Assembly (NCBI GenBank): GCA_000182565.2
Contig: KQ257455.1
Length of the DNA: 64,000 nucleotides
DNA from: Spizellomyces punctatus DAOM BR117
Taxonomy: Eukaryota
Direction: 5' to 3' (one strand)
Of the stretch, positions 1 to 64,000 are shown in pieces. The notes beneath the pieces were generated by a model, which was not told the DNA's origin, made no database searches, and worked only from the letters and a program-made list of their open reading frames with translations. Positions within the stretch are counted from its first letter, which is position 1; each line of letters starts with the position of its first letter. Both the position numbers and the translations under genes were made by a program.

Positions 1-213
1 GATTAAGAACCCCGCTTGTACCCTACCACCCAATCCCCAAACCACATCGGGGACGATGTAAAACTCTTTGTAATATAGTTTTCGTGTTCAATATACTGCA
101 CACCCCAAAGGCAAAAAGAAAGAGATCATGTAATATAAAAGGAACAGCCTATCCTCTCTACCAAAACCAGTGTATCCAAATACAACATGTACAAACACAA
201 AATAAAATATACA

Positions 214-1971
214 TCAAGAACCAACCTCGTCCACGTCCACACAACACGGAATGACGACTTGTTTGTCAATACAGGGTGATATCCGCTGTGACGACTCTGA
301 TGCAGAGTCTGAGGGCTCGGATGGTGAGGAGAGGAGAAGGGGTGACGGGCTGTCAGATGGGAATGGAGGGACACCGGCGGAAGGGTTGGTGACAGGGTCT
401 GTTACAAGGTCCACGGAAGGCGAAGAAGAAGAAGATGATGATGATGACGACGACGGGACTGGCAGAGCTTCAGAACTGGCGACTTCCAAACCCATCTCTT
501 CCGCCGCAACCGGAAAAGACGGTATTGCCTCCCCTCTCTCAGCTCTCAACACTGCCCTCACGGCCTCCAACGCCTCCCCGGACATTTGCTTAACTTCGTC
601 CGCCACCTCATCCCGCGGCGTATACTCGGGCACCCACACCTCCCCTCCCACCACTTTATCATAATCCAGAGGCGGGACCAACGCCGGTTCCTCTCTCAAT
701 AAAACGTCACAGTCATCCTTTCCAACGGATGCTAAAACGCATCCACTTTCCATGACCAATTTATCAGCGCCAATGAATTCAATAATGACTTGCAGGCTAT
801 GTCGGACTTCGACATGGGCGGGAAGCAGTGTTCCTTCAGGGGGCACAGGGGGAGGGTTAGTGATTTTAGCGGTCGAGGGGGCAAAACCTCCAAGCGAGGG
901 TATACGGAGAACGGTTTCGGATTCGGCATACAAGCCGTCTCCGCCACGGCAAATGAGGCCCGGTCGTGGTAGAGGCGACTTTTCACTCGGGGAGCGGACG
1001 GCTTCTTTTCGAGGAATGTGAGAGAGTTCGAATTCACCGTCGCTTGCCTCGGGTAATTGTTCGGTTTGTTCCCAACGCAGTAGTTCGGTGGTTCCCTTGA
1101 CTTTGGTGCCCTTCCGTTCAATCGGGAATTCCGGGTCATCCGCTCGCCCTTGACACCGCTGTTCCCCTACCACATGATGCTCCCGAAGGACCAGTGAAAT
1201 CTTTTTCAATCGCACACCCTTGCGGGCAGACTCGCTAGCAACAACAACGCGGTAGGCAAATCGAAGGGGATCACCAGGTCCCATAGCGACAGAGCCGACT
1301 TCAATGTCGTATTCTACTGGTACGGCACCTGGAGCGGATCTCCAGCGCCGAATATCGGGATGCAGGAGTGTGGGAAGGAGTCGGGGGTCGTAGACTTGGA
1401 AAGGATGGAGGGACGTTGTGGCAGTTCGGATCGTAGGTACCGCTCCAAATATAGATGAAAAAGCACCACCAACAACCTCCGTCAATGTTGCTGTCACTTC
1501 ATAAGTTACTCTCCCCTGATAGGTATTCACACCGCCAGACTGTCGACCGAGGAAGGCGCTAGAGGGGGGTAAAAGGTGCGGGGAGGGCGTCGTTCCCGGT
1601 GGAGGTGGAGGCAATGTTGCAGGATCAGGGTCAGGTGGAAATGGTACATCAAATGGAATCTCCAGCACCGTTCCAGGAGGTACCACTTCAATCTCAGTTA
1701 ACAAATCCACCGTCTTGAACAACAGCACATGCTCTCGTTTCGTCACGTCAATGCCTTCAGAAATGTCTGTGTACAGACACAATGCCACCCCGCTGAGTGT
1801 TATGCTCAAGGTCTGAATCCGAAGCGGGGCAGTTCGTCGGGCGAGGGATGCAAACCCTGGTTCATGGGATATGCGAACTAGTCCTCGAACAGAGCATTGT
1901 TCAATTCCATAAAAGCCTTGCAAGAGGTTGTTTGTGTCGGGGAGCGGGTGAATGGAGATCGTTGTTGGCAT
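214..1971 (-). CDS. Arrestin-fold (alpha-arrestin/ART-like) adaptor protein, intronless
   Basis: Long ORF with first ATG at 1971 (MPTTISIH). Arrestin-N-like segments (SVRGLVRI, TLSITLSG, LEIPFDVPFP, LLPPSS...GRVTYEVTATL), PY-like motifs (PPLDY, VPEY) and a Ser-rich tail. Confidence 0.6.
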   Translation of the reverse strand: MPTTISIHPLPDTNNLLQGFYGIEQCSVRGLVRISHEPGFASLARRTAPLRIQTLSITLSGVALCLYTDISEGIDVTKREHVLLFKTVDLLTEIEVVPPGTVLEIPFDVPFPPDPDPATLPPPPPGTTPSPHLLPPSSAFLGRQSGGVNTYQGRVTYEVTATLTEVVGGAFSSIFGAVPTIRTATTSLHPFQVYDPRLLPTLLHPDIRRWRSAPGAVPVEYDIEVGSVAMGPGDPLRFAYRVVVASESARKGVRLKKISLVLREHHVVGEQRCQGRADDPEFPIERKGTKVKGTTELLRWEQTEQLPEASDGEFELSHIPRKEAVRSPSEKSPLPRPGLICRGGDGLYAESETVLRIPSLGGFAPSTAKITNPPPVPPEGTLLPAHVEVRHSLQVIIEFIGADKLVMESGCVLASVGKDDCDVLLREEPALVPPLDYDKVVGGEVWVPEYTPRDEVADEVKQMSGEALEAVRAVLRAERGEAIPSFPVAAEEMGLEVASSEALPVPSSSSSSSSSSSPSVDLVTDPVTNPSAGVPPFPSDSPSPLLLSSPSEPSDSASESSQRISPCIDKQVVIPCCVDVDEVGS

Positions 1972-2264
1972 GAGTATAATGTCGTTGCTTTTTTCAAGTA
2001 GGTCCAGAAGGGCAATGCCCAAGTGCTCAAGATGGCATCAAGAAGCCAAGAAAATAAAAAACAACAGATTGCCTTAAGAAAAAAAACGAGGATCCAATAG
2101 AAAGAAATCACACCCAAAAGGCCAGTCCGCCGCCCTTTTCCATTCCTTGGCCAGTGCGAGGCTTAGCAAATCACGGCCGTGACGTTTTGAAAGCACATCG
2201 ATTTCCAACGTTTTTGAAAAAAACAACGATTTTTGGGGTTATGCACTTCATGTATTTACTAAAG

Positions 2265-4201
<1,937 letters not shown>

Positions 4202-4555
4202 GGGGGGTATAAGCTAGATTATGGTCGGGACGTGTTGGGACGGAGGGTATGAGGTAGTTGCCGGCCGCTGTTGCAAATGAAAGAACAATGCGAGCGCGTT
4301 CTGCAATTCCTTTCTCTCCCGTCTTGCTGCCAAATGTCTTCCCCGTTGTCGCTCCAATAAACCCCTTCCTACGATGAGGTCCAAATGGGCTGGCAAACAA
4401 AAACCCAAACGTCACCGTTCAAAAGTCTTTAAACACGGCCGCTTTGGACAAACCACCGGCTTGCTGTGCCACTGCTGCGCCGCTATCACAGGCACGTGTT
4501 CAATGGCCCTTTGCAGATCGGCCTTTTGGGCATTCTTTTGACGTTGCTGATCGCC

Positions 4556-4984
4556 ATGGCTGCTGATCTCGTTCCTTACACGACGGTCCAGGAGACGCAT
4601 ATCCAACTGACCAACGAAGCAAATGCCAATGCACACGATATACATTGCCCGGCGTGTAAGAGTCTCATTCTCAAGCGAGGGGTCGCGACGCAGGTGGAGC
4701 ATGATGCGTCAGTGAGTAAAGAATGTGTGGCTATCTGGGCTCATTCTAGCCATTAACACTTTTGACATTAGGTCAATCTCCCATCATACACATCTACAAC
4801 CGCTCCTCCGTTCAACTGGGCTGTACCGACCATGATGCATTTCGAAAACATTGGATTCTCGCACGCGGTTGATGGACGGCGGTTTTTGGCGTGTGCGGAT
4901 TGTGAAGGAGGGCCGGTGGGGTATGCGGGCGAGGGGACATTTCTTATTGCGGGGGATCGTGTGAGGTACGGGGTTGGGCGATAG
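4556..4984 (+). CDS. DSS4: Mss4/Dss4 (RABIF) Rab chaperone/GEF, 2 exons
   Basis: IHCPACKSLIL, an intron at about 4712-4771, then MMHFENIGFS...FLACADCEGGPVG...RVRY, the Mss4 zinc-binding signature. Confidence 0.85.
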
Positions 4985-5239
4985 CTGTGGGCTGTGGATC
5001 AAAATAGGGCGAGTATTGAGTCTTGGATCGTGTTTGATACATGTTGGATGCGGACTCGAAGGATTTTGAGCCAGTAGAATTAGCCAAAAGCTGACGTTTG
5101 TTGTGGGGTTTGTCAGAGATGGCTGCTGTAGATTAATTGATTTTCGAGTGTGTCTTGTTTATATGTAGGAATATGCAAATCAAAGGTAAAAGCGCTCGTG
5201 CCATAACGGCATCATCCAAATATCATAAAAGAGTCACTG

Positions 5240-5767
5240 TTATGACTTTGGCACAACCTCCAAGCCCCCGTCCACAACATTGACCACCTCACCTTCCCGT
5301 CCCACTTTCTTGTCTTCTCCACTCTCCCCCTCGTTCTTTTGCAGCTCTGATTCCAAATCCCCCTCGCCTATCGCAACCCTTCGCACCTCAGCCCCCTTCC
5401 TCTTCATAATATCCTCAATAGTTCCAGGTGGATCCAAACTATCAAACCACCCCAAATGATCTGCAAAAAGGTGCAGACTCGCGCAGCCTTCGCATCGAAT
5501 GATAACAACGCCTTTTTCGTAGGCATGTTTCGACATTGACTTGTGCTGGCGGGTTGAGCAGACTTTGCAAGTGTAGACTGCGTGAAGGCGCGGGGTGATT
5601 GATGGGCTCGCTGGTGGTGTGCTAGAGGAGTGTTGTGAAAGGAAGGGGCGGGTATGGAAGAGGCGGGGAACGGCGCAGGGAAGGAGAGATCGCTTGAGGA
5701 GGTGAGAATTCGGACGAATTGCTCCGATTCTCCACACTGCGCGGAAAGCAATCCTTGAAGAATGCAT
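5240..5767 (-). CDS. ZIM17: Mitochondrial DNL zinc-finger Hsp70 escort protein (Zim17/Tim15/Hep1)
   Basis: Arg-rich presequence followed by YTCKVCSTRQHKSMSKHAYEKGVVIIRCEGCASLHLFADHLGWF. Confidence 0.92.
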   Translation of the reverse strand: MHSSRIAFRAVWRIGAIRPNSHLLKRSLLPCAVPRLFHTRPFLSQHSSSTPPASPSITPRLHAVYTCKVCSTRQHKSMSKHAYEKGVVIIRCEGCASLHLFADHLGWFDSLDPPGTIEDIMKRKGAEVRRVAIGEGDLESELQKNEGESGEDKKVGREGEVVNVVDGGLEVVPKS

Positions 5768-5881
5768 CGTTGTCGGCCAAAAATCGTGCTCGATGCGAAA
5801 CAAAAATGTCAAAAAAGCCTTTGTTGGAACACAATGACAAAAACTAGGAAAAGAAGCGAGGCCTCAAAACCTCACGTAATG

Positions 5882-5895
5882 GTAGCCATAGCAAC
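5882..5895. promoter_or_regulatory. RFX X-box-like site (GTAGCCATAGCAAC)
   Basis: Matches GTNRCC-N2-RGYAAC and lies in the ZIM17/ARH1 divergent promoter. Confidence 0.5.
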
Positions 5896-6087
5896 AGTAA
5901 ACTGAATGAGTCATTCAGCAGATTGCCTAATGGAACGATCTTGCCGGTGAATCCATCTTTTGGAGGACGTTTGGATGTTCAAAGCGGAATAGTTGAAAGG
6001 CCGGCGTACACGAGTCCATCGCCAACAACAAATTCCACTGCCAGTTCTGCGTGACCCTTTGGATACTCGTGTGTCGAAACTTGCAAC

Positions 6088-7891
6088 ATGCCGGTAACGA
6101 GATCTGTGGTGGCCTCGTTCAAGGGAAGGCTGGTTGGCGCACCTCCACTGTCGAGTCTTTGCACGCAGGCCCATTTTCGCTTCATACGCTTTTATTCTGC
6201 ATCGACGCATCCCCCACCTGCATCTACTGAAGCATTGACCATTGGCATGGTTGGAAGTGGACCAGGTCGGTTACCAAAATTCGAGTACTGGTGTTTGCAA
6301 ATGTACGCTCATCCAATGACCCAGCGGGCTTTTATACTGCTCAGCATCTGCTCAGAAATCTTCCGAATGTAAAGATTGACATGTATGAAGCGTTGCCAGT
6401 GCCCTATGGGCTGGTCCGATTTGGTGTAGCTCCGGACCATCCAGAAGTCAAGGTTGGGGAAACAGTTTTTCGTTCCCAAACGATTCATAGTTGGACTCAC
6501 GCTTATTTCCGATGGCGCAGAATGTGATTCACAAGTTCGAAACAATAGCTCAGGATCCTCGCTTTCGATTTATTGGGAATGTGCGCATAGGGCATGATCT
6601 CGATCTCGCAGAGCTGAAACCCCGCTACGACGCGCTGATTCTCTCATACGGTGCTAGCCAAGACCAACGATTGGGATTGCCCGACGAAGACGCAATTCCA
6701 AATGTATTTTCTGCGCGAGCTTTTGTAGGATGGTATAATGGTCTGCCGGAGCATCGTGACTTGAATCCGGATCTAGAATCATCGGATACAGCGGTGGTCA
6801 TTGGGCAGGGGAATGTCGCTTTAGATGTCGCTAGGGTTTTATTGATGCCTTTGGACGAGCTGGCTAAGACGGATATTACTGAGCATGCCCTTGAAGCGTT
6901 GCGGCGGAGTAAAATTCGCCACGTACACCTCATCGGGCGACGAGGTCCTCTCCAGGTGAGCAATAAAGTCATACCCCTATGGTAAAGTGTACGATTTTTG
7001 ATATTCCCAATGCTCATATCGCGAGTACCTCTTAGGCATCTTTCACAGCCAAAGAACTCCGTGAAATGATTGCGCTTCCCGACACCAAACTCCATCTTGA
7101 TGTTCCCCTCCTTCAAAGCCAAATGGAAGCTGGATCCGCCATTCTATCCAAGGAGCGACCACGACGTCGTCTGATGGAGCTCCTACTCAAAGGCGCTACA
7201 AACCCCCTTTCAAACACATCCCCAACCTCCAAATCCTGGTCGCTCAAGTTCTTAAGTAGTCCCATTCATCTTGTTACAAATCCAACAACGCAAGCACTCG
7301 AAGGCCTGCAGTTGGAGAAGAATAGATTGGAAGGTCCATTGAACGCACCTCGTGCTGTTGGAACTGGTGAAATAGAAGAAATACCATGTGGATTGCTACT
7401 TCGATCCATTGGATATAAAAGCGTACCTCTCCAAGGGTTGCCCTTTGATTCAAAGAGGGGGATGATTCCGAATGTCCGGGGCAAAGTTCAAAATGAGGTA
7501 CGGTGCTCACAAGCAATGCTGAATCTTGTCCTGCCGCGCACCATTTCTCATTCATTTCTAGGACTCTTTCACCTCAGGGATTTATGTTGCGGGCTGGCTC
7601 AAACGCGGTCCAACTGGGGTCATTGCTGCAACAATGTACGACGCCATCGAGACTGCTGACACAATCATAAATGACATTCAAAAGGGAGAACTGCAGCCCA
7701 GGATAGGTCCCACAGTTCCGCCGGGATTCAAAGGTCTGGAATCGATGCTTCGCGCGCGGGGGGTCAAGGTTGTCGATTTTCATGCATGGAAGAAGATTGA
7801 TGAGGTGGAGGTCGCAGAAGGGACTCCTAAAGGGAAGCCGAGGGAAAAAGTTGTTGAGGTAGACAAAATGATGGAGATTGCGGGCCGCTGA
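6088..7891 (+). CDS. ARH1: NADPH:adrenodoxin oxidoreductase, mitochondrial, multi-exon
   Basis: VGSGPAGFYTA, PYGLVRFGVAPDHPEVK, VIGQGNVALDVAR, IGRRGPLQ, GWLKRGPTGVI, KPREKVV. Confidence 0.95.
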
Positions 7892-8058
7892 CGACTCTAT
7901 AGAATGTATATTATAGTAATGGTGGAGCAGATGCACCTGAAAAGCCGCAACGAAGATGTAAACTGCACATTGTTTTCGTACTAATTATCATAACACTGGC
8001 TCGTTGTTTGATTCCCAGCATGCATCTTGCATCAGTTCGCGTCATACATAAAATCTAT

Positions 8059-8842
8059 CTACAAAAGTTCATCGGTATCCCATCCCAGCGTTGTCAGCAG
8101 CGTAGCCACTTTGCTCCGGTATGACTCTACCACTCTGCTGGGGTAATCTTTAACAGAGTCTGCGGCCACATCTGACACATCAGGGCTGCTACATGATAAG
8201 CCCTCCGCCCCGGTTGCCTCACCCTTCCGCACCTTACAGCAGCCACCACCTTCTTTCATCTCATCCCTTTCTCCAGAGGCCTTACAGCATCCACCTCCAC
8301 TCTCGCACCCCGTCGTCGCCGAATTTGGAGCATCCGGTCTTGTGGTATCCGTCGCTTTGAAGTAGGCAAGTGTAAAGACATGATCGACGGACAGGGCTTC
8401 CAGTTCAGCATGAAGGGATTGAAGAGTCGATAGATTGGATGGCGATATTGATGTGGCGGCTTTTGGAGAGAGAGTGTAGACTTGTATTAATGTGCTAGAC
8501 AAGAACATGGTCAGCTAGAATGCTTTGCGGTGAAAGACAGTGACGGGGTACATACCTCAACAAGCCTCGGAGCGCCCCTAATTGGAACCCAATACCTGCT
8601 GCATCCTTGAATCCTCTATCAAACCCTTGTTGGAGGCTGACCTGTTTGCCTTCTGTTATTCCTTCCTTGTATCCGACCTGCCCAATAAACATTCAATGGC
8701 CCGTCTCTGTTTGTTTGACCGATCAACTGCCATTACTCACCACGCCATGTTGATCCTGCAATCGATTCCAGTTACGCTCCGCAACCTGTTTGTCATACTG
8801 ACTATCAGATAGCCCCTCGGCATCGTTCCATACGTCGTCCAT
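8059..8842 (-). CDS. YAE1: Yae1-family protein (CIA Fe-S targeting adaptor for Rli1)
   Basis: MDDVW...RLQDQHGVVGYKEGITEGKQVSLQQGFDRGFKDAAGIGFQLGALRG, the deca-GX3 motif. Three exons. Confidence 0.8.
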
Positions 8843-8898
8843 TTTCAAAGTGCCAAACCCAAAAGTTCGATCACCCGCTTATTCAGCACTCATTGCTT

Positions 8899-8912
8899 GT
8901 TGCCATGGCATT
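8899..8912. promoter_or_regulatory. RFX X-box-like site (GTTGCCATGGCATT)
   Basis: YAE1/PEX5 divergent promoter, adjacent to CACGTG. Confidence 0.45.
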
Positions 8913-9014
8913 ACCACGTGATCATCGACTTGATCTGTCAGCGCGAGATCAACCACCGTCCACAAGAGCAGTTCAAGTGAGACTCATTGGGTTTCAATTA
9001 ACAATATCAAAAGC

Positions 9015-11730
9015 ATGTCTGCGTTGAGGGATCTCGTAGGAAGCGGTGCAGAATGCTCGGGAGGAAATTCCTTGAGTCAGTTCACCAAGCAGCTGCAGCA
9101 GGATAGGTCGCTTCAACAGGTTAGTGGTGTGCAGTCTTCTTTTTTCCTTATCCCCGAAACCGGAAGCTGACAGGCTTATTTGTGCCTATTTAGGAACGAT
9201 TTGGATTTCCAGATGAAGGAGGGAGTAGCTCGGTACGATTATCATCATTCAGTAGTAGCGTTGGAAAAAAGGTCACTGATGTTTTGACTGGCTTGGACAG
9301 AGCTTTGGTCTCCGAGAGCGGCCTGGGATGGAAAGGGGGATGGATATGGATGTACGTAGTATGATCTTCTTTGAATATTGTGCCTGGGAGCTCACGCTTA
9401 AGCTTGTTAGAACATGCTTGGGGAGTTTTTCGAAGGCGCCCCGCCCGACGCTCAAAGATTTCACCAGCCGGACGTCTTCAGTATGAATTCACTTGGTAAA
9501 GAATTGGAACGAATAGGTCCACAAGCGACAATGCCGGTCAAGAGTGATTGGGCTGTTGATTTTGCTCGACAGAGCGAGGGGCGACCGATGGATGGAATGA
9601 ATGCGATGCAGTTTTCTGAATTTGAGGATATTTACCAGAGAGAGGAACAAGGTATGATAACTACTGTTTTGCGTCTTCCTCTTGTTGGTGCTAAAGTCAT
9701 TGTGCATCGATAATAGTGGGACCCGTAGGTGCACCGGAAGCGTGGGCAGTAGAGTTTCATTCACGACATCATGAGATGCAAGGCCCGCATGTACATCATG
9801 AAATCGCAGAGTTTGAGCGGGCATTTGAGGAGGCAAAACGTAAGGACATCAGCTTAAAATGAGCCCACTTACTTTCATTCTAATCCCCACCTTGCAAAGA
9901 CCAGGTCAGCTGGGAAGCGGAATTCGCAAAATCCGAAGATCCGGCCAATTGGGCGTCCGAGTTCGAATCTTCTCAAGCACAATCGTGGATTAATGAATTC
10001 ACTGAGCAGGAAGGACTCACTGTGGATGGTGCTACTTCAAAGGAAGCATTGGCGCAGACGGCAGGAATGCTTCTTGACGCCGTGGAAAACTCTGCAAATC
10101 CCAAATTCCGCGAATCAAAATTCCTCGATTTTATGAAGAAACTTCGTGATCAGGAAGTGTCTATCGAAGGAAATAAAGTTGTCGAACAAACTACCCCGTT
10201 CAATGCTGCAGACTCATGGGCCCAAGAGTTTGGTGCATCGATCAAGTCTCAAAACTGGGAAGAGGAGTTTTCAAGCCAAATGGGACAAGCAGGACCAGCA
10301 CAGGTTTCTGGACAAGTTAATGGAAATCCAGCCATGTGGGCAGAGGAATTTTCCGGAAAACGAGAGTCGGATTGGGCGACGGAGTTTGGTGGATATGGAC
10401 CAAAGCTTGAGGATAAGAACTGGACAACAGAGTTTGAACGGCAACAGATGGAGCGAAATTGGGCGGAAGAATTCAACAAGAATATGCCTGCAGATCTGGA
10501 TGCGGAGGTGTTTGAGGACGGCTACTGGAATGCGTGGGATAATAATGAGGCAATAGATCAACACCAAGGGCGGGCTCTCGGTGGTCGATATGAGGAGTAC
10601 GAGTTCACTGCAAACAATCCTTATCTAGACAGAGAGACACCCGTGAACTACCGCAATTTGACGGAAGCAATATTGGTCCTAGAAGCTGCAGTTCAGAAAG
10701 ATTCTACCAATGCAAATGCATGGTACGAGCTCGGGATCCGACAACAAGAGAATGAAAATGACGTTGCTGCCATCGCGGCGCTGAGAGCGGCGGTCCGTCA
10801 GCAACCGAGCTTAACAGACGCGTGGATAGGTCTATCTGTATCATACACTAACGAAAGTTTTCGTGAAGACGCCTATGACGCCCTCGAATCGTGGCTGATG
10901 AACAGCGATAAATACCAGCACATATTGGAAGGCTCATCGTCGTCAACCAGCCGACATGAAAAGCTTACCAACAACTTTCTGGAGGCAGCAAGACAGAGCG
11001 CGGGATCGGATCTGGATGCGGATGTTCAGGTTGGGTTGGGTGTATTGTTTCATATCTCGGAAGAATATCATAAAGCAGTGGATTGTTTCGAGGCGGCATT
11101 ATCAAAGCGGCCAGAGGTAGGTTTTGGTTGACTCCAATTTGAGTGAAACGTCCATTCACACGTTTCTCAATTCGCGTTCAGGACTACCTTCTTTGGAATA
11201 AGTTGGGGTAAATGTCTCTTTCCCAGTCAGAGTAAACTTTAAAATTCAGTTCTGAACATCTTTTTGCTTCCCCACAACAGTGCAACCCTAGCGAACTCTA
11301 GCACATCCGACCGAGCCATCGATGCCTATTTCCACGCCCTTGAAATTAATCCCTCATACATCCGCGCACGTTACAACCTAGCCATCTGCTGTATGCAAAT
11401 GGGTCAATATCGCGAAGCCGCCGAACACCTTCTCGGAGCTCTCTCAGTGCAAACTAACAATATCTCATCCGTGCTCGCTGAAACAAAAGGAGGAGCGGAG
11501 GAAGAAGACTTTGCCGCCATGCATAATGTGCAAAGTAGTACGGTGTGGTCAACGCTGAAGATGCTTGCGGATGGGCATTGTGAGTTTTGCAGTTTGCGTT
11601 CTGTGTTGGAATTGTGTGATAATTTATGTTAACGCATTTCTTGGCCGTTGTTGTAGTGAAACGACATGATTTGGCGCAGGCTTGTGAAAGACGGGATTTG
11701 CACGCATTTCGGGCGGATTTTGATTTTTAA
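9015..11730 (+). CDS. PEX5: Peroxisomal PTS1 receptor Pex5, multi-exon
   Basis: N-terminal Cys (GAECSGGNSL), many WxxxF motifs, SKFLDFMKKLRD, TPR region, LLWNKLGATLANS, YIRARYNL, C-terminal AFRADFDF. Confidence 0.96.
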
Positions 11731-11986
11731 AAAGATTAGAACATATTAGCTTTTAAATAGCATTCACAAACAGTCATCCATAGGTTGGGGTGGACGCAAA
11801 TAACAAGAGTAGAACCTAGTTCAACTCTCTCATAGAATTTCTGCCAAATCATGACGTTATTACATTTATACAAATGTTGTTAAGGTATGTCTCTGTCCAT
11901 CGCCTTACCACCACCACCCGTGTATTTTTAAGTATTCCATCTGCTTGGAAGAAGAGAGTTCTTTGACCATGCCAAACCCGGGATTT

Positions 11987-12776
11987 CTATTTATTTTTTG
12001 GGTACGGAGGTCCAAACAACTCATCATCTGCTTGCCACCTATGCTTAATCTTCACATCCGAAACATCCACCTGAGATCCAACCTCCACCAAATGATCGGA
12101 AGCCCGCTCAAACATTCCTGGGAACGTGATACGGTACGGCCTTGATTGCCATCCCTCCGCAACCACTAACCTATCGTCCGCCTCACGCGTCTTGATAGCC
12201 ACCCACTTGGCCGTGTCCTTTTGAGCTTGCTCAGCTGAAAAGTATTCTCATACTTTGACAAAAACTCGGTGATGGGGTGCACGTCCTTGCCGGCGGTGTA
12301 GTGTTCGTTGAGGCGGTAGATGCCAGCTGTTCCAGCAATGGCTAGGAAGACTTTGACCCAAAAGCCTGAGAAGAAGGTTTCGGGGTGTTGGAGGGTTTCG
12401 GAACCGGTGGGAAGCTCGCTTGTGTGGCCGTAGTTGTTGGTAGGTGGGAAGACCTCGTCGATTGTTCCTGCCCGGTAATGGCCGGGGTAATGGTACTCGT
12501 TGGGCCAGCTAGCAGTAGGTTTTCGCAGAAAGACATTTGTCAAAACTCAAACAATTCATAGTAACGATACATTTTAAATGACACATACTTGCGGGCAACC
12601 TTCAACCATTCCTCCTTGTGCAAAGGTTGCTTTTTGGGCCCATGACCGTGTTCATCATCGTGTCCCGACGGTGAATCGGCATATCGGCGAACAGACACAG
12701 CCAATCGAGTCGCGACACTTGCTCCAAGTAGCGGTGTTGCACGTACCGCTGGCGTTAATGCACGAGAAAGCACCAT
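11987..12776 (-). CDS. Complex I accessory subunit, fungal 17.8 kDa / NDUFB5-like, with an apparent 1-nt frameshift near 12240
   Basis: Mitochondrial presequence, His-rich patch, one TM (FWVKVFLAIAGTAGIY) and HPITEFLSKY. The segment RITFPGMFERAS...VEVGSQVDVSDV lies in a different frame. Confidence 0.6.
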
Positions 12777-13094
12777 CTTTGCCTACAATCGCTTCTCAGC
12801 GCAAAAACCGGAAACGGAAATGGATGCGTAAAATGGTGCAAATCCCCCGTACGAATGCTTGTTGCCAACCACCCAGACGGATAAAATATAACCAGGTTCG
12901 AGTGAGAATGAGTCACCCTCCAGGCGATCGCGCGACGATTTCGTTGGACGGTGGGGTGATGTGGGATGGGTCGCTTGTTGGTGTATTTTGGGGCAAGAGG
13001 ATGGTCGTTTTCTCGCTCAAGGATTGTTCGTAGCCCTTCCCAACGCTCATTCCACTTCCTCCCTCGCTCCTCCTCCGCTTGTCAAGGCTTCAAA

Positions 13095-14657
13095 ATGATG
13101 TCGACGGCCGCTATACCTGCTGTTACGGAAAAGACGTCGCAGTCAACCAAGGCAGCGAATGGGGCCGCTTTGACAAAGGAAAATGAAAAGGCCGCTTTTG
13201 AAAGTGTTTTCGACGTATTGGTGGAGGATGTTGTAAAAGAGTTGGATGTGTATAGAGTGCCACCAGAGGGCAAGGAACATATTCGCAAGGTAGGAAATGA
13301 CGGACGAAACACTATATGAGGAAACAACCTGTTGACTGGCAGCCGGATCTTTGCTAGATGTTGAATTACACAGTTGCTGGTGGTGAGTGTTGTAACATAT
13401 AGTATGGCGCAGGTCCTGACCGTTTATCTAACTCGTCAAATCTTTTATCGAACAGGCAAGATGAACCGAGGCTTAACTGTGCCTTCTGCACTTCGGTCGC
13501 TGTTGAAGCGGGACCTCACGAGCGACGAGTTATTAAAAGCTCAAGTGCTAGGATGGTGCATCGAGTGGGTGAGTGATACATCATCTTCACAGATCTGCCA
13601 GCCAATCATATTGACATCCAATGGGTATTCTAGCTACAGGCATTCTTCCTCATTTCAGATGATATCATGGATGCGTCCGTAACCCGGCGCGGACAACCCT
13701 GCTGGTACCGACAGGTAATAATCCACTTCAACAATCTTGACAGGTTGGAGCTGATGATGTTGTGGTATCAGGAATCAGTTGGGATGATTGCGATCAACGA
13801 CGCGTTCATATGCGAATCTGTCATTTACCGCTTCCTCAAAAAGTACTTTCGCACCGCACCCTACTATCTAGACCTGATTGAACTATTCCACGAGGTGACC
13901 TACCAGACCGAGTTGGGACAAATGATGGATCTGTTAACTGCTCCCGAGGGAGACGTGGATCTCAATCGATTCTCGATTACAAAGTGAGAAAAGGGTCCAC
14001 TTTTCTTGCCAATCGACATAAGAGGTCTAACTGAGTACAAAACAACAAGGCACGCCTACATTGTCGAATACAAGACCGCTTACTATTCCTTCTACTTGCC
14101 TATCGCTCTCGCCATGCGAATGGCCAGCATAACCGATGAAGCAGCATACGAGCAGGCCAAGGCTGTGTTGCTCCCACTGGGAGAATACTTTCAGGTCCAG
14201 GATGACTACCTGGACTGTTATGGGTCACCCGAGGTCATTGGAAAGATTGGGACGGATATTGAGGATAACAAGTGCGGATGGTTGATTGTACAAGCTCTTG
14301 ATCGGGCGAACCCTGAGCAGCGAAAGCTACTAGAGGTATGCTTTTGTCCGTGTGGAAACGGGACAACTGTTTTTGACATAATGTACTGCAGGAAAACTAT
14401 GGACGAAAATCACCCGAATCCGTCCAGGTTGTGAAGTCTGTTTACAAAGATCTCCGCATTGCAGACATATATCATCAATACGAGGAAGAAAGTTATGAGC
14501 GAATCACAGCACTGATCAATAAGGTTGATGAGCGACTATTGCCTAGAGATATGTTTGTTGCGTTTATGAACAGGTGAGCATTTCATGATTTGGTTAGTTT
14601 GGCTAGCTTTGAGTACTGATGGGTTGTATATCTAGGATTTACAAGCGCAAGGCGTAA
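13095..14657 (+). CDS. ERG20: Farnesyl pyrophosphate synthase, multi-exon
   Basis: [78 protein letters not shown]-stop. Confidence 0.97.
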
Positions 14658-14874
14658 TCGTATTTATATTACGCACAGCACTTGCGATTGTTAGCCGCCA
14701 GCTATGGCGTACAGCAATTTAGAACCCCACGTATCTATTCAACTCAAGTTTCTACGGGATTTATTTAGGCGGAATACAAAGTCTGGCCGGCTGCGAGCAT
14801 CTACATTAAATTAATCGACGCCGTCCGTGCACTGTGTCACTCGTCCATTTTACGGGCCCACTAAGTGCTGACCG

Positions 14875-15783
14875 CTATAGTCCCAGAACATATGCTAAAC
14901 CGTACGCAAAACCAGCTATCACTGCAGCATTTTTCCATTCCCATGCTGCGATTCCTTTACTGGCTGCTGATGGGTCACCGGTCCCAAAGTTCCTTGCAAT
15001 GTGGGCGGTACAATCATAGGCCCAGCCGCCCAAGGACAGTCTGGCCACAAGCCAGTTAAATCCGAGACTGCGAGGCGTCGAGCACAAACTTTCTAGAGTG
15101 CTGGTGTCACTCTTGTCCGTATATTCCACGCCAAATACGGCCTTTCCAGCAGTTTTAAACGGCAGGAGCTTGTTACATTCTGAATACTTTGAACATTCCT
15201 CGTTTAGCGCCCAATCAAAATAGTTGACCAAATCAGGTATCTGATCCAGATCGTTCTTCAAACCAATGGAGAGGTTCCGAGCATGTGCCTGAACTGCCAA
15301 CCACCTGTTATAATCAAGCTGGTCTGCGCTCGTCAAGGGAAACCCGGTCGGGTTGATGTATCCGTCCACATTATCAGGTTCGACTCCATCGCAAGCCTTT
15401 TGAACCGCAAGATCCATCCTTGCTTTCATGATACGTCCTAAATCCCCTCCATCGCTGCTACCAAATCCGCGGATATCAAGCCATTTTTCACCTTTCCACC
15501 CTTGTAATCCTTTCCCGATGATTGCAGCAGGGAAACTACCCGCATCCGATCTCCAGTTCTCGTAGCTCCCTGCTGAGAAGTAACAGATGACTTTTTTGCC
15601 TGCAGATTTGAGAGTGGATATAACTGTCGCATTGGTGTCGAAAAGGTCAATGTCTACCATTTGTATGGTAGGTTCCGCCACTAGGCTCGTGATATTCAAG
15701 CTCCCACCCGTCGAAAGTTGCCAATGCCAGCCGATGCTGCTAGCTGAAGGAGGTGTCCAGATGGACACACTAGCGACGGACAT
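14875..15783 (-). CDS. GH114 endo-alpha-1,4-polygalactosaminidase-like protein with hydrophobic C-terminus, intronless
   Basis: WHWQL, VDIDLFD, KVICYFSAGSYENWRSDA, RMDLAVQKACDGVEPDNVDGY, GLKNDLDQIPDL, WALNEEC, KAVFGVEY. Confidence 0.88.
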   Translation of the reverse strand: MSVASVSIWTPPSASSIGWHWQLSTGGSLNITSLVAEPTIQMVDIDLFDTNATVISTLKSAGKKVICYFSAGSYENWRSDAGSFPAAIIGKGLQGWKGEKWLDIRGFGSSDGGDLGRIMKARMDLAVQKACDGVEPDNVDGYINPTGFPLTSADQLDYNRWLAVQAHARNLSIGLKNDLDQIPDLVNYFDWALNEECSKYSECNKLLPFKTAGKAVFGVEYTDKSDTSTLESLCSTPRSLGFNWLVARLSLGGWAYDCTAHIARNFGTGDPSAASKGIAAWEWKNAAVIAGFAYGLAYVLGL

Positions 15784-16054
15784 GGTGTCGACAGTTGCGT
15801 AAAGGCCAATGAGGGCTGCACTGTGGTAGTCTTCATGGCAGCCTTATGTCATGGTGGGTCTGTGGTTATTCCGATGGTCCATAGCATCCAGACCCCCAAC
15901 AAAAACACGCGTAGGAGAGGCGCTCTGGATTACGTAAATGTCCGAACTGGCGCAGCATCTGCTAAACCACCGTAACTGATAATGTGGGAATCCTTGACCT
16001 TTCTCCGCTTAACAACCAGATTCTGCCGGAAAACGTACCTGTTGCTGGTCGAAA

Positions 16055-17910
16055 ATGCGACAAGAAACGCACCTGGACGTATTAGAAACAGCGATAGGCA
16101 TTGAAAAGCGAGTGGTAGGATGTCTTTAATCGACGCGAATTACATCAAGTATTCGCAGATCACTCACGTTTGTCTGTGCGATGTATAGGTCACTTACAAA
16201 TGGTTGAGCCGAAAGCTAAAAGTGGACGTAAACACGGCAAAGAGGTGAAACTATTCTTAAATGAATGGGCAGTTGCTTGTTGGATGGCATGAGATCCGCT
16301 AACCTCTGAAAACCCGTCACGATCAGGATGCTGTATGAGTATTACCAGACGCCACGGACGGACCCAGTACATGCTATCTATTATCTACAAGGCGAACCGA
16401 GAGATGGGGATGGCATATTGTGTCAGGTGATTCCAGAAGAGAAAATAGAGGGTAAGAGATGAGAAGAGGGCCTTAACTATGGTCACGTATCTTATCATAA
16501 GGTTGGCCAGAGGCGAAAAAGCAGTATAAACGATACTGTATCCACATTTATAGCTTGCAGCCATGCAGACCAAAGGTAATGGCTATATTCAGCTTGTTTG
16601 CTAAGGCTTGTGTGCTGATCACGCTGCCCACAGGACAAAAACATACTTCTTAGTGTCGATTTTGATGTTGCACAGAATGATACCGTCGAGATCTTGAGGT
16701 ACGATGTGTATGTGACGAGTGTGGTATGATGGTAAAATCTAACAAGTCATCTCAATCGCAGAAAATGCCGCATAATACGACATAGTACAGTGAAACATCA
16801 GCAACGAACTGGCGGCACTGCACTAGCTGCCGTGCAGAAACCGGCTGTACCTTCACGAACAGTTGAATCAAAGTTGAAACAAACGAAAGAGGTTAGCTAC
16901 AATGGAGACTTGATGAATTTGTGCAACGCGCCTCTAAAAGTCTCTCTGAATCGTAGGAACCGGTGCCTCCTAAAGCTGTTGGCACCAAAGCGGTAGCTGC
17001 CGGACAAGGGTAAGAATTATATGGCATCCCACCTAAATAAGTTTTGGATTGCCATCGTTTCTCATGTCCTCCAGTAGATCGACAAAACAAGAGATCCCCG
17101 CAAACGGGAAACCAACTTTCTTTGACAAATATGAGCAAAAGGCTGCGAAAGGCAAAGGAGCGGAACCAGCACCACCAAAGAAGGCGGCAAAACCCAGCGA
17201 GGTAAAGGCACCTTCAACAGAGGAGCGACAGAGGAAGGAATTGAAAGCACAACAGGAGGCCGCGTTGAGCAAGCTGTTGGAATCAGATGAGGAAGGGAAT
17301 GAGTCGGATGGCGAGATAGCAAAGTTGCGGCACATGGCGAGTCGTGCTGCAGAAACAGAGGACCCGGCGGATGAAGAAGACCAGACATCCAACCAAGTGG
17401 GGAAAACTGTCGATCATGATGTTATGGACGTAGATGATAATGGGAATGCTCCCCCAGCGGAACCTGCAGCAGGTACCATGACATGCACTAGCATATCGCC
17501 CAAACGATCTATTCACCTTTTGTTGTAGGCTCAGCGGGCACCACGCGGAGAGTCAAGAAACGACGACGCGTCAAAAAGACAAGGACTGTAATGATGGGCA
17601 AATACATGAGTAAGCACGATGATGTTAGCACTCTCGTCCTCTCGGAAACTGCTGCTGACGTTCCTACTCTCTAGAAACTGAAGATTATTCTGACTGGGAG
17701 GAATATTCTGAATCCGAACCCGAAATCTCTGGACCGCCAATTAAGAAGCAAAAGCCTCAACCACCTCCTACTGCCGCAGAAGTCCGTACTCAGCCAACCG
17801 AGCCACTACCAGCAAAGACGAAAGCCGGTGCAAGAGGAGGTGCACTGCAAAAGGGTGGGAAGAAAGCAGGTCAACAGAAAACGTTGCTGAGTTTCTTTGG
17901 TAAAAAGTAG
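16055..17910 (+). CDS. POL32: DNA polymerase delta subunit 3 (Cdc27/Pol32/POLD3), multi-exon
   Basis: Spliced N-terminus VTYKWLSRKLKVDVNTAKRMLYEY...IHIYSLQP, basic KKRRRVKK, and C-terminal PIP box QQKTLLSFFGKK-stop. Confidence 0.85.
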
Positions 17911-18133
17911 AATAGACTTAGCGCTTACTTTATGTAGCTGGATGCATGTTGGTGGACCTCCCTTCCTTGTAAATAGCGAAACTCTTGTCATTTCCAACTG
18001 GTTGATCTGGTTGCTGACGGCATTTGTCCACGCCACACGCAAGCCCCAGATGACTCATCAGCAAGTACCGACTTGGAGTTCACCTGCAGTTCGCCGAGAT
18101 CAGTGGGATCGTGTGTGCGTGATTGTGGGAAAA

Positions 18134-21100
18134 ATGAGGTATTCATTGCACTAGGGTCCGTTATTTCGATTACATGTACTGACCTTATTCTCTCTCGTGT
18201 GCATTTCCAGGTTCGTTCTGGATGGTTTGCCCATCCTCTTCCCTTACGACTACATATATCCAGAGCAATATGCGTATATGCGGGATATTAAGCGAACCCT
18301 GGATGCTCAGGTATGAACGTCTAATGGAATGCAGAAACATGTTTTCTCAGTCTTGCTGTGGGATTTGGTATATTGACATATCAGCTTCATAACAGGGCCA
18401 CTGCTTACTCGAAATGCCTTCTGGAACTGGAAAGACAGTTTCCCTCTTGTCCCTCATAGTCGCATATCAGCAGGTTGGTTTCCCTTTCATTGTATTGGCA
18501 GGACTGAATTCAGTGCGTATAGATTTCAAATCCCTTACACTCTTTGTTTATTTTCACTCTAGCATTACCCAGAGAAGCGAAAGCTGATCTACTGTTCGCG
18601 TACTGTGCCCGAGATTGAAAAGGCACTAGCAGAGTTGCGCAGACTGATGGAATACCGAAAGAGTCAGGGAATGCAAGAGAAATTTCTGGGATTGGGGCTG
18701 ACTTCGAGGCGAAACTTGTGCGTGCATCCAGATGTATGCTCACAGTGACTTCTGTTTACTTGCACGGTTGGTCCATGGTGATTGCCGATCTTAAATTGCT
18801 TGCAAACTCTGTAGGTGAGCAGGGAAAAGCGCGGGACGGTGGTTGATGCAAGATGCAGGAACTTGACGGCCCCATGGGTTCGTGAACAGGCCAAGGCTGG
18901 TGCAGCCGGGGACATACCCTTGTGCAACTTTTATGAGGTGCGCCCTGAAATGATACTATTGCTGTGTGTCAGTTGCCGACGCATAACGGGAAACTCCATG
19001 CAGGCTCTCGAAAGCGCCGAGGAATCCGCCACAATGCCATCTGGAGTGTACACTCTGGAAGATCTTAAAGAATGGGGTCGGGAGAACGGCTATTGTCCGT
19101 ATTTTCTCTCCCGGAGAATGGTATAATGGTTTTCTAATTCTGTTGCTTGCTTGACATACGTAACCAAACGTCCTCAAATAGATTGCATTCGCGAATGTCG
19201 TCATTTACAGTTATCACTACTTGCTTGATCCCAAAGTGGCGGAACTGGTATCGAAGGAGATGGCAAAGGACTGCATTGTGGTATTCGACGAGGCACACAA
19301 CATTGGTAAATCAAAATCCAAAGGAAACTGTACTCCCAATCTAATGCGATATATGAGCAGATAACGTATGCACCGAATCTCTAAGTATGGATATCAGCCG
19401 ACCTATGCTTGACGCAAGTGCACGCAGCGTGCAGTCACTTGCGACAAGAATAGATGAGTGCGTTCTCAATTTGAACGCTTCCTTGTTCGATATAAGATTG
19501 AACGTCTTTCACCTAGGTTGAAGCAATCCAATTCGGAAAAGCTGCAATCGGAATACACACGACTTGTTGAAGGCGAGCTTTATGCTTTCTGAGCGGCCTC
19601 TCTCGTATGCCTGTATTGACAGAGATAATGAATATTAGGGCTGCGGGCGGCACAAGAAGCAAGGGCAACCGATGAGTTCATGACAAATCCAAGTAATGGA
19701 AGCAAATATCTATATGCTTGAGCCATTCTTACGATTTTACGCTACAGTACTTCCCGACGACATCCTACAGGAGGCCGTTCCGGGCAATATTAGACGAGCA
19801 GAGCATTTCGTCGCATTTCTACGACGATTTATCGAATACCTTAAGGTTAGGAAACATCTCTCGATTCTATCCGGTGCTGTGCCCGTTATTCACCTTGCGA
19901 TGCCAAAAGACGCGACTACGAGTTATGCACGTGGTGGCGGAAAGTCCCACTTCCTTCTTACAACACGTCAAAGAAATCACCTTCATCGACCGGAAGCCAT
20001 TAAGGTGACATATGTTAAAATTTAATGGCATACCTCGAGCGCATAAGCTTAAACCGCAATGCTAGATTCTGCGCAGAACGGCTGGGATCGTTAATTCGGA
20101 CTTTGGAACTGGCGGATTTAGCGGATTACCAGGCTCTTCAAAAGATTGCGGGGTTTGCAACTCTTGTGGCGACGTATCAAAAAGGTTGGCTTATCACGGT
20201 TGTCGCCCACCGGCGCATCGATACTAATGCTTGTCCATTGTAGGGTTCATATTAATATTGGAGCCTTTTGAAAATGATACCGATACCATCCCAAATCCGG
20301 TTCTTCATCTAACGTGAGTTATCATAGACAAGGTTCTACAGTAATAGCTTACTGAATTAGCTGACCTTTAGATGCCTCGACGCCACCATTGCAATTAAAC
20401 CCGTTTTTGAGCGATTTAGCTCTGTAATTATTACTTCTGGGACGCTGTCACCCATGGAGCTATATCCCACATTGCTAGGGTTCCAGCCCGTGGTTGTCCA
20501 AAGTTACCAGATGACGCTGACACGGTCCTGTTTCTTACCCCTTGTACGTTTTGATTGAAGATCGTCTTACGACTGGTAATACATGACTCATCTCAGTTGC
20601 ATCTGGCAGATCATCACACGAGGAAGCGATCAAGTCGCTGTCAGCTCCAAGTTTGAAGTTCGTAACGACCTAGCCGTCGTCCGAAACTTTGGCAATATCT
20701 TGATCGAGTTTGCCAAAATTGTCCCCGATGGGCTTGTTTGTTTCTTCCCTAGTTATCTCTACATGGAGTCCATTGTGGCTGCCTGGAATGATTTGGTGCG
20801 TGCGAAAGCTTTTGATCTTTCCACTGACTTGTGTCTTATGGGCTGGTCATTCTGACAGGGGATGCTACAAGAAGTCCTAAAGTATAAGCTGATTTTTATT
20901 GAAACACCTGATGCCGCGGAGACGAGTTTAGCTTTGGAGAATTACCGATTGGTACGTCAATAGCCTGTATTACTTAAAAAAAGAGGGAATCGTCTGAATT
21001 GCGTTCATGTAGGCGTGCGACAATGGACGCGGAGCCGTCCTTTTATCTGTGGCACGAGGGAAGGTTTCTGAGGGAGTCGATTTCGATCATAACTACGGAC

Positions 21101-21731
21101 GTGCGGTGATTTTGTTTGGTATTCCATATCAATACACCGAAAGTCGTATTTTGAAGGTGCGCATAGCGTCCGGTATAAATTAGCCGAATATAGGGTTCTA
21201 AGCGAGCGCATGCGTTGGTACACAGGCCAGGTTGGAATACCTACGAGATAATAGCAAAATCCGAGAGAATGATTTCTTGACCTTTGATGCAATGCGACAT
21301 GGTGCTCAGTGTGTTGGACGTGTCTTGCGTGGTAAGACGGATTATGGTCTCATGGTGTTTGCAGATAAGGTAAGCAGCCACGTCGTCATGCCAGTGAGGA
21401 GCATTACTGACCCATCGCAACCCTCGGAACTTCCCAGCGCTTTGCCCGTATTGACAAACGGAACAAGTTGCCTAAATGGATTACCGCGGGTATGACCGAG
21501 TCATGCCTCAACCTATCTACCGATATGGCTGTTGCAATGGCCAAAAAGTTCTTGCGAACAATGGCTCAGCCATTTGAGCATAACCAGGTTGGTGTATCAC
21601 TATGGGACGCGGAGGAGCTACAAAAGCGGCAGGAGAAGGAGCGATTATCTGGGAAGGAGGCATCAGAGTCAGGCATTGTGGAAATGGAAGGGGTGGAGGT
21701 TAACGGGAACGGCACGAAAGTAGATGGGTAG
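18134..21731 (+). CDS. RAD3: TFIIH DNA helicase XPD (Rad3/ERCC2), many exons
   Basis: [82 protein letters not shown]. Confidence 0.97.
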
Positions 21732-22255
21732 CAGAAACAGATGGCTCCCGGTGGATACCAGGATTTTGTGGAGTCAGATTTGCATTCTTGCCGCATGCCG
21801 GCCAGAAATTGATATGGGTGCGGCCGAGAGGAGGTGATGCAACTTGTCTTGAAACGCATTGCGAGGTGTAAAGTCTGTCGGGTCAGTTACAATAATGACC
21901 AAAAGCATAATGGAACTCCATTTCCAATTCCTCACTGATGCAGCGCTGATGGAGTTTGGACGATGCAAATGAATGATATTAATTTACAATAAAAAAATTG
22001 ACATGTCAGAAAAAATAATAATAAAACAGCCGAATATCCCGATCCCGTCAACCTATCCACAAGTTCGCTGTCTAAATTGGTGAATCCTGCGCTCTAGATG
22101 CTCTATAAAACCTCTTACGCACTCCACACACCACAACTCTACGTTCGGCCAGCTTGTTTTGGCGGTGCTGCTGTACTTTGAACATCTGCCATCCCACGGC
22201 CACATAATAATGTTCCCGCTCGTAATGAAAGCTGACTCCGTTCACCCTTCTCCAC

Positions 22256-22883
22256 TTAGTCACTATGTCTCATCCAATAATCAATTGCCGCCGAGAATGC
22301 AGCGAACCCCACGCATCCCCCCAAAACCGCCTTGGGTCCCGCCTTCGCCGCCAAAACTCCACCAGTGATGCATCCAGCCGATACGCCATTCCATAGGTCG
22401 TTCTTTGCCCGATAGGTTTCAATCAAACATTCCGTGCCCGCGAATACGGCACCGACCACAGCAAAGTTTTTCGCAGAAGAGAAGGAGCGATTTCCCATAT
22501 CTTTCAGGGTCACTTTAATCTGTTGTTTCGTCGACATTTTCTAAAAGGAACACATGGGTTGGTCCCGGTGACATATTACGTTGCCCGCCACGTAGTCCCA
22601 ACTTTACCTGGAACTCTTCGGTATTCATACCCCAGTCCACCGATGACATGAACATTCCAAAAGCCCCTCCGAGTGCGAAACCTATAGGATGATGGCCGCA
22701 CATTAAGAGACTTTACGATCGTCTTGCCTTGCTACAAGAATAAATGCACATACCAGCTCCTCCACTAAGTACCACCTTTGCGGGACATGACTCCATTACA
22801 GCCTGGGCTGCCATTGCTGTGGGATCCATGTTGGGAGACATGCCTCCTCCTGGCTGCTGTGGTTGCTGTTGTGAGGGATCCAT
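22256..22883 (-). CDS. TIM22: Mitochondrial inner-membrane translocase Tim22
   Basis: [67 protein letters not shown]. Confidence 0.95.
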
Positions 22884-22967
22884 TGCGAATTCGATTTAGT
22901 TTTTGGCCAATTGTCCAGTTTGGAAATTCGTTTTTGGGCCAAACGCTTCGTTTTAGTCGCGCGTGTT

Positions 22968-22981
22968 GTTGCCATGGCATC
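22968..22981. promoter_or_regulatory. RFX X-box-like site (GTTGCCATGGCATC)
   Basis: TIM22/ELP3 divergent promoter. Confidence 0.45.
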
Positions 22982-23066
22982 AACTGCAGTCATCGAATGG
23001 GTTTGCTGACCATCCAAACTTCCCGCTTGGTTTTTGCCAATTACCATTTTTATTTCACTGCCAAAG

Positions 23067-25108
<2,042 letters not shown>

Positions 25109-25416
25109 ATAGATTTTTCGACTGCTATTTTCAGGTTGTCCTGCATGTATATTAATTCAAACATCACGCCGCGAAAGCTTGGCAAGGGTATTTAATTGGC
25201 TTTTCAAAGCCTTGAATGAAGTAGGCTTTCTAGCAGGTGTGCAATGTCTGCGCGTGGAAAAGGGTTGCTGTGTGCCATGCTCTTGTGTGCGTTCCAAAGG
25301 CTTGTGAGCAGCAGGTCACTTTACGTAACATGCATCACACTGCCCGATGTGTATTTCGCAATGTATCAAACAGTTCTGCCCAAATGGCAAGAACTTGTCG
25401 AAAATATTTCAAAATC

Positions 25417-26816
25417 ATGAAAATCGCCTTATTGGGGGATCTGCAACTCGGACGTCTTGTAAACGACAAACTCGCCTCCCTCCGCAAACGATATCCAGTT
25501 TCGCCGGCTCAAGATAATCTGGCGCGTTCCACCCTCTATGCCCCACCACTTCACAGCGAGTTGGCAGCAACCGATTTTTTGATTGGAAATTTAGAGTGTG
25601 CTGTGACGACCTCGATTTCCGCCTGGCCCGGCAAGACCTTTCATTTTAAAGTATCCCCTTCTGAGCTTGGTCGGGGCCTTCCCGACCATCCCAGGGTACA
25701 TGTCAGCATTGCCAATAACCATGTCCTGGACTATGGCTACAGCGGCATGAGGGAAACGCTACAAACACTAACAGAAATGGGAATATCGCACGCTGGAGCT
25801 GGTATTTCCAAAGAAGACGCATTGCAGCCAGCATTTGTGGATGTGATCCAAGGTTAGATTTTTCCATCTGTATTGGTAGACATGATAAAGCTTACGCAGA
25901 GTGACCGTAATCGCAGGAAATGACACCTACAAGATTGCATTGTTTTCCATTTCGGATCATCCTGCAGAATGGGCGGCATGTGGAACACAGGAGACAACCA
26001 GGGGGCCCCATACTCATCCAGTTATTGTGAGTTCATCTTAGTCCATACATTTGATTCGTGATTATTGAAATGTAACTTTCACAGTATGGGGCACGCACTT
26101 CTTCCGATCACGGAGGAATCTTTCATTTGGATTTCGACACATTTCCTCCAATACCCGCGGATTCGTTTCGAATGCTGCAGTCAGCACTTGAGGATGCTAG
26201 GTCGCAGGCCGACATGGTTGTGGTATCCCTGCATTGGGGTCCAAATTATCAATGGAGACCAATGGCATCTTTCAAACTCTTTGCGCGATGGTTGATTGAT
26301 CATGTACGAAAACGATCCTGTGCTGAAGGTTTAGGAGAACGGAGATGACTTTTTGACACTTAGGGAGTTGATATCATTCATGGGCATAGTGCCCATCATA
26401 TTCAAGGTGTTGAGGTTTATAAAGGACGACCGATATTGTACAGGTCTGTTCACACTAGGCGCTACACTTATGATCGCGAGTACCTAATGAATGTACATTA
26501 CAGTGCTGGGGACTTTCTGGATGATTACGCCGTCGACAAGCATTATCGAAATGACACATCCTTTGCGTTCTTCCTGTCGCTTTCTTTTGACCCTGTATCC
26601 CGAAAACCAAATTTCCAGCATCTCGATCTTTATCCTACCAAAATTCAATCTATGCACGTTGCTTACTGTGACGATGTAGATGAACGACGGGTTTTGTGTG
26701 ATAGGATGAAAGCACTTTCTTTCGAAATGGGTACTGTTGTCGAGGACATTGATTTTGTCAAGGGGGAACAAGGCTTACGAGTTGGCGGATTTGGGGATAA
26801 AGAAGGCAAGGGCTGA
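25417..26816 (+). CDS. CapA/PGA_cap-family metallophosphoesterase-like protein, 5 exons
   Basis: GDLQLGR, GNLECAVT, SIANNHVLDYG, HAGAG, VSLHWGPNY, DIIHGHSAHHIQGVE, YSAGDFLDDY. Start may instead be the ATG at 25384. Confidence 0.85.
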
Positions 26817-27350
26817 CGCTCGTTAACAGAAAGTTTTGCGCAGATCTCTTTTTGTTGAGCATGACTTATCCTTTGGGTTTTCGAGGAATGTAACCTATCG
26901 TACTTTCTTTTTATGATTACCCTTCCAAAGAAGCGATGAAACTCGCACATTTTCAGAAACTCATCCGTGCGTTTTCTTCCCCTTTGCACACCCAAACACG
27001 CAACATATGCCCTCATGCATACCATGCAACCGCTCTGCCCATTACCGTTCCCTCTTGACCAACACGTCCTTTCATCTCTGCATTACATATGTACAATTAC
27101 TTCCACCATGATCATAGCCTTGCCAATGCAGTCTAGTGGTCAAAACCCTGGCTTCAGTGCCAGGCGTGGCAGTCTAATGGTAGAAGAGGACTGCGCATTC
27201 GTCAGCATTGATCGATGCTTACTAATCCGAGCGCCACGGTTGAGCCATACTGTGGCGGGAGCGACTAAATAACAAGTGGCCATTCGTCGTATAACTTGTG
27301 CTTGCTCTTTCATCTCTTTGATTAATCTGTCAACCGTCCATATTGCAACA

Positions 27351-28340
27351 ATGGGTTGTGATGGTGGATCGATCCCTCGCCGAGATGAACTCGTAAAGAC
27401 AAAAAAGGCAGCGGAGCGTGCTGACCCTCGTATACAGCTGATTGCGGCATGGTTCTTTTGTGCACTCTCAAAGCAGCCTCTCGCAGTTCCGGTTGTTGCT
27501 TGCGCTCTGGGAAAACTATACAATAAGGACGCTATATTGGAGTTTTTACTGAACAAGGGCGGATACGGTGACGGCGATCTCATTTGCAAACACATTACGT
27601 CTTTCAAGGACGTTGTCACACTCAACTTGACACCAAACCCTGCGTTCAAATCGAATAGTGATGCTGCAACCGTTTTAGGCAACATTGACGAGCGCCCGCT
27701 TGTCTCTCGATTCAGTTGTCCCATTTCGGGTCGGGAGATGAATGGAAACTACCGATTTTCTTACATTGCCACCTGCGGGTGCGTGTTTTCGGACCAAGCA
27801 CTCAAAGAAGTTCCCAGTTCCACCTGCTTGAAATGCAACAAACCCTATTCACCTGAAGATGTCTTGCCGATTAATCCAACACAGGAGGACGAGATTGCTC
27901 GGCTCCAACAGCGGATGGAGACTTTGAAAGCTCACCGGGCAAAGGAGGCTGAGGAAAAGAAGAGGCAAAAGAAGGAAAAGAAGAAGAAGAGCAAAGGGGC
28001 TGAGGCAGATAAAACTGATGAGAAACCACTTCCTGCATTGCGTAGTAGTAGTGGTAGCGAGGGAGACAGCCCAGATACGGATGGGGCAGCTAAAAAGCGC
28101 AAGAAGAGCAAGAAAGAGCAGGACGAAGAGGACAGAGACTTGCACGTTGTCAAAAAGATGGCTACAACCGCGAGCAATATCAATATGCCTCTACCGGATC
28201 TCCAGGATCGCTCCCACCTTCCCCTGGCGCTACGAGTGCAAAGTGCTGCAATTAAGAGCTTGTACAAAAAGAAAGATGAGAAAGAGGATGTAAACTTTTT
28301 GACACGAGGGACGTTTAACCGCTTTGCTGCCACCTTTTGA
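27351..28340 (+). CDS. RTF2: Replication termination factor 2, intronless
   Basis: MGCDGGSIPRRDELVK, CALSKQPL, LGKLYNKDAILEFLL, CPISGREMNG, CGCVFS. Confidence 0.95.
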   Translation: MGCDGGSIPRRDELVKTKKAAERADPRIQLIAAWFFCALSKQPLAVPVVACALGKLYNKDAILEFLLNKGGYGDGDLICKHITSFKDVVTLNLTPNPAFKSNSDAATVLGNIDERPLVSRFSCPISGREMNGNYRFSYIATCGCVFSDQALKEVPSSTCLKCNKPYSPEDVLPINPTQEDEIARLQQRMETLKAHRAKEAEEKKRQKKEKKKKSKGAEADKTDEKPLPALRSSSGSEGDSPDTDGAAKKRKKSKKEQDEEDRDLHVVKKMATTASNINMPLPDLQDRSHLPLALRVQSAAIKSLYKKKDEKEDVNFLTRGTFNRFAATF

Positions 28341-28572
28341 AATGAATTCAGTTTTATGTGTTTGCCCATTGTTCTTGTATATAATTTAATAACGTAAAAA
28401 ACAAAAAGCTTGCAGCCTGATACACACAAAAACGGTCGTAGTGAAAAATCATTAATAAGGCCATGTTTAAAATCATTGCCGGCATTTATCATAAACTTGA
28501 TTCCAAGTACCATGTCTAAACTGTCCAGACTTGATGCAGCAACCCCCATGCAGATATCCTTTTTTATTGTGT

Positions 28573-30004
28573 TCATCGCTTGAAACGTCCAGTTACAAGA
28601 GCCAATAGCACCGAGATAATGACCCAAGGTTGGGACCACCGCAAAATATTCAATACAGCACGCAGAGCATTTGGCTTTGCCATCAAAGCTCGACCGGACG
28701 CGGAACGACGTATCAATGCAGATCGGTTTCCAGATACCGAATTGACCGTCCCATTCACTTTTGCTGGTTCGACGATCACTTTTTCGGTAGTTGACACGAC
28801 GGCAATTTTAGCTGCCGGGGCTGCTGCAGTTGCGCTTCCGTCTTGGACAGCGTCGGCCTTTCCTCTTTGCTGGGTAGATTGTACCGATGACTTGGCTTCA
28901 GCTATTGATATCGCCTCCGATACAATCTTTTGATTCTCGATTGCCCTTAGGATCTTGTTTGCCTTCCTCATTCCAACGGGGATAACCTTTTGGGTCACCA
29001 TGCTCACAACCCCCTTTGGGAGCCATCCGCCCAGGTCGCCATCCACAATTTGCACTACCCGGCATACTCGAGGGCGGCCTTGTGGGTCCGGTTCAACGAT
29101 TTGACCAGCAATCCGTGCACGCATGCACACGTCGCCGCTATCAGGTGTGAATTTTGGATGGGAATCGATGGATTGTGTGACATTAAAGTAGCGATTATTA
29201 GGAAGAAGCTTGGTAAAAGCGACGACGAGCGCGTAACGCGGCTTTGTGGGCCACATTCCTTGTGTGCGAAAGTACTAGAATGCACCTTTACGATTAGCTA
29301 CCACGCTACAGTCAAGGCACTCGAAAGTTGCGACCAACCTGAACAATGGTACGATTGGAAACTCTCTCCACGACATCACCCGCTTGGCATAGCTCATCCC
29401 ATGCCGGTCGTTTTCTAATGTCCGCCAATAAATCAAATGTTTCTTCAGGGGTTCCTTCGAGAGTCATAACGTAGCGAAAAAAGAATTCATGTCCAACCCG
29501 CTTATGAATTTCAATGTTGTAGTTTCCCCAGCTTTGTGTTAATGTTGTGTGCCAGTCTACATTGTCGGCACCTGGTGGACCGGACGGCGACTCTGTAGTG
29601 TCGCATAGGGAGAGAAATTCGGCTTCAAGAGCGGGAAGCGCTGATATATACGGATCGGATGAGTCGGAAACTGCTGCTTCTGTCACGGACGGAACAGTCG
29701 CGGTAGTGTCTTGGTCGTCGAGAGCATCCGATTCCAGTTCCTCGTATTCCTCTTCTTCCCCTTCTTTCTCCATCTCCCCGTCTACAGAAACCTCCTTGTC
29801 TATTTGTGCATTGGTCCCTACAAGACCCTCAACCAACGTGGGGACACCTAAAAGACGAAAAACACCCAGCGCGAGAAAACACAACACCGCAACAGTAGCG
29901 AGATCAGGAACATTTCCTTGGGTATAGTAGGTGACGAGAGCTGGACACGCCACTGCCGCCCCCAACACCAGCAGATTGACGAGAACGGATACCACAGACG
30001 GCAT
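28573..30004 (-). CDS. START-domain lipid-transfer protein with N-terminal (and possibly C-terminal) membrane segments, 2 exons
   Basis: Two N-terminal hydrophobic helices, KRPAWDELC, GMWPTKPR, VDGDLGGWLPKGVVS. Confidence 0.8.
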
Positions 30005-30066
30005 GTCGGAGTTGGGGATTTGAGGTCAGTCTAGGAGCGAGTTTTTTAAAAATGGTCCAAGTCCCT

Positions 30067-30091
30067 GGGGGGGGGGGGGGGGGGGGGGGGG
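30067..30091. repeat. Poly-G homopolymer (25 nt) upstream of the START gene
   Basis: Directly visible run of G. Confidence 0.9.
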
Positions 30092-30849
30092 TTTAAAGGG
30101 GAAGATCAAAGGAACGCGTGAGCGATCGGGTGTGACTTTGGGGACAACGATGCCCCGAGGGAGAAATCAGGATTTTATAACCCTCATTACCCTCGGCAGG
30201 GTTTGCTTTTGAGATACGGCTAACCTTCTAATGACGTTGGATATTCGCAAAGTGCACGCCCCGCATCGTCGCCATTAGTTTGTCGCGGGTATTAGGAAAC
30301 AAGATCACCAGGGTTTGGCCGTTCTTGCACAAATCTAAAGTAAAATGTCGTATTCAAGTTTATCTGCAGCTGAGCGAAAGCATCGCACAATTCGTAAAAT
30401 GGTAAACGTCCCAAAGGCCACTATCTCTATGCAGGCAGCACACATAGCGACAGGTCTTGTTTTGGTAACCAAAGACTGTAAAACGAACCATAGGGGTGAT
30501 CTGTCTGCCTCTTAATGTGTACAAGAGTGACAATGTATAGTGAGCATAGGCATATCTGGAATTGATGTGATGGAGGTCGTCATGGCAGTGCCGGTGCCAG
30601 GCCATTGACTAGAGTTTATATATTCCAAGTTACTTACACGACGACATTTGAAGTGTGACTCGCCAACAGATGCCTGATGGACGTCAATTAACATCTAGGT
30701 TATGGCCATTCATTTGTTCACAGAAGTAGACCAACTGAGGAAAAACAAAACGCACCAATTATCATGCAAAGAGAGAGCCGATGCCGGCTGTACAATATTG
30801 GTTTTTAATATGCTACATGCAAAAGTCTGAAGGTATCGGCAAGCCTTCC

Positions 30850-32063
30850 CTATACATAAATGCGATTCGCTTGACCAGCCGTACTTTCAGTCGGACAATA
30901 AGGGCACTTGAACCTTGTGTTCTGACTTCCCTTACCCAACCTATCCAAGCAACACTTGCAAATAACATGTCCACAAGCCATCATCATTGGTGGATTCTCT
31001 TCGGTGCTCTGCTCTTTACTGACAGGGCAGGCAAATACGGAATGGTACCTCTGAGAACTGAGTAAAGGAATCTCAACGGGTAGCTCGCCAGCTTGAGACC
31101 ACTCAAGTCCGGATTTGTCTTTCATAATCGAAGACATTTTTATGATGGTGGGAAGAGCGAGCGTGCCAACCATGACGGAAACATAGAGGGGAGAGTCAGA
31201 CGAAAGACCGAGAAGTTGACAAAAGTCTCGGGTGAAGCGGTGTTGAATGTCGATCCAGGCATGAGGATCGAGAAGGTCGGCGTAGGGAGAGTCGGAGAGG
31301 CGATTGGAGTAGAGGAACGAGCACATCAGGCGCTGTATTTCTGGAGAGTGAAAAGATGTTGATGCGCTGATTAACATTGAACACTGTTCCACATTGTTGT
31401 ACCTTTCATTTGCGACACAGCAAACCTTCCAAAGTTTGCTTTGGCATAATTCAAAGCGGTCTCAGGCTGCCCATTTGTCAAGAACTGCATAAATTGCAAC
31501 TTGAGGAGCTGGAACTCCAGCCCTGAAGACTTTCTTTGTAGCTCTTCACGATGTGTAGCAGCCCATCGTATGGCCGGGTCCAATTGTCCTGCACGCATTG
31601 CTTCCAGTATCTGGTACATTTCGGCAAACTGTTCTTTCAGGTGCTCGGGAACATTCATCTCGGCTTCCTGTATAAAAGTCTCTGCGAGATTGAATCGCCC
31701 TTCCCGAATGAAATGCATCGCAATTGTCCTGTTCATGACCTCCTCCTTCCCATCAAACGCTCTCGGATCCCATATGTTGTTCAAATCCGTTTTAAAGGAT
31801 CCTCGGAGGGTCTTATCATGGCGCATTGCCAACCGCCGAACGTCTTCCTGCTGTGACGACAATGACTTTGAGGTAGCAGCTGCTTTCTGTTTCAAAAGGG
31901 CCATGGTTGAACTGAGGGATGTTGGGTCAGACTGGATGGCTGTAGCGGCTTCTGTGAAGGCGTTTACGAGGGTTTGGAGAATAGTGTCGACTTCGGTAAT
32001 GGACGCATGTTGCTTTTGGGATACTTTTTCAAAGTCCGCGCCAATGCTTTCCAGAGTATCCAT
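30850..32063 (-). CDS. RMD5: GID/CTLH complex RING subunit Rmd5/Gid2
   Basis: LisH ([17 protein letters not shown]), CTLH (AIRWA, LEFQL), and [28 protein letters not shown]...FKCPYCP. Confidence 0.93.
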
Positions 32064-32230
32064 TCTTGGGTGATGGCCGTCTCAGCCTGTCGGAGGGGAT
32101 GCTAATGGTGGTCCTGCTCTTCTTTTTCTTGCAAACCAAAAGCGTAAATTACACCTCAATCTGCACGTTTGTCAATCTCGTCTCGACCTTAAAGTTGTTA
32201 ACCTTCTTGATGGGTCACGAACGCGTCTTT

Positions 32231-32248
32231 GGGGGGGGGGGGGGGGGG
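32231..32248. repeat. Poly-G homopolymer (18 nt) in a divergent promoter
   Basis: Directly visible run of G. Confidence 0.9.
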
Positions 32249-32326
32249 AGCAAGATAACGTCAGATTTTGGGACTGTTCTGCCAACTCATTTTGAACGCA
32301 TTTTGGAGAAACAGCGAAAAACGCAA

Positions 32327-32776
32327 ATGGCTTTAGAGCTTCCACAAGAGTTTGCACTGCAGGGACATACTGGCGCTTTCGTTTCCAACAGCGGCAAGAG
32401 CCATACAGCTCAAATGTCCGAGTCGCGTTGTTCCTTGACGTCAAGAGCAACACATGAAGGCGTGCCCCTTCTCTATGCAGTCGACTCGGATACTCCTCTC
32501 ATTTTTGAGGACGAAAATCTCAAGTACGTTGCCGAATTGCATGATTTGGGAAACGGGAAAGTGTGGTGTTTGAAGGCAAGAAAGGTCCGTTCGGGGCAAA
32601 AGGATCACGTTCTGAAAGGCGGAGACGACACAGGTTCGTTCATTGGCTACGAACTGGAAGAAAACCTGCGTGTACGAGACAAGTGTGAAGCCATGGAGGT
32701 AAGATCTCTATGGATGGACAGGACCCTAATTGATTGTTGACCCTTTTTCTAGTCGTTTAAGCTGGTAAAGGTCTGA
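32327..32776 (+). CDS. Small hypothetical protein, possibly fascin/hisactophilin-like beta-trefoil
   Basis: ATG in caaATG context. A clean GTAAGA...CTAAT...TTTTTCTAG intron (32699-32752) joins to SFKLVKV-stop. Motifs FALQGHTGAFVS, DLGNGKVWCLKA, RDKCEAMESFKLV. Confidence 0.5.
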
Positions 32777-33590
32777 TCGTCCCTCATATCGACCCGGAGC
32801 GTTAGCAATATAGGGTCATTCTTGTCTGTACGACACTGTGGTGGGACCATTGGCCCTTGTTAGGATTGAGAATGTAGATTAGAAGCACCCGGGCAGAGCT
32901 TTGGCACAAAAGAGATACCATCGATAGTAAATAGTATTTCATTCATTTGGTAAATCAGTTGCATCGAGACTGCCGGTTCTTTACAAATAACAATGTGGAG
33001 AAACTTGAAGAGACAGAGCAACCGTAACCCTTTTGTACTTGGCCGACACGGTTTCCTTTCAGTATGGATTTGCCAACGTTCGTTCAGGGCGAATGCGGTC
33101 CTCATCTTGCAGCAAGGCGTGTGTCGCAGTTGGAGAGGAGACTTGACGGGCTAACCATCAGAATCCGACTTGCTAGTGATAGCGTCGTTGAAATGCATGT
33201 AGATTGGCTGAGACGTTTAAAGCTAGCAAGAAGCTTTCCTCGTTAGAATTGAAGATGCCATTGTTTCAATGTCTCAAATATATGTTCATGTTAAAACGGG
33301 CAAAGAATATAGATAGCGTAGCGTTCTTTCGGATACAGTAAAATATCGTTTGAAAGATCAACAGTAGAGTTGAATGCACTCTGAACGTTCTCGAGAAATA
33401 TCTGGTCAGCTTCTACCGTTTGACGAACCTTGATGTGCGTTGAAGGCAAGTCGCTCAAATTGATGACTAAGCATGAATTCTTTTTACCACGTGACATGCT
33501 GTTCTCGTTGCGAAACTCATCGTCCTCGAGCTGCACATTCGCAAAAGAGCCATTACCATCCAGCCGACCTTGTACTATCACGAGAGCATA

Positions 33591-34587
33591 ATGCCCCACC
33601 ACAAGTCTTCCTACACAGCCCGTGCGGCGTCATTTAAAAATCCAACTGCAAGCCGCCTTCTCAAACTCATGGACGAAAAACAGACCAACTTGTCCATTGC
33701 CGCAGACGTCACGACGAAAGCTGAATTATTAAAGTTGGCAGACGTTTTGGGACCGTACATTTGTGTGTTCAAGGTATATACACACATACATACATTTGTG
33801 ATGCTTTATGAAGATGGGATACGGGAGCCCGACTGGGTTTTTCTTGGTTGGCCATACTGACACCTATACTACTGTAGACGCACATTGATATTGTGACGGA
33901 CTTTGATCAAGATCTGATCAAGCAACTTGAAGCACTCGCTCAAAAGCACAATTTCCTCATCTTTGAAGACCGAAAGTTTGCCGATATTGGTATGTTGTCT
34001 ATGAAAGATCTTTTAGAACACACATAGACGCTTGATGTCAACATTTGTCCCTGTTTGCTCACCTCTCAGGCAACACTGTCAAACACCAATATTCGCAGGG
34101 AGTCTATCACATTGCTTCATGGTCTGATATTACAAACGCCCATCCACTTCCCGGAGAAGGCATCATCAAGGGGTTAAAGGAAGTCGGCCTGCCACTGTCG
34201 CGGGGATTGTTGCTTCTTGCTGAAATGTCGTCAGCGGGGTCCTTGGCCAAAGGTGCCTACTCTGAAGAAGCTGTCCGCATGGCGCGAAGGAATAGAGATT
34301 TCGTAATTGGATTCATTGGACAAAGACGATTGTCCGTTCCCTTGGACGCTGGGCAAGAGCAAGAGGACGATTTCCTCTACTTGACTCCAGGTGTCTCCAT
34401 GGCGCAACCCGGAGACTCATTGGGACAGCAATACAGAAGTCCGGAACAAGTCATCTTGGAGAGCGAATGCGACGTCATTATCGTTGGAAGAGGTATCTAC
34501 GGAGCTGCAGATCCCGTCGCAAAAGCAACAGAATACAGAGAGGCCGGTTGGGCTGCCTACCAAAAGCGTTTAGGGGTATCACAATAA
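33591..34587 (+). CDS. URA3: Orotidine-5'-phosphate decarboxylase
   Basis: [49 protein letters not shown]. Confidence 0.97.
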
Positions 34588-34664
34588 TATTAAAACGACT
34601 GCTATACATATTTCCCACCCATTAGAATATACATTTCCCCACTGCAATATAATATCCATTTCCG

Positions 34665-34710
34665 ATAAACCCCACACCGTTGATAATAAACCCCACACCG
34701 TTCATAATAA
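34665..34710. repeat. 21-bp tandem duplication between converging 3' ends
   Basis: ataaaccccacaccgtt(g/c)ata twice, plus ataa. Confidence 0.85.
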
Positions 34711-34780
34711 GCGCCATGTCCGTCAACCTCAAAACTCAAACTTTCAAAACCCTCGCTCATAATTTACCTACATCATACCC

Positions 34781-36026
34781 TCAGTAAGGACTCTGATAGG
34801 AATACTTCTTTGGGCTGCGCGGACTGTAAGGTTGCGCATTAGGTGCAACATTCTCACTGTTCTCATAATACCGCCTCTGCTGACCAACCCAAGCCTGTAC
34901 GGGGTCCTGACGCTCATAATTTGAAGGCTCACCCTGCCTTGATAAAGAATAAAGGCTTGTAGAAGGAGAAGAAGTATGATAGAGAGCCACCTTTGGGCTG
35001 CTCTTAAAAGTTACTCGACGTGGAGTAACAAGCGCGGGTTCGGTGTCTCCCCGCGTCTCAATGTCGAATTTCCGCTGAGGAGGGAAATTCTCCAACTTTG
35101 ACATGTCTTGTGTGTATTCATGCAGGACTTGTCCAGCTATAATTCGGTTGTCCTTTATATGTCTGTCATACGTGTCCACCAGGAAATGTTGCTAGAGGGA
35201 CGTTTGCGCATCAGTTCTTTGCACTATTCAATTCAAATATATAGATTGTACTTACGAAGACTGCGCAGAGAAAAACTACGGGTATGGTACTTCTCCAGGT
35301 TTCGAACGTGATATTATATAAAATCGCCAATTGCATCGGCGAACACGAACTGATATAGATCGCAACATCGTCATCACAGCAGAGAAGCACATTATTACAA
35401 CTTGAACATACCAGAAGAGACTGATTCCAAAATCGGTCGGGTCCCAGACCGTTAATTGCCACACGCGCCTGAGGTTTTCAGGCGAGGGAACTGCTACTGG
35501 CTTCTTCCAAAATAGGATCCTACCAGAGACTAATTTAGCGCAGAAACGATAATGATGGAAGCATCAGAGAGATACATACTTGTCCTTCCAAGTACGAGTT
35601 GGTTGCTCATGGGGGGCTTGTTCATCTTCATAGTCGGCAAACACCGCACCGGTAACGTCGACAGAGACAATCTTGGCGTTCGGCGAACCGATGAGGTTAA
35701 GGGAACCAGTAGGCGCCCGGAAAAGGAGGAGTTTCTTGGACCGGCGAAACGTACAAACAGTGTTGAGCATGCAAAGAGCCATAATGGCAAACTCGGCCAC
35801 GGATACCTGAAGGCGGATGATGAACGATGTTAGGAGGCGCTTGCCAGCATCAGCACAGAGACAGCACAATGGAACGCGTACTTACTTTGGTATCAGTGGA
35901 AGTAGGCGCGCGGTATTTCTCGTAAGGATCATTCCTAACATCGTCCTGATAGAGCTTGAGCCCAGCGAACACAACGTTGAAAAGAAGCGCACAAAGAAAG
36001 GCCTGAGGAGAAACCAAGAACGGCAT
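34781..36026 (-). CDS. NUR1: Nuclear rim protein Nur1/Mug154 family (DUF2418), multi-exon
   Basis: LNTVCTFRRSKKLLLF...SPNAKIV, VWQLTVWDP..FGISLFC, SPMQLAIL, KDNRIIAGQVLHEY and several TM segments. Confidence 0.7.
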
Positions 36027-36128
36027 TGTAAAGTAGGTTGTAGTTAAAGGTTGGTAAAGGGTGTTGGTAGGTGATGTTATTGGTAGATGAAGGTTGGGAT
36101 CAAGGAGTGATCAGTAAAGAAAAAAGGA

Positions 36129-36141
36129 GGGGGGGGGGGGG
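36129..36141. repeat. Poly-G homopolymer (13 nt) in a divergent promoter
   Basis: Directly visible run of G. Confidence 0.85.
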
Positions 36142-36258
36142 TCGGAACGAACGCGAATTTATAGCGCAGCAATGTCCAGATCATGTGACCATCATTAATT
36201 TTGAATTTGTTTTGTCCGAAATTTTAGTTTTCCAACAAACGTTCAACCATTTGAACAA

Positions 36259-37536
36259 ATGTCAAAGGACGCACCACCACCAACAGAGCCGCAACATGAC
36301 CCAACAGCACTCTTGACGCAAGCCAACAAGGCTCTCGATGACTGCCACCCTGACCTTGCTCGGAAGTTTCTCCTCCGTGCCTTGGAACTCCAACCCAACA
36401 ATGTGGACATACTCGAGAGTCTCGGGGTGGCAGAAATGGAGGACATGACAGCAGCAGGCGAAGAAGGGGAAGAGGACCGTGTGGGGGAATGCGCAAGGCG
36501 TGCCAGAGAATACTTCTTGCGCGCTGCTGAGCTCAGTCCTGGTCAAGGGTATGCAAAATATCTCTATTTGGGGCAGTTGAGTGAAGGGAAGGAATCGTTA
36601 GAGTTTTACGAGAATGGAGTGGAGGCTTTGGAAAAGGCACTTGCTGAAGTAGCTGGAAACAAAGAGGAGGTGAGGTGAAAAGGTCGGTGACGATCTTACG
36701 AGCTGGGCTTGACAATGGTTATGATCTTAAACAGGAAGCGATTATACGAAGGAGGCTTTCAGAAGCACTATGTTCGATGGCAGAGATCTACATGACAGAT
36801 TGCTGGTAAGGCCCATTTTTCCATTCGTAGCACTCTGTATGAATGCGTTCGCATTCCTAACGAGTCTCCCAGCGACGAACCAGAAGCCGAAGCATCCTGC
36901 GAAACATTCTCCTCCAAAGCCATCTCCTATGATCCCACCAATCCCGAAGCCCATCAAACCCTCGCTTCCGTTCGAATGTCCCAATGCCGTCCCGACGATG
37001 CCCGCAAAGCAATAGAAACTAGTATGGATATATGGATCAACAGTGCCGCCCCTGGTGACAAAGACTGGCCTGTCTATCCCGCTCGGATCGCCTTGGTCAA
37101 GGTATTATTGGAATTGTCGCTACATGAGCGTGCCTTGACAGTACTACAGACGATTCAAAACGAAAATGACGAGGATCCTGAAGGGTGGTATTTGTATGGT
37201 TGGTGTTACTATCGAATGGGGGGTGGTGGAGAAGAGGATGAAAAGGTCGTTGATCTTGCTGAGAAGGCAGAGTGCTGGGACAGTGCGAGGGAATGCTTTG
37301 AAACTGTTCTTCAGGTGAGATTGTATTGCAACCGGTTCCTAGATCTATGATTATGCTAATCGTTACGATTGTTGGACAATCAGCTCCATGAACGATATGG
37401 CGGCGCGGAAGAAGAGATGGTGGAGCATACTTCACAGTTGTTGGAGCAAATATTACAATTTTTGGCAGTACATGGCGTGGACAATGCAAATTCAATGCAA
37501 GTTGAAGACGAAGGCGACGAAGCAATGGAACTGTAA
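36259..37536 (+). CDS. ACL4: TPR protein, assembly chaperone of Rpl4
   Basis: TPR repeats, KYLYLGQLSEG, ALCSMAEIYMTDC, PEAHQTLASVRMSQ, RIALVKVLLE, EGWYLYGW and an acidic tail. Confidence 0.85.
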
Positions 37537-37675
37537 CTTAGGGCTGTTATGCCAATTCATTCTCACGGGCACACACAGCATATGCGCTTATTAGATGCAT
37601 TTAATATATGGACATTTCACATGCCGTGTTCAGATCTATGTAAAATTGTGTACAAATTGCAATGCCCGTCCATAC

Positions 37676-38128
37676 TCATGCCCGCTTTGTGCCTGCCTTT
37701 GCACTTTGGGGTTGTTCCGCCAACACCTGCGTCCCTGTTTCTGTCCTCTCGGGTTCACCGGGTTTGTCGCTTCCCTTCACCCGCTCCTCCTCCTCTTCAT
37801 CATCATCTTCATCGTCTATCTCTTCCCCATAAATCTCTGGGTGCTCCCTAAAGCATTTCTGCATTTCCCTGAAAGCCTCGATACAATCTACACCTTTTGG
37901 CTCCTCCTTTGAATATACAAAACAGGAAAAGGCAGCTTTGAAGGCTTCGCCGCATGGTGGTTTTGTCATGTTTTCTAGACAAGGGCAGTCCCAATTTATC
38001 TCGCCAGTTTCTGGGTCATACGCTTCTTCTTGGGCATCGGCAGGGTTCGTCGTGGGGTTAGGTTCCTGCGATGGTGCGGGAGAGGAATCTGAGGGAGGAG
38101 GGGTGGATGATCGTTGTGTGCTAGACAT
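37676..38128 (-). CDS. MIA40: Mitochondrial IMS oxidoreductase Mia40/CHCHD4, soluble type
   Basis: [10 protein letters not shown] plus twin CX9C ([33 protein letters not shown]). Confidence 0.95.
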
Positions 38129-38226
38129 GTTGTTGTTGATGTGATGGCGAAATCCTTGTTGGAGATCTTTATTTTATTTCTTTTTGAACTATTTGTAATG
38201 ACCTTTCAATACTCTCCGATGTCCCC

Positions 38227-38240
38227 ATCGCCATGGCAAC
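38227..38240. promoter_or_regulatory. RFX X-box-like site (ATCGCCATGGCAAC)
   Basis: About 90 bp upstream of the HYLS1 ATG and about 100 bp from the MIA40 ATG. Confidence 0.5.
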
Positions 38241-38330
38241 ACGCGCAGCTTCTGATGAGTCATACAAGTCTTACGTTAGCTACCCAGACTTATCGTTTAC
38301 CTCGCTTGCAAACCACGATCTCGACACCCA

Positions 38331-39655
38331 ATGAACGGTGTCCACGCCTCCACATTTGCTACGGCTTACCTGGACTCACTCGACATTCCCGATGCAACGC
38401 CTCTCAGCAACTGGTCATGTTCCTTATCCCCCACCGACGACTCGACGCGTCACGCCGTCGACACAAGTCATGATCTCCATATTAGCAAAGACGATGTACG
38501 CGCCCAACTTGTCACTATGGGATACGAGCCCGATGCACTGCCGGATAAAATGTTGGACGAATTCATAGAGGAGCTGAAGAGGGCTTATCGGACAGAGTTG
38601 GGTGAGTTTTTGGAAGAGGACGACGAGGACGACGAGGATAAGGACAGTCTCAGTACGGAACCGGACGAAACAAGTCGTTTGGAGAGACCTTACTATCCGT
38701 ACGTGCGACCGGTGGATGACAAGAAAGGATATTGGAATGAGAAGGCTTCATTACAGAAAGTTTCAAGATCACCCTCTCCCCAAAAAACGCCTGAACGCAA
38801 AGTGCGTGAAGCGCAGACCACCACACCCCAACGCCAAATACAACGCCACGATAAACCTTCTGACGAATCCACTGAATACGACACCACACAAACGACTTGT
38901 AGCCCAGCAACACACCAAATGAACGTGATAGAGCGACTGGCGGCTTTGGATCTGTCTAATGTCAGACGAACCGTTTCGCATCAGCGGCAAAAGGAGAAAA
39001 GTGATACACGGCATGCGCCAGGAGAGGAAGAGGCTGTGGATGACGACTTAGAAGATGAAATTGTACGTGCTTGCATCAGTAAAAGTATTTTAATGAAATG
39101 CCAATCGTGTGTCCAATGAGCAGAGTGACGATCTCTATGATTCCGAGGAATATGCGTTACGAGATTCAACGAATTTCTCGTCTTTTGAAAGTGAATACTA
39201 CGAGCGACCGCGTTACCGCACCGGATGTAAGCCCTAGCAGTCCTACTGATTAAAAAAAGTGTAGGCACTCATTCTTGTAACAGTTATTCGCGCTCAACCC
39301 CAACAGCGACCTCGCAAACACGATCCAGTCTCCCGCTTTCACCAACATCAAGCCGAATGGCAACGGGATGTGTTTCTAAGACGATTAGGGAATCCTGGAG
39401 CTCAGAGGCCTGTGGCTGTTGTCGGTAGTACTAAAGTGTCTAGACCCATGAGTGGGGGATTGGCATCCCAACGACCTCGACATAATCTGGCGGCGTTGCG
39501 ACCTACATATGGTAAGGCGGAGCGTTTCAGTTCCGATTTTTCACTGATTGTCTAAAGTTACGTATCTTCTCTTAGTTGTACCTACCACAAAAAAGAGAAG
39601 TGATGTAGTATGGGATGTGAGGAATCGACTGGCGCTTAAAAGTCAGACTCTATAG
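38331..39655 (+). CDS. HYLS1: Centriolar/basal-body protein HYLS1 homolog, 4 exons
   Basis: N-terminal ISKDDVRAQLVTMGY...LDEFIEEL, then GFIR...RKHDPVSRFHQHQAEW and C-terminal YVVPTTKKRSDVVWDVRNRLA (HYLS-1 box). Confidence 0.75.
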
Positions 39656-39757
39656 TGTGAGCGCCGGAGCGATCTCATGTATATATGATAATGTACGGGT
39701 TGGATGATATTGCTACATGCATTATATAGAGAGGTACTTGATTTTTGAGGCACACTA

Positions 39758-40769
39758 TTACTGCTCCAAGAGCCCACTCTGTGCCAAAGAGTCCACAAAC
39801 TCAACGTTCCCAAGTTTTTTCAAGTCTTGCAATCCTTCTTCAGGATCGTGATCTTCCTCCGTCTCACTTCCCACTTCAGATGCTGTGGCATCCTTCCAGT
39901 CCAGCGAATTGAACGTCGGTGTCCGTATCAATCCAAGTCCACCACTAGTTGATGACGTCCTTCTGCTTGATTTCCCAGATCCCGGTGATCCATTCCCGTG
40001 ATTACCTCCAATGACTCCAGGAGCACTCGCCACCCTTCCGTTCATGCCAGGTGCCACCCCATTACCCTTTCTCTGCACTCTCCTCTGAACCCGAATAATC
40101 CTACCTACAAACGGCGCCAGCCTTTTTATAACATCATCACAACTATCCACATGCACATGCGGCTCAATATGACGCACAATGTGAGCTTTTCCCTCTTCTG
40201 TCGAACAAAAGACCACACGCCGGGCATCGAGGCCTGCTGTGTATAATCCAGAGGAATGGAGTAACGTCCTCACTTGAGCTTCTTCTTGATCGGACGTGAC
40301 GACCATGATGAGATGGACTTGATTGGAAGGGTTGGAGACGAGGGAATGGAGGAATGGAAGTGCGGATTCGCGGAAAGCGTGGTTCGGGGTTGTTGGATCT
40401 GGTGATGGGTTCCAGACAACAATCTGTTGGAGCGATCGTTCACCCTGGTGAGCAAATGGAAAAACGGGAGACACCCACACACAGACACACAATACACACG
40501 TTTTTCATAGAAATGGTCATGACTCGTCTCCCTTTCAAGATTCTCTTGGCGACATCGACCACCGTCGTTGATCCTCGTCGAGACGCTGAACGTGAAGACG
40601 CTCTGGAATCGCCAGAGGTGACTCCGTTCGGAGGTTGCGAGTCGGTGTCTGCCTGCTTTGCTCTTCGGGACGACCAAAAGTAGTATGCACTGCCCAACAG
40701 TGTTGCAAAGGCAACGAGAGCTCCTGCTCGTGCCCAGAGTGTGGAACGGCGTGATGTGCGTACAGACAT
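39758..40769 (-). CDS. PEX22: Peroxin Pex22-like protein (plant-type)
   Basis: Basic N-terminus plus a single TM, then DQEEAQVRTLL..SGL...RVVFCSTEEGKAHIVRHIEPHVHVD...RLAPFV. Confidence 0.7.
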
Positions 40770-40990
40770 GATGAAAAAAAGAAAGGTCAATGGCTCAACG
40801 ACATGCGCAATCTTCCCCCCTCCAAAAATCAAATACAAGATGAAATCATCGTGTGATCCTTTTTGCACGAGCTGGTTGTGGATATAACATCAGGGTAGTC
40901 ACATGACAGATGCACATCCCTTTGTGAATAAAAACAAATGCAATTCTTGGTATTTTTACATGACGGATTTCTTTTTTACATATTGAAAAT

Positions 40991-43380
40991 CTACCAATCC
41001 ATCTTTGGCTTTTGCTCGACAAACGGTTTGACAACCTTTCCACGGTACCCCACACCATCCAACCACGGCCACTCTCGGCTTCTCTTGCCTTCAAATACCT
41101 TGATGAGAGCATCCTTTTGCATCGTGAGGCCAATGTCATCCAACCCATTTATCAAGCAGTGCTTTGGGAATTCTTCAACCTTGAAGGGAATCTCTTCACC
41201 ATTTTCACGTCGAATGACTTGGGCAGGTAGATCAATTTCCAAGTGTTTCCCTTCTTGTGCATCAGCCATCAGAATAGACACAGTGGCTGCAGGAAGAGGA
41301 ATAGGCAGCATGCCATTCTTGAAGCAATTGTTAAAAAAGATGTCGGCAAACGATGGGGCAATAATACACCGGATTCCAAAGTCTTGCAGAGCCCAAGGAG
41401 CGTGCTCACGACTAGACCCACAACCAAAGTTCTCTCCAGCAACCAGAATGGACGCTTGTGTGTAGGGTGGCGTGTTGAGGACAAAAGTCGGGAGGGGAGT
41501 GTTGGTGGCAGTGTCATATCGGAGTTCGTAAAACAAGGATTTTCCGAGACCGGTACGTTTGATCGTCTTTAGGAACTGCTTAGGAATGATCATGTCCGTA
41601 TCAACGTTAGACATGGGCAGAGGCGCTGCGATGCCCTTCAACACGGTAAACTTGGGCATTCCGCCCGCGGACCCCGTAATAGGTGCAGTAACTGTCGTCG
41701 TGTCACTTGTCTCTACCAATTCTTGCGTGGCTGGCGTCAAAATATCCGTGCCCAAAAATTCCTTAGAGTCGCGAACCGTCACAGTAATGTTTAGCTGGCT
41801 AGCGGGGGCGGATCCGTTCAACAACTCCCTCACATCCGCCAGGTGTCCTGTAACCGCGGCTGCAGCGGCCATGGCCGGACTTACAAGGTGGGTACGGCCC
41901 TTAGGTCCCTGCCGTCCCTCAAAGTTCCGATTTGAGGTTGATGCACAGCGCTCCAAAGGCTTGAGCTGATCGGGGTTCATTCCTAGACACATGGAGCAAC
42001 CGGCCTCGCGCCAATCAAAACCGGCTTCGATAAAGACCTTATCCAAGCCTTCCGCTTCAGCCTGTTGCTTGACAAGCCCGGAACCAGGAACGACCATAGC
42101 GTGGACATTCGGGGCGACCTTGCGTCCGTAAGCGATACGCGCAGCGGACCGCAGATCCTCAATTCGTGAGTTTGTGCAAGAGCCAATGAAAACCTTGTCA
42201 ACGGGGATGTCGGTCATCTTCGTGTTGGGTTCCAGGCCCATGTAAGCCAACGCCCTCTCCATAGCCGCCCGTTTTCCAGCGTCTTCAACCTTTGAGGGGT
42301 CCGGCACATTTCCAGTAATGGCCACCACATCTTGCGGACTCGTCCCCCAAGTCACAGTGGGAATAATTTCTTGTCCGTTGATCTCGACCTCAATATCGTA
42401 TTTTGCTCCAGGATCCGATCGTAGAGATCGCCAGTATGCGACTGCAGCGTCCCATTCTTCACCGGCTTTTGGAGCAAGAGGACGTCCTTTTAGGTATTCA
42501 AACGTGATTTCGTCTGGGGCAATCATTCCAGCTCGTGCACCAGCCTCAATGGCCATATTACAGATGGACATGCGCGCTTCCATGGACATGGATTCCAGTG
42601 CCGACCCGCAAAACTCAATAACATGTCCTGTACCACCAGCCGTACCAATGACACCAATAATGTGCAAAATAACATCTTTTGAGTTGACTCCTTCAGGCAC
42701 TTCACCATTGACCCGAATTCGCATGTTCTTTGACTTTTTTTGAAGAATAGTTTGTGTAGCAAGAACGTGTTCCACCTCGGATGTACCAATACCAAAGGCA
42801 AGAGCACCGAAAGCTCCATGGGTCGAAGTGTGCGAATCGCCACAGACGAGGGTAGTTCCTGGCAGAGTGAATCCCTGCTCAGGACCGATAACATGAACAA
42901 TACCCTGGCGTTTGTCACTCAAGCCAAAGTATGTAACACCAAATTCGGCGACATTTTCTTCCAAAGTTTGACACTGAGTGCGGGATTCAATCTCATCAAC
43001 AAATGTGGCAATGGATTTGAAATTCTACAGAGACGCAAGTTTAACAACCACTCATCAGACTACCAAGTTATGCACAAAAGCATACCTTACGATTCCCAGT
43101 CGTAGGAATATTGTGATCGACGGTCGCCAGAGTCAAGTCACCTCTTCGCACCTTCCTTCCAGCATTCCTCAAACCCTCAAAGGCCTGAGGAGAAGTGACC
43201 TCGTGCACAAGGTGACGGTCAATATATATCAAACAAGTTCCATCCGGCATTTGTTCGACAACATGATCGTCCCATATTTTGTCGTAGAGCGTACGTGGAG
43301 TAGGTGCCTAGTTTATGAGCATTAACCATAAGCAACAGGAGAGGATGAAGAGTGCATGCTTCACGTACCGAAATAGTCAT
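40991..43380 (-). CDS. LEU1: 3-isopropylmalate dehydratase (fused LeuC-LeuD)
   Basis: [80 protein letters not shown]. Confidence 0.97.
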
Positions 43381-43890
43381 AATGGGCAAGATTGTGGTAA
43401 AGAGTCTAGGCGGAGGGTATTGGTCGGCCTATACAGAGGCAGCAGATGAAAAGTGCAGATCACAAGGTCTCGCCGTCTTTTATGGAACATTTCGGCAATT
43501 TGAAATCTGGACACGTGATCGATCAAGATCTTATCAGTGATTCATATGTGGCGCAGCGTATGGTGAGTCGTCAGCGGAGTTTTGTCTTTCGCAGGATTCA
43601 TCTGAAATCGTTTGCTTCTTATGGCTTTGTTGTCGCCTGGAGCATGTGCGCAAAATAAATAGTCACCAGGAAAACGACATTAAGAGATAAAGCAACAGGC
43701 TGGGTTTCGAAATTGCAATGCGCAATACAAAATCTTTTGTGAAACGGATTGGAAACAGCGCATAAACCAAAAGATTGTACTATTATCTTGACTAAAAGAG
43801 TATCTTCCTCACCCCCGAGTTTTCCAGCTACCAAGCAATATATACAGTTAAGCAGAAAAAACATACCCCACCGAAAACAGTCCTAATGGG

Positions 43891-45491
43891 TCACTTCTAA
43901 AGATAACAGTGAGTTGTAGTATACTCCCTCACATTGGGATTCACCGTATAGCTCACCTTTGAATGGTCACCTCCGCACTCTGGACAATACCATTTGCCCT
44001 TGGGAGGGGCCGATAGTCCAACGCAAGCGTAATGGAACCATTCGATAGGGCACTAGAGCAAGAGAGCAAGGGATATTGTTGGGTGAAGAGAAGAAACGTG
44101 TTTAAGGAGCAGTGAAACACTTACGTCGTCATTATCGCACTAATTACCATAGTGAAAGGAGGAAGCGTTATGCTACATCAAATAGACAGGTATCAAGCTC
44201 CAGAATACTCTTACCGCTAAAAAAGATGAAAACATGGTTAAACCCGCGTTGACAGTCTCCAGAGCAAAGCAATGCAACCTTACCAATCATGTCTCCAAAT
44301 GATACTTGGTTACATATGCAATACGTAGGCTCATTTGGATCAATCGGCATATCAAGCACATTTGTCTTGTCCTTTGTTTGCTTTATTTCGCTGCTGCTAC
44401 AGTTGAAATTTCATCTCTCGTCAAAATAAAGGACATTTGCATGATGAACGCACCCTTTCCTCTCCTTTTTTGCATGATGTTGGGTAACTCTTCGGGTCGA
44501 GCTCGTAGCGGTCTTTATGGTTTGAGTCCTCTTGGGAGTTTCCAATGCATCCCTCGCCTTCTCACGTTCATCAATTGTTTTGTTCTTTTTATACTCTAAA
44601 TGCAGTTGAAAAATGATGAGAGAAGACGGCCGACAAATATAAGTCTTCTTTAGCTTACTCTTTGGAGTTTCCATAGAAGATGCTGCAAAGTAAATGGGGT
44701 TTGTCAATACGGCTTACACCCAGACGCAAAACCAGGGACCAAGGCTTCACCTTCTGCCCTTTTCTCGCCTCGGCCAGCCAAAGCGCTCTTGTCAAGTCTT
44801 CCTTTCATTGATTCTGATCCATACGTGTTTGAACTTCTTATAAGACCAGGTCCTGTCATTTGCTCCTCCTCAAACTTGTTTAAATCATCGTCCAGTCTTC
44901 TAATATGTCGATCCACCTTCGTCCGGAAACAACGTAAGCGCAGGGTTCCATGTTGCGCAAAAACCTGAAGCAATCACTGCCCACCATGTCATACGTCTGA
45001 ACCGCCAGAGCAACCTTATCTTCCCCATGCTTCAACGTGTCCTTGAACGACTTTGCTATATTTTGCAGCAGCGCAACTCGCTCCTCTGGCGTCAATGTTC
45101 GCAAGTCTTCCATAAACTTTGAAGTCTGTTCCTCAATATTCGATACAGCATCTTGAGCCCTTGCATCCAGTTCCCGCATCTGGATTCATTCAACAATAAG
45201 TTGAGTAATCAATCCGGGCTCGCAGCACAGCGAACGCCATACTGACCAAAGTAAAGTTCCGTGCGAGTTCCCCTGGCAGTGATTCTATAGCTAGAGTCGT
45301 CGCGAGATTTAGATGCTTTGCACTAGATCTAGAGCATGACAGATTCAATATTGGTCCATGTACATACTGTCCAGATAATCCTAGATCACAAGAAATCGGG
45401 ACAGCACCAAGTCAATGAACGCTGCACGCACAGATTTAGCACAAAAGAGCTGCATTATGAGGGAACGGACCTCTAGATGCAACAAAGCCAT
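43891..45491 (-). CDS. ING-family PHD finger chromatin protein (Yng2/Pho23-like), with micro-exons
   Basis: [79 protein letters not shown]...KWYCPEC. Confidence 0.93.
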
Positions 45492-45973
45492 TATGAATGG
45501 TGAAGTGGTGTGAAATCTGTTGTCACTGCGACGAAATCCAATTGCATTCGCACACGAACGAATTGGAAAAGCGTTTCGCGCCTCATCTGGGTCGTCTTCG
45601 CCAATTCAATTCAGTCTCATGGAATGGCATAGTCACTCAAATGTAGTGTTTGTGGCAACGTCATCATCAAGTGGCACAGTTTGGACTGCGAACGTAGAGG
45701 ACCGACCAAATATCCTCCAGTCATCAATAAAGTCTTGTAGCAATTAACGTAGATTCATTTATTAAAATGGCCATAATTTGAGAACGATTATGGCATTAGC
45801 CTCCTGTAAAAGTAGCTGTGCAAACCACTACACTGCGCAGAAACCAATGCCCATAACGGTGTCCTACGTACGTACGATAAGATAGGATACTTTTCTTATT
45901 CAAAAGTCAGTTGGCATTGTGCTCGGTGCAAGAGCACCAAAGCCCCGATGCGACTAGTCAACAGAAGGTGCAT

Positions 45974-46028
45974 CTCGAACATCTCTTTCGCCTTGAGCAC
46001 ACCTCGAACATCTCTTTCGCCTTGAGCA
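45974..46028. repeat. Direct tandem duplication of 26 bp (period 29)
   Basis: ctcgaacatctctttcgccttgagca at 45974 and 46003. Confidence 0.9.
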
Positions 46029-46990
46029 ATGTGTGCAAACACACTAGGATTTGGCCACTTTTTGCGGGTTCTTGGGGCATCCAACCTATTCTTGTCCATG
46101 TGCAATCAACATCCATCCAAGCCCCGCGCGTCCCGTGTAGATTCGGACATTCTTTCACGAGTCAGATCCTTACAGTCACTTTATACGCGCATCTCATGTA
46201 TAAACGATCATCATTACTCACTGACCACTTGACACAAACTGCGAGTAGACTGCGAAAACGACTAACTCCCAACCTATGGGCAAACCTACTTTCCAAAGCC
46301 AAATGCTGCGACGTACCCATCAACCTACTTGCAATCTCCATTGCCAAGATCTCTTCACGTCCAAACAAGCGCATCCAAATGCCTACGAAACTAAGCCTCA
46401 TCATGCAAACTCCACTATTTTTGGTAACACGTCATTGCCCGATTTGGGCAAATCAAATCAAATCAGATCGCCTTCACGTGCGTGTTACCTTTGCGCTTCT
46501 TGCACGCGAGCAAGCCCCTTTTTCGTGGAGGTGAAAGGCAAAGTCACTATGACGTGTAAGGGAAACAACTTTCCCCACAGATAAGGTCACGTGAACCTTA
46601 TCTATCAAGGTTACCGCCATCTCGGATGATGTGGATCCATTCCCGAGTATTCGGATGCAACTATTTGTCATTATGGCCACTCCCTCATCAGATTTTCCCA
46701 AAGGTGCGGGGCCTTTCTGTTTTTTTCTCTTCCAGACGCAAAAAGAAAGAAAACCTCCTCGGGGCTGTCTTTCCCACGCTGGCCTTTTCTCCCACGCTCG
46801 CCATTTTCCCATCGCTCATTCATCATCGTCGTCGTCGTCGAATTCCATCTCTGCCATTTGCACCAGCCCTTGCCAACGACAACCGCAACCCCACTGTAAG
46901 TTGAGAGATTGCGAGAAGGTGATCTGCAAAGACAAAAGACTCACCGGACCATTTGCAGAACGTATAAGACAAAACTTGAGTTACTGGCTC

Positions 46991-48894
46991 ATGCTCCTGA
47001 ATTCTCATCACAAGAGCCCCAGCATCACAAAACACATTGATTGTTATCTGGCAAACGACAACATCTCGCCGCCCCACTCTCCCGTACCAACAGTTTATTC
47101 GACGCGTGACATTGAGCTTTTAAACTACACATCGCTTGATTTTATTCGTCCGGAGGTTCCTAGGGACCCACCGGTTTGCAAATCTGCCAAGCTGCGTCAA
47201 AAGTACTTGTTGGCGCAACAGTCACCGGCTGCGCCGGCGGCTTCTGAAGGGGAGGGATTCAAGTTTGGCGGGGCAGGTTCCTCGTCAAGTGCTCAAGGTG
47301 GCATCTATGCGCATAAAAACCCATCCACATCCAGCCTTTCCGCGGGCCTCGCCGCTGCTGCGGCTGCACATCGCTCAGATTCGCCAAGACCACAACAGCA
47401 ACCACAGCAATCACAGCAATCACAGCAGAGGATTGGGGTAGGAGCGGTTGGGATGGGCACGCCCGTGATGGACATGCGGGGTTTGGCCAGAGGGCAAACG
47501 CCTCCACCTCGCGCCAACAATGGATCTCCCTGCTCCGCAAACCGAACAACTCGACCACCACCCGTAGACACTTTTTGCCCAACCACGGGCGAGAATAGGC
47601 CTGCATCTCCATCCATTCCCGTTAACATTCCTTCAACTGGCAACTTTTCTCATGGCGATTATGCGCGTTTCCCGGCAAGCCCGCCAAGCGAAAGCTCGTC
47701 AACGGCGTCATCACCTGGCGCTGTCGGACCGGAGGGCTCACGCACATGGACACATGGACGACAGAAGGACAAGGTTGGCATGCACAGACCCCGACACAGT
47801 CTCTCCGTTAGTATTGTTCGCAGGCGAACAAGCTCAGGGGCAAGTTCCCCCGTGACAAGCGGGTCGTACTCATCGCTAACGCAGTCCCCAGCAGTGTCTT
47901 TTCTGGCTTCGCTGGCCGACATGTCTGCCCCAAAAGGCCCAGGTAAGCATTAATTGGGATCTTTCTTGTTTTCAAACACACGCTTATCATATTTTTGTTC
48001 TTTACTATTGCAGTGCATGGGATGTACTCGGAAGGTGATCAGGTCGGCGACTTCCTTCTGGGAAGAGAGATTGGATCTGGTGCATTCGCTCGCGTTTTTG
48101 AGGCCGACGTAATTGACGGACCCCACAAACAGTTGGGAAAAGTTGCCGTAAAAGTAGTGAAAAAAGACCAACCTCGAATGGAAGATGGTCAAGATGTGCA
48201 GCAACACATTGACCATGAGACAACTATTTGGGCGCGTCTCCGCCACCCTCACGTCCTGGAAATGCTGGAATTGATGGATGCCGACGACGCAGTATTTGTT
48301 GTGTGTGAACTTGCAACCGATGGCAACTTGCTTGACCTGATCGTGAAAGAAGGTCGTCTATCGGAAGCCCATGCCCGCAACCTGTTCAGGCAGATTGCTG
48401 ATGCAATTCGATACTTGCACGAGGAGATACAGGTGGTGCATCGCGACATCAAGTGCGAAAATATCTTGCTGGACTCTCAAGGAAACGCAAAACTTGCCGA
48501 TTTTGGATTGTCTGTCGAATTAGCGCCGCCGTCGCCGGAGGCGTCTCACAATGGGGCATCTCCAAATGACCCTGTCTTTTGTCATGGTTCGCTGCACTAT
48601 TGTGCCCCAGAAGAGCTACGACAAACCACGCACAGCAACCCTGCCTCGGATTTGTGGTCTTTAGGATGTGTCTTGTATGCGATGCTCACAGGAGCTTTAC
48701 CCTTCAACGATGGGTTTCCTCCTCGATTGCAGGCCATGATCATCAATGGTCGATACGATGCAGAAAAATTGGACCGAGCGGGAGTCTCAAAGGAAGCCAA
48801 GGACCTGATTGCGGGCATGTTGAAGACAAAGATTGAGGAGCGATTCACGATGCGCGAGATTTGGAACCATCCTTGGATCCTGTGCCAAGATTGA
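46991..48894 (+). CDS. CAMK-group Ser/Thr kinase (Nnk1-like) with disordered N-terminus, 2 exons, start uncertain
   Basis: PAVSFLASLA...EGDQVGDFLLGREIGSGAFARV, VAVK, HRDIKCEN, LADFG, GSLHYCAPE. Intron at 47942-48013. The frame is open from 46631. Confidence 0.85.
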
Positions 48895-49263
48895 AAGTGG
48901 CCTGGCTGGCTACACCTGTACAGTTTTGGAACGTTACAATTTTGATTAGCATTTTTATTCCAGTTTTGTTTATTGTATTATAGTCCTTTTTTTATGTTGC
49001 ATGAAGTGCGTATTTACTGCATGGTTGTGCAATACTATATCACATTATCATTATTCCTTGTGCGTTTATTCTGCTGTCGTTTATGTCGTCTTTTGAGCAT
49101 TTTCAGTGCGTCATGCGGATGATTCTCCCAAAGTAGGAATGGTTTTAACACTTTTACGTTGTACACTTATCGTCTAGGAGGATGAATATTCAACTCGTGC
49201 AGTTTTTACAAACCCCACAACTCTCTACGCTCCATATCTTTTGAATGGGGATGCGACGTGCCC

Positions 49264-52068
49264 TTATGCTATGGCCCTAAATCAATGCAAAGACACATTA
49301 ACCACAAGCCCTCGACAAGCCCAAAATCCCAAACACACGAGAAACCGCACCATTTGACCACCGCTTCAGGACAGCCCTCATACCGCTTCACACCCATCTC
49401 AATTTGCGCCGCTCCAACAACTAATCTCACCATCCGGTACTCTTTGGGACACCGCGCTCCAATACCTTCCACTCGCTTGACAAATTCCAACGCCAAGAGA
49501 TGCTCAAAAGCCTGCTCCCAAAAAGGTCAATACGTGACTGATCCATCTCCTTTCTCAATAGACCATACCTTGAGCGCAACAGGTTTCACAAAATACAAGC
49601 TATTCCCTCCCCGTCCCAGCGCACTAACACGTTGCACAAATTCCCGATACTCGTCATACACCATCTCGAAATTAAATGTGTCCACTTGACGAGATTCTTG
49701 GTGTCGCATCGCGATGAGGAGACAGAGTTCGAGAACTGACAGTCCTACAGTGATGGCGTTGTTAGTTTATCTTTTAGTGATGTGAAAAAACAAGAGGTTT
49801 CTTGTCGTCGCAAACCTTTAATCACTTCCGTCTTGTGATCAAGACGTTGGGAGGCGGCTGCTGAAAGGATATCTTCTGGTTGTAGAAAAGGGGAGGTGGA
49901 CGAAAGGCGGTAGATGGGGGCGTACTGCAACAGCGAAACATGTATCTGTGAGATTGACGGGTTTTCGTGGAGATCCGGAAGAAGCCAAAAACGTACAAAT
50001 AATCTCATTGCGCTTCTCACGTCCTTGCTCAGCTCGAACGTATCTCTGAGGATATTCACCATATCGGGGTGCTTTAGAATATCCTGCAAACGGCTCATCA
50101 GTCTCAATATAGGAGACATAATACATGAGTTATATATACCTGTACACGCCTGTTGAACAGCGCAACAAACTCTTTATTGCCAACTCCATCATCAGGAGCA
50201 ATGGATAAAGCCGTCTGCACAATCGCCGTAAAGTCTGTCAAGGCGTCGGGAGGGTAAAAGAAGATGTGTCGATGCGAGAATCGTGATTTCACTCGCTTCT
50301 CCAGGAGGTCCATGAAATCCTATCATAAGAGTAGCAAAAGGAAAGAACAATAGTTGTTCAGGATAAATCAGGCCAAGTGACAATAACACAACATACTCAC
50401 TATCCGACATGTAACACCAACAACTGCAACAGGATTTTGACTACTCTGCGCAATATCAAACAGGTTATACAGTAATGCTTGTCTGGGGTGTTGAGCAAAT
50501 AGGTCGATATCCTCTAATATGAACACCACTGGTGTACTCTGCATCGATCCGGCACGGAGTGTCGAGAGTACAAAGGAGAGGCACTCGGCAAAGGAGCCCT
50601 ATTAAACCAACCGTGATGAATTAGAAACACGCTACTTAGCAGAAAAGGAAACAAACGCGCTTACAGTATGCCCCTCCATGTCCTGTTCCATATGCAATTG
50701 CCGAACAATCTCTCGAAGAGCTAATCGATCGTCCGTCTGCACGAGGCCGTTCAAGCGGATCTCAAAGAACGCTTTCGTTGCCAGTGTACGGGATGGAGTG
50801 GGTGTACCAGACGATGCACCGTGCTTGTCCTGGAGTTCTTTCAGTACTTTATTGACTACCTACTTGTAATATCCAGAATTGAGTGTGCGGTCCATCATGT
50901 CATTTCAGGGAATACAAAAACTTACCACTGTTTTTCCCGTGCCGCGATTTCCAACTAAAAGAACTGAATTGCTCTCGCTCTCCCGGACTGTACGCTCCAA
51001 CAAGCCATAAAGTTTGCTAACGTCCCAGATATAAAGTTAACATGTCAAGCTTTTGATGGTGGGTTCAGTAAGCAAACCAAGTACTCACTTGTATTGTTCT
51101 TGAAGCCCAATCAGATGGGTCGGTCCATGCCGCTCATTTATCCGTCCCAGTATACGTTTTTGTGCATTATTTATTTCTTCCGGAGATACAGCAATGGTCG
51201 GTAAAGGGACGGAAAGAGGATCTGGCACCTGCGACCGCTGCTCGATGCAATGTGTGTCCTTTGAAGGAGTGGTCCGCTTTGCCATTCGTCCCTTTCGTTT
51301 ATTTGGAGGGGTCACAGAGTCTACGACGATGACCTCCTCCTGTGTTTCAATTTGGCTGCCTGACGTATCGTCCACCACCGTTGGATGCTTTGGAGGTCTT
51401 CCTCTTTTTCGTCGCGGGGTGTCCACCACGATTTCTAGTGTTCCACCCTTTGCTGCTCGTTTGGACGGTGTTGCGATCCGATCCTCGCTATCTACAGGCT
51501 CCCACGGTTTCTTTTCCTTTAACGAACCAGTCTTCATTCTTGTAACATATCTGCTAGGAGTGACGGTTGAATTGAGCTCTGGTGTTCGTATCTTGTTGGC
51601 ACGGTCTGATAATGGGGTATCATCATCGGTCTCCTCCAGGATATCGGTGCATTGGGCAGTTTTCGACTTTTTGCTCGGAGTTTTGGGTACAGTCCCAACG
51701 GGTGATTTGGATATCCTCTGTGAAGCAGGTGTATTATCATCGGTTTTGTCCTGGACGTTTTCCTTCTCGTCTTTGTCTGTCTTTGGTCGCTTAGTCCGCG
51801 TGGGTGTGTCTTGCACATTGTTTTCTGTTGACTGTAGGCTGGATCGGGGTTTTCGCTTCCCGCTAGTAGAACCGCCTCGTGCGTCTCTTTCTGACGGACT
51901 CTTTAGCGGTGTGATGGCTTTTCGCTTGCGGGATGATTGGCTGTCAGCTTCAGCGGGAAAGGCAAAAGGGTCGGTGCTGGATTCACGGCCAAAGAATTTC
52001 TGCACGGCAGCTCGATTTTTGGTCGTAGACTTTGGGATTCTGGTGCTGTACGGTGAGCCGTCAACCAT
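49264..52068 (-). CDS. ORC4: Origin recognition complex subunit 4 with long basic N-terminal extension
   Basis: [63 protein letters not shown]. Confidence 0.92.
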
Positions 52069-52251
52069 CTTTTTTTATTATTGCTGGATACAGCACAATA
52101 GCTGTCAGAGTAGATCCGTACTGCCAGAAACCAGAGGACGCTGAGCGAATCGCCCGAAGTGTCCGGCCCATCGGACTCGCTCACACTGAAATGTGGTGTG
52201 TCATCCCAAACCAAAGAGCTTCTCCTTCATTGCACGCAATCCGCAACAACA

Positions 52252-53215
52252 ATGCTTCGCTTCCGCCCACGTATTGGCATTTTGCCTTCGAGAGTCTTTG
52301 TTAGGGCCTCGCTTACTCGACCTTTTGCAGTGAGTGTTTTCGCAACATTATTTATGCTTTCAACCAATGTGGTATTCATTGGACTTGTGCGCGGGCATCA
52401 AACGCAATTTTATCAAAGACTCAAGCGCCTACTCCTGCATCCGGTGACAAAGCCACCGTTGAGCCAGCCGTTACACCCGACCGCACTGCATTTCCTGCCA
52501 CCAGTGCATTTGAGAATGAGCTTTCCCGTGGCCCTCAAGCGGCCTTCATGAACGACCCAGAGTACGAAGACTTGACAAGGTCGCACAAGGGTTTGTCCTT
52601 TGAGCCTTTCCCGCCTGAGATTTCCGAAATTCTGCTAGCACCTATAAAAGAGGCGGATATCGAAATTACACCAGGTGGGTGGCCATTTGAGGCAGTGAAA
52701 TCCGACCGTTTGATATCAATCGTTCTGATACCGGTTCTCGATACAACAACTTTACAGATGGTCTTTTATACCTTCCTGAAATCAAATATCGCCGTATTCT
52801 TAACCGCGCATTTGGCCCCGGAGGTTGGGGACTCATTCCCCGCGGCCCGCATACAGTGACCAACAAGACAATCTCGAGAGAGTACGCCTTGTTTTGCCTC
52901 GGCCGATTTGTTGCACAAGCACGCGGGGAACAAGACTACTTTAGCGATGACAAACTACCGACCTGTGCGGAGGGAGCAAAGTCCAATGCTCTCATGCGTT
53001 GCTGCAAAGATTTAGGGATCGCTTCGGAATTGTGGGACCCTATCTTTATCGAACAATTCAAGGCAAGCCATTGTGTGCAACTTCCCACTGTGAGCGGATA
53101 CAGCAACACTCGCAAGCTTTTGTGGAGGAGGAAGGACCGGAAGTTTGGCCCAGGCGTCAGGGAGGACACTGGCAGCTCTAGTAATTCCGGAGGAAATGCT
53201 TATAGAAAAAATTGA
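52252..53215 (+). CDS. MGM101: Mitochondrial genome maintenance protein Mgm101
   Basis: [68 protein letters not shown]. Confidence 0.95.
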
Positions 53216-53772
53216 AAGATCTTTAGTGAAGATCTATAAAAAATTTGTATTGCTGCTTTAGCTGGTTGCTTGCGATATCATTGTGTGCATAGTTAACATA
53301 GTCGGATATAAGTGATTTGATCTTTGTAGCGTTGAGACATGACAGGATGGCGACTGAAGGGCGCTCACAGTGACAGGCTTTAAAGCGTTACGGACCCATC
53401 ATGCTTCCTCTGGTAAAGTCCAAAAACAAGGGCGCTACGAAGAGATATTTGCTCCAAATTTGAGGAATTATAATTGTAATATAAGGAAATAGGATACAAT
53501 GCACTGTCCACTCACTGCCAGTTTCGGGCACTTCCTTCGAAGCAATCCTACATTGAACGACGACAACAACAACAACGCAACGACAAGAACCAATTCCCTC
53601 GACAGGCCGTCCGTCGCCGGTACGTACACATGCCCCCCACAACCTTCAATCTCCACACAATTTCCAACCCTCTAACCCAGAAATATCATCGATAACTTTG
53701 GCAGCGAGGAATAAATTCCAGACACGTTAAAAAAAGTCAATCCATTTTCGCGCCCCAGTAGTCGCCATATAT

Positions 53773-54312
53773 CTAAGCGCTAGCATAAAACTTTTTCAAG
53801 TAGTCTTCCGCTTCGCGATATTCTTCCTTGGTTTGCGCCAGCAGTGCGCCAATTCGCTTTAGGGCCTCGTCCTCAGAGATACTCCCTGAACCGTGCTCAT
53901 CTTTGAGGTTTCCATAGTGTTGTATTTTCTCGCAAGATGCCTTTACTTTGGTGAGACCCAGAGCTGCCGAGCTACCTTTGAGAAAGTGCCCAAGACGAGA
54001 TAGAGAGGGTAGGTCTTTTGCTCCCCTGAATCAGAAACAATGGAGTCAGATTACTAATGATCGGGATGAGGGTCAGGATGAGAAAAGTTGACGAAACCCA
54101 CAATGAATTATCCATGCTGGCAAAGGTGGTTTCAGCTTGCTCGAAATAGTTGAGAACAATGTCTCTACTGAAGCTCCTTTCCTCATCATCTTCGTCCATC
54201 TATCAAGTCACCTTTTAAAAAACGGACGATCCACAAGCGGTACCCCTTCCCACCCTCATACCTCCAACAGCTGGTCGAAGATGCTGTGGTCTACAATATC
54301 GTCGGATGCCAT
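53773..54312 (-). CDS. YPD1: Histidine phosphotransfer (HPt) protein Ypd1
   Basis: FDQLLEMDEDDEERSFS...YFEQAETTF, LSRLGHFLKGSSAALGLTKVKASCEKIQHYG. Confidence 0.95.
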
Positions 54313-54579
54313 GATGTATGCTTTTGAAGGATACCCAATCCGTAGATTTTACTTTGACAGTTTTTTGAAATGAAAGGCTTGGACTCCCAAGAGGCCGTTT
54401 TCAGTCTAAATAAAAGGGCGCGTCGCTAACGGCATTTTAACATTCTCGCCATGTGATGTCATGCTCTTTCGGACGTAGAGATTTTCATACGTTTTTTTTT
54501 CTTTATTATGGATATGTACAAGGTATTTGCATATTTAACATGACTACAAGGTTCAGTATTCAGAGATTAAGCAAGACTG

Positions 54580-55278
54580 TCAGCTCATGGCCTTATCATA
54601 GGCTGCCCAATAGTCGTCATCAGAGTCTACTTGATCACTACCACTAGCCTGAGTGGCATCGACCTGTGGAAGCAGGAATTGTTAATAAACTGCATGAGAG
54701 ACAATCTTGAGTTGAAAACGTACAGGCTTGTCATCCATCACCAGATCGTACGATTCCCAGTACTCCTTCTCATCATCGCAAACGTCTTTCACAACGAGTG
54801 ATTCATTCTGTCGCCCTACGGCGTCGACAGCTTCCTCCATACTTTTTGACCAATCCTGACAATAGGCTTCTAAACCAGCGGGCGTTTCCAAAAGGTTGTG
54901 GAACAACCACTTATTCTCCACCCTGCAGAGAACAACTAAACCTGCTCGTCCGCTCCACCTGTCACGCGCAAAAGGAACACAGGCATGGACGGTTTCACAG
55001 TCCCATACCCGGTAATACACGGGAGTGTCTGGCGGCATATCCTTTGCTGCATCCCATAGCTGAAGTAACTCTCGCGCATTGTCTTTTTGCCACTGGAACA
55101 GTTCGACCGGGTCTGCAAATGGGCTACCGTCCAACAGTCGGTGGCGATCCTTGACAAATTTGGATGACAAAAGAAGCAGCGGTTGATACGCCTCTGATTG
55201 CAGCAGTGATACGGCCAGGGAGGCAACACGGACAGGATCACATAAAGCCGTCGAGTCTGGAAAGCGCATTTCCACCAT
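54580..55278 (-). CDS. Hypothetical protein with repeated acidic YWxxYD motifs, 2 exons
   Basis: About 190-codon first exon, a GT-AG intron and a short last exon ending DDDYWAAYDKAMS. The earlier motif is DDEKEYWESYD. Confidence 0.6.
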
Positions 55279-55684
55279 ATGTTCAACTTGCAAGTCCAAG
55301 TCGTTGACGGCCCTCCATCCTGCAGCACACGTGACAGTCTTGACTAAGCCAAGGAGTGTCCGAAATCTTGTCCGAACAGAATATTAAACACGCCCTTTGA
55401 GAACAATCCTTTGAAAGGCCCAATTCACGTAAAAGCGCAGAAGGCATCTCCCATCCATCGCATCCATCCATCCATCCCGTCGTTCGTATTGCTAAATCCA
55501 AAGATACGCCAAACGAAATCGTTTCCATCCATCCATCTGCCATCCATCGCTTTTGAAGATTTTGGATTTATTTCAAACCAGCTGCAAAACCCGTCGCGAC
55601 AAACTGCCCAGGACCGTGAGTCACGCGCCTGACACTAGGACCCAATATACGATCTAGATCCTTATCCCATCTAAAGTTTCCACA

Positions 55685-57944
55685 ATGAACGGAATGCCAA
55701 TGATGGTGTGTATGACAGTGCTTTTGCAATGGATTTACTCGTCGCGTCAAACTCTATGGCGCGCTCATCGGGAGCGTAATGACTGTGAATGCGTGCTAAC
55801 TGTCTTTTATCGGGCAGCAACCACAAATTATCCTCCTGAAAGAAGGAACGGATACGTCCCAGGGAAAAGGACAGCTACTGTCCAACATCAACGCTTGCAT
55901 TGCTATTGCAGACACAATCCGCACAACGCTTGGACCACGAGGGATGGATAAACTGATTGTGGAAAACAATGGTGCGCAGATGCGGACATACGTTTCCCCC
56001 TTGTCTTTTGGGACAATGATGGTTGAAGTGTTTTCGTCCAACTTACGCGCCTCTCACAACTAGGCAACGTGACAATCTCGAACGACGGTGCTACCATCAT
56101 GAGGCTACTAGATGTTGTCCACCCAGCCGGAAAGGCACTTGTAGATATCTCAAGAGCGCAGGACGCGGAGGTGAGACGTCAGCGGTCAAACCACTTGCTA
56201 ATGGGGTACTTTGTTAACCTAAAAACAACGTATTATCACATAGGTGGGCGATGGAACAACGAGTGTAACGCTTTTCGCAGCCGAGCTCTTGAAAGAGGTG
56301 AAATCCCACATTGAAGAAGGAGTGGCCCCGCAGGTTATCATTAAAGGCTTCCGTAAAGCATCGACATTGGTATGCCCTCAGTATCTCAGTAATGGCCATA
56401 CATCTGTTTTTTAATGTTCCGTGTTCTCTACAGGCCGTGAACAAAGTGAAGGAACTTGCGGTTACTGTTGAACGTCAGAACGCAGCGTAAGCCAATCTTT
56501 ATCATGTCACGTCACTACGTGTGCTGTTTCATTGTCTCACCATTATTCATTCTTTAGTGAATTCCGTGACCTGCTGGAGAAATGTGCTGGAACGTCCATG
56601 TCGTCAAAGTTGATTCATTCCCACAAAGAATTCTTCACAAAAATGGTAGTTGATGCAGTACTGCATCTGGATCAGGAAGAGCTCAATGAAAGGATGATTG
56701 GAATCAAGAAACAGCCTGGAGGTGCTATGCAGGATTCCCTGCTCATTGATGGTGTTGCGTTCAAGAAGACGTTCTCCTACGCTGGATTTGAGCAGCAACC
56801 AAAGAGCTTTGTAAACCCAAAGATTCTTTCTCTCAATGTTGAACTGGAACTAAAGGCGGAAAAAGATAATGCTGAAGTTCGGATAGAGGAAGTGAAGGTA
56901 GACTATGTTTTTCTGGTCACGATAAGATACTTTCTCAATCTCATATACTTTGTTCATCAGGAATACCAAGCGATCGTGGATGCCGAATGGTCCATTATCT
57001 ATGATAAATTAGAGAAGATTGTCGCCACGGGGGCAAAGGTTGTGTTGTCGAAACTTCCTATCGGAGATCTTGCGACTCAATACTTTGCGGACCGGGACAT
57101 ATTTTGCGCTGGACGTGTGCCAAATGAAGACTTGATTCGGACGGTAAAGGCTGTGGGTGGTAGCATCCAGACGTCAGTAAATGACATCAAGCCCGAGCAT
57201 TTGGGAAGCTGCGAGCACTTTGAGGAGAGGCAGATAGGTGGCGAGAGGTACAATCTCTTCAAGGGTTGCCCTCAAGCCAAGACGTGCACTCTTGTCCTTC
57301 GCGGAGGAGCTGAGCAGTTCATCGCCGAGGTAGAGAGGAGTCTACACGATGCTATCATGATTGTTAGGAGAGCCATCAAAAACAAGGCGGTGGTAGCTGG
57401 AGGTGGTGCAACTGAGGTAATTTGAGGTGATGCTCATCTTAGGGATGACGTTCGTACTTACGACTGTTTTATCACTAGATGGAATTGTCAAAATACTTGC
57501 GCGACTACTCCCGCACTATCGAAGGAAAACAGCAAATGGTGATTGCTGCCTTTGCAAAGGCATTGGAAGTGATTCCGCGTCAGCTTTGTGACAATGCTGG
57601 TTTCGATGCCACTGATATCCTCAACAAGCTGCGTCAAAAGCATGGCCAAGGTATGGCATGGGTAGTCGCTTCCTTCAGTATATGTGATGAAGCTTACGAT
57701 TCCTTTCTCAGGTGGTATATGGTATGGTGTGGACATGGAAACTGAAGATATTGCGGACAACTACAATGGATTTGTCTGGGAGCCTGCGTTGGTCAAGACC
57801 AACATGATTTCAGCAGCCACGGAAGCAGCGTGCTTGATTCTGTCCGTCGACGAAACGGTCAAGAATCCGCAAAGCGAGCAGCCGGGTCAGGGTATGCCAC
57901 GCGGAGGTGGCCGAGGCCGGGGACGGGGTATGCCAAGGCGTTAA
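55685..57944 (+). CDS. CCT7: Chaperonin CCT/TRiC subunit eta
   Basis: [64 protein letters not shown]. Confidence 0.97.
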
Positions 57945-58166
57945 TGTTTGAATGATAAATGCAGAAGGAAGGATTGTAGTGTTGAAATTGGCTCTTGTAA
58001 ATGACCCGTTTACTCTTGTTCCTAATACAATTTTTGTCCATAATCGTTGCACAACATGCGGTCTAAACGGCCTTTGAAGACTACATCTCGTTGATGGCAA
58101 GATATACAAACCCTCACATTCTTTGAATCTAATTACTATCTCGACTATTCATCAGCTGGAATAATT

Positions 58167-59357
58167 CTATGAAGGTATCAACAAACTCTCGCACACAAGC
58201 ACAAACTTGCCGTCTGTACCGTCTGTTGATACCCCAGGTTGCGTTGATTGTGATTCATTCTGCGGTATCTTGGGTCCCAAGGCTGCCAATACACTTGCCA
58301 CCCAGTTTGCATCAGTCAATGGCGACAGATCTTCCGTGCCTTTCTTGTGAACCTCCCATGGTGGAGGTTTTGGCAATTTCTAGAGCTCTCTTCATTAGTA
58401 TGTTGGCTTTGCCAATTCATGACAATGCACATACCGCGCGAACTTTGCTGTACGGTTCCTCGCGACTGGAATACTCTCGTAATAGATGATTTGTACCAAA
58501 CTGGTGATAAAAGCGGGTATCATTTATTCTAAACAACACATCGTCGACCCGTAGGAAGAACCGCAGCAGAATCAGAAAGCATGATGGCATGACCCGCTTA
58601 AAATGCAAACGACGAGTTAAGAGCCAAGGTTCATCCAAATGCGTTATGCAGATGGCGTACCACGCGTAAGCTAAGAATCGCAGTCCCATTATCTGCCAGC
58701 TCATCTTCATATAAAATCAGTTCATCATAAAACATGATCGGATCTGGGCGTTTGAGACGTTCAATATCAATAAGTTCTTCCGATGGCTTGAATTCACTTC
58801 CAGTGGACTCAATCGTTCCAGTATAGTCGGTCGTATATGTCCAGTCGTAAGGTTTCACAACATCTTTAATCTTTTCGTGGGCTGCCGCGCTGCAACACAT
58901 GTATATTAGCTGATGAAGATCAGTTTCCTTTCACACATTCTAAGTGACGGCAGATCAATCGGCTTTCTAACCTTTTTTGGGACCAATGATCTGCATAAGC
59001 GACTTTTATTCCTTCTGCTGCAGCTGGGGACGCATCTACTCGCTTCAAGGCGTCGATAGCTTTGAAGGTGATCTGCAAGCCGGATTCATGGCACAGTGAT
59101 AGGTGGTTGTTTCCAAAGAGCATTTCAGGGTTGGGAATAGGGAGCTCTTGGGATGCTCTGTAAGAAAATATTTGCGGTGTTCTGGTTAGCTGGCTTGGAA
59201 GGGCAAGGAAATAGACATCTAGGGGATCATACCTGTCCAACTCGCTCGAGTTATAAATGGGCGCTTTGCGGGTGGTAATTGTCCAGCCATTCAATTTTAT
59301 GCCAGTCTCTTGGCCGTTGGCAATGAGCACGGGTTCTGTAGTGGATACTGCCGTCAT
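58167..59357 (-). CDS. TIP41: TIP41/TIPRL PP2A regulator
   Basis: PEMLFGNN, KPYDWTYTTDYTGT, LYEDELADNG, FFLRVDDVLFRINDTR. Confidence 0.95.
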
Positions 59358-60338
59358 GGCTGGTGGAGCAAGGTTGCAAGATGACCGTTTTGGCCGTCAG
59401 CTCAGAGTCGATCGCGGACGTCGCGCCACATAAGCCACAACCTCGTGAAGCCAATCATTGAATGCACTTGGTCTTTTGTACGTAATACGATGAAAGCTTA
59501 CAGCTGAACGGTTATCGTTTTCTTGTTTTTCTTTTGTTCATCGCTTGGTTCGTTATTTGCAGCAAGAATGACACACCGAGATATTTGGTTTTCGCACCCA
59601 CGCAAATATGGGAAAGGCTCTCGCCAGTGGTGAGGTTAAAAGAGTTTCGACACACAGAGAGCAGTAGATAGTTTCAACTAGTACCACTGGTTGGATAACG
59701 CCATATCTATTTTTATAGCCGAGTGTGCTCCCATCAGGCTGGTCTAGTCCGCAAGTATAATCTCAATATCTGCCGTCAGTGCTTTCGGGAGTATGCTTTG
59801 GACATTGGTTTTATAAAGGTAACAAGTGTGGCATATGTTTCCAATGTTTGGAGAGGCCAGCACTGAGTCAATGACATTCATGCATGCTTTTGATATGGTA
59901 GTATCGATAGCTAGCTTATTGTGGAATGGCCTTCAACCAGGTTGGGAGGATTCACGATCGTTGTTACATCCCATCTGTCTACATTAAGTGTAGCCCTGCA
60001 TTTTGCACATCACACGCCCTTGCGGAGACCCGAGCGCTACATTGTGACCATGCATCCTTTAATAGCCGATTAGGTTTCGGCCCAAGAGAGCGATATGCTC
60101 CATTTCGTCGCAGCTCCTCGCTCGTTATGGTGTGGTTTGAAGGCCCAATTCTTCTCCGCGTGGGTTTTGATCGAGGTCACGTGGTTTGCTGACGTTGGGT
60201 GAAATTGTTTCAACGGCAGCCGTTTCTGCACATTTGCAAGGAAAACAAAAAAGGATGACGGTTGGGTGTTCATAATCTCATATTCTTTATTTTCATTCTG
60301 CCGACGTTTTCCACATCCTACTTGGTGACTTTCTTTCT

Positions 60339-61417
60339 ATGGCCCAAGCACCAGCCCCGTTTCCGCCATGCTTGACGGATAAGGATTGTGTCGTCACTGG
60401 TGGGTTGGCTCCGAAATGCGTTATCAACGGTGCGGCCGGCGTGTGCTCTCCAAAAAAGTCTAGCACAACAAACACGCCAGCGGCAACACCAAAAGCGAAC
60501 CAGGCGGGCAATAAGAGTACTGGGGGTGTCTCCATACCAATGGTAAGCAACATGGAAGGAATGATCAGTTGTCCAAGAGTTTGTCCTAATACTGCTCTCG
60601 AAATCTGCCCCAGATAATTGGAGTGGTAGCAGGCGCCGCTGTTTTGCTAGCGATTGTGATTGGATTCCTGATTATACGAAAGAGGCGGGCACGAAGGGCT
60701 GCAGACGATCGGGAGAACACAAAAGATATTGAACAAGACGATGCACCAACTTTCATCAAAAAACATGCAGCCCGCTCAAAGCGTAAGACTGCTCAAGAGG
60801 CATTCAATAACCCGACGTTGGTACCTGTGGAAATGTCTTCTTCTCCATTTACGCCTGAACCTATCCCACCGCCTCCTCATGCCACCGTCACGCCACCGCC
60901 AATCCACGCATCAAGGACCAGCATGGCAAGTTCTCGCAGTGCGAGAACTGCTTATATTCATCCAGTAGCACCACCGCAAGCACTACCGGACGGGCCTTCC
61001 CACGACACACTTCTTAGGCACGCTGCAAATAACCCCTACCCGATCTACCAACCCATGCCATTAGGGCCCACGAACCCGCACGGCCTTGGCTTCTACTTTA
61101 CCGCCTTTGACACGACCTACACAGGTACACTTGACACTGCCACGGGGCAGTTTAGGTTCAATGACCAGTACCAATGCGATGATTACTACTACAAGTTGAA
61201 TGCAGTGCCATATTATATGGAATCCCGACCAAGTACAAGTGGAAGCGGAAGTGACTATGGGCGCGAGGGTTCTACAACTTTGTCCGCCTCTGGGGATACG
61301 GCAGTGGATTCTGAAAAACAGAGTCCACGAATGGAAGCAGCGTACAGACCAAGTTTAGACAGCGGCAGACCCACTTCCGTTTTCGTTGATGCAGGATTTA
61401 GACCACGGGGGATGTGA
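60339..61417 (+). CDS. Single-pass membrane protein with small Cys-rich ectodomain and Pro/Tyr-rich tail
   Basis: An intron at 60543-60614 joins exon 1 to the TM IIGVVAGAAVLLAIVIGFLII, followed by RKRRARR. Confidence 0.65.
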
Positions 61418-61755
61418 GCAGGTTTCGCAACGACCCGAGGGCGTTGAGTATACTGATACTGACCGATTAGTAGGATGTGAGCATTTGTGGGACACTGTAC
61501 ATTGAAGGAATTAGTGAATATATATTATGATTTTTTTTAAAAACTATCTGTTGGATAAAAGGAGCAAAAGGATGATGAGAAGACCTGATTAGCTAATCAG
61601 CAACTGAAATCGCGAAAGACTTTCGTTAGCCAGCATTCAGTTGGCCGAAATCCACCAACCACAATATACTTGTACATACCACCATTCTTGTATCTTTTAG
61701 TTTTTTGCTCCTCATAGGTTTGGGAGTCTTTGGTTAGCTTACCTTTCTTACTACC

Positions 61756-64000
61756 ATGACCGCCGCTGTACCTTATACCGACATCAATGCCAATCTCGCT
61801 TCCGACTTTGTTGCGGACGCCACAGAAACCGCCGTGTTTCGTCTAGCCGATATTCTACGACACCCCGACGACTTGACAAACAAGCTTGTGTCTGTCCGTA
61901 AACGCTTCGCCCTTGAGCGCGCAACAATTGACGCGCAACTGAAAACCGCAGTGGAGAGTCAACTGGATGATGCGCAACGAGGACTAGATACGCTAAGCTC
62001 TTCAAAAGATGAAACGGAGCGCATAAAAACCAATCTCTCCAACATTGATCAACTGTGTGCTGCTGCTCAAAACACCATTCGGAATTATGGGCGGATAAAG
62101 AGGATCTCGCGAACCCATCAAAACTTTGTTGCGACAAAGCAGATGGTGGAACAATTCCAGCAGCTAAACAGTCAAGTGGCACGGATACGAGGTCTACTTG
62201 AGGAGGATTCAAAGGAGCTTCTAGGACCTGCTCCTAATCTTCTCCTCATCCACTACAAGTTGCAGCAGCTTGAGACTTTTCGAAATAGTACCCTGGCCAG
62301 AGCACGACGGTCTCCCGCCGATGTTCTGAATACTCTTCACGAATACTTTCACAAAGTGGACCAACTTGAACACGAATTCGAGGAATATTTGTTTCGGCTC
62401 GCCCGTCGGACTGTTGATCTGATAAAGGGCGGCTATGCATCGACGGTTGTGAGGATGGTGAAGATAATAGAAACGGAAGAACGGGCTGATGAAATTGCAT
62501 CCGTGCAGGAGGTTGTTTCCCCATCCTCCATAAACTCGGATGATCATGTCTCCGATGTAGATCCGTCACAACCACGGCCAGTCAAATCCTATCGCATCAA
62601 ATTCTTCGATGCCCTACGTGATGGAATCGTTGAGGAGATAACTACGATGTATTCCAAAAACAAGGATGATCTGTCAAGTTTGTTGGCAGATTTCGACTCT
62701 GTAGTGGATAATCTCATTCTTGTCCATGATGAGGTCGTCCCACGTTTCCCGGAACGATATAATATCTTCCATTTCTATGTTTTGGAATATCACCGAGCGA
62801 TATATGATACCGTCAACAAGATAACCTCGTCCGCAATTGACGCTGGGGATATCCTTATGCTTTTGCGGTGGGTGCGGGATTACTATTCGTCCATGTCTTC
62901 ACGTCTAGACGTCAGTGAAGAACTTCTCGAGCCGCGTTTACTGGATGGAAAGGAAGATCAACTAACAGGAGACTACGTGAAGCTTGTTCGCTCGAAGCTT
63001 GCAGAGTGGCTTTCTAACATTCTTCGTACGGAAACTGTGGACTTTCTGGAACGGCGACATGCACCCGAGACGGATGGGTCAGGGAATTACCTTCTTACGG
63101 GCTCTGTTATTGTATTCCAAATGTTCAATCAGCAAGTTGATGTTGTGTCCTCCTCGTCTCGTGGACAGCTGCTCTTTGATGTTATGCAAGAGTGCTGCGT
63201 GACTCTTGACGAATTCCATAAAGCCTGGACGCGAATACTAGACACTGAATATCAAAAGTTTCTTGATAAATCACCCGACCTGGCAGAAGGACTGCCTGAC
63301 TATATTGTGGCACTGGCCAATGATTGCCTTCGGAGTAGCGAGTTCTCGGAATCGTTATTAGAACGGACGGAACCTCTGATTGATGGGTCGTTTCGGCCGC
63401 AACTGTCGCAGAAAATCAAGGATGCCACAGACGGGTTCATGAAAGTATCGCGGCGTGCATCTCAGATACTCGTGGAAATTGTAATAGCTGATCTTCGTCC
63501 TGCGGTTAATCTCCTACACTGCCAACCACAATGGTACGACCAAGATTTGATGCGTCTCGTCATTGGCACTCTAGAGGACTACTGCGATGATTTTCACGTA
63601 ACGATGGCGGAACTCCTCTTCAACCGCTTCACAACTGAACTCATGGATCGAATGGTTGGCTGCTATATTGAATCTCTCCGAAACAAAAATGTCAAGTTTC
63701 GCATGCCCATGGCCACCGAAAAAATGCGAGCAGAGCTGTCACAAGTCATTGATTTTTTCACCCGTTACAAAACCGCGAAGCGTGTCAAAGCGGCGTTTGA
63801 AGTCATGGAGAAAATTATCGGCTTTGTGGAGAGTTCTCCCAAGATGGCTTTCCTGGACTTTTATTCCTTGTGGAAAGCGTACCCCGACTGTCCAATTGAA
63901 TTTTTTGAGTGGTTGCTCAGTAAGAGGGATGATTTGGATAAGACGCAGGTTAGAGAGGTGATGGACGCGTGTAGAAGCAAAGCTCAGGAAGAACGGCCTG
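61756..64000 (+). CDS. SEC6: Exocyst subunit Sec6/EXOC3 (runs off the window end)
   Basis: RLADILRHPDDL..KL...ERATIDAQLKTAVESQL, FPERYNIF, YIVALAND. The frame appears open to the window end. Confidence 0.9.
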   Translation, partial: MTAAVPYTDINANLASDFVADATETAVFRLADILRHPDDLTNKLVSVRKRFALERATIDAQLKTAVESQLDDAQRGLDTLSSSKDETERIKTNLSNIDQLCAAAQNTIRNYGRIKRISRTHQNFVATKQMVEQFQQLNSQVARIRGLLEEDSKELLGPAPNLLLIHYKLQQLETFRNSTLARARRSPADVLNTLHEYFHKVDQLEHEFEEYLFRLARRTVDLIKGGYASTVVRMVKIIETEERADEIASVQEVVSPSSINSDDHVSDVDPSQPRPVKSYRIKFFDALRDGIVEEITTMYSKNKDDLSSLLADFDSVVDNLILVHDEVVPRFPERYNIFHFYVLEYHRAIYDTVNKITSSAIDAGDILMLLRWVRDYYSSMSSRLDVSEELLEPRLLDGKEDQLTGDYVKLVRSKLAEWLSNILRTETVDFLERRHAPETDGSGNYLLTGSVIVFQMFNQQVDVVSSSSRGQLLFDVMQECCVTLDEFHKAWTRILDTEYQKFLDKSPDLAEGLPDYIVALANDCLRSSEFSESLLERTEPLIDGSFRPQLSQKIKDATDGFMKVSRRASQILVEIVIADLRPAVNLLHCQPQWYDQDLMRLVIGTLEDYCDDFHVTMAELLFNRFTTELMDRMVGCYIESLRNKNVKFRMPMATEKMRAELSQVIDFFTRYKTAKRVKAAFEVMEKIIGFVESSPKMAFLDFYSLWKAYPDCPIEFFEWLLSKRDDLDKTQVREVMDACRSKAQEERP

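What the first reader, a model, noticed from the sequence alone, without database searches (positions are those of the whole stretch)
44215..44216. Obligatory 2-nucleotide exon inside the ING PHD finger
Seen in sequence: the minus strand reads ATG ATT G|gtaagg...catcttttttag|CG|gtaagag...ggtaattag|TGC GAT AAT GAC GAC|gtaagt. The dinucleotide CG has a pyrimidine-rich acceptor on one side and a strong donor on the other. Including it gives GDMIACDNDDCPIEWFH, the established ING PHD consensus. Skipping it gives ATT GTG CGA TAA, an immediate stop. Inference: this is a functional 2-nt exon, close to the minimum possible. It must be spliced by sequential intron definition, and regulated skipping could remove the H3K4me3-reading PHD finger.
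Basis: partly seen in the sequence, partly recalled or inferred. Interest (0 to 1): 0.7.

Follow-up and report, generated by a model that had tools for sequence, protein, structure and literature searches.

The report
Two-base exon in chytrid ING gene
A chromatin-reader (ING) gene of a soil chytrid fungus has a real exon only two bases long, seen in RNA reads and needed to encode its histone-binding PHD finger; such tiny exons are rare but already described in other fungi and plants, and the public gene model misses this one.

Summary
Confirmed. Window 44215-44216 (minus strand, CG) is exon 9 of a 12-exon, 278-aa ING4/5-like gene of Spizellomyces punctatus, between GT-AG introns of 67 and 75 nt. 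It is the only splice solution keeping PHD spacing. In one RNA run, the consensus of 6 clipped reads matches the inclusion isoform at 18 of 18 letters. The public model SPPG_04225 lacks the PHD. 18 of 35 chytrid models break within one residue of this spot (biased sample), hinting that the flanking introns are old in chytrids; no orthologous DNA was available. Most likely mechanism, inferred: two ordinary short introns removed one after the other. Regulated skipping has no support; skipping creates a premature stop. Known kind: 57 two-base exons are reported in Coprinopsis, one-base exons in Fusarium, Cryptococcus and Arabidopsis. The scan noted two other 2-nt exons elsewhere in this genome (unchecked). 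New member of a known kind; interest 0.3.

The parts
44215..44216 (-). Exon 9, 2 nt (CG): bases 2-3 of the Ala codon before the third Cys of the PHD finger
   Evidence: Only zero-indel solution; read consensus 18 of 18
44217..44283 (-). Intron 8, 67 nt, phase 1, GTAAGG...TTAG; 13 of 15 pyrimidines before the acceptor; branch-point-like TTAAC 25 nt from the end
   Evidence: removal implied by the 6 clipped reads
44140..44214 (-). Intron 9, 75 nt, phase 0, GTAAGA...TTAG; branch-point-like ATAAC 32 nt from the end
   Evidence: removal implied by clipped reads
44125..44139 (-). Exon 10, 15-nt microexon (CDNDD)
   Evidence: Its letters make up the loose ends at both 44284 and 44052
44053..44124 (-). 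Intron 10, 72 nt, phase 0
   Evidence: 18 reads clipped at 44052 continue in exon 10; same position in paralog L004
44284..44396 (-). Exon 8, 113 nt, first part of the PHD finger (YCIC...SFGDMI + G)
   Evidence: read depth 15.4 in bin 44272-44352
43957..44052 (-). Exon 11, 96 nt, second part of the PHD finger (CPIEWFH...WYCPEC)
   Evidence: PHD-type Pfam matches; joint 43896-43957 in 18 reads
43891..43896 (-). Exon 12, coding part (Lys + stop); 3' UTR runs to a poly(A)-like end near 43763
   Evidence: Joint in 18 reads; 6 reads with a T-run loose end at 43763
44454..45179 (-). Exons 4-7 (45179-44985, 44916-44751, 44682-44659, 44595-44454): ING N-terminal domain and basic linker
   Evidence: PF12998 at E 5e-12 for exon 4; public model P0018 identical for 200 aa from exon 4 on
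45247..45491 (-). Exons 1-3 (45491-45471, 45380-45368, 45290-45247; 21, 13 and 44 nt), absent from the public model
   Evidence: Translation equals the start of the sister-species protein P0002; no read support seen, depth there is near zero

Best explanation
The CG is a real, normally included 2-nt coding exon of the ING4/5-like gene. It has no activity of its own: it is what is left between two introns that sit two bases apart in one codon. Shown: the exon is in mature mRNA and the PHD finger needs it. Inferred: each flanking intron (67 and 75 nt) carries its own donor, branch-point-like motif and acceptor and is recognised across the intron; two spliceosomes cannot act two bases apart at once, so one intron is removed first and the CG becomes the end of a normal-sized exon before the second goes. 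Either order should work, because the last three bases before the intron-9 donor are GCG whether or not intron 8 is still there. Skipping would need a 144-nt intron, longer than any of the gene's 11 introns (57-90 nt), and gives a premature stop that is probably degraded. Inferred more weakly: both introns are old within Chytridiomycetes.
For: Unique zero-indel solution. Loose-end consensus of 6 reads equals the inclusion isoform 18 of 18. The noisier consensus of 18 reads at 44052 (agreement 0.63) fits inclusion at 20 of 24 letters, intron-8-retained 19, the Gly-Lys rival 18, skipping 17, intron-9-retained 15 (compared by eye). Depth 0.35 in the almost wholly intronic bin 44191-44271 against 15.4 and 32.1 in exonic bins. 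Every intact homolog has exactly one residue here: G 120 and A 42 of 162 non-chytrid, A 9, G 5, E 2 of 16 chytrid; solved ING1 and ING4 PHD fingers align to the Powellomyces ortholog P0004 without a gap. Donors 8 and 9 match the U1 consensus at 6 of 9 positions, in the upper range of the gene (4-7), the rival donor at 4. Mago nashi and UPF1 are in the genome. Fungi show comparatively low exon skipping (PMC6142364, passages).
Against: One RNA run, one sample, short 3'-biased reads, 6 decisive reads seen only as a consensus; agreement 0.86 could hide a minority isoform and 12 loose-end rows were not shown. The bare motif is not enriched in the genome (12 against 28). No splicing intermediate was observed, so order and intron definition are untested. 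Conservation rests on protein-model break points, not DNA; the one metagenome scan gave only a bacterial chance match. Two chytrid full-length models have Glu at this residue, unexplained.
Confidence: 0.85

Rival explanations
1. The exon is a regulated switch: under some life stage or stress it is skipped (or an intron is retained), giving an ING protein without the PHD finger or lowering ING by nonsense-mediated decay.
For: Skipping or retention does end the frame before or inside the PHD finger. A regulated fungal microexon switch is described for Trichoderma Xlr2 (PMC11121469, search listing and start of abstract). Only one condition was sampled.
Against: No skip product or joint listed and little intron depth (weak because reads are short). 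Both splice sites are among the stronger ones of the gene. Fungi show comparatively low exon skipping.
Confidence: 0.07
2. No micro-exon: one 139-nt intron from the donor at 44278 gives M-I-G-K-C-D-N, a PHD finger with one extra residue.
For: In frame with canonical GT-AG ends; Gly is the commonest residue after M-I in homologs.
Against: Such reads would run on to 44279, yet the 6 clipped reads break at 44284 and carry CG. Weak donor, 4 of 9. No intact homolog has the extra residue.
Confidence: 0.03
3. Nested or recursive splicing (stwintron or ratchet point): intron 8 is removed first and rebuilds a donor, so the CG is part of an outer intron.
For: Two introns nearly abut, the layout in which fungal stwintrons occur (search listing and abstract starts).
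Against: The rebuilt donor would be GCGGTA and would delete the conserved small residue; a ratchet point needs AG directly followed by GT. The CG is in the reads.
Confidence: 0.02
4. The public model is right: a 272-nt intron from 44324 to 44053 gives a 247-aa protein without a PHD finger.
For: It is the deposited model P0018 / SPPG_04225.
Against: No joint 44052-44325 listed; 18 reads clipped at 44052 continue in exon 10. The PHD codons are intact and conserved.
Confidence: 0.02

Closest known systems
Exons of 1-3 nt in Coprinopsis cinerea (PMC12230235; passages read)
   Same: Internal fungal exons of 2 nt (57 exons in 50 genes; 13 of 1 nt), many creating a premature stop if omitted, and breaking gene models when missed.
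   Different: Basidiomycete, long-read support; the passages read name no ING gene and say nothing on chytrids.
1-nt exon of Fusarium CYP621A (PMC12940212; part 1 of 3 of the text read)
   Same: Splits one codon of a conserved motif, found by phase mismatch, confirmed by 18 public reads, missed by annotation.
   Different: One base shorter; conservation shown on DNA of about 20 orthologs, which could not be done here.
1-nt exons of plant APC11 and VPS55 (PMC4674806 and PMC8831610; passages read)
   Same: Constitutive ultra-short exon (APC11) between conventional introns; sequential removal by intron definition proposed; absent from reference annotations.
   Different: Plants; tested with reporter constructs or RT-PCR; VPS55 has natural isoforms without the exon.
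Cryptococcus neoformans exons 'as small as 1 bp' (PMC3990503; passages read)
   Same: Intron-dense fungus with tiny exons missed by automatic annotation.
   Different: No gene named in the passage read.
ING4/ING5-like proteins (PF12998 + PHD finger)
   Same: N-terminal ING domain and C-terminal PHD finger; chytrid hits are named ING4 or ING5 by their sources.
   Different: The PHD finger is spread over four exons (113, 2, 15, 96 nt); the four closest paralogous PHD loci of this genome lack introns 8 and 9.

Membership tests
Ultra-short (3 nt or less) internal spliceosomal exon | 1-3 nt between a canonical AG acceptor and a canonical GT donor | tested here: met
   TTAG|CG|GTAAGA at 44216-44215
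Ultra-short (3 nt or less) internal spliceosomal exon | Both flanking introns are of normal size with their own signals | tested here: met
   67 and 75 nt, inside the gene's range of 57-90; branch-point-like motifs by pattern only
Ultra-short (3 nt or less) internal spliceosomal exon | Present in spliced mRNA | tested here: met
   Consensus of 6 reads, 18 of 18 letters, one run
Ultra-short (3 nt or less) internal spliceosomal exon | Conserved in orthologous loci | tested here: inconclusive
   No orthologous DNA found; indirect support from break points in 18 of 35 chytrid protein models
ING family | N-terminal ING domain (PF12998) | tested here: met
   Exon 4 scores 46.7 bits, cut-off 23.9
ING family | C-terminal Cys4-His-Cys3 PHD finger | tested here: met
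   All eight ligands are in the 278-aa model; exon 11 alone matches PF23011 at 27.8 bits (cut-off 27) and PF00628 at 21.7 (cut-off 24, below it)
ING family | ING4/5 subfamily rather than ING1-3 | tested here: inconclusive
   Source names of hits say ING4/5; no tree was built, and the best solved PHD match of P0004 was ING1
ING family | Binds H3K4me3 (recalled property of ING PHD fingers) | not testable with these tools
   No binding assay; inferred from sequence only
Stwintron | Inner intron interrupts the donor, branch point or acceptor of an outer intron, leaving no exonic bases | tested here: not met
   CG stays in the mRNA; definition from abstract starts
Recursive-splicing ratchet point | AG directly followed by GT (zero-length exon; definition recalled) | tested here: not met
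   Two bases separate them and are retained
Regulated (alternative) microexon | Inclusion changes with condition or cell type | tested here: inconclusive
   One run, inclusion only; no comparison possible

The most novel reading that the evidence does not exclude
The 2-nt exon is ancestral to Chytridiomycetes (break points that fit one or other flanking intron occur in models from six orders; this part alone I put near 0.55) and is kept because its skipping or the retention of a flanking intron is regulated across the chytrid life cycle, switching the ING subunit between a histone-reading and a PHD-less or degraded form.
Probability: 0.06. Interest if true: 0.65.

Novelty: new member of a known kind. 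Interest (0 to 1): 0.3.

Why it matters
Practical: the deposited S. punctatus model has no PHD finger, and 18 of the 35 chytrid models examined break at this spot, so surveys from public proteins could wrongly conclude that chytrids lost or truncated this histone reader. Biological: it gives a read-supported 2-nt exon, next to a 15-nt exon, in a fungus for which transformation is reported (PMC7213984, search listing), so the order in which two introns two bases apart are removed can be tested. It does not change what is known about the minimum exon size, since 1-nt exons are described.

Tried and rejected
2) Genome-wide motif count: 12 matches against 28 in the control, no enrichment; for 8 of the 12 (this locus included) some stop-free read-through exists, which is not evidence, and the other 7 were not followed. 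3) The run search listed no indexed holder on record as RNA; X9 came as a same-label addition. Contigs of X1, X3 and X4 showed no joints and behave like DNA; X4 covers 43906-44855 with no differences but may be the source material, so it is not independent. 4) Rival splice paths (139-nt single intron, stwintron, ratchet point, public model) rejected as above. 5) The 0 of 166 against 18 of 35 contrast is not used as a rate test: non-chytrid hits were ranked by full-length score, while chytrids came partly from an N-terminal query and cluster members. 6) Paper searches for this exon or for ING or chytrid microexons listed none on it; one search returned 0 papers; the library lacks most subscription journals and no supplements were opened. 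7) A search for Spizellomyces intron lengths gave nothing I used, so the length argument rests on this gene's 11 introns. 8) Earlier-finding look-ups by sequence and by words returned nothing. 9) No structure was predicted and no tree built.

Full report
Observation. Exon 8 ends at 44284, intron 8 spans 44283-44217 (67 nt), CG lies at 44216-44215, intron 9 spans 44214-44140 (75 nt), and a 15-nt exon follows. I enumerated all stop-free, in-frame one- and two-intron paths with GT or GC donors and AG acceptors between the flanking exons; only the path through CG adds no residue. Skipping ends the protein at 241 aa. The strict motif arises in 38 of 50,000 shuffles of the interval, the loosest in 3,572, and genome-wide the motif is no commoner than its reversed control (12 against 28). 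The motif alone therefore proves little.

The gene. A 12-exon model (21, 13, 44, 195, 166, 24, 142, 113, 2, 15, 96 and 6 coding nt; introns 57-90 nt) gives a 278-aa protein. Exon 4 matches the ING domain PF12998 and exon 11 matches PHD-type models. The closest hit is 98% identical over exon 4 and comes from a Spizellomyces species; its cluster holds SPPG_04225 of Spizellomyces punctatus (P0018), identical to the model for 200 residues, which names the organism. That public model starts at exon 4, uses a donor at 44324 joined to 44052 (272 nt), leaves the frame and has no PHD match.

RNA. Four of 11 listed runs were laid. Run X9 (raw RNA-seq, about 6 in 100 read, reads up to 60 nt) gave 261 reads, 218 of them at least 99% alike, nearly all in the gene's sense and densest at the 3' end. 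The aligner cannot place 2- and 15-nt exons, so they appear as loose ends. Six reads are clipped before 44284; their consensus (agreement 0.86) equals the inclusion isoform at 18 of 18 letters and none of the 6 other isoforms computed. Eighteen reads are clipped behind 44052; this noisier consensus (0.63) matches inclusion at 20 of 24 letters, intron-8-retained at 19, the Gly-Lys rival at 18, skipping at 17 and intron-9-retained at 15 (by eye). Depth over the almost wholly intronic bin is 0.35 against 15.4 and 32.1 in exonic bins. The only joint listed is the last intron (18 reads). Limits: one sample, few reads, consensus only, 12 loose-end rows not shown. The three contig sets showed no joints.

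Relatives. One search examined 201 proteins: 35 that I labelled Chytridiomycota from source names (two by cluster membership because the name was cut) and 166 others. Of the 166, 161 match the full PHD pattern, 4 are intact by eye but miss my pattern, 1 breaks after CDNED, and none breaks right after M-I. Of the 35 chytrid models, 14 are complete, 2 break after CDNxD, 1 is the public model of this gene, and 18 break within one residue of M-I. Eight of the 18 continue Ala/Gly-Val, which is what a phase-0 donor (GTN) reads as; this locus would give A-V-R. Four continue Gly plus Lys, Ile or Thr, as a read-through of a phase-1 donor would; this locus would give G-K. Six are other breaks, and the A-stop of the sister species can be reproduced here with cryptic acceptors before 44197 or 44172. 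The first type occurs in Spizellomycetales, Rhizophlyctidales, Chytridiales and Synchytriales, the second in Cladochytriales, Rhizophydiales and Chytridiales; Chytriomyces hyalinus models show both. This suggests both introns are old in Chytridiomycetes, but it is inference from protein models, either type alone needs only one intron, and the sample is biased (see Tried and rejected). The one DNA scan found no ortholog. Within the genome, the four closest PHD paralogs lack introns 8 and 9 (L003, L004, L005, L007), L004 shares the intron-10 position, and the divergent L008 appears to have an intron at the intron-8 position (read from sequence).

Mechanism. Shown: the exon is included and needed. 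Inferred: both introns are short, have donors matching the U1 consensus at 6 of 9 positions (consensus recalled) and branch-point-like motifs, which fits recognition across each intron. Two bases leave no room for simultaneous assembly (general knowledge; argued for the Arabidopsis 1-nt exon in PMC4674806, passages), so removal should be stepwise. The last three bases before donor 9 are GCG with or without intron 8, and the first two after acceptor 8 are CG either way, so no fixed order is required by sequence. For human SRRM4-dependent microexons the downstream intron mostly goes first (PMC10250204, passages); that need not carry over. After either step the competing site is gone, so skipping needs a direct 144-nt pairing, longer than any intron of this gene. 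The skip stop lies 103 nt before the last junction and Mago nashi and UPF1 are present, so decay is likely but untested. Nothing seen supports regulated skipping, and fungi show comparatively low exon skipping (PMC6142364, passages), but one run cannot exclude it.

Known systems and novelty. Coprinopsis has 57 two-base exons in 50 genes and 13 one-base exons (PMC12230235, passages). One-base exons are reported in Cryptococcus (PMC3990503, passages), Fusarium CYP621A (PMC12940212, first third of the text) and plant APC11 and VPS55. Stwintron and ratchet-point membership fail because CG is retained. Searches listed no paper on this exon, within a library lacking most subscription journals; no supplements were opened, and microexon tables there could bear on other fungi. 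Two earlier notes of this scan describe other 2-nt exons in this genome; I did not test them.

Verdict. Observation confirmed; interpretation partly supported. A real 2-nt exon, new as an instance, known as a kind, with a useful annotation correction and a testable hint of chytrid-wide conservation. Interest 0.3.

Noticed in passing
window 45247-45491, minus: Three small 5' exons (21, 13, 44 nt) encode the first 26 residues of the ING domain; the public model P0018 lacks them, the sister-species model P0002 has them.
   Followed up: partly
window 44391-44399, minus: Three tandem acceptors (TAG CAG CAG) at the end of intron 7. The public model reads G-S-S-E and the sister-species model G-E, so alternative acceptor use is possible.
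   Followed up: no
proteins P0003, P0038 (and broken model P0010): Glu instead of Ala/Gly at the codon split by the 2-nt exon. G plus AG would give Glu, so this could be a model artefact or a real shift of the acceptor; unexplained without DNA.
   Followed up: no
L003-L008 (G000 C1, C11, C2, C3, C15, C12): Six further ING-type PHD loci in the genome with differing intron patterns; L008 seems to share the phase-1 intron after Met-Ile-G.
   Followed up: partly
L014 (G000:C6:1006979-1007065, minus), also L016, L018-L022: Other matches to the 2-nt-exon motif that allow a stop-free read-through; the motif is not enriched, so most are probably chance.
   Followed up: no
window 40991-43345, minus: Next gene downstream looks like a fused isopropylmalate isomerase (LEU1-type; name recalled from the translation, not tested).
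   Followed up: no
window about 45974-46028: A direct repeat of about 26 bases, two near-adjacent copies, in the region upstream of the ING gene (seen by eye).
   Followed up: no
window 43879: A>T difference in 3 of 44 reads in the 3' UTR; may be error or strain difference.
   Followed up: no
window 47947-48894, plus: Open frame with protein-kinase motifs (recalled from the translation, not tested).
   Followed up: no
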